Origin: Thaumarchaeota archaeon CSP1-1
Lineage (GTDB): Archaea; Thermoproteota; Nitrososphaeria; Nitrososphaerales; Nitrosopumilaceae
DNA length: 32,000 bases
Direction of reading: 5' to 3'
Assembly (NCBI GenBank): GCA_001443365.1
Contig: LDXL01000006.1
Span: 1 to 32,000, forward strand
Positions 1-32,000 of this stretch are shown one piece after another. Position 1 is the first letter of the stretch, and each line of letters opens with the position of its first letter. The notes under the pieces are model-generated. The model did no database searches, was not told the DNA's origin, and saw nothing but the letters and a program-made list of their open reading frames with translations. A program made the position numbers and the translations under genes.

Positions 1-291
1 CCATTAAATACATGAGCTAAAATTAATCATTATATGCGATATTGAATATAATCAGAGGATTATTTTACACAAACTCATCAATGTCTCGCGATGTTTTGCG
101 TCGTACTACATCCCTGCAAAACTTGCACTCGCAAGTCACTTTCATGATATAATTACTCTATTGTATCATATAGGATGTTGTTTGAAAAAAATTAAAAACA
201 AAATCTGAAAATTTTTTTCCAAAATCTACAGCATCCGCTATCTAAAAATAAAATATGAGTCATCGTGTATAGTCTCTATGTATGTGGCTGA

Positions 292-3290
<2,999 letters not shown>

Positions 3291-3442
3291 TATACAGCCA
3301 CATATTACACGACTATACACGATGGTCATCGCTAGCTCCCTGGTAGGAGCCAGCTCCATCCTTCATCCGTCATTTTCATGACGAATTGCATTTGATGAAT
3401 TTTGTGAAGATTATTGTGCACTCCGCACAATTTCGTTTTCTA
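3291..3442 (-). other. 16S-23S internal transcribed spacer, no tRNA
   Basis: About 150 nt lie between the 16S 3' end and the 23S 5' flank, which is too short and unstructured for a tRNA. It contains hairpins cgtcat-tttc-atgacg (3368-3383) and gctagctcc-ctggta-ggagccagc (about 3331-3354). Confidence 0.7.
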
Positions 3443-4913
<1,471 letters not shown>

Positions 4914-5131
4914 CTGAATATTATTATGATTATTGAAGTACATCGTTGTACTTTTATTGGAATTGACGGAATGCACATAATCTTCACATCTCAGATAAGA
5001 TCATGTGATCATATCCTCATTTTGTATGCGTAACTGGAGGCTCGCGAATCATAAAATGGCAAATATTACCAATACTTCATCACAAGCGCCGCACTTGCGT
5101 TACGTATCAGAAGGTCGATCTTCTCAAATAC

Positions 5132-5138
5132 ATATAAA
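5132..5138. promoter_or_regulatory. Candidate TATA element (ATATAAA / TTTATAT) in the divergent region between the rRNA operon and the aminotransferase gene
   Basis: Near-palindromic TATA-like heptamer. On the minus strand it lies about 145 nt upstream of the outer 16S processing-stem arm. On the plus strand it is centred 27 nt upstream of TTG 5162. A second TATA-like ATTTTAT (minus, about 5050-5056) is an alternative rRNA promoter. Confidence 0.3.
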
Positions 5139-5161
5139 CCCTGCAGAGTATTTTTCGATCT

Positions 5162-6520
5162 TTGACGGGATTTGCGATCAATGATATATTAGAAAAAACA
5201 ATGGTAAGGTACTTGGAAGAAAATATCAAAATATACAAAAAAAAGACGCAAAATTCTGCCAGCCTATTTGAAAAATCAAAAAAATACCATGTCAATGGAG
5301 TATCACATAACATTAGATTTTTTGAGCCATACCCATTTTTTACAAAATCAGCAAAAGGGAAATTTCTAGAAGATGTTGACTCTAACAAGTATGTAGATTA
5401 TTGGATGGGTCATTGGAGTCTTATTTTGGGCCATTCGCCAAAGCCTGTAAGACAAGCCGTCAAAAAACAGCTAGGATTAGGATGGATGTATGGGACGGTA
5501 AATAAAATGACATTGGAGTTATCTGAGATAATTCAAAAAGCAGTTCCAGTGAGTGAAAAAATACGATATGTTACCTCTGGAACAGAGGCTACAATGTATG
5601 CAGTAAGATTAGCAAGATCTGTTACGCGGAAAAAAACCATTGCAAAAATTGACGGGGGCTGGCATGGATATACCTCAGATTTACTTAAAACTGTAAACTG
5701 GCCATTTGATGTTTCTGAGAGTAGTGGACTAGTTGATGAAAAACATGTGGTATCCCTACCTCTAAACGATTTAGAAAAATCCCTTGAAATTCTAAAATCA
5801 GTTAAAGATGACCTTGCTGGAACTATAATAGAACCAGTTCTTGGAGGAGGAGGATGCATTCCAGCAGAAGAGGATTATCTTAAGGGAATTCAAGAATTTG
5901 TACAAAAAAATAATTCTCTATTTATTTTAGATGAAATTGTAACAGGTTTTCGATTTAGATTTGGATGTCTTTACTCAACAATGAAGCTTGATCCCGATAT
6001 TGTCACTTTAGGAAAAATTGTTGGAGGAGGTTTTCCAGTTGGAGTAATTTGTGGAAAAAATGAGATTATGGAACATGCCAACACTACTAAACAAGGAAAA
6101 TCAGAAAGGGCATACATTGGCGGGGGAACGTTTTCTGCCAACCCCGCAACAATGGTTGCAGGACATGCAACATTATCAGCCTTGGAGAAAAAAGGAAATC
6201 CTGTTTATTCAAAAATTGACGGCCTAGGAAAAGAAGCAAGAAAACAGTTAGAAAAAGTATTTGATGGTAAAGTTATCGTTACAGGAAAGGGCTCTCTTTT
6301 CATGACACATTTTATTAAAGATGAAATTAGTCAAATCAAAAATGCCGCAGATGCAGCAAAATGTGATAATGCATTACTTCAGAGGTATCATTTTGAAATG
6401 ATTGCCAGAGATGGGATTTTCTTTTTGCCTGGAAAACTTGGTGCAATATCTAATGCTCATTCTAATTCAGATATCAAAAATATGATTAATGTCTCTAGCC
6501 GTTTTTCATCTACATTATAA
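5162..6520 (+). CDS. Class-III PLP aminotransferase, glutamate-1-semialdehyde 2,1-aminomutase-like (likely a HemL paralog)
   Basis: 452-aa ORF carrying [26 protein letters not shown] and the PLP-lysine context [16 protein letters not shown]. The N-terminal [10 protein letters not shown] replaces the canonical HemL GGVNSPVRAF, so I do not assign the hemL symbol. ATG at 5201 (MVRYLEEN...) is a more likely start than TTG 5162. Confidence 0.8.
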
Positions 6521-6575
6521 TTTTGTTAATCCAATCCCGCGAAAGGCTATTTAACTCCATATTTTCATCTCAAAT

Positions 6576-7400
6576 ATGAATAATTTAGTTATCTTTGCGT
6601 TAATGATATCGATTCTTTTTGTTCCTCTAGTTGCGAATATGGCATTTGCACAGGAGACCTATGTGATTAACATTCCAACTGGAGCAGCAGATATTACTGC
6701 ACCTTACTTTTGGCAAAGTGAAAAAGATGGAGACACTTCAGGGAAAATTGAAGTAAGAGCGTTAGATTATGTCAGATGGGAAAATGCAGATACTGCAGCC
6801 CATACAGTAACTTCTGGAACTCCAGAGGATGGACCTGATGGAATTTTTGATAGTAGTTTGTTTGCTCCAGGAAAAGATTTCCAATATCAATTCACGATAG
6901 GTGGAAATTATGAGTACTTTTGTCTAGTACATCCTTGGATGACTGGAGTTGTAATCGTAACATCAGAGTTACAGATTATTCCAAATGTTGGTGCCAAGGC
7001 AGGGGATGGAAAAACCACATTTAATGTAGAGTATGAATTTAACAGAATGATTGCTTCTGCAACAATTGACGAAGAACAAAATGCCATAACTTTTGAAATT
7101 GTAGGAAAAGCAAAAAGTGAAGATCATACTTTATCGTTAATGCTTCCAAAAGATTTGATCAGCGAACCACGTGTTATTTGGGTGGATGGTAAACAAATCT
7201 CAGATTTCGAAATTACATCAGAAGGTGGAATTAATGAAGTAGTAATTCCTCTGGATGAAAAATCAGAGAGGCTAACTATTGTTGGAGCATCTGTTATTCC
7301 AGAATTTGGAGCAATTACCATGGCAATACTAGCAATTGGGGTGTTGAGTTTTATAGCACTAACATTTAAAACACAAAAAATTAGCATGCCAAAACTCTAA
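6576..7400 (+). CDS. Secreted blue-copper (cupredoxin) protein with C-terminal PEFG-type sorting signal
   Basis: N-terminal signal or anchor (MNNLVIFALMISILFVPLVANMAFA). Type-1 Cu ligand pattern H (AAHTVTSG) ... C-x2-H-x2-M (YFCLVHPWMTG). The C-terminus is VIPEFG followed by a hydrophobic helix and a basic tail. Confidence 0.85.
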   Translation: MNNLVIFALMISILFVPLVANMAFAQETYVINIPTGAADITAPYFWQSEKDGDTSGKIEVRALDYVRWENADTAAHTVTSGTPEDGPDGIFDSSLFAPGKDFQYQFTIGGNYEYFCLVHPWMTGVVIVTSELQIIPNVGAKAGDGKTTFNVEYEFNRMIASATIDEEQNAITFEIVGKAKSEDHTLSLMLPKDLISEPRVIWVDGKQISDFEITSEGGINEVVIPLDEKSERLTIVGASVIPEFGAITMAILAIGVLSFIALTFKTQKISMPKL

Positions 7401-7536
7401 CCGTTTCTTAATTATAGAAAAATCTCTTATTTCAATTTCGCTAAATCACTTTACAATTTGAAAATCAAAATGAATTAATGAATGTCATAATTTCTCAATC
7501 AACTTTAAGTAAAAGTCTGCAAATAATTTCAAGCAA

Positions 7537-7872
7537 CTAAATTTCTCCTTTTTGAAGTACTTGTTTTAAGTGGTTAAAGAGTCGTTGTTTTCTTACTATG
7601 ATCCTGTTTTTCATTTCAGATTCCAGGTCGTCAATACTACTTGACTTTCCTCGTAATATGCTTTCAAGGCGTGACTTGTATTGTACATCAAGAAAGCCTT
7701 CCATTTCTATCCAGTCTTTGAATTTTTGTTGGGCTACTAGCTCATCCATAGAATCATCAAGCCTGTTTAGAATCTCCGATAGAGTTTCCTCATCAACTAC
7801 CATGACAAAATAAATGGTTCCAATATCAAAAGTGTTCTGTTTTTCTTTACAATAATCGGTAAATTTTGACAA
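7537..7872 (-). CDS. Hypothetical protein (acidic, helical)
   Basis: 111-aa ORF with a TTG start and coding-like composition. No motif recognised. Confidence 0.55.
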   Translation of the reverse strand: MSKFTDYCKEKQNTFDIGTIYFVMVVDEETLSEILNRLDDSMDELVAQQKFKDWIEMEGFLDVQYKSRLESILRGKSSSIDDLESEMKNRIIVRKQRLFNHLKQVLQKGEI

Positions 7873-7904
7873 GTCTTAATATACACAGATTAACTCCTAA
7901 AATC

Positions 7905-8012
7905 ATGAAATATTGCCATGATTGTTTAACTCCAATTAATCGTGATTCAAAAGAAGAGTATTGTACTTTTTGTAAAAGAGATAGAGCCCTTAAAGAAAGC
8001 TCTATAGCTTAG
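7905..8012 (+). CDS. Small zinc-ribbon protein (35 aa), not in the ORF track
   Basis: Translates to MKYCHDCLTPINRDSKEEYCTFCKRDRALKESSIA, giving CxxC-x13-CxxC. TTAATATA lies 22-29 nt upstream of the ATG. A close paralog at 31037-31150 differs partly by synonymous changes. Confidence 0.6.
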   Translation: MKYCHDCLTPINRDSKEEYCTFCKRDRALKESSIA

Positions 8013-8223
8013 GACTCTGATTTTCTAGTTAAACTAACAAATGTTTAGTTTGTATCATTTCTTAGCGTCAACTTTCATGCCTAAAACCCCTTATTCGTTT
8101 AGCATCCTTTTCCCTTACTTTACATTAATATCAAGAAGATAAGAAAAGAAATTACAGATGAATCTACTTTGAAGATAAGCTTCACTTGTGGCTTGAAAGT
8201 TCGAGATTTGTTAAAGCCAAAAG

Positions 8224-8787
8224 ATGATGCCTCAATCTAAACCATTAATCAGCATAGTTAATGTTGTTGCATCAGCAACAATTGATCAACGACTGGACCT
8301 AAAGGATATAACAAAAAAATTTCCTGATGTAGAATGGAACCCAGACCAGTTTCCAGGAGCTGTTTTTAGATTAAAAAACCCAAAGACTGCTACATTGCTT
8401 TTCCGTACAGGAAAGATGGTATGTACTGGCGCAAAATCCGAAGAGATGGCAAGAAAGGCAGTAAGTAACGTAGTGAAACTTTTGAGAAAGGGTAAAATCA
8501 AGATAAAAAACGAAGCGACGGTGACAATTCAAAACATTGTAGCGTCTATTAACCTTGGGGGTAGAGTTCACTTGGAAAAAGCTGCAAGAAGCTTGCCAAG
8601 AAGTATGTACGAGCCGGAACAATTTCCTGGTTTAATCCACAGAATGCTTGACCCTAAAACTGTCATCTTGATTTTTTCTTCTGGCAAATTAGTATGCACA
8701 GGTGGCAGAACCGAAAAGGATGTCTATCGTTCGGTTAACAATCTTCATAGTATGTTAGAGGAAAAGAACCTCATGATTTATGACTAG
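8224..8787 (+). CDS. tbp: TATA-box binding protein
   Basis: Two TBP-fold repeats: VNVVASATIDQRLDL...FPGAVFRLKNPKTATLLFRTGKMVCTGAKS and IQNIVASINLGGRVHL...FPGLIHRMLDPKTVILIFSSGKLVCTGG. Confidence 0.95.
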   Translation: MMPQSKPLISIVNVVASATIDQRLDLKDITKKFPDVEWNPDQFPGAVFRLKNPKTATLLFRTGKMVCTGAKSEEMARKAVSNVVKLLRKGKIKIKNEATVTIQNIVASINLGGRVHLEKAARSLPRSMYEPEQFPGLIHRMLDPKTVILIFSSGKLVCTGGRTEKDVYRSVNNLHSMLEEKNLMIYD

Positions 8788-8863
8788 GGGATATTTTTGG
8801 AGTAACCACTTTCCAACAAATCATACGTTAGTTTCCCTTTGGTAAGACCACTTTTTTAGGCGC

Positions 8864-8887
8864 AAAAGGGGGGGACTGCCTTTTTAT
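8864..8887 (+). repeat. Copy A of a shared 3'-flank motif AAAAGGGGGGGACTGCCTTTTTAT
   Basis: Imperfect match to 10678-10699. It can fold as AAAAGG / CCTTTT around a G-rich loop and is followed by a T tract. It lies about 80 nt after the tbp stop. Confidence 0.4.
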
Positions 8888-8958
8888 TGATTGTCGATAA
8901 ACTCGTTTGCAGTTAATCTAAAAATTCTTAATTTCTAGTTTAATCAAGAAATTGGTAG

Positions 8959-9111
8959 ATGGGAAATAATTATGACCATTTAGCATCACTCAAAGACAAG
9001 GAATTTACAATTTTAGAAAAATTATCCAAAAATGACACTACAGAAAGTGAAAAAAATCAATTGATTAAAGAGTTAGAACAAGTTCGAGAAGAAATTGCAA
9101 GACTTAGATAG
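8959..9111 (+). CDS. Possible small coiled-coil protein (50 aa), not in the ORF track
   Basis: ATG-initiated ORF MGNNYDHLASLKDKEFTILEKLSKNDTTESEKNQLIKELEQVREEIARLR. Its stop lies 1 nt before ATG 9113 of the next gene, an operon-like coupling. Confidence 0.35.
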   Translation: MGNNYDHLASLKDKEFTILEKLSKNDTTESEKNQLIKELEQVREEIARLR

Positions 9112-9112
9112 A

Positions 9113-9340
9113 ATGGACAAGCAAGGATGGCCGCTTACCATCATAATCATAGTAGCAGCAGTTGGAATCTCGATTTTTCTTTGGTCTATAGGAATTTACT
9201 TTTTCTTTTTACCAATCATTTTTTTGCCATTTCTAAGATATTTCAAGTTCAAATCTAGGAAAATTAAAACAAAGGTCTGTTTAGTGTGTGATCTGAGTTC
9301 AGATGGAAACTATTGTCCTAGATGTGGCGCAAAGTTATAG
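9113..9340 (+). CDS. Small membrane protein with C-terminal zinc ribbon
   Basis: MDKQGW followed by two hydrophobic helices, then CLVCDLSSDGNYCPRCGAKL. The ORF track begins at TTG 9095; ATG 9113 is more likely. Confidence 0.55.
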   Translation: MDKQGWPLTIIIIVAAVGISIFLWSIGIYFFFLPIIFLPFLRYFKFKSRKIKTKVCLVCDLSSDGNYCPRCGAKL

Positions 9341-9499
9341 CTAATTTTCATTTTGCTAAATTACTTTAGAATATGAAATTTCTAAATTAGATTAAACAAA
9401 AATGGAAAGCCTCCAGTTTGTGCCTAGAAAATTCGGATAACTAATGACATATCAGAAGGTATGATTTGTTGGAGAAATAAAAAAAAGAATGTAATTGAG

Positions 9500-9931
9500 T
9501 TAGTTTCTTATATTCTTGAATGAAGTGAACCAGGACTCAACTATATTATTATAGAAATCTGCAAATGCTTCTGCAGATTCATAAAACGATTTTACGTTGT
9601 CTTCTGTAACATCAAGGGCTGCATTGACATACTGTTCCTGGATTTGGCCTACTTTGATCAATCTATCGGTTGCTTTATCGATAGTCTTGGTCGAAGCCTC
9701 AGGAATCTGTGTGTTTATTTGTGCTTTTTGTGAGTATTTTCTTTGAACATCGAAGACTGCTTCTACAGTATTTCTCCAGGTGTTAAGAAATGTTTTTTGG
9801 TAGTTTATCACAGATTGAAAGTACTGTGGTACTGTTCTTTCTGCCTCGCTGAAATATTTGCCAAAGTTTTTCTGGCATACTTCGTAAGCATCTCTTCCTT
9901 GATGAGTTGTTTGTTTGCTCATATTTACCAT
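9500..9931 (-). CDS. Hypothetical all-helical protein
   Basis: 143-aa ORF with coding-like composition and no motif recognised. Alternative start MSKQ at 9922. Confidence 0.55.
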   Translation of the reverse strand: MVNMSKQTTHQGRDAYEVCQKNFGKYFSEAERTVPQYFQSVINYQKTFLNTWRNTVEAVFDVQRKYSQKAQINTQIPEASTKTIDKATDRLIKVGQIQEQYVNAALDVTEDNVKSFYESAEAFADFYNNIVESWFTSFKNIRN

Positions 9932-9976
9932 CTATTGGTATTAGTATATATATGTATTGGTAATAATTGGTAATGA

Positions 9977-10309
9977 ATGGTAATGATAACCAAAGTTTAT
10001 AAATTCCAAAACAAGTGTTACCTTAGTATGGCGGCTTACAGAAAAGGCTCACAGATAGTAGTTGATTTGCTTACAGCAACTCAACAGTCAGGACAAGAGG
10101 GAATTAAGACAACACACCTGCTGGCAAAAGCTAATCTCCCGCATTCAAGATTAGCAAAATTTGTTGAAAATTTGACAGGTGCTGGCCTGATTAATAAAAT
10201 TGAATATGATGGAAAAAACACATTTGTAATTACACCAAAAGGCAGACAATACCTGGAGTCATATGAAAAGTTTGCAAATTTTGTGGAATCTTTTGGACTA
10301 GATCTCTAA
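9977..10309 (+). CDS. Winged-helix DNA-binding protein (archaeal COG3432-like predicted regulator)
   Basis: Pattern IVVDLL...G..TTHLLAKANLPHSRLAKFVENLTGAGLINKIEYDGKNTFVITPKGRQYLESYEKF is typical of small archaeal wHTH regulators. The probable start is ATG 10028. Confidence 0.6.
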   Translation: MVMITKVYKFQNKCYLSMAAYRKGSQIVVDLLTATQQSGQEGIKTTHLLAKANLPHSRLAKFVENLTGAGLINKIEYDGKNTFVITPKGRQYLESYEKFANFVESFGLDL

Positions 10310-10323
10310 AAGTTAGTTGATAT

Positions 10324-10677
10324 ATGCCTATTATACGATCACGTTTTAAACATAGAACAGTAGTGTCTAATGTACGAATATGTGTTGACTGTGGGAGTAC
10401 TTTAACTGACATAAACTACAAGAGCATTACATGTAGAGATTGTGGAACCGTTAGGCATTTTGATGATACTCCTCATAAGCCTGGTTTCAAGAAGGGCGAT
10501 CTAGTAAGGATAATTGATTCTGAGAAAAATTCAGATATAATATACAAAATAAAAAAGACGAAAAAATCTCATGATGGTACTAAGATGTACCTGCTCAAAT
10601 CAAAATCAAGTAAAATTTCGCTTCTTTATTATGAAAGTACCGATTCCTATCTAGAAAAAGTAGATTTTTACGCGTGA
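10324..10677 (+). CDS. Zinc-ribbon protein with lysine-rich beta C-terminal domain
   Basis: CVDCGSTLTDINYKSITCRDCG (CxxC-x14-CxxC) followed by KKGDLVRIID.... It ends at TGA 10675-10677; the frame then stays open to 10836 (see findings). Confidence 0.55.
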   Translation: MPIIRSRFKHRTVVSNVRICVDCGSTLTDINYKSITCRDCGTVRHFDDTPHKPGFKKGDLVRIIDSEKNSDIIYKIKKTKKSHDGTKMYLLKSKSSKISLLYYESTDSYLEKVDFYA

Positions 10678-10699
10678 AAGGGGGAGTGCCTTTTTTATC
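10678..10699 (+). repeat. Copy B of the shared 3'-flank motif AAAGGGGGAGTGCCTTTTTTAT
   Basis: Starts immediately after the TGA of the 10324-10677 gene. Potential stem AAAGG / CCTTT plus a T tract, followed by inverted repeat tatcgac-N11-gtcgata (10696-10720). Confidence 0.4.
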
Positions 10700-10825
10700 G
10701 ACAAAGAAGAGAGTCGATAGTTATTCCACGTAGCAGCTCAGCATTAAAGATCTTGCAATATGCAAGAGATGAGGCCCACCGTTTTGGTATTACATATAAC
10801 AGGAATCTTCGTAAATTAAGTAAGA

Positions 10826-11485
10826 TTGAAAACTAGTCTTCAAAACTTAATTTGGCCTTCAATGTCATTAGTAAAAGTAAAACAACTTCAAGAAAAATTA
10901 GCTTTAAAAGTAATTACAAAAAATGTTCTACCCTTAAAAATTATTAAAGTGTGCGGTGTTGATGTATCATACAAAGATAATATTGCATATGGTGCTGCAG
11001 TGATTCTTGATAGAAATAAGAAAGAGGTTATTGAAGTTACTAAATCAACCCTAAAGGTTACGTCTCCATACATTCCAGGCTTGTTTGTATTAAGAGAGGC
11101 AAGACCTATTCTGAAAACATTAGATAAACTAACTAAAGATTTTGATCTGCTTTTAATTGATGGCAATGGGCAGCTACATCCTAGAAGATGTGGTCTTGCA
11201 TGTTACATAGGACTTGTTCTTGACAAACCGGTAATAGGAGTTGCAAAAAACCTATTGTGTGGCAAAGTAAAGAGTGACAAAACTGTAGAATATGAAGGAA
11301 AAATTATTGGGTATGAAATCAATCACAAAGGAAAGAAAATCTATGTCAGTGTAGGACATAAAGTTAGCCTCAAAAAGTCCGTTAGCATTGTCAAAGGACT
11401 TCTTGGCAAAAATTGGCTGCCAGAACCTCTCCGTTTAGCTGATGTATATTCAAAAATTCATTCAAAAACGAATCATTGTTACTGA
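10826..11485 (+). CDS. nfi: Endonuclease V
   Basis: VCGVDVSY..., PYIPGLFVLREARP, LLLIDGNGQLHPRRCGLACYIGL, VIGVAKNLL. The likely start is ATG 10862 (MSLVKVKQLQ). Confidence 0.9.
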   Translation: MKTSLQNLIWPSMSLVKVKQLQEKLALKVITKNVLPLKIIKVCGVDVSYKDNIAYGAAVILDRNKKEVIEVTKSTLKVTSPYIPGLFVLREARPILKTLDKLTKDFDLLLIDGNGQLHPRRCGLACYIGLVLDKPVIGVAKNLLCGKVKSDKTVEYEGKIIGYEINHKGKKIYVSVGHKVSLKKSVSIVKGLLGKNWLPEPLRLADVYSKIHSKTNHCY

Positions 11486-11577
11486 TGAATTAATGGGGGT
11501 CATTTTTACTTTCATGAAAATTCTTAATTCTGCAATGATATGTGTTCTTATACTATTTCAGATAAAAATAATGAGAT

Positions 11578-11724
11578 ATGAAAGAAAATAAATCAAAAAA
11601 ACTCACGAACACAAAAAAAGAATATGAGGATGTACTAGCATCTGATGATCCTACAAAAATTTCTGAGAAAGATTTACAAGAATTAGCAAAAGAATCAATA
11701 AAGAAATTCAAATCTCTTAGTTAG
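11578..11724 (+). CDS. Possible small lysine-rich protein (48 aa), not in the ORF track
   Basis: ATG ORF MKENKSKKLTNTKKEYEDVLASDDPTKISEKDLQELAKESIKKFKSLS in an otherwise empty 280-nt gap. No homology recognised. Confidence 0.25.
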   Translation: MKENKSKKLTNTKKEYEDVLASDDPTKISEKDLQELAKESIKKFKSLS

Positions 11725-11768
11725 CCAAACCCAAACTTTCATTATCTGGATTAAAAATAAAATATATT

Positions 11769-12590
11769 ATGATATTGTTTGGCAAGCCAAAAGAGCCTGA
11801 AGATGTAATTTATCAGGCAATGTCATTTCTAGAAAAAAATCAGCCAAAAGCTGCCATAGTACTATTCAATCAAGCACTCAAGGCTGATCCAAAAAATATC
11901 GAGGCACTATACAACAAAGGACTGGCACTTAATCAGATTCGAAAATATCAGGACGCTATAACCTCGTTTGATAAGGTTCTTGAAATTAAACCAGATGATG
12001 CTCCGTCTCTTAATAATCGCGCAATATCGTTAGGTGAATTGGGAAATACTGAAGATGCTCTAAAATATTATGACAAAGCTATAGAATCGGATTCAAAGTA
12101 TTCGGCTGCCTACTATAACAAGGGCGTACTTTATGACAAGCTTGGAAAACAGGAAGATTCCCTTAGATGCCTTGATGAAGCAATAAAGATAGATCCAAAA
12201 AATTCAAGCTCACGTTTTTACAAAGGAATTGTTTTAGGCAAATTAAAAAGACATGAGGAAGCATTGAACTGCTTTTCAAATATTTGTAATTCGTATCCTA
12301 GACACATGGATGCGTTATTTCATAAAGGAATAGAGATAGCAGAACTAGGTAAACATAAACAAGCAATAGAGATTTTTGATAAACTTTTAACAGAACACAA
12401 AAACAATGTTAATGTAATTTATGCAAAATCTAGAAGCAAAGCAGCTCTAGGCGAAATAGACCAATCATTAGATTTGCTAAAACAAGCAATTTCACAAAAT
12501 CCCAAAGTAATTAAAAAATGGGCTAAACAAGAAACAGTTTTTGAGAAGATTCAAGATGATGAAAGATTTAAGAAAATTACAGGACATTGA
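11769..12590 (+). CDS. Tetratricopeptide (TPR) repeat protein
   Basis: About seven consecutive 34-aa units with the A..YNKG.AL..L.KY.EA...FDKA.E.DP pattern. Confidence 0.85.
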   Translation: MILFGKPKEPEDVIYQAMSFLEKNQPKAAIVLFNQALKADPKNIEALYNKGLALNQIRKYQDAITSFDKVLEIKPDDAPSLNNRAISLGELGNTEDALKYYDKAIESDSKYSAAYYNKGVLYDKLGKQEDSLRCLDEAIKIDPKNSSSRFYKGIVLGKLKRHEEALNCFSNICNSYPRHMDALFHKGIEIAELGKHKQAIEIFDKLLTEHKNNVNVIYAKSRSKAALGEIDQSLDLLKQAISQNPKVIKKWAKQETVFEKIQDDERFKKITGH

Positions 12591-12924
12591 TGTTATAGAA
12601 GGCAGCGAAGGAACAAAAATTCGCCAGATCTTTCATCCACACAATACATTTAGTGGAATCAGGTACAGTATCTCTCATTCAGTAGTGGCATCTGGTAAAA
12701 AATCAAAACTCCATAAAATGAAAACTTCTGAAGTGTATTATGTTTTAGAGGGGGAAGGAATTTTACAAATAGATGATGAAACCTTCAATGTATCAAAAGA
12801 TCAAGCAATCTACATTCCACCTCATTCAAAGCAACGTATTGAAAATACAGGGAAAGACGAATTGAAGTTTCTATGCATAGTGGATCCAGCCTGGATGCAT
12901 GAAGATGAAGAAATTTTAGAGTAA
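12556..12924 (+). CDS. Cupin-domain protein (cupin_2 / type II PMI-like)
   Basis: SEVYYVLEGEGILQIDDETFNVSKDQAIYIPPHSKQRIENTG is a classic cupin two-motif core. ATG 12556 overlaps the TPR gene 3' end by 35 nt; the ORF track starts at TTG 12541. Confidence 0.75.
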   Translation: MMKDLRKLQDIDVIEGSEGTKIRQIFHPHNTFSGIRYSISHSVVASGKKSKLHKMKTSEVYYVLEGEGILQIDDETFNVSKDQAIYIPPHSKQRIENTGKDELKFLCIVDPAWMHEDEEILE

Positions 12925-13037
12925 TCACTAATAATAAAATCAAAAATGTCTAATTTACCTTTGATTTTACCCAGATTTCTATTTTTATCTAATCAAAATG
13001 TGGAATTTTATTTAAAATATTAACTCAAAGTATGAGA

Positions 13038-13529
13038 TTAGGATTGTTGAGCAAGAAGATTTTCCCATTCGTCTTCATCACTTACTTCATCCAGTAAAAC
13101 AGTCTTGAATAATTCGTATGAAACATAGTCTTTATCCTTGTATTTATCAGCCATTTTATTGTAAAAGTCTACTGCACATCTTTCTGCATCAATGACATCT
13201 TGAATTACTTGTTTTAAGTTGCTTTGGTCTTTTGGAGGTGCTTTATATCCACATCCTCCAACACTAGCTAGTTTTGCAAAATCCATTTCAGGCACACCCC
13301 CTAATTCTATAATTCTGTTAGCAAATCTTTCTGCATGCATCAATTCATCTGCAGATTGTGTGGTTAACCGTGAACTTACTGCATCAGCATTAATTCCACT
13401 TACCCAGTGAGCTGCAAGCCAGTATTGAAAGTGTGCACACCATTCATCAGCATATGCCTTATTGAGATCAGATATGACTACGTTAACATCTATTTTAGCT
13501 TGAACGATTTCTCTTCCTTTTTTACCCAT
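13038..13529 (-). CDS. Dps-like (DPSL) ferritin-superfamily protein
   Basis: Four-helix-bundle di-iron pattern (YADEW.AHFQYW, ADELMHAERFANRI, DAERCAVDFY) and size of about 160 aa. A TATA-like TTTTTTATAA sits on the minus strand at 13551-13560, 22-31 nt upstream of the ATG. Confidence 0.75.
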   Translation of the reverse strand: MGKKGREIVQAKIDVNVVISDLNKAYADEWCAHFQYWLAAHWVSGINADAVSSRLTTQSADELMHAERFANRIIELGGVPEMDFAKLASVGGCGYKAPPKDQSNLKQVIQDVIDAERCAVDFYNKMADKYKDKDYVSYELFKTVLLDEVSDEDEWENLLAQQS

Positions 13530-13717
13530 TTTTCTGAGGGTGTAAATCTCTTATAAAAAACATATAGTTGAATCTTAGTTTTGGTGATAATTATTTTGAT
13601 TTATCAATGGTCTGAATAACCTGTCTCAGTTTCTTTACCCACCTCTAGAAGATTGTATTTTTCAGAATAAAATGAGTAAGGCTATAATGCGTCCAAATGC
13701 ACTAATTTTTTCGAAAA

Positions 13718-14242
13718 TTATGGTTGAAAACTAAGTGTTACAGTATCTTCTGTAGTGGTCGTGGTACAGGGTTTATCTATGGTAGATCTGATCAGAGATT
13801 CCAAAAAATGTTTGAGATACAAAGAACCTTTTTCTTTAAGATCATGATGTATACTAACTGAAACTTTTCCTTCAGTTTTTTCCATGTCACATCTACCATA
13901 ACCACAAAACTCAAAGTACATCTTAACAAATTCATGAACTACAGATGAATTCAGCTTCTTCCATTTAAATAAAATAAACTCCTTTGCCTCTTGACTTCCA
14001 CCTCTAATTGCAAGATCCACTAAATCTTTTTCTGGAATAACTGAGAGTATTCTTCTAAAGGTATCAGTACTCATTTTTAGGGTACCAAATTTTTTTGTAA
14101 AAACCTCACACTCTACATAATCACTAAATATCTGATTTGCAAGGGTATTCAGGCTAATCCTGTTTTCTTCAGCTAACTTACGTAACCCCCTTTCAGATTT
14201 TTCATCAATTCTAAAAGTAATACTGGATGATTTTTTACTCAT
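13718..14242 (-). CDS. Ribbon-helix-helix (CopG/Arc-like) domain protein with uncharacterised C-terminal domain
   Basis: The N-terminus ITFRIDEKSERGLRKLAEENRISLNTLANQIFSDYV fits the beta-alpha-alpha RHH pattern. The remaining ~120 aa are unknown. Confidence 0.6.
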   Translation of the reverse strand: MSKKSSSITFRIDEKSERGLRKLAEENRISLNTLANQIFSDYVECEVFTKKFGTLKMSTDTFRRILSVIPEKDLVDLAIRGGSQEAKEFILFKWKKLNSSVVHEFVKMYFEFCGYGRCDMEKTEGKVSVSIHHDLKEKGSLYLKHFLESLIRSTIDKPCTTTTTEDTVTLSFQP

Positions 14243-14289
14243 TATCCCAGAAATTCATTAAGTTAACCATTTAATCAGTTTACCTGCAA

Positions 14290-14670
14290 ATGAGTGCAAA
14301 GTATTCATCTTCATTATATTCTACATTTACTCACTTATTGCGAGAAAAAATGCAAAAAATAACTCAAATAGAAAAGAAAGCTCCAGTACTAAAGTTTGTA
14401 CTGATTCTGGCTGCTGCAACTTCAGTTATACTAGTTCTCACATTAGCGCCATGGAACTTTGTTCCAACTCTTGTAACTGAAGACGTATCTGTCATCGCTG
14501 TGACAGACTATGGTTGTGTTGCAGAGTCAGTAACTGGATATTCAGTAGTTGTCTCTGATTGCAACGCCAAACCAGGCGATGTAATTTCTGCAACATTTTA
14601 CGTTCCAGCCAGGGAGCTAAATGGATACTATGATAGAGTTCAGGAAAAATTAGCAATGGTTAATCCTTAA
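14290..14670 (+). CDS. Small single-pass membrane protein, C-x14-C family, paralog 1
   Basis: One TM helix (VLKFVLILAAATSVILVLTL), then VIAVTDYGCVAESVTGYSVVVSDCNAKPGDVISA...AMVNP. Paralogous to 14831-15142 and 17461-17751. Possible start at 14350. Confidence 0.65.
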   Translation: MSAKYSSSLYSTFTHLLREKMQKITQIEKKAPVLKFVLILAAATSVILVLTLAPWNFVPTLVTEDVSVIAVTDYGCVAESVTGYSVVVSDCNAKPGDVISATFYVPARELNGYYDRVQEKLAMVNP

Positions 14671-14830
14671 ACTCTATCTTTTTTAATTTACATAGAATCA
14701 AAAATAGAACTTTATTGTTCCCAAACCTTTCGAGTTTAGAAATCTTATTTTCAAAATTGAAAATCATGCACTTACTTTATTTCTTTAATTCACAAATTGC
14801 TATTATGAAAGAAGATGGAGCCTGAGTAAT

Positions 14831-15142
14831 ATGGGAGCAATACCTGAAAAAACAACACCAAGCAAAAAACCGACATCAAGTAAAAAACCAATGATAATGA
14901 TAGCAGGAATTATTGGCGGAATAGCCCTTCTAGGCTTGACTTACATGACTATACATGTCTCACCTGATGTAAGAGAAGAAATGGTAAAAGTAATTTCGAT
15001 AACCGAGTCTGGATGTATAGCAGAAACCATGGATGGATTTGCTGTAAATATTGGCAAGTGTAATGCACAGCCTGGTGACCTCATCATGGCACAAGTAGAT
15101 CAAAAAGTCAAACAACGTGCCAAGGCAATGAATCCGACATAA
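14831..15142 (+). CDS. Small single-pass membrane protein, C-x14-C family, paralog 2
   Basis: TM helix MIMIAGIIGGIALLGLTYM, then VISITESGCIAETMDGFAVNIGKCNAQPGDLIMA...AMNPT. Confidence 0.65.
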   Translation: MGAIPEKTTPSKKPTSSKKPMIMIAGIIGGIALLGLTYMTIHVSPDVREEMVKVISITESGCIAETMDGFAVNIGKCNAQPGDLIMAQVDQKVKQRAKAMNPT

Positions 15143-15158
15143 ACTAATTTTTTTTCTA

Positions 15159-15632
15159 TTAATTATCTAAAACTATGAGCTGACCTCTCATAGTAGGTTG
15201 ATGATATGTACAAAGGTAATCAAAAATTCCACTTTCTGTTGCAGTAAAAACTATGGAAGCTTCTTCACCTGCATTGATATCGTGATTAATATCATAAGGG
15301 GAAGTAATTGTAAAAGTATGATGTTCCTGAGTTTCAACTGGTTCTAGATTATAAAAGTGAATTTTTACATTATCGCCTTTATTTACAACAATAGAATCAT
15401 GCGAGAATTGGTCAGGGGGGATACTATATTTATCCTCATCAATATGTTCATCAACTTGAGTAAACAACCACATTTCTCTGGTTTGTGGAACATATCGTTC
15501 GTCATCATCATCGTTCTCATCTAAAGTTGCAATGTTAGTGAGAGAGTATGAGGCAACAAAGATTGCTACTAAAGCTATTGCGATTGCAGCAACACTGATG
15601 CCCATTAGTTTTGAATTACCACTTGCACTCAA
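15159..15632 (-). CDS. Membrane-anchored blue-copper (cupredoxin) protein
   Basis: N-terminal anchor GISVAAIAIALVAIFVASY and type-1 Cu ligands H (EHHTFTI) ... C-x2-H-x3-M (YLCTYHQPTMRG). The start is TTG 15632 (TATA-like element about 28 nt upstream) or ATG 15605. Confidence 0.85.
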   Translation of the reverse strand: MSASGNSKLMGISVAAIAIALVAIFVASYSLTNIATLDENDDDDERYVPQTREMWLFTQVDEHIDEDKYSIPPDQFSHDSIVVNKGDNVKIHFYNLEPVETQEHHTFTITSPYDINHDINAGEEASIVFTATESGIFDYLCTYHQPTMRGQLIVLDN

Positions 15633-15750
15633 TAAGCATACAAAATAAAATCAGCTATAAAAAATACTAGTTGATTATCGATTTTGATTCCATGTATTTG
15701 AACCATTAGTTGATAATTAAACAAAAATCTGCTGGAAAACTGCACTAGCA

Positions 15751-16149
15751 TCAAATGATAATTGGTCTAGTTTTCAAATTATTTTCTTTTTCTTTGTTTA
15801 TTGTATGTAATGCACCAATGAGTGCATCTATCTCGTAGGGTTTGCTGACAATTGCTGAAGCGCCTAGCTTAGTTAGTTTTTCTTTTTCATCTTGATCAAT
15901 GGAAGCTGATACAATTATTACTTTGGCTTTGGGATCAAATTCAAGAATTTTCCTTAATCCATAAAAGCCATCGTAAAATGGCATTAACATATCTAACAGT
16001 ACAAAATCAGGTTTGAGTTTTTTGTACAATTGAACTGCCTCTAACCCGTTGTAGCCTTTTTCTAAAACATCGATTCCTTTTATCCTAAGACATTCGGCTA
16101 GAACCTCTGCTCCATCGTGGTCATCCTCAATTACTACTACTCTAATCAT
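15751..16149 (-). CDS. Stand-alone response-regulator receiver (CheY-like) domain
   Basis: MIRVVVIEDD (acidic pocket), FVLLDMLMP (phospho-acceptor Asp), IIVSAS, VSKP (conserved Lys). A TATA-like AAAATTAT lies 23-30 nt upstream of ATG 16149; the ORF track extends to 16173. Confidence 0.85.
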   Translation of the reverse strand: MIRVVVIEDDHDGAEVLAECLRIKGIDVLEKGYNGLEAVQLYKKLKPDFVLLDMLMPFYDGFYGLRKILEFDPKAKVIIVSASIDQDEKEKLTKLGASAIVSKPYEIDALIGALHTINKEKENNLKTRPIII

Positions 16150-16311
16150 GCCTATTCTTAGGTAAAGGATCATAATTTTGTCTGTGTGTATTAGATGAAC
16201 AGTCTTCTTGTGTCAGCTAAAGGAATTTAGCTAAATTGAAATTTTCGCTTATAATGCAATGTAAATTGCAACAAATTATTTTTAACATAGGAAGAGTATT
16301 CAAAATATAGA

Positions 16312-17010
16312 GTGAACGATTACCAAGCATATCAGACTCTTAAACTAGATTCTAACGCATCGTTTGATGACGTAAAATATGCCTATAGGAAATTGGCCTT
16401 GGAGCTTCATCCCGATAAAAATTCTGATGAACAAGATGGCAATAAATTCAAGTCAGTTACAGCAGCTTATCACATTTTAAAAAATAATCATAAAAAAATA
16501 AATTCTAATGGAACAGATTCTGCAAAAGGAAGCTATACAAATAATCATACAAAAACTGAACAAACCTTTAGAAAGAAAAAACCAGAATGGGGAGCAGGTC
16601 CAAAAGGAAAAACACCTGAGGAAGATTGGAGCAGGTATACAAAAGAGTTTGAAGAGGAAAATCCTGATTTTTGGAAAAGATATGAAGAAGAGTTTTGGAA
16701 AAATTATGATGCCAGAGTAAATAATGACAGGGGGTTTGGGAAACAAAGTGAAAGAGCAAAGAAATCTGAACCAAAAATAAATCTCTCAGTTGAAGTAGAC
16801 CCAACCTTGTGTATTGGTTGTTGTAGCTGCGAAACCATAGCCCCAGATGTTTTTGTCGTAGACAAATTAACAAAGATGAATCCAAAATCCAGAGTTTATA
16901 ATGAAAGAGGAGCAGGGTACAATAAAATTATGAGTGCAGCTGAAACATGTCCTACAAAGGCAATTAATGTAAGTGATAAAGATTTGAAAAAAAGAATCTA
17001 TCCCTGGTAG
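16312..17010 (+). CDS. J-domain protein fused to a C-terminal [4Fe-4S]/[3Fe-4S]-type ferredoxin domain
   Basis: J-domain DYQAYQTLKLDSNASFDDVKYAYRKLALELHPDKN (HPD motif), a Lys/Glu-rich linker, then VDPTLCIGCCSCETIAPDVF...AAETCPTKAI (C-x2-C-x2-C ... CP). GTG start. Confidence 0.8.
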   Translation: MNDYQAYQTLKLDSNASFDDVKYAYRKLALELHPDKNSDEQDGNKFKSVTAAYHILKNNHKKINSNGTDSAKGSYTNNHTKTEQTFRKKKPEWGAGPKGKTPEEDWSRYTKEFEEENPDFWKRYEEEFWKNYDARVNNDRGFGKQSERAKKSEPKINLSVEVDPTLCIGCCSCETIAPDVFVVDKLTKMNPKSRVYNERGAGYNKIMSAAETCPTKAINVSDKDLKKRIYPW

Positions 17011-17421
17011 TCAGGATTCCTTTAATTTATCATACAATTCGCTGATTTCGCTATCAGATAATTTTGGGGCATTATGAAACATGCTATGAACTGGACCTGC
17101 GGAATCTTTTGAGCTTCTTGGGATTAGATGAACATGGACGTGTGGGATTTCCTGTCCACTTGCCTTACCATTGTGAATGGCTAACAGAGTCGCATTAGTA
17201 ATCTTGTCAACTTTGGCAATAGTCTTGCGAACTGTTTCAAATAAATCGGCATTGTCTTCTGAAGAAATATCTTGTACTTTTTCATAATGGGTCTTTGGAA
17301 TCACTAGGGAGTGGCCTTTTGTCAGTGGAAATGCATCCATAAAGGCTAGAGATTTTTCTGTTTCTGCAATAATTTTAGCTGGAATTTCTTTTTTAATGAT
17401 TTTACAAAAGATACAATCCAT
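17011..17421 (-). CDS. HIT (histidine triad) family nucleotide hydrolase/transferase
   Basis: MDCIFCKII..., DAFPLTKGHSLVIPK, and the histidine triad HVHVHLIP. Confidence 0.9.
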   Translation of the reverse strand: MDCIFCKIIKKEIPAKIIAETEKSLAFMDAFPLTKGHSLVIPKTHYEKVQDISSEDNADLFETVRKTIAKVDKITNATLLAIHNGKASGQEIPHVHVHLIPRSSKDSAGPVHSMFHNAPKLSDSEISELYDKLKES

Positions 17422-17460
17422 TAGTTTTGTAAATTAGTGTGGTTCTATTAAAGTAATAAT

Positions 17461-17751
17461 TTATGGATTGACAATTGAAGCCCATGCAAGACCTTTACCA
17501 AACTTTAGCATAACAGTTGTGCCTGGTTCAAGATCACAGTTTTCTATAGTTTTTGGAATTTGGTCAGAGGTGTTTGCATAGCATGTACCGTCAGAGTTTG
17601 AGAGAATTTTAGATTCCTCAAAAACGTCTTCTCTTATCAAATTCCAGAAGGGAAAAACTACTGTAGATAATACTATTCCTGCAAGAACAAAGGCTCCACC
17701 AAATATGGCACCATATTTTTGAGAGTCGGTGAGCTCCATTTGTTTTACCAC
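17461..17751 (-). CDS. Small single-pass membrane protein, C-x14-C family, paralog 3
   Basis: TM helix AIFGGAFVLAGIVLSTVVF, then DGTCYANTSDQIPKTIENCDLEPGTTVML...ASIVNP. The likely start is ATG 17739, 5 nt after the stop of the upstream C2H2 ORF. Confidence 0.6.
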   Translation of the reverse strand: MVKQMELTDSQKYGAIFGGAFVLAGIVLSTVVFPFWNLIREDVFEESKILSNSDGTCYANTSDQIPKTIENCDLEPGTTVMLKFGKGLAWASIVNP

Positions 17752-17915
17752 ATTCCGCCTTCAGAAGTTCCACCCTTTGCGTCGAGTTTTTTTTCGGGTA
17801 CATTACCATGTGCTTTTTTTAGATGGCGCTTAAGGCGTTCTGGGTCATGTAGTTCTAAACCACATACTTTACATTTTGTAGTATTCTTATCTCCCTTTTT
17901 TTTGAACAGGCCCAA
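17745..17915 (-). CDS. Small C2H2 zinc-finger protein (56 aa), not in the ORF track
   Basis: The minus-strand ORF (TTG start) gives GLFKKKGDKNTTKCKVCGLELHDPERLKRHLKKAHGNVPEKKLDAKGGTSEGGMW, matching C-x2-C-x3-L-x5-L-x2-H-x4-H. The competing plus-strand 17719-17925 ORF has no motif. Confidence 0.5.
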   Translation of the reverse strand: MGLFKKKGDKNTTKCKVCGLELHDPERLKRHLKKAHGNVPEKKLDAKGGTSEGGMW

Positions 17916-17971
17916 TATGGAGTAAGAAATTTAGATATACATTATAAAGGATACTGACAGATTCAAGATTT

Positions 17972-19111
17972 GTGGCAATAAAAAACATTACCGTTTTAGG
18001 TTCCGGAATTATGGGTCATGGCATTGCCCAAGTTTCTGCAATGTCTGGATACAATGTAGTTCTTCGAGATATCGAACAACAGTTTTTGGATAAAGCCATG
18101 GGAAAAATAAAGTGGAGTCTTGATAAACTTGTTTCAAAAGAAAAAATTTCGCAGAGTCAAGCTGATGATATTTTTTCTAGAATAAGACCCATTGTTGATT
18201 TAAAAGAGGCAGTCAAAGATTGCGATTTGGTAATAGAAGCAGTTCCAGAGATTATGGATTTGAAAAAAAAAGTATATGCTGAACTAGATAAAGTTGCAGG
18301 AAAAAATGTAGTTTTTGCCTCAAATACTAGTACACTTCCAATTACAGAGATTGCAAATACCACTAGCAGGCCAGAAAGATTCATTGGAATTCATTTTTTC
18401 AATCCACCACAATTAATGAAGCTAGTTGAGATAATTCCCGGCCAAAAAACTGCTAAAGAAGTTGTCAAACTTACAAATGATTATGTAAAATCCGTCCAAA
18501 AGGAGCCGGTTGTATGTAGAAAGGATGTTCCAGGATTCATTGTAAATAGATTATTCATACCACTAGTTCACGAGGCATGTTACGTTATGGATAGACAGAA
18601 AATTAAATTAACAGAAATTGACTCTGCTGTAAAGTTTAAGCTGGGATTTCCAATGGGAATATTTGAGCTAGCAGACTTTACAGGAATGGATGTGATCCAC
18701 AAGGCAACAATAGAAATGCATCTAAGAGACAAAAAGGTAATTAGACCACATCCTAAAATTGAACAACTGTACAACGAAAAAAAGCTAGGACAAAAGACTG
18801 GCGAAGGTTTTTACAAATACTCTGATGAAAAATATGAACGCATCTCACTATCTGAAGAACTTGCAAAAAATTGTAATCCAATTCAGATACTTGCAAACAT
18901 TCTAAACAATGCAGCTTGGTTAGTTACTAAAGAAGCAAGTGATATACAAGAGATTGAAAATGCAGCAAGACTTGGACTTGGGTTAAAAAAACCACTTTTT
19001 GAAACAGCAAAAGAATATGGAATGTCAAATATTGTAAAAGAGTTAGAACAGCTTGCACAAAAACATGGTCAATTTTATGAACCAGATCCCTTGCTTGTTT
19101 CTATGCAGTGA
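17972..19111 (+). CDS. hbd: 3-hydroxyacyl-CoA (3-hydroxybutyryl-CoA) dehydrogenase, NAD-dependent
   Basis: ITVLGSGIMGHGIAQ Rossmann motif, FASNTSTLPI, HFFNPP, EIIPG, VPGFIVNR. There is an extra ~90-aa C-terminal extension, as in the thaumarchaeal HP/HB-cycle enzyme. GTG start. Confidence 0.9.
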   Translation: MAIKNITVLGSGIMGHGIAQVSAMSGYNVVLRDIEQQFLDKAMGKIKWSLDKLVSKEKISQSQADDIFSRIRPIVDLKEAVKDCDLVIEAVPEIMDLKKKVYAELDKVAGKNVVFASNTSTLPITEIANTTSRPERFIGIHFFNPPQLMKLVEIIPGQKTAKEVVKLTNDYVKSVQKEPVVCRKDVPGFIVNRLFIPLVHEACYVMDRQKIKLTEIDSAVKFKLGFPMGIFELADFTGMDVIHKATIEMHLRDKKVIRPHPKIEQLYNEKKLGQKTGEGFYKYSDEKYERISLSEELAKNCNPIQILANILNNAAWLVTKEASDIQEIENAARLGLGLKKPLFETAKEYGMSNIVKELEQLAQKHGQFYEPDPLLVSMQ

Positions 19112-19610
19112 TTTGTTCTAGAATATACTTTACAGCTTCTTTAGGTGAATCCACCCCAACAATTTTGACTTTGTTTCTGTGATCCAAATACTGGTCTGCA
19201 TATTTTGTAGCAACATCTCCTGAATTCTTCAAAGCAGCGATTGGTTTTTTGTGCACATATGATGCGCAAACTTCTGTAAGAGTTCCTGAACCTCCACCAA
19301 TTACTATTACACCATCTGCAGAAAGCGCAGTTAGAAAATCTCTGGCATGCCCCATTCCTGTAGGAATTACAATGTCACAATATTCATTTGCAGCAGATGC
19401 TTTATCATATGGAATTATTCCAACTGCCAGTCCTCCTGCATCATGTGCTCCGTGTGATGCAGCCTTCATTACACCGCCAAGGCCTCCTGAGATTAAAATT
19501 GCACCTGACTTTGCGATCTCAGCGCCGGTTTCATATGCAAGTCTTTCATGTTCAGCAGTACAACCCTCCTCATCATGTCCAATTACCAAAATCTGATGCT
19601 TTTTTGCCAT
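19101..19610 (-). CDS. LOG/TIGR00725-like Rossmann protein (lysine-decarboxylase-like family)
   Basis: ILISGGLGGVMKAASHGA and VIVIGGGSGTLTEV (the PGGxGTxxE-like LOG motif). It overlaps the hbd 3' end convergently by 11 nt. Confidence 0.7.
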   Translation of the reverse strand: MAKKHQILVIGHDEEGCTAEHERLAYETGAEIAKSGAILISGGLGGVMKAASHGAHDAGGLAVGIIPYDKASAANEYCDIVIPTGMGHARDFLTALSADGVIVIGGGSGTLTEVCASYVHKKPIAALKNSGDVATKYADQYLDHRNKVKIVGVDSPKEAVKYILEQITA

Positions 19611-19688
19611 GCTAGTATGTTTTGATAGTCCGTATCAAATATCTTTTCAAATCACAAAGGATATTAAATAATAATGTTAAGAGTAATT

Positions 19689-19808
19689 ATGGAAAAACGA
19701 TCAATGCCAATTTGTTTTACAAATGAGGAATACAAGAAGATCGAAGAATTTGCAAAAAAGCATGGAATGCTCAATGCAAGCCAGGCCGTAGAAAAACTTC
19801 TTGACTAA
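19689..19808 (+). CDS. Ribbon-helix-helix-like mini-protein (39 aa), not in the ORF track
   Basis: MEKRSMPICFTNEEYKKIEEFAKKHGMLNASQAVEKLLD fits beta strand - helix - helix (CopG-like). ATATTAAA lies 21-28 nt upstream of the ATG, and a hairpin plus T tract lie just downstream. Confidence 0.45.
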   Translation: MEKRSMPICFTNEEYKKIEEFAKKHGMLNASQAVEKLLD

Positions 19809-19819
19809 TACTTAAGCAG

Positions 19820-19844
19820 TGGCAGTGTTTGCCATTTTCTTTTT
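19820..19844 (+). terminator. Hairpin (TGGCA-gtgtt-TGCCA) followed by a T-rich tract
   Basis: Lies 12 nt after the stop of the RHH-like ORF. The stem of 5 bp is weak; T-rich runs are the usual archaeal termination signal. Confidence 0.3.
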
Positions 19845-19911
19845 GATATAATCAAAACAGTCGTATAGTTTAGGCTGAAATTAAATATGCGAATAAAAAA
19901 TAGTTAAAAGA

Positions 19912-20325
19912 GTGATGAAGTTTCTAAGTCGAGCACCCGTATATTGTAACATTTGCAATAAAGAGCTCAAACATAAACACAGACCAAAAAAGGAATGGAA
20001 TATCGAGGGTTTTCTTTGTGCTGAATGTCACATGGATAAGATGAGAGAGTTTTTCGAAGGAACAATGACACAAAATTGTGTTAAGTGTAGTGTAAAAAAG
20101 AAAATAACAGACTTGTGGGAGCCACGATGGCAGTGGGAAATGGAAGGACTGTTGTGTAAAGATTGTTTTGATAAAAAAGAAAAAGATTTCACTGCAAAAA
20201 AAGAATTTTGCAGTATGTGTGGAGCTAAATTAGGTTTTTTCAGATACAATCCTAAAACAAAGTGGAAGGTAGAAGGTCAACTATGTAGAAAGTGTTGGGA
20301 CTCTCACAAAGAGCATGATAAATAA
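19912..20325 (+). CDS. Protein made of three tandem zinc-ribbon modules
   Basis: Three repeats of C-x2-C-x(11-14)-W-x-[IMV]-EG-x-LC-x2-C: YCNICNK...WNIEGFLCAECH, NCVKCSV...WEMEGLLCKDCF, FCSMCGA...WKVEGQLCRKCW. The start is GTG 19912 or ATG 19915. Confidence 0.7.
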   Translation: MMKFLSRAPVYCNICNKELKHKHRPKKEWNIEGFLCAECHMDKMREFFEGTMTQNCVKCSVKKKITDLWEPRWQWEMEGLLCKDCFDKKEKDFTAKKEFCSMCGAKLGFFRYNPKTKWKVEGQLCRKCWDSHKEHDK

Positions 20326-20526
20326 ATGGGTTTTTTTAAAAAAATTAAATGCGATAAATGCGATAAAAAATTTTCAAAACAAGAAGAATTTATGAATCAT
20401 CAACAAATTGTTCATAATAAAGATCTACCATACGATTGTAAAGAGTGTAATCAATTTTTTTCAAGTATGGAGGATATGCGTACTCATCTACAAAGACATC
20501 ATAGTTATAAAAAAGATAGAATTTAG
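20326..20526 (+). CDS. Two-finger C2H2 zinc-finger protein
   Basis: KCDKCDKKFSKQEEFMNHQQIVH and YDCKECNQFFSSMEDMRTHLQRHH both fit the classical [FY]-x-C-x2-C-x3-F-x5-[LMF]-x2-H-x3,4-H pattern. The ATG abuts the TAA of the upstream gene. Confidence 0.75.
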   Translation: MGFFKKIKCDKCDKKFSKQEEFMNHQQIVHNKDLPYDCKECNQFFSSMEDMRTHLQRHHSYKKDRI

Positions 20527-20528
20527 TT

Positions 20529-20756
20529 TTAAATTCCTTTTATTGTTTTGACTATGGGAGCCCTGATTTTGGTAAAGACTCTAAATCCACATATGCATTT
20601 TATTTCTGGCAGTCTCGCTAATTCAGTATTTAGAACGTTAGTGCCACACCTCAAACAAGAATAAATTACATCAAATTTTGCAGAGTCTGTAGTTTCTTCT
20701 ATTGGGGTTTCTTCAATGGGAGTTTCAGGAATATCTTCTGCCATATCTTTATTCAC
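20529..20756 (-). CDS. rpoP: RNA polymerase subunit P (Rpo12/RpoP)-like zinc-ribbon protein with acidic N-terminal extension
   Basis: The C-terminal 45 aa, YSCLRCGTNVLNTELARLPEIKCICGFRVFTKIRAPIVKTIKGI, resemble archaeal RpoP (Y-x-C-x-x-CG ... L ... CP-x-CG-x-[RK]I ... K-x-R ... I-K-x-[IV]-K-A-I). It lies downstream of tuf-rps10. Confidence 0.6.
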   Translation of the reverse strand: MNKDMAEDIPETPIEETPIEETTDSAKFDVIYSCLRCGTNVLNTELARLPEIKCICGFRVFTKIRAPIVKTIKGI

Positions 20757-20786
20757 AATTTTCTATAATTTAAGGCTAACAAACAA

Positions 20787-21095
20787 TCACGTTAAAGATA
20801 ATTCAATGTAAACGTCATCTGGAATCTTTAGTCTCATTAGCTGTCGAATTGCCTTGTCATCAGCACTAAGGTCAATAATTCTTCTGTGCATTCTCATCTC
20901 CCATTTTTCATATGTTTCAGTACCGCTACCACATGGAGATTTTCTTGTTGCAATGTGTAGTCGCTTTACAGGTAGCGGAGTTGGTCCTTTTATTTTGACG
21001 CCGGTCTTATCTCCAATGCCCATAATTTCTGTACAGACACTATCTAATTTTGGCAAGCTAGTACTGGTAAGTTTAATGCGAGCTGATTGGGTCAA
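20787..21095 (-). CDS. rps10: 30S ribosomal protein S10 (uS10)
   Basis: ARIKLTSTS...LD.VC..I......G....GP.PLP...L...TRKSP.G.G..T.E.WEMRMH.R.IDL pattern. It lies immediately downstream of tuf. TTG start. Confidence 0.9.
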   Translation of the reverse strand: MTQSARIKLTSTSLPKLDSVCTEIMGIGDKTGVKIKGPTPLPVKRLHIATRKSPCGSGTETYEKWEMRMHRRIIDLSADDKAIRQLMRLKIPDDVYIELSLT

Positions 21096-21107
21096 TCCAA
21101 TAACCCA

Positions 21108-22406
21108 CTATGGTTTGTATTCTTCAGTAATATCTTTAACAATTCCTGCTGCAATTGTTGCACCCATATCTCTGAGTGCAAATCTTCCTAACTCAGGAAA
21201 TTCTGCAAATGCTTCAATTGGGGTAGGTCTTACTGGTTTAATTCGGACGATAGCAGAATCACCAACTTTAAGGAATTTTGGATCTTTTTCTTCAATTGCA
21301 CCAGATGCTGGATTAATTTTTGCCTCAAATGCAACAATTGTTGCAGCAACTTGTGCAGTGTGACAATGCATTACTGGAGTGTAACCAGGTGCAATAGCTG
21401 TTGGGTGGTGTATAATAATAATTTGTGCTCTAAATTCATTTGCACATTTAGGTGGTTTGTCTGGAGTTCCCATGACATCACCTCTTTTGATATCTTTTTT
21501 CTCAATGCCTCTCAGGTTAAAACCAATGTTATCACCTGCGGAAGCAGATGTCATTTCAGTGTGATGAGTTTCAATAGATTTTATTTCACCGATAGCACCA
21601 GATGGCATTATGATAATTTTGTCATTTGGTTTCATTGTACCAGTTTCAACACGTCCTACTGGCACTGTTCCTACACCAGTAATTGTATAAACATCTTGAA
21701 TAGGAACGCGTAGTGGTTTACCTGTTGGCTTTTCAGGATATGTAAAGTCATCAAATGCTTGAAGTAGAGTCTTGCCAGTCCACCAAGGCATGTTTTCTGA
21801 TTTCTTAACTAGATTATCCCCCATCCAACCAGATACGGGAATGATTGGTACTTGTTCAAGTTTGTAACCTACAGATTTGACTAGTGCTTCTCCCTTTGCT
21901 TTTGCTCGTTTGAATGCCTCTTCAGAATATTTACTATCATCCATTTTGTTAATTGCGACAATCATTTGGTTTACACCAAGTGTTTTGAGTAAGAAAGCAT
22001 GCTCTCTTGCTTGTCCGCCTGGAGCAACAGCAGTATCGGTTTCTCCTTCCTTTGCAGAAAGAACCAAAACAGCACAATCTGCTTCAGATGCACCAGTAAT
22101 CATGTTTTTGATAAAGTCTCTGTGTCCAGGGGCATCAATTAGAGTGAAAAAGTATTTTGGAGTTTCAAATTTTTGAAAAGCAAGATCGATTGTAATACCA
22201 CGTTCTCGTTCGTCTTTTATGTTATCCATTACCCAAGCATATTTGAAGGTGTCACCTTTTCCGGTTTTTTCAGATTCTTCTGCATGTTGGGCTATAGTTC
22301 TTTCATCAACTACACCAAGGTCCATTAGGAAATGACCCATTGTAGTAGACTTGCCATTGTCTATATGCCCAGTAATTATCAAGTTTAAGTGTGGTTTAGC
22401 TGCCAT
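21108..22406 (-). CDS. tuf: Translation elongation factor EF-1 alpha
   Basis: G motifs GHIDNGKST, DAPGHRDF, NKMD; 432 aa. A TATA-like TAATAAAA (reverse complement of 22429-22436) lies 23-30 nt upstream of the ATG. Confidence 0.97.
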   Translation of the reverse strand: MAAKPHLNLIITGHIDNGKSTTMGHFLMDLGVVDERTIAQHAEESEKTGKGDTFKYAWVMDNIKDERERGITIDLAFQKFETPKYFFTLIDAPGHRDFIKNMITGASEADCAVLVLSAKEGETDTAVAPGGQAREHAFLLKTLGVNQMIVAINKMDDSKYSEEAFKRAKAKGEALVKSVGYKLEQVPIIPVSGWMGDNLVKKSENMPWWTGKTLLQAFDDFTYPEKPTGKPLRVPIQDVYTITGVGTVPVGRVETGTMKPNDKIIIMPSGAIGEIKSIETHHTEMTSASAGDNIGFNLRGIEKKDIKRGDVMGTPDKPPKCANEFRAQIIIIHHPTAIAPGYTPVMHCHTAQVAATIVAFEAKINPASGAIEEKDPKFLKVGDSAIVRIKPVRPTPIEAFAEFPELGRFALRDMGATIAAGIVKDITEEYKP

Positions 22407-22526
22407 ATCGACTTCGTAGTGAGAGGGGTTTTATTACCATTTCGATTTTTTTGAAAAAAATCTAATTTTTTTTCAATTTTTTTTCATCAAGGACTTGGGT
22501 GAATTAGACATAAATCAAAGTGGGCA

Positions 22527-23675
22527 GTGAAACAAGCCATGAAAATTACTGTTTCTGTGATAAAAGCTGATGTTGGGGGTATTGGGGGTCATACAAGGCC
22601 AAGTGATGGATTATTAGGTGCAGTTAGAAAAACAGTAGAAAATTCAAAGGATCTGTTAATAGATTCGTACATTGGTTATTGTGGAGACGATGTTCACATT
22701 GTTATGACCCATACAAAGGGGGTTGATAACCAGCAAATTCATGAGCTTGCATGGAAAGCCTTTGAGGCTGGAACACAAGTTGCAAAACAAGAGGGGCTTT
22801 ATGGAGCAGGACAAGATCTTCTAAAGGACTCATTCTCAGGAAATGTAAAAGGGATGGGACCTGGAGTTGCTGAATTAGAATTTGAAGAGAGACCAAACGA
22901 GGCTTTTACAGTATTTGCTGCAGATAAGACAGAGCCAGGAGCTTTCAACTACCCATTTTACAGAATGTTTGTAGATGCATTAAGTAATACTGGATTAATT
23001 ATTAACAAGTCACTTGCAAAAGGGGTAAAATTTAACGTCATGGATGTAGAAGAGGGTAAAATTGCTGAGCTAAACTTGTGGGAAGACAAACCAACTCTTG
23101 AAGCTGCTTTAATGTATCCTGGTCGTTATGTAGTTGCATCAGTTTACACAAAGGATAATGAACCCATTGTTTCTTCATCCACTGACAGATTACACAACAT
23201 AGCTGGTAAATATGTTGGAAAAGATGATCCAATTTGCATTGTTAGAACTCAAAAAAATTTCCCAGCAACAGAAGAAGCAGGTAGTGCTTTTAATAATCCG
23301 CATTATGTGGCAGGAAATACAAGAGGCAGTCATCACATGCCATTAATGCCAGTCAAACTTAATTCGGCAGCTACAATTGATTATTGTATTCCAATTGTTG
23401 AGGCGCTTGTATTTAGCATGCATAATGGAAAACTAGTTGGGCCGCATGATGGTTTTTCAACTCCAGATTGGGACTACATACGAGAAATTGCCACTAAAAG
23501 AGCATTGGCAATTAGAAGTCAGGGATTTATTCATCCTGCAACACTTATTCCTTCAGAATTAGAATATGCTGAAGGCTATAAAGACAGAATGAAAGTTTTA
23601 GAAAATAAGATGAAGTCTTTGCCTGGCTCCTCAAGTAAAGGCAGAGCAAAAGGAAATTACGAAGATCCCGATTAA
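22527..23675 (+). CDS. fbp: Fructose-1,6-bisphosphate aldolase/phosphatase (archaeal class V FBPase)
   Basis: The N-terminus MKITVSVIKADVGGIGGHTRP and the ~380-aa length are typical of this family. The likely start is ATG 22539 rather than GTG 22527. Confidence 0.85.
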   Translation: MKQAMKITVSVIKADVGGIGGHTRPSDGLLGAVRKTVENSKDLLIDSYIGYCGDDVHIVMTHTKGVDNQQIHELAWKAFEAGTQVAKQEGLYGAGQDLLKDSFSGNVKGMGPGVAELEFEERPNEAFTVFAADKTEPGAFNYPFYRMFVDALSNTGLIINKSLAKGVKFNVMDVEEGKIAELNLWEDKPTLEAALMYPGRYVVASVYTKDNEPIVSSSTDRLHNIAGKYVGKDDPICIVRTQKNFPATEEAGSAFNNPHYVAGNTRGSHHMPLMPVKLNSAATIDYCIPIVEALVFSMHNGKLVGPHDGFSTPDWDYIREIATKRALAIRSQGFIHPATLIPSELEYAEGYKDRMKVLENKMKSLPGSSSKGRAKGNYEDPD

Positions 23676-23757
23676 ACAAATTATCATTAATTTTTACCCC
23701 ATTAAATGAAAAATTTCAATCATTGTTTTTTTGTGGACAAAGAGTTAAAAAGAAAAG

Positions 23758-24192
23758 ATGAACAATATAAAATGGCCAAAAATGAACAAATTAAAGCCCT
23801 TAATTGAGTTTAGATTTTTCATACTGACTGGAATTGGGGTACTGACTTTTTCTAACTTTATCATAGAATTATTTGGTCAAACGATTCCAAACATAGTAGG
23901 GGCATTTTTTAAAGATGTCGGGGTAATGGTTATCGTAGCAGCTGTTTTTGTATTTGCCTTCACCTGGTTGCTAAAAGCAAAACCTCACAATAAACCAAAA
24001 AAATATTCCCTAGTAGTATTTGATATATTTGGAAATAAATCAAACATCGAAGGAATACGTACGGAGTTTAAGATTCATGATGTTGCCTGGAGTTATATGA
24101 AACAATACAAAACATTGTATCCCCTTTACAACTTTGCGCTAGTATCTGATAATCCAAAATCCGAAAAAAAGACAATCTTTCGATACATTTAG
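23758..24192 (+). CDS. Hypothetical membrane protein (2 TM helices plus a soluble C-terminal domain)
   Basis: Hydrophobic segments FFILTGIGVLTFSNFIIELF and VGVMVIVAAVFVFAFTWLL. No motif recognised. Confidence 0.55.
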   Translation: MNNIKWPKMNKLKPLIEFRFFILTGIGVLTFSNFIIELFGQTIPNIVGAFFKDVGVMVIVAAVFVFAFTWLLKAKPHNKPKKYSLVVFDIFGNKSNIEGIRTEFKIHDVAWSYMKQYKTLYPLYNFALVSDNPKSEKKTIFRYI

Positions 24193-24230
24193 CAACTCAC
24201 TTTTATTCAGGATCCTATAAAAAATTTAGA

Positions 24231-26009
24231 GTGAAGTTTTCTATTCTAGCTGAAACTTTTGAAAAGATGGAGAATACGGCAAAACGATTAGAGTTAACAG
24301 ACCATCTAGTAGATTTATTCAAAAGTACCCCTCCTGATTTACTTGCCAAAGTAGTTTATTTGATTCAAGGCAAATTGCGTCCTGATTTTGAAGGAGTGGA
24401 GATAGGCGTTGCAGAAAAATTAGTAATTAGAGCAGTACATCGTTCAACTGCCATTGAAGTCAAGCGAATTGAAGAGGCCTATAGGAAAGACGGCGATTTA
24501 GGACATGCTGTTTCCAAACTTATTGAACAAAAAACACAAACAACACTGTTTGATGCAGTGGCAGGTGACAATCAAACTGTAGAATGGGTATATGATTCAT
24601 TGGTTAAAATTGCAGAGCTAGAAGGAAGTGGGAAAAATGTTCTAGATAAAAAAATGAATTATGTCTCTAGTCTTTTAAACAATGTCAGCCCAATTTCTGC
24701 AAAATTTATCATAAAAATACTAATTGGCACAATGCGTTTGGGAGTTGCAGATAATACAATTTTAGATGGATTAGCCATTGCTTACACCGATTCAAAATCA
24801 AACAGAGAAAAAATAGAGGCTGCGTACAATGTTTCAAGTGATCTAGGAAAAGTTGCACAAGTTGCTGCAAAAGAGGGACTCAAAGGAATAGAAGAATTCA
24901 AAGTTAAAGTTTTCAGTCCAATCAGACCCATGTTAGCTGATCGTGTAAAGAGTGAACAAGAAGCTATTGAAAAAATGGGTAAAAGATTTGCTGCAGAATA
25001 CAAACTTGATGGTGAGCGTGTACAAATTCATTTAGAAAATGGCAGGGTAGATCTTTTTTCAAGAAGACTAGAAAACATCAGAAGCTATTATCCAGATATT
25101 GTTGAAAATATACCAAAAGCACTAAAAGTAAAAAATGCAATATTAGAGGCTGAAGCAGTTGCTATTAATGAAAACAGTGGAGAGTTTTTACCATTTCAAG
25201 AATTAATGCATAGAAGAAGAAAATATAATGTAGACAAGGCAGTTTTACAATATCCAATCACTGTAAATTTGTTTGACGTCTTATACTTAGATGGAAAAAG
25301 TTGCCTGGATTTAGGCTATGAACAACGACGAAAATTATTAAACGATATTGTAGTTGAAGATAATTTTACCAAAGTAATTCCTCAAATATTGGTAACAAAT
25401 GAAAGCGAAATTGAAGACTTTCTAGAAAATTCAATTAATGCAGGATGTGAAGGTTTGATGCTAAAAGTTCTAAATGCGCCGTATAGAGCTGGAGCAAGAG
25501 GAAGCAATTGGTTAAAGCTAAAGCGAGAGTACAGAAATGATCTAGGAGATAGTTTAGACTTGGTTGTAATTGGTGCATTCTTTGGAAGAGGCAGAAGAAC
25601 TGGCAAATATGGAACTCTGCTTTTAGCAACTTACAATGATGATGACGATACATTCCCAAGTATTTGTAAAGTTGGAACGGGGTTTACTGACGAAAATTTA
25701 GACCAATTCTATCAAATCTTATCAAGTAAAGTAACTCTAAAGAAAAACCCTAGAATAAAAAGTGATATGGAAGCTGATGTATGGTTTGAACCAGAACTTG
25801 TAATTGAGATTGTTGCATCTGAAATCACTCTTAGTCCGATTCATAAAACTGCTCAAGATGCTATACGAAAAGGAAGTGGCTTGGCTTTGAGATTTCCAAA
25901 GTTTACAGGTAAAATAAGAATGGAAAAATCTCCAGAAAATGCTTCAACTGATCAAGAAGTAATTTCTCTGTACAAAGGTCAAACAAAAATTACTCAAAAC
26001 ACAGACTGA
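24231..26009 (+). CDS. lig: ATP-dependent DNA ligase
   Basis: Motif I AEYKLDGERVQIH (adenylated Lys), EGLMLK, WLKLK, LDLVVIGA. The N-terminus MKFSILAETFEKMENT resembles archaeal Lig N-termini. GTG start. Confidence 0.95.
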   Translation: MKFSILAETFEKMENTAKRLELTDHLVDLFKSTPPDLLAKVVYLIQGKLRPDFEGVEIGVAEKLVIRAVHRSTAIEVKRIEEAYRKDGDLGHAVSKLIEQKTQTTLFDAVAGDNQTVEWVYDSLVKIAELEGSGKNVLDKKMNYVSSLLNNVSPISAKFIIKILIGTMRLGVADNTILDGLAIAYTDSKSNREKIEAAYNVSSDLGKVAQVAAKEGLKGIEEFKVKVFSPIRPMLADRVKSEQEAIEKMGKRFAAEYKLDGERVQIHLENGRVDLFSRRLENIRSYYPDIVENIPKALKVKNAILEAEAVAINENSGEFLPFQELMHRRRKYNVDKAVLQYPITVNLFDVLYLDGKSCLDLGYEQRRKLLNDIVVEDNFTKVIPQILVTNESEIEDFLENSINAGCEGLMLKVLNAPYRAGARGSNWLKLKREYRNDLGDSLDLVVIGAFFGRGRRTGKYGTLLLATYNDDDDTFPSICKVGTGFTDENLDQFYQILSSKVTLKKNPRIKSDMEADVWFEPELVIEIVASEITLSPIHKTAQDAIRKGSGLALRFPKFTGKIRMEKSPENASTDQEVISLYKGQTKITQNTD

Positions 26010-26085
26010 GGCTAGTTCAATTTATTGAAGTGGTATTTTTTCACAAGGGTTTAAATTAACTTTCTATAGATAACAAATTTCGTAC

Positions 26086-26739
26086 ATGTATAGTGGGGAA
26101 TTAGAGGTTCAGGCAAAGAGAAAAGCAATAGCAGTTTTACAAGATGAAATTAATAGAATTCTAAATGCTGCAAGGAGTTTAGCTACTCTGCCAGAATTTA
26201 TGATGAAGAAAAATAAGGCAGAGGTTAAAAATACTCTAGCACAAATTGTCAACATTGAAGATGAGGTAGAGGCTCTTCGCCGAAAGATCACACGAGACGT
26301 TGCAGACGTTGGAGGCCTCATTATGAATAGAGAGAATCTCCTTAACACTGCCTATACCATGGATGAGATTGCAGGATACATCACTGGCATCTCATTCAAG
26401 TTATCTAACATCAAGCCTGCTACCCTAAAGACTGCAGATTTAGACAAAGATCTTACCGAATTAATTGAGCTAGTAGTAGATGAGGTTTACAAGCTTAATG
26501 AAATAATTCGCAGTCTAAATACAAATGCTTCAAATTCAATTGATCTTGCTCAAGAAACACAGAAAATTGAGAGAGAAATTGATACAAAATATCGAACAAT
26601 AACTATCAAGATTTTAAATGAAATCACAAATACTAAGGAAATTATGTTGATGAAAGACGTAATTGAAGGTATTGAGGAGATGGCAGATAAATGCCAAGAG
26701 GTTTCAGATTCATTCATTCTATTAGCATTGAGCATATAG
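26086..26739 (+). CDS. DUF47 / PhoU-like helical protein (TIGR00153-like)
   Basis: 217-aa all-helical protein with two similar halves (EDEVEALRRKITRDV ... IEREIDTKYRTITIKIL ... IEGIEEMADKCQEVSD), recalled as typical of DUF47. The family call is from memory only. Confidence 0.5.
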   Translation: MYSGELEVQAKRKAIAVLQDEINRILNAARSLATLPEFMMKKNKAEVKNTLAQIVNIEDEVEALRRKITRDVADVGGLIMNRENLLNTAYTMDEIAGYITGISFKLSNIKPATLKTADLDKDLTELIELVVDEVYKLNEIIRSLNTNASNSIDLAQETQKIEREIDTKYRTITIKILNEITNTKEIMLMKDVIEGIEEMADKCQEVSDSFILLALSI

Positions 26740-26740
26740 G

Positions 26741-27277
26741 TTGAAAAGTGAATTAATCGATAATCGAATTGTTGTTTGGAACATTAAGGATTCTCAAAAA
26801 CTTTTCATGAATGGGTATTATGGAAAACCAATTGGCATACCAAAACCAAAACTAAATGAAATTAACGTTCCACTTATTTTAGATCTTATGGAAGGATATT
26901 ATTTGCTTCAAAAATCAATAATTAGTATTTACAAAGTGAAAAAAAAGATTACAGAAACGGAAATGTTAGAAATTTGCAGAAATGAATACCATAATTTTGA
27001 TAAAAAATTTCTAGTTTACAAAAATTTTAGAGATAAAGGATACATAATTAATCCAGGAATTAAATTCGGATGCGATTTTGCAGTGTATCAAAAAGGTCCA
27101 GGAATAGATCATGCCCCCTACTTGGTTCAGGTTTACAACACAACTGATTCTATATCATCAACAGGAGTAGTACTTGCTGGAAGATTAGCTACTACGGTTA
27201 GAAAACAATTCATTTTAGCAATACCACATGGAAAAGATGATGTAAATTATTTAGCACTTGACTGGTGGAAAGCTTAA
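26741..27277 (+). CDS. endA: tRNA-splicing endonuclease
   Basis: NGYYGKP near the N-terminus and the catalytic C-terminal domain GYIINPGIKFGCDFAVYQKGPGIDHAPYLVQV...RLATTVRK. TTG start 2 nt after the upstream stop. Confidence 0.85.
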   Translation: MKSELIDNRIVVWNIKDSQKLFMNGYYGKPIGIPKPKLNEINVPLILDLMEGYYLLQKSIISIYKVKKKITETEMLEICRNEYHNFDKKFLVYKNFRDKGYIINPGIKFGCDFAVYQKGPGIDHAPYLVQVYNTTDSISSTGVVLAGRLATTVRKQFILAIPHGKDDVNYLALDWWKA

Positions 27278-27648
27278 AGGGCTTTAATGTGCCCTGCTAT
27301 TTTGTCATAAATTTCAAATAATTCTTTTGATATTCCAAATTCAAAATTGTTTTTCCATTTTCCATAAATTCTGACAGCATTCTCTGTTGGATCAACAAAA
27401 ATAGTAGCATCATTGACTGATTGTTTCTGAATCATTTCTGCAAGGGCAGAATCATCATCGAGTATTTTTGCTAACTTTCCACCATTCCATTTTACGCCTT
27501 TAATTTTTTTTGAACCAAAATGACCTTGAGTCGAAAGAATTGTTCTAGCTATAAAATCAGTATTATTTCTTTCAGTATTTTTTCGAACAATAAAATGAGC
27601 TTGAAATCTGTCCTGTGCGCCCCAAGGAAGTGGATTTGGATCTTGCAT
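27274..27648 (-). CDS. Hypothetical protein
   Basis: 124-aa ORF whose ATG lies 5 nt after the stop of 27653-27889. No motif recognised. Confidence 0.5.
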   Translation of the reverse strand: MQDPNPLPWGAQDRFQAHFIVRKNTERNNTDFIARTILSTQGHFGSKKIKGVKWNGGKLAKILDDDSALAEMIQKQSVNDATIFVDPTENAVRIYGKWKNNFEFGISKELFEIYDKIAGHIKAL

Positions 27649-27652
27649 CTTC

Positions 27653-27889
27653 TTAGCCCTTCTGAATTATTTGTACAACATCGATATTCGTTTTTTTAAT
27701 TTCTAAACATCCTTTATTGGTAACCATCCTAGGTGTTTGCGTAAAATACCTGCTGTAATAATCACCTTTTTCAATTTCATCAGTTCCAATATCTTTGGGA
27801 TTAGATTCTATACCTATTTTAGATAAAATTTCACTTAATCGTTGAGGATATGTCTTCAATACAATAGTGTCAGGTTCAGAATCATGCAT
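27653..27889 (-). CDS. Hypothetical protein
   Basis: 78-aa ORF, first gene of a two-gene minus-strand unit. No motif recognised. Confidence 0.45.
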   Translation of the reverse strand: MHDSEPDTIVLKTYPQRLSEILSKIGIESNPKDIGTDEIEKGDYYSRYFTQTPRMVTNKGCLEIKKTNIDVVQIIQKG

Positions 27890-27977
27890 ATCAAATGATG
27901 AATTTACCCCTCAAATAAAGATTAATTCAGCATTAGATGATCCAATTAAATAATACAAAAAGTTCATCATTCTGTCA

Positions 27978-29755
27978 ATGTTAAAATTTCAAGAGAAAGT
28001 TGTCCTCATTACTGGCAGTGGAACTGGTATCGGTCAAGCCATTGCAAAAAAATTTGCAGAAAATGGAGCCAGTGTGATAATTCTTGGAAGAAGAACAGAG
28101 CCTCTTGAAGAAACTAAAAAAATCCTTCAGGAAATAATTTCAAAGGTTCAAAGTAATGCATTTGTAAAAATATTTTCAGGAGTTGATGTAAGCGATGAGA
28201 AAGGTATTAGTGATATGTTTGATTCTCTTGCAAGCTCAAAGATCAACGTGGATGTAGTAGTAAATAATGCAGGAGTTTCAGGTCCGGTAACTTGTTTTGC
28301 TAATGATGATTTGGATGAATTCAAAAGCACTATAGGAATTCATCTTACAGGAACCTTTTGGACATCAGTACAGGCTCTCAAAGTAATGAAAAAGGGTGCA
28401 AAGATAATTACAATTTCAACTTTCTTTGCAGAAGAAAGACCACTTGAACAGCGTCCTTATAGATTCAGAGACCCTTACACTGCATCACAAGGTGCAAAAA
28501 ACAGACTAGCAGAGGCGATGTCTTGGGAATTAGTAGATAAAGGAATCATCTCAATTGCTACAAATCCAGGCCCAGTTCACTCTGATAGAATTTACAAAAC
28601 TGTTTATCCAAAAGCTGCCTCAGAATTTTTACGTGTTAGTGGATTTGAAGATCTTTCACCCATTGAAGTTGAGTCTGTAAATAAAGAAATTGTTCCCCTA
28701 TTAGGTGAAGAAGAGTCTGTTATTAGTCAAGGAATTACAAAAGCAGCTGAAAATCTGGCAAAAACTAAAGGCGGAGATCCTAAAAAATTATCTGTAACTT
28801 TAACCAATCTTTTAACAAAAATCAAAAATGTTGCTGAGAAAATTCAACTAAACACATCTAAAATGATTGCAGATGGACAATTCTTATCCCAACCACAAGT
28901 TGCTGAAACCGTTTTATGTCTTGCAGATGATGAAATGGCTAAAATTCTTAACGGCAAAGTCATACCAGGAGATAGAGTATTTTATCCAGTCAGAGCACAT
29001 ATTGCAGGAGCAACTCCAAGTGTTGCCCAACCCAGGTTTAATGGCAAGTCGGTAGTTTTTACAATTGATGCAACTGATAAGACAGACGCAGATAGAGTTG
29101 AATATCTAGCAAAGCATGTAGAGAAAAATGGTGGCAAAGCAGTTTGTATTATATCAGAAAATACTCCAAAGGAATTACAGGATTTTATTAGTGGCAAATT
29201 TCATTCTCATGTATCAAATCTAAAAAACCCAAATGAAGTTCAGAGATGGCTAGAAACAGCTTCTAAGAACATGGGAGAGATTGGTGCAGTGATTCACATT
29301 ACAGGAAGAGTTCCAGAATTTTCAAAATTAATTGAGTTATCAAGAAGTCAGTGGGACGACCTGGTTGACAAATTCATTAACACTCCTGCTACTGTCATAC
29401 AACGAGCATTGGAGCATTATGTTCCAGGTGGTGGAAAAGACCCAAGGCTGTATAAAAATAAAAGTGGAATCATTATGACCATAGGACCTGACTTGCCAGT
29501 TGGCACAAAGATTTCAGGGGCAGACAGGGCAAAGGTAGAGGTCTTTCGTGGGGCTTGCGACCATTTACAACAACGGTTAATCAAGAATTAAGTGATGTAT
29601 TAGAGTCAAAAGTTAGATCATTTTTGGTCTTACCTGGAACTATTGATGGTAAAGAGCCTAAAAATGAAAGAATAGCTCAAGCATTGAATTTTTTCATATC
29701 AGAAAATTCTCCAGCATCTGCTGAAGTCATTTTCTGTGTAGATGAAGTAAGATAG
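27978..29755 (+). pseudogene. Tandem short-chain dehydrogenase/reductase (catalytic SDR plus degenerate SDR-like domain), interrupted by a 1-nt frameshift
   Basis: The N-terminal domain carries KVVLITGSGTGIGQAIA, VVVNNAGV, ITISTFF, PYTASQGAK, NPGPVHSDRI. The second Rossmann-like half starts about KSVVFTIDATD and lacks the glycine motif. ORF 27978-29591 and ORF 29555-29755 overlap in different frames. One extra G in the GGGG run at 29550-29553 would give ...VFRGGLRPFTTTVNQEL... and one 592-aa protein. Confidence 0.75.
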
Positions 29756-29756
29756 A

Positions 29757-30212
29757 ATGAAAAAATTCTCAGAGCTCAAGGTAGGAGAAGAATTCTATTC
29801 TACATGTAGTATTTCAGAAAAGGAACTAGAAGAATATCTAAAGTTTTCACGAGTAAAAAATGTTCTTTTAGATGACCCAACTACGAAAAACAAACTAGTC
29901 TCTGGGAGAGCAATCCTATCTAGGATGGAAGGAGAATTCACCAGACTCAGTCAGATTTATGGAAATGCCTTAATCTTTATTGGCACAGATGGGGATACTA
30001 AATGGGACAACAAAAGCACTAGGTTTCTCAAACCACTTAAAACCGATGAAGTTTTGGAAATAAAATTCACAGTATCTTCAAAAGAAGATGTTGATGAAGA
30101 ATATGGTAAAATTGCAATAGACTATGAAGGTACAAAACAAAATGGGGATTTAGTGGTAGTATCAAAAAAGAATCTGTATAGAATCAAAAAGGAACCTCCA
30201 AGGAATCAATAA
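29757..30212 (+). CDS. MaoC-like hotdog-fold protein (degenerate hydratase motif)
   Basis: FSELKVGEEF...SISEKELEEYLKFS... and RFLKPLKTDEVLEIKFTV...GKIAIDYEGTKQNGDLVV follow the MaoC dehydratase layout. The D-x-NP-x-H segment is replaced by RVKNVLLDD. The ATG lies 1 nt after the SDR stop. Confidence 0.6.
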   Translation: MKKFSELKVGEEFYSTCSISEKELEEYLKFSRVKNVLLDDPTTKNKLVSGRAILSRMEGEFTRLSQIYGNALIFIGTDGDTKWDNKSTRFLKPLKTDEVLEIKFTVSSKEDVDEEYGKIAIDYEGTKQNGDLVVVSKKNLYRIKKEPPRNQ

Positions 30213-30954
30213 AAAGTTTCACTGCTACAGCAATCATAACTAATGAAATAAGAATTTTCAATGCACTTTCTTTAATTTCAATTGATAGTCTTGCTCCCAC
30301 TAGACCTCCTACAAAAGCACCTGCTGCCAGTAAAAGTGCTTGATAAAAATCTGGATGTCCTAAGATACTATGCGTTATTAGTGCTGAAACAGAACCAAAT
30401 AATAAGATGAATTGAGATGTGGGTGCCGCATTTTTCATTGACAATCCCATAGCAATAACCATCAATGGTACGAATATGATTCCACCACCCACACCAAATA
30501 ATGCAGATATTATTCCTGCTAAAAAGCTGGCACCTACTGCGAGAATCATAATTTGTTTTGAAAGATTATGACTTTTTGGTTCAATCTTTCTTTTTGAAAA
30601 AATGTAAATGCTTGAAGAGATCAAAATTAACGCAAATAAAATTTTGAATAAAGAGGGGGCTATATCTGAGGAAATGTATGCACCAAGTATAGTTCCAGGT
30701 ATTGAAAGTAAACCAAGTTTTAATCCAATAGAATATTCTATTCTTCTTTGTTTTGCATAAGAGATTGATGATGCGACAGCATTACTAAAAACTGCAAATA
30801 TGCTATTACTAGCAGATAATGCTGGAGGATAACCAAAAAAAGTTAGGACAGGTACAATAATTATTCCGCCTCCAAGACCAATTATAGAACCTAATAAGCC
30901 AGCTACAAACCCAAGTGGAATTAACCAAAGTTCTTCAAACAATATAACATTCAA
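30184..30954 (-). CDS. TauE/SafE (DUF81) family anion-exporter membrane protein
   Basis: About 8 TM helices with two internal repeats carrying LLGSIIGLGGGIIIVP and LFGVGGGIIFVP. It overlaps the hotdog gene 3' end convergently by 29 nt. Confidence 0.8.
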   Translation of the reverse strand: MNVILFEELWLIPLGFVAGLLGSIIGLGGGIIIVPVLTFFGYPPALSASNSIFAVFSNAVASSISYAKQRRIEYSIGLKLGLLSIPGTILGAYISSDIAPSLFKILFALILISSSIYIFSKRKIEPKSHNLSKQIMILAVGASFLAGIISALFGVGGGIIFVPLMVIAMGLSMKNAAPTSQFILLFGSVSALITHSILGHPDFYQALLLAAGAFVGGLVGARLSIEIKESALKILISLVMIAVAVKLFIDSLEVPF

Positions 30955-31036
30955 TAGAAAATATTACTTCTATAAAGTTAACATAAACCGACAACAATAC
31001 TGCCAAGGTATTCAGATTTTCTAAAAAGAAAAGAGC

Positions 31037-31150
31037 TTAGGCTACAGAGTTTGGATTTTTTTTAATGGCTCTATCTCTTTTGCAGAAATTACAATATTCC
31101 TCTGATGAATAACGATTAATTGGAGTTAAACAATCATGGCAATATTTCAT
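31037..31150 (-). CDS. Small zinc-ribbon protein (37 aa), paralog of 7905-8012, not in the ORF track
   Basis: MKYCHDCLTPINRYSSEEYCNFCKRDRAIKKNPNSVA. The first 39 nt are identical to the 7905 copy. TTAATT lies 23-28 nt upstream of the ATG. Confidence 0.6.
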   Translation of the reverse strand: MKYCHDCLTPINRYSSEEYCNFCKRDRAIKKNPNSVA

Positions 31151-31201
31151 GTCTTTTCTAGGTTAAACTAGGAATTAAGAATTTGTTAGATTTACTAGAA
31201 A

Positions 31202-31846
31202 CTAACCTGATATTAGCAATTTCCAGAGGTATCCTTCGGTATTGGTAGTTAATTCCATTTGAAGGCTCATACCCATAATACTTAGGTTTGATTTACTGGT
31301 AGGTTTTACATCACTTGTGTGAAAGTCCTTCTGTCTGTCAACCCAGTCACTAACTGTTTCAATTTCACTAGGTTTTACATCCTCCCAACAATTACAGACC
31401 AAGTTTTCAATTACAACATCATACACAGATTTTATTTCATCAAGATCTTGCATGAATGGATCAGTTTGAATTAATACTAGAACAATTTTTGGCATATTTC
31501 GAGAACCCACCATGTGGATGTTTCCTAGGAATTCTCCATCAGAATCCCGTAGTTCTGTTGAGGTACAATAGTCTACTTGATCTTGCTTGTTCTTATCTGC
31601 AAAAAAAGAGCAGAATTTTTCAATATCCTTTATTGTTGATAATTTTACTGGAGAAGACATGGATATACCGTGCGACGCTAAACTTTCTTTTAATTTGGCA
31701 TTAGATTCTATATAGGTAAATTTTAATTCAGGTAATGATTCTGTTATTAATTCTGCATCATTATTAAATAGACTAAAACTAAGGCTAACGGCTAAAGCTA
31801 AAACTGCCACAGATATACCAATGTATAAAAATTTCTTCTTATGCAC
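31202..31846 (-). CDS. Hypothetical exported or membrane-anchored protein
   Basis: N-terminal KKKFLYIGISVAVLALAVSLSFSLF anchor followed by a Cys-containing soluble domain. No motif recognised. Confidence 0.55.
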   Translation of the reverse strand: MHKKKFLYIGISVAVLALAVSLSFSLFNNDAELITESLPELKFTYIESNAKLKESLASHGISMSSPVKLSTIKDIEKFCSFFADKNKQDQVDYCTSTELRDSDGEFLGNIHMVGSRNMPKIVLVLIQTDPFMQDLDEIKSVYDVVIENLVCNCWEDVKPSEIETVSDWVDRQKDFHTSDVKPTSKSNLSIMGMSLQMELTTNTEGYLWKLLISG

Positions 31847-31901
31847 TTTACAGATTTTTTATTTTAACTAAGATAAGCCTTTGCAAAACTTGCGACGTAT
31901 T

Positions 31902-32000
31902 TTAGATAGAAATTATTTCTAATGTTGATTCAGTAGTGATTTTAAATGCATCAACAAATCCAGCGGTAACTTCTAATACATATTTTGCATCCTTGCTTCC
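31902..32000 (-). CDS. Partial CDS (C-terminal 32 aa), possibly DUF192-like
   Basis: The minus-strand frame is open to the window edge: GSKDAKYVLEVTAGFVDAFKITTESTLEIISI*. The A-x-YVLE[VL]-x-AG motif is recalled from DUF192 C-termini. Confidence 0.4.
   Translation of the reverse strand, partial: GSKDAKYVLEVTAGFVDAFKITTESTLEIISI

Follow-up and report, generated by a model that had tools for sequence, protein, structure and literature searches.

We analyzed a 32,000-nucleotide stretch of DNA (referred to here as the window), in which positions 27978-29755 of the plus strand encode a 592-aa protein of the short-chain dehydrogenase/reductase (SDR) type, followed after a gap of 1 nt (TAG-A-ATG) by a plus-strand gene for a 151-aa MaoC-like hotdog protein (29757-30212). 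The intact 592-aa protein exists only after repair: the window contains a 537-aa open reading frame (27978-29591) and a tail in another frame that extends to 29755, and DNA alignments show that the cause is a 1-nt deletion in a T3 run, with TT at 29555-29556 where the closest relative has TTT (codons GCT TTG, Ala-Leu). This is the only gap in 1779 aligned bases at 96% identity, and 86 of 87 related loci are intact, with intact 592-aa orthologs reaching 98% identity. Thousands of homologs exist, and codon differences to the closest relative are 48 synonymous against 19 nonsynonymous (6 against 3 in the tail), indicating that the genes are real.

To examine the protein in more detail, we located its sequence motifs and domains. 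The catalytic SDR domain (residues about 1-345, 27978-29012, plus strand) includes the NADP(H) Rossmann fold, with TGSGTGIG at 28011-28034, R39 at 28092-28094 and NNAG at 28263-28274, and matches Pfam adh_short only over residues 7-203 (E=3e-38). It continues with IITIST, in which T148 lies at 28419-28421, the active-site segment YRFRDPYTASQGAK at 28458-28499, which carries Y161, R164, Y167, Q171 and K174, and NPGPVHSDR at 28563-28589, which carries R204. The canonical Asn-Ser-Tyr-Lys tetrad of classical SDRs is not retained: the four positions read His122, Thr148, Tyr167 and Gln171, with a Lys (Lys174) three residues, or one helix turn, further on. A four-helix insert, or lid (residues about 203-298, 28584-28871, plus strand; helices 203-221, 228-241, 246-264 and 268-298 in the predicted structure), interrupts the catalytic domain, whose C-terminal SDR strand lies after the insert. 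The second domain (residues about 355-592, 29040-29755, plus strand) has no Gly-rich motif and no Tyr; a sequence search of this half against the PDB returned only faint SDR similarity (FabG, E=0.005) and no direct hit to SDR2 or SDR4 of malonyl-CoA reductase (MCR), but it is predicted with high confidence (pLDDT above 90) as a Rossmann-like beta/alpha domain. The observation in the original prediction, a catalytic SDR domain with Gln in place of the Y-x3-K Lys, joined to a degenerate second SDR-like domain and followed after 1 nt by a MaoC-like gene, therefore holds in every sequence feature.

We compared an AlphaFold model of the protein (pLDDT 90.1, pTM 0.91) with structures in the PDB. The 25 best matches are all structures of the C-terminal or N-terminal half of bacterial MCR (MCR-C and MCR-N), with E from 1.8e-24 to 1.2e-16 and TMq of 0.65-0.71, whereas the next match, the tandem SDR 2et6, has a TMq of 0.55, and single SDRs score about 1e-13 with a TMq of 0.36. 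The best PDB sequence hits are full-length MCRs (8hi4 and 8hjw), and profile-profile comparison gives E=3e-39 to MCR-N and 1.3e-37 to MCR-C; homology of the second domain, which aligns to SDR4/SDR2 of MCR in hhalign and Foldseek, shows only in such profile and fold comparisons. Each MCR half is itself a catalytic SDR paired with a non-catalytic one (PMC10470521). By HMM score alone, however, generic single-domain SDRs rank as high as MCR domains, and the top named NCBIfam hits are FabG-type, all far below their cut-offs.

In MCR-C of Chloroflexus aurantiacus, S719, Y731, R734, Y737 and R773 bind malonate; Y731, R734 and R773 were mutated and found essential (bioRxiv 10.1101/2023.03.21.533589), and mutagenesis by Liu et al. 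2013, cited there, shows that Y737 and K741 are needed. MCR-N has the equivalents T158, Y165, R169, Y171 and R208 (bioRxiv 10.1101/2023.03.21.533589; PMC10470521). These substrate and proton-relay residues correspond here to T148, Y161, R164, Y167 and R204, all of which are invariant in 86 sequences from ammonia-oxidizing archaea, although some ordinary 260-aa SDRs also carry Y-x2-R-x2-Y and PG[PA]x3DR. The whole active-site segment from Y161 to K174 is likewise invariant in the 86 sequences, and the NPGPVHSDR motif is invariant in ammonia-oxidizing archaea. When RfxMCR Arg799 and Arg1164, the CoA-binding arginines of the extra domain and SDR4, were mapped onto the protein, the invariant R219, R524 and R528 appeared as candidates, in a region where the alignment is unreliable and equivalents could not be established.

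The comparison with MCR was then made half by half. With MCR-C (SDR3, extra domain and SDR4) of C. aurantiacus, Roseiflexus castenholzii and Porphyrobacter dokdonensis (PDB 8a30, 8hi5, 6k8s), the protein shares a catalytic plus a non-catalytic SDR, an NADP-type Rossmann motif, the Y-x2-R-x2-Y motif and the Arg773 equivalent, a helical lid after the PGPVxxDR hairpin that aligns in hhalign to the MCR-C extra domain, and a long loop between the catalytic Ser/Thr and the first Tyr (13 residues here and 12 in SDR3, against 7 in SDR1 and in the K-partner SDRs). It also has a polar pair at positions 171/174 (Q/K here and K/Q in SDR3, against K/L in SDR1, K-partner and generic SDRs). It differs from MCR-C in its identity of only 16-19%, its much smaller lid, and the replacement of Lys741 by Gln171 with Lys174 (swapped with the SDR3 Gln), of Asn by His122 and of Ser719 by Thr148. 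With MCR-N (SDR1 and SDR2; PDB 8aew, 8hi6, 6k8v) it shares the two-domain fold (TMt 0.71-0.76), Thr at the catalytic Ser position, the Y/R/Y/R substrate residues, a similar length and a marginally higher hhalign score, but MCR-N has the canonical T-Y-K triad, the 7-residue loop, Leu at position 174 and no lid, so that the insert is left unaligned. The bifunctional MCR (K14468, about 1220 aa) has four SDR domains with two catalytic centres in one chain, while this protein is stand-alone, with 592 aa, two domains and one catalytic centre.

Phylogenetic placement did not distinguish between the two halves. In a neighbor-joining tree with 200 bootstraps, the catalytic domain falls outside both SDR1 (99.5%) and SDR3 (100%) and forms a separate clade (77.5%) with modules from uncharacterised bacterial proteins, while the order of the clades is unresolved (bootstrap below 45%); hhalign slightly favours MCR-N. 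The signature H122/T148/Q171/K174 is found in 21 of 21 domains of this clade. Its bacterial members match the archaeal protein over both domains (hhalign E=4e-116) and occur in megaproteins (for example RJP24553.1 from a Deltaproteobacteria MAG, 2579 aa) and in two-unit proteins of about 1135 aa (clusters P0264, P0268 and P0282), the P0264 group lacking most of the lid. In the megaproteins the module is fused to ADH_N/ADH_zinc_N (MDR enoyl-reductase) plus ECH (enoyl-CoA hydratase) domains (P0271), or to ECH plus AMP-binding (acyl-CoA synthetase) domains (P0246, 5572 aa; P0347, 4553 aa), and in P0271 and P0347 it is followed by a second SDR unit with a canonical T/S-Y-K triad. That is the part list of propionyl-CoA synthase plus MCR.

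To determine how widely the gene is distributed, we scanned genomes with two sequence patterns, one of them the NPGPVHSDR motif. At least 593 species-level genomes encode a relative, and the best 80, the only loci from which taxonomy could be read, are all Nitrosopumilales-type ammonia oxidizers; orthologs also occur in Nitrososphaerales, including N. gargensis. These figures indicate presence throughout ammonia-oxidizing archaea without being a formal count of universality, and do not define the taxonomic limits of the family. Among 1.84 billion cluster representatives, in a library that carries no taxonomy, the only stand-alone full-length relatives form two clusters, the query's own and P0242.

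The 151-aa protein is MaoC-like by three weak but agreeing lines of evidence: NCBIfam PRK08190 (E=1e-4), a profile match to A. fulgidus PDB 1q6w (E=0.0011) that lies in the C-terminal strands, and Foldseek matches of its predicted single hotdog fold (pLDDT 73.7) to MaoC/HadA/PhaJ structures of the same size at TM 0.6-0.67 (0.58-0.67 across 1q6w, the NodN-like 4ffu, the non-catalytic HadA of M. tuberculosis HadAB, and PhaJ). It has no Pfam hit at E<=1, including to MaoC_dehydratas, and no GDxNPxH hydratase-2 motif was found in 20 orthologs; this region is modelled with pLDDT below 50. The putative catalytic Asp and His positions read Val and Leu, but only tentatively, in a low-confidence alignment to an approximate PhaJ sequence that gave no significant match. 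The central helix (SGRAILSRMEGEFTRLSQIYGN) is unusually polar and invariant. A full-length copy lies directly downstream in 59 of the 80 Nitrosopumilales-type genome loci and in two other related loci (L001 and L002); in the rest it is truncated, absent or a remnant, being deleted or reduced to 24 codons in several Nitrosopumilaceae, and it is absent next to the gene in Nitrososphaerales and in the P0242 lineage; related loci L003-L006 and L087 lack it. We therefore rejected the hotdog protein as an obligatory partner and regard it as accessory and lineage-restricted.

Taken together, fold prediction and residue mapping support the architecture of a stand-alone half of an MCR-type enzyme, in which an NADP(H)-binding catalytic SDR with a helical lid packs against a degenerate SDR domain that would serve as scaffold, the arrangement seen in each half of the bifunctional MCR of Chloroflexus and Roseiflexus. 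Its function, by contrast, is inferred from homology and context rather than from enzymatic data, and we consider the following reading about as likely as not: in ammonia-oxidizing archaea the protein would reduce the thioester of malonyl-CoA, and possibly also of succinyl-CoA, with NADPH to the free semialdehyde, supplying the unassigned reductase step or steps of the thaumarchaeal 3-hydroxypropionate/4-hydroxybutyrate (HP/HB) cycle. By analogy to MCR-C, R164 and R204 would hold the distal carboxylate, T148 and Y167 would polarise the carbonyl, the Y161-R164 pair would relay the proton, and the lid would close over the CoA ester, with the classical Asn/Lys relay rewired to His122/Gln171 and the displaced Lys174. 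Because the catalytic Lys and Asn are replaced, the chemistry may differ. The argument for the CoA-ester step rests on shared features, not on phylogeny. In this view the hotdog protein is a non-hydratase accessory, found only in part of the Nitrosopumilaceae and not needed for the core function.

This candidate addresses a specific gap. Malonyl-CoA and succinyl-CoA reductase activities were measured in N. maritimus extracts, but the genes are described as unidentified in papers up to 2020 (PMC6038301; PMC6964070), and a 2026 curated marker set has no MCR gene for this pathway variant (PMC12894919); the reductase genes are still treated as unknown in metabolic models and marker-gene sets. In the Sulfolobales the same steps of the cycle (listed in PMC7845616) are assigned to a malonyl-CoA/succinyl-CoA reductase (Metallosphaera sedula Msed_0709). 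That enzyme belongs to the aspartate-semialdehyde-dehydrogenase family, which is unrelated to SDRs. What is probably the C. symbiosum ortholog was tentatively flagged in a 2006 paper, of which the original prediction was unaware; later papers still list the enzyme as unknown, so that unpublished negative results are conceivable, and our literature search, which did not extend to Könneke 2014 or Otte 2015, found no paper that characterises this gene. If the assignment holds, it closes a gap in the pathway, provides a marker gene for the thaumarchaeal variant, shows that the bacterial MCR module and the archaeal enzyme share ancestry, and adds a compact 592-aa malonyl-CoA reductase with unusual catalytic residues to the enzymes available for 3-hydroxypropionate production. 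A broader reading, to which we give slightly less than even weight, is that the family is the long-sought malonyl-CoA reductase, and possibly also the succinyl-CoA reductase, of the thaumarchaeal HP/HB cycle and represents a third, previously unrecognised clade of MCR-type modules with a rewired SDR proton relay, and that the same module also powers uncharacterised bacterial megaenzymes that fuse malonyl-CoA reduction to propionyl-CoA-synthase-type domains; these megaproteins hint at unexplored 3-hydroxypropionate-type pathways.

The interpretation in the original prediction is partly supported. The suggested resemblance to Chloroflexus-type MCR is real and extends beyond the PGP-x3-DR segment to the whole two-domain fold and to the malonate-binding residues, and the MCR/SCR is indeed described as unidentified in the papers cited above. 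The proposal of an operon in which the hotdog protein forms a reductase/dehydratase pair with the SDR is not supported, and the suggested fatty-acid-type alternative has little support. The hbd gene (17972-19111), an HP/HB gene 9 kb away, does not indicate a pathway cluster, since the intervening genes that were scanned are housekeeping genes or carry no Pfam match (EF-1A, FBPase, DNA ligase, PhoU-like, tRNA endonuclease).

Among alternative explanations, an unlikely one is that the protein has the same fold but catalyses the alcohol-forming step, as an NADPH-dependent semialdehyde reductase that takes succinic and/or malonic semialdehyde to 4-hydroxybutyrate or 3-hydroxypropionate, as MCR-N does. 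The marginally higher hhalign score to MCR-N, the SDR1-like Thr at position 148, the sharing of carboxylate-binding residues by both MCR halves, and the listing of succinic semialdehyde reductase of N. maritimus as unidentified (PMC6038301) are consistent with it. However, alcohol-forming SDRs normally depend on the Tyr-Lys pair, and here the Lys is Gln; in the fusion proteins the partner SDR with a canonical triad and the short SDR1-like loop is the more natural semialdehyde reductase; and the long loop, the lid and the polar 171/174 pair resemble SDR3. Malonic semialdehyde reductase of N. maritimus is reportedly already assigned to an unrelated enzyme, Nmar_1110 (Otte et al. 2015), and the 2026 marker set lists a malonic semialdehyde reductase KO (K18602) for this pathway variant (PMC12894919). 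Similarly unlikely is an oxidoreductase for another carboxylate-bearing carbonyl compound, conserved in ammonia-oxidizing archaea for a housekeeping reason unrelated to carbon fixation. Single-domain SDRs of unknown specificity share the two motifs, the altered H-T-Y-Q tetrad has no characterised precedent in the sequences examined, and there is no clustering with cycle genes, but among solved structures the two-domain-plus-lid architecture is matched only by MCR, and the same module is fused to propionyl-CoA-synthase-type domains in bacteria.

It is also unlikely that the gene is a true pseudogene in this particular genome. The deletion truncates the protein at residue 537 and removes the last 66 residues of the second domain, but it is a single indel in a gene otherwise highly similar to its closest relative, synonymous codon differences predominate, and the tail frame is still open and conserved; a sequencing or assembly error, or a very recent mutation, is the likely cause. 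Least likely is a 3-oxoacyl-CoA (acetoacetyl-CoA) reductase paired with the hotdog protein as dehydratase in an ACP-independent fatty-acid-type or related pathway, for which the 1-nt spacing, the 59 of 80 loci, the FabG-type NCBIfam hits and the PhaJ-, HadAB- and MaoC-like fold would speak, but against which stand the lack of a Pfam MaoC hit and hydratase motif, the absence or decay of the hotdog gene in many ammonia-oxidizing archaea that keep the SDR, the retention of two arginines that bind in MCR a substrate carboxylate that a fatty-acyl substrate lacks, and a fold partner that is MCR, not FabG.

On the minus strand beside the SDR gene lie two small thaumarchaeal open reading frames (27274-27889; 124 aa at 27274-27648 and 78 aa at 27653-27889), neither of which has a Pfam match. 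A locus-tag search of the literature found only Nmar_1042, listed as thaumarchaeal 'dark matter', which is perhaps one of these two. They are conserved neighbours of the SDR gene: tblastn found them in 74 of 86 loci, including Nitrososphaerales, where they are co-directional with the SDR gene in L003 and L004.

An ORF of 537 aa occupies positions 27978-29591 on the plus strand, and its natural continuation lies in another frame and ends at 29755, whereas intact orthologs are 592 aa long and up to 98% identical. To locate the interruption, we aligned the DNA to a locus of 86% protein identity and to the closest genome (locus L007, 96% DNA identity), and found a single 1-nt gap: the window reads GGGGCTTGCGA where L007 reads GGGGCTTTGCGA, so that TT at 29555-29556 replaces TTT, a 1-nt deletion in a T3 run. 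Codon differences to L007 are 48 synonymous against 19 nonsynonymous, and 6 against 3 in the tail after the frameshift, where the frame is still conserved, and 86 of 87 related loci carry an uninterrupted frame. The frameshift is therefore most likely a sequencing or assembly error, or a very recent event, and the family itself is under purifying selection. The original prediction had described a catalytic SDR domain by its sequence motifs, and all of these are present at the expected positions; the 151-aa ORF at 29757-30212 starts 1 nt after the stop codon. The underlying observation is confirmed.

To examine the domain anatomy in more detail, we searched the protein against Pfam, where adh_short covers only residues 7-203, and searched the C-terminal 300 residues separately, which gave only faint FabG similarity (E=0.005). 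We then built an alignment of 86 orthologs from two orders (mean column identity 67%) and from it an AlphaFold model (pLDDT 90.1, pTM 0.91). The model shows a Rossmann-type catalytic domain, a four-helix insert at about residues 203-298, the last SDR strand at about 328, and a second beta/alpha Rossmann-like domain from about 357 to the end. This second domain has no glycine-rich motif (KSVVFTIDATDKTD), has HITG instead of NNAG, and has no Tyr in the position of the catalytic motif: it is a pseudo-SDR.

The original prediction had also proposed, from a PGP-x3-DR segment, a resemblance to the malonyl-CoA reductase (MCR) of Chloroflexus, and we tested this at the level of sequence, fold, profile and individual residues. 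The best PDB sequence matches are the full-length bifunctional MCRs 8hi4 and 8hjw, with the N-terminal domain of the query aligning to both SDR1 and SDR3. In the fold comparison with the predicted model, the 25 best PDB matches are all MCR-C or MCR-N structures, with E from 1.8e-24 to 1.2e-16 and TMq 0.65-0.71 over both domains; the next is the tandem SDR of MFE-2 (TMq 0.55), and single SDRs follow at E about 1e-13 and TMq 0.36. Profile-profile comparison gives E=3e-39 to MCR-N and 1.3e-37 to MCR-C.

Published structures and mutants of C. aurantiacus MCR-C allow a comparison at the residue level: Ser719, Tyr731, Arg734, Tyr737 and Arg773 bind malonate, Y731, R734 and R773 were mutated and found essential, Lys741 contacts the NADP ribose, and the MCR-N equivalents are Thr158, Tyr165, Arg169, Tyr171 and Arg208 (bioRxiv 10.1101/2023.03.21.533589). 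For the Roseiflexus enzyme, the Tyr743-Arg746 pair is proposed as the proton relay of SDR3, while the classical Thr-Tyr-Lys triad has that role in SDR1 (PMC10470521). In the alignment, the malonate-binding residues correspond to T148, Y161, R164, Y167 and R204, all of which are invariant in the 86 archaeal sequences. The proposed resemblance is therefore correct, and the similarity extends well beyond the PGP-x3-DR segment.

A search of 1.84 billion cluster representatives found only 50 proteins at E<1e-30. Besides fragments, these are one further full-length stand-alone cluster (P0242, 604 aa, 50% identity), giant multidomain proteins, and Chloroflexus-type MCRs of about 1100-1240 aa. We aligned the catalytic domains and built an NJ tree with 200 bootstraps, which gives four well-supported groups: the archaeal family together with modules of the multidomain proteins that we call Q-type (77.5%), SDR1 (99.5%), SDR3 (100%), and the "K-partner" SDRs that follow the Q-type module in the fusions (99%). 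The order among these groups is unresolved, and generic SDRs interleave with them in the tree. The Q-type group has a diagnostic signature in 21 of 21 members: the SDR tetrad Asn-Ser-Tyr-Lys reads His122-Thr148-Tyr167-Gln171, with Lys174 three residues later. SDR3 has Lys171/Gln174, the same pair swapped, while SDR1, K-partner and generic SDRs have Lys171 and a hydrophobic residue at 174.

With an HMM of the archaeal catalytic domain, Q-type modules score 115-201 bits, generic SDRs 90-119 bits, and MCR SDR1/SDR3 56-98 bits, so overall sequence score alone does not single out MCR, and the link to MCR is carried by the architecture and the specific residues. Some single-domain SDRs also have Y-x2-R-x2-Y and PG[PA]x3DR; four of about 260 aa (P0345, P0389, P0359 and P0370), of no assigned function, carry Y-x2-R-x2-Y-x3-K and PG[PA]x3DR, and may be relatives of the ancestor of the MCR catalytic domains.

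Which of the two MCR half-reactions the protein would catalyze is not decided by homology, but several features point to the CoA-ester-reducing half. The loop between T/S and the first Tyr is 13 residues here and 12 in SDR3, in contrast to 7 in SDR1 and in the K-partner SDRs; the helical insert after PGPVHSDR aligns to the extra/lid domain of MCR-C and is left unaligned against MCR-N; and positions 171/174 form a polar pair, as in SDR3. In the fusion proteins, moreover, the Q-type module is paired with a canonical T/S-Y-K SDR that has the short SDR1-like loop, and that partner is the natural candidate for the alcohol-forming step. Malonic semialdehyde reductase of N. maritimus is already assigned to an unrelated enzyme. 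A curated 2026 marker set lists such a KO for the thaumarchaeal variant of the cycle and no MCR KO (PMC12894919). Against this reading, T148 matches SDR1, and the profile-profile scores slightly favor MCR-N.

The fusion proteins provide a further line of evidence. P0271 (2552 aa), whose cluster includes RJP24553.1 from a Deltaproteobacteria MAG, has ADH_N/ADH_zinc_N, ECH, the Q-type pair and a K-type SDR; P0347 (4553 aa) has ECH, AMP-binding, a Q-type module and a K-type SDR; and P0246 (5572 aa) has ECH and AMP-binding in its first half and a full-length Q-type unit at 4738-5327 with 37% identity. In these three, the megaproteins that we scanned with Pfam, the Q-type module is thus combined with enoyl-CoA hydratase plus either an AMP-binding acyl-CoA synthetase or an MDR enoyl-reductase, and P0271 and P0347 also have a second, canonical SDR unit. 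These are the parts of propionyl-CoA synthase plus MCR, and although all of the assignments are from sequence in uncharacterized proteins, they link the module to 3-hydroxypropionate-type chemistry. The same Q-type module is carried by the megaproteins P0247 (5945 aa) and P0296 (6910 aa), and the clusters of P0271 and of the related P0267 hold Deltaproteobacteria, Binatia and Deferrimicrobium MAG proteins. Three two-unit proteins (P0264, P0268 and P0282, 1105-1137 aa) have the Q-type pair at the N-terminus and a canonical T/S-Y-K SDR unit at the C-terminus; if the Q-type unit reduces the CoA ester, their domain order is the reverse of that in Chloroflexus MCR. In P0273 (1465 aa), a Q-type SDR unit (413-1053) is followed by a histidine-kinase-type HATPase_c domain (1317-1421), an odd fusion or possibly a gene-calling artefact.

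A C. symbiosum ORF had been tentatively named as an MCR candidate by Hallam et al. in 2006; its N-terminal alcohol-dehydrogenase domain was 32% identical to C. aurantiacus MCR (PMC1403158), and it is probably the ortholog of this gene. Later papers still list the enzyme as unidentified (PMC6038301, 2018; PMC6964070, 2020), the 2026 resource has no MCR marker for the thaumarchaeal variant (PMC12894919), and in a literature search that did not cover subscription journals we found no paper that characterizes this protein.

Taken together, the interpretation in the original prediction is partly supported: the MCR-like nature of the protein is well supported. The sequence features, the conserved residues and the clade signature are shown directly by the analysis and the two-domain fold is predicted with high confidence, whereas catalysis, including any reduction of a CoA ester, is inferred from architecture, residues and fusion context. 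What distinguishes this protein from the bifunctional MCRs is that it is a stand-alone half-MCR with a rewired catalytic tetrad, and it makes a long-standing gap in a globally important pathway directly testable. The main rival reading, a semialdehyde reductase with the same fold, is in our view unlikely but is the strongest of the alternatives. The proposed partnership with the downstream hotdog protein, and the alternative role in a fatty-acid-type pathway, are not supported.

To determine how widely the family occurs, we scanned one genome per species and found at least 593 genomes that encode a relative. The best 80 loci are all Nitrosopumilaceae, Nitrosarchaeum, Nitrosotenuis and relatives. 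Orthologs at 50-55% identity occur in Nitrososphaerales, including N. gargensis, where the protein (P0535) is annotated only as a glucose/ribitol dehydrogenase family protein. Intact orthologs also include that of N. viennensis and the N. maritimus gene, which lies next to its TauE homolog.

The distribution of the hotdog gene is more patchy. A full-length copy lies directly downstream in 59 of the 80 genome loci, and in loci L001 and L002. Only the first 23-25 codons remain after the SDR gene in L012, L014, L019 and L057 (about 5774-5850 in the first three), which represent Nitrosopumilales lineages including the NP-theta MAGs and others labelled Thaumarchaeota archaeon, showing ongoing loss of the gene. 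It is absent in 11 other Nitrosopumilales-type loci with enough downstream sequence (L015, L030-L032, L034, L039, L041, L050, L054, L063 and L066), and next to the gene in Nitrososphaerales and in the P0242 lineage. This patchy distribution shows that the SDR works without it.

The hotdog protein itself has no Pfam match, but three weak lines agree that it is MaoC-like: an NCBIfam match to PRK08190 (E=1e-4), a profile match to PDB 1q6w (E=0.0011), and an AF2 model (pLDDT 73.7) with hotdog topology, matching MaoC-like proteins, HadA and PhaJ at TM 0.58-0.67. No hydratase-2 motif is present in 20 orthologs; instead, the central helix carries an invariant polar segment, SGRAILSRMEGEFTRLSQIYGN. 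The protein could be a thioesterase, a CoA-ester binder or an interaction partner. The 3' end of its gene overlaps by 29 nt (30184-30212) the 3' end of a convergent gene for a TauE/SafE-family membrane protein (30184-30954, minus strand), and TauE is also the downstream neighbor of the SDR gene in the N. gargensis-type loci, which lack the hotdog.

The genes around the SDR gene in the window are housekeeping genes, and the hbd gene at 17972-19111 is real but is not part of a cluster. Two small uncharacterized ORFs upstream (78 and 124 aa; 27274-27889, minus strand), with no Pfam match, sit next to the SDR gene in 74 of 86 loci, across Nitrosopumilales and Nitrososphaerales, a linkage more widely conserved than that with the hotdog gene. 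They are divergent in most loci and co-directional in the N. gargensis-type locus (L003, 5278-5889, plus strand), and one of them may be Nmar_1042 (arCOG08727), which is listed as thaumarchaeal "dark matter". At the other end of the window, a complete archaeal rRNA operon lies at 289-4913 on the minus strand, with the LSU at 289-3292 and the SSU at 3443-4913, and no tRNA genes were found in the window.
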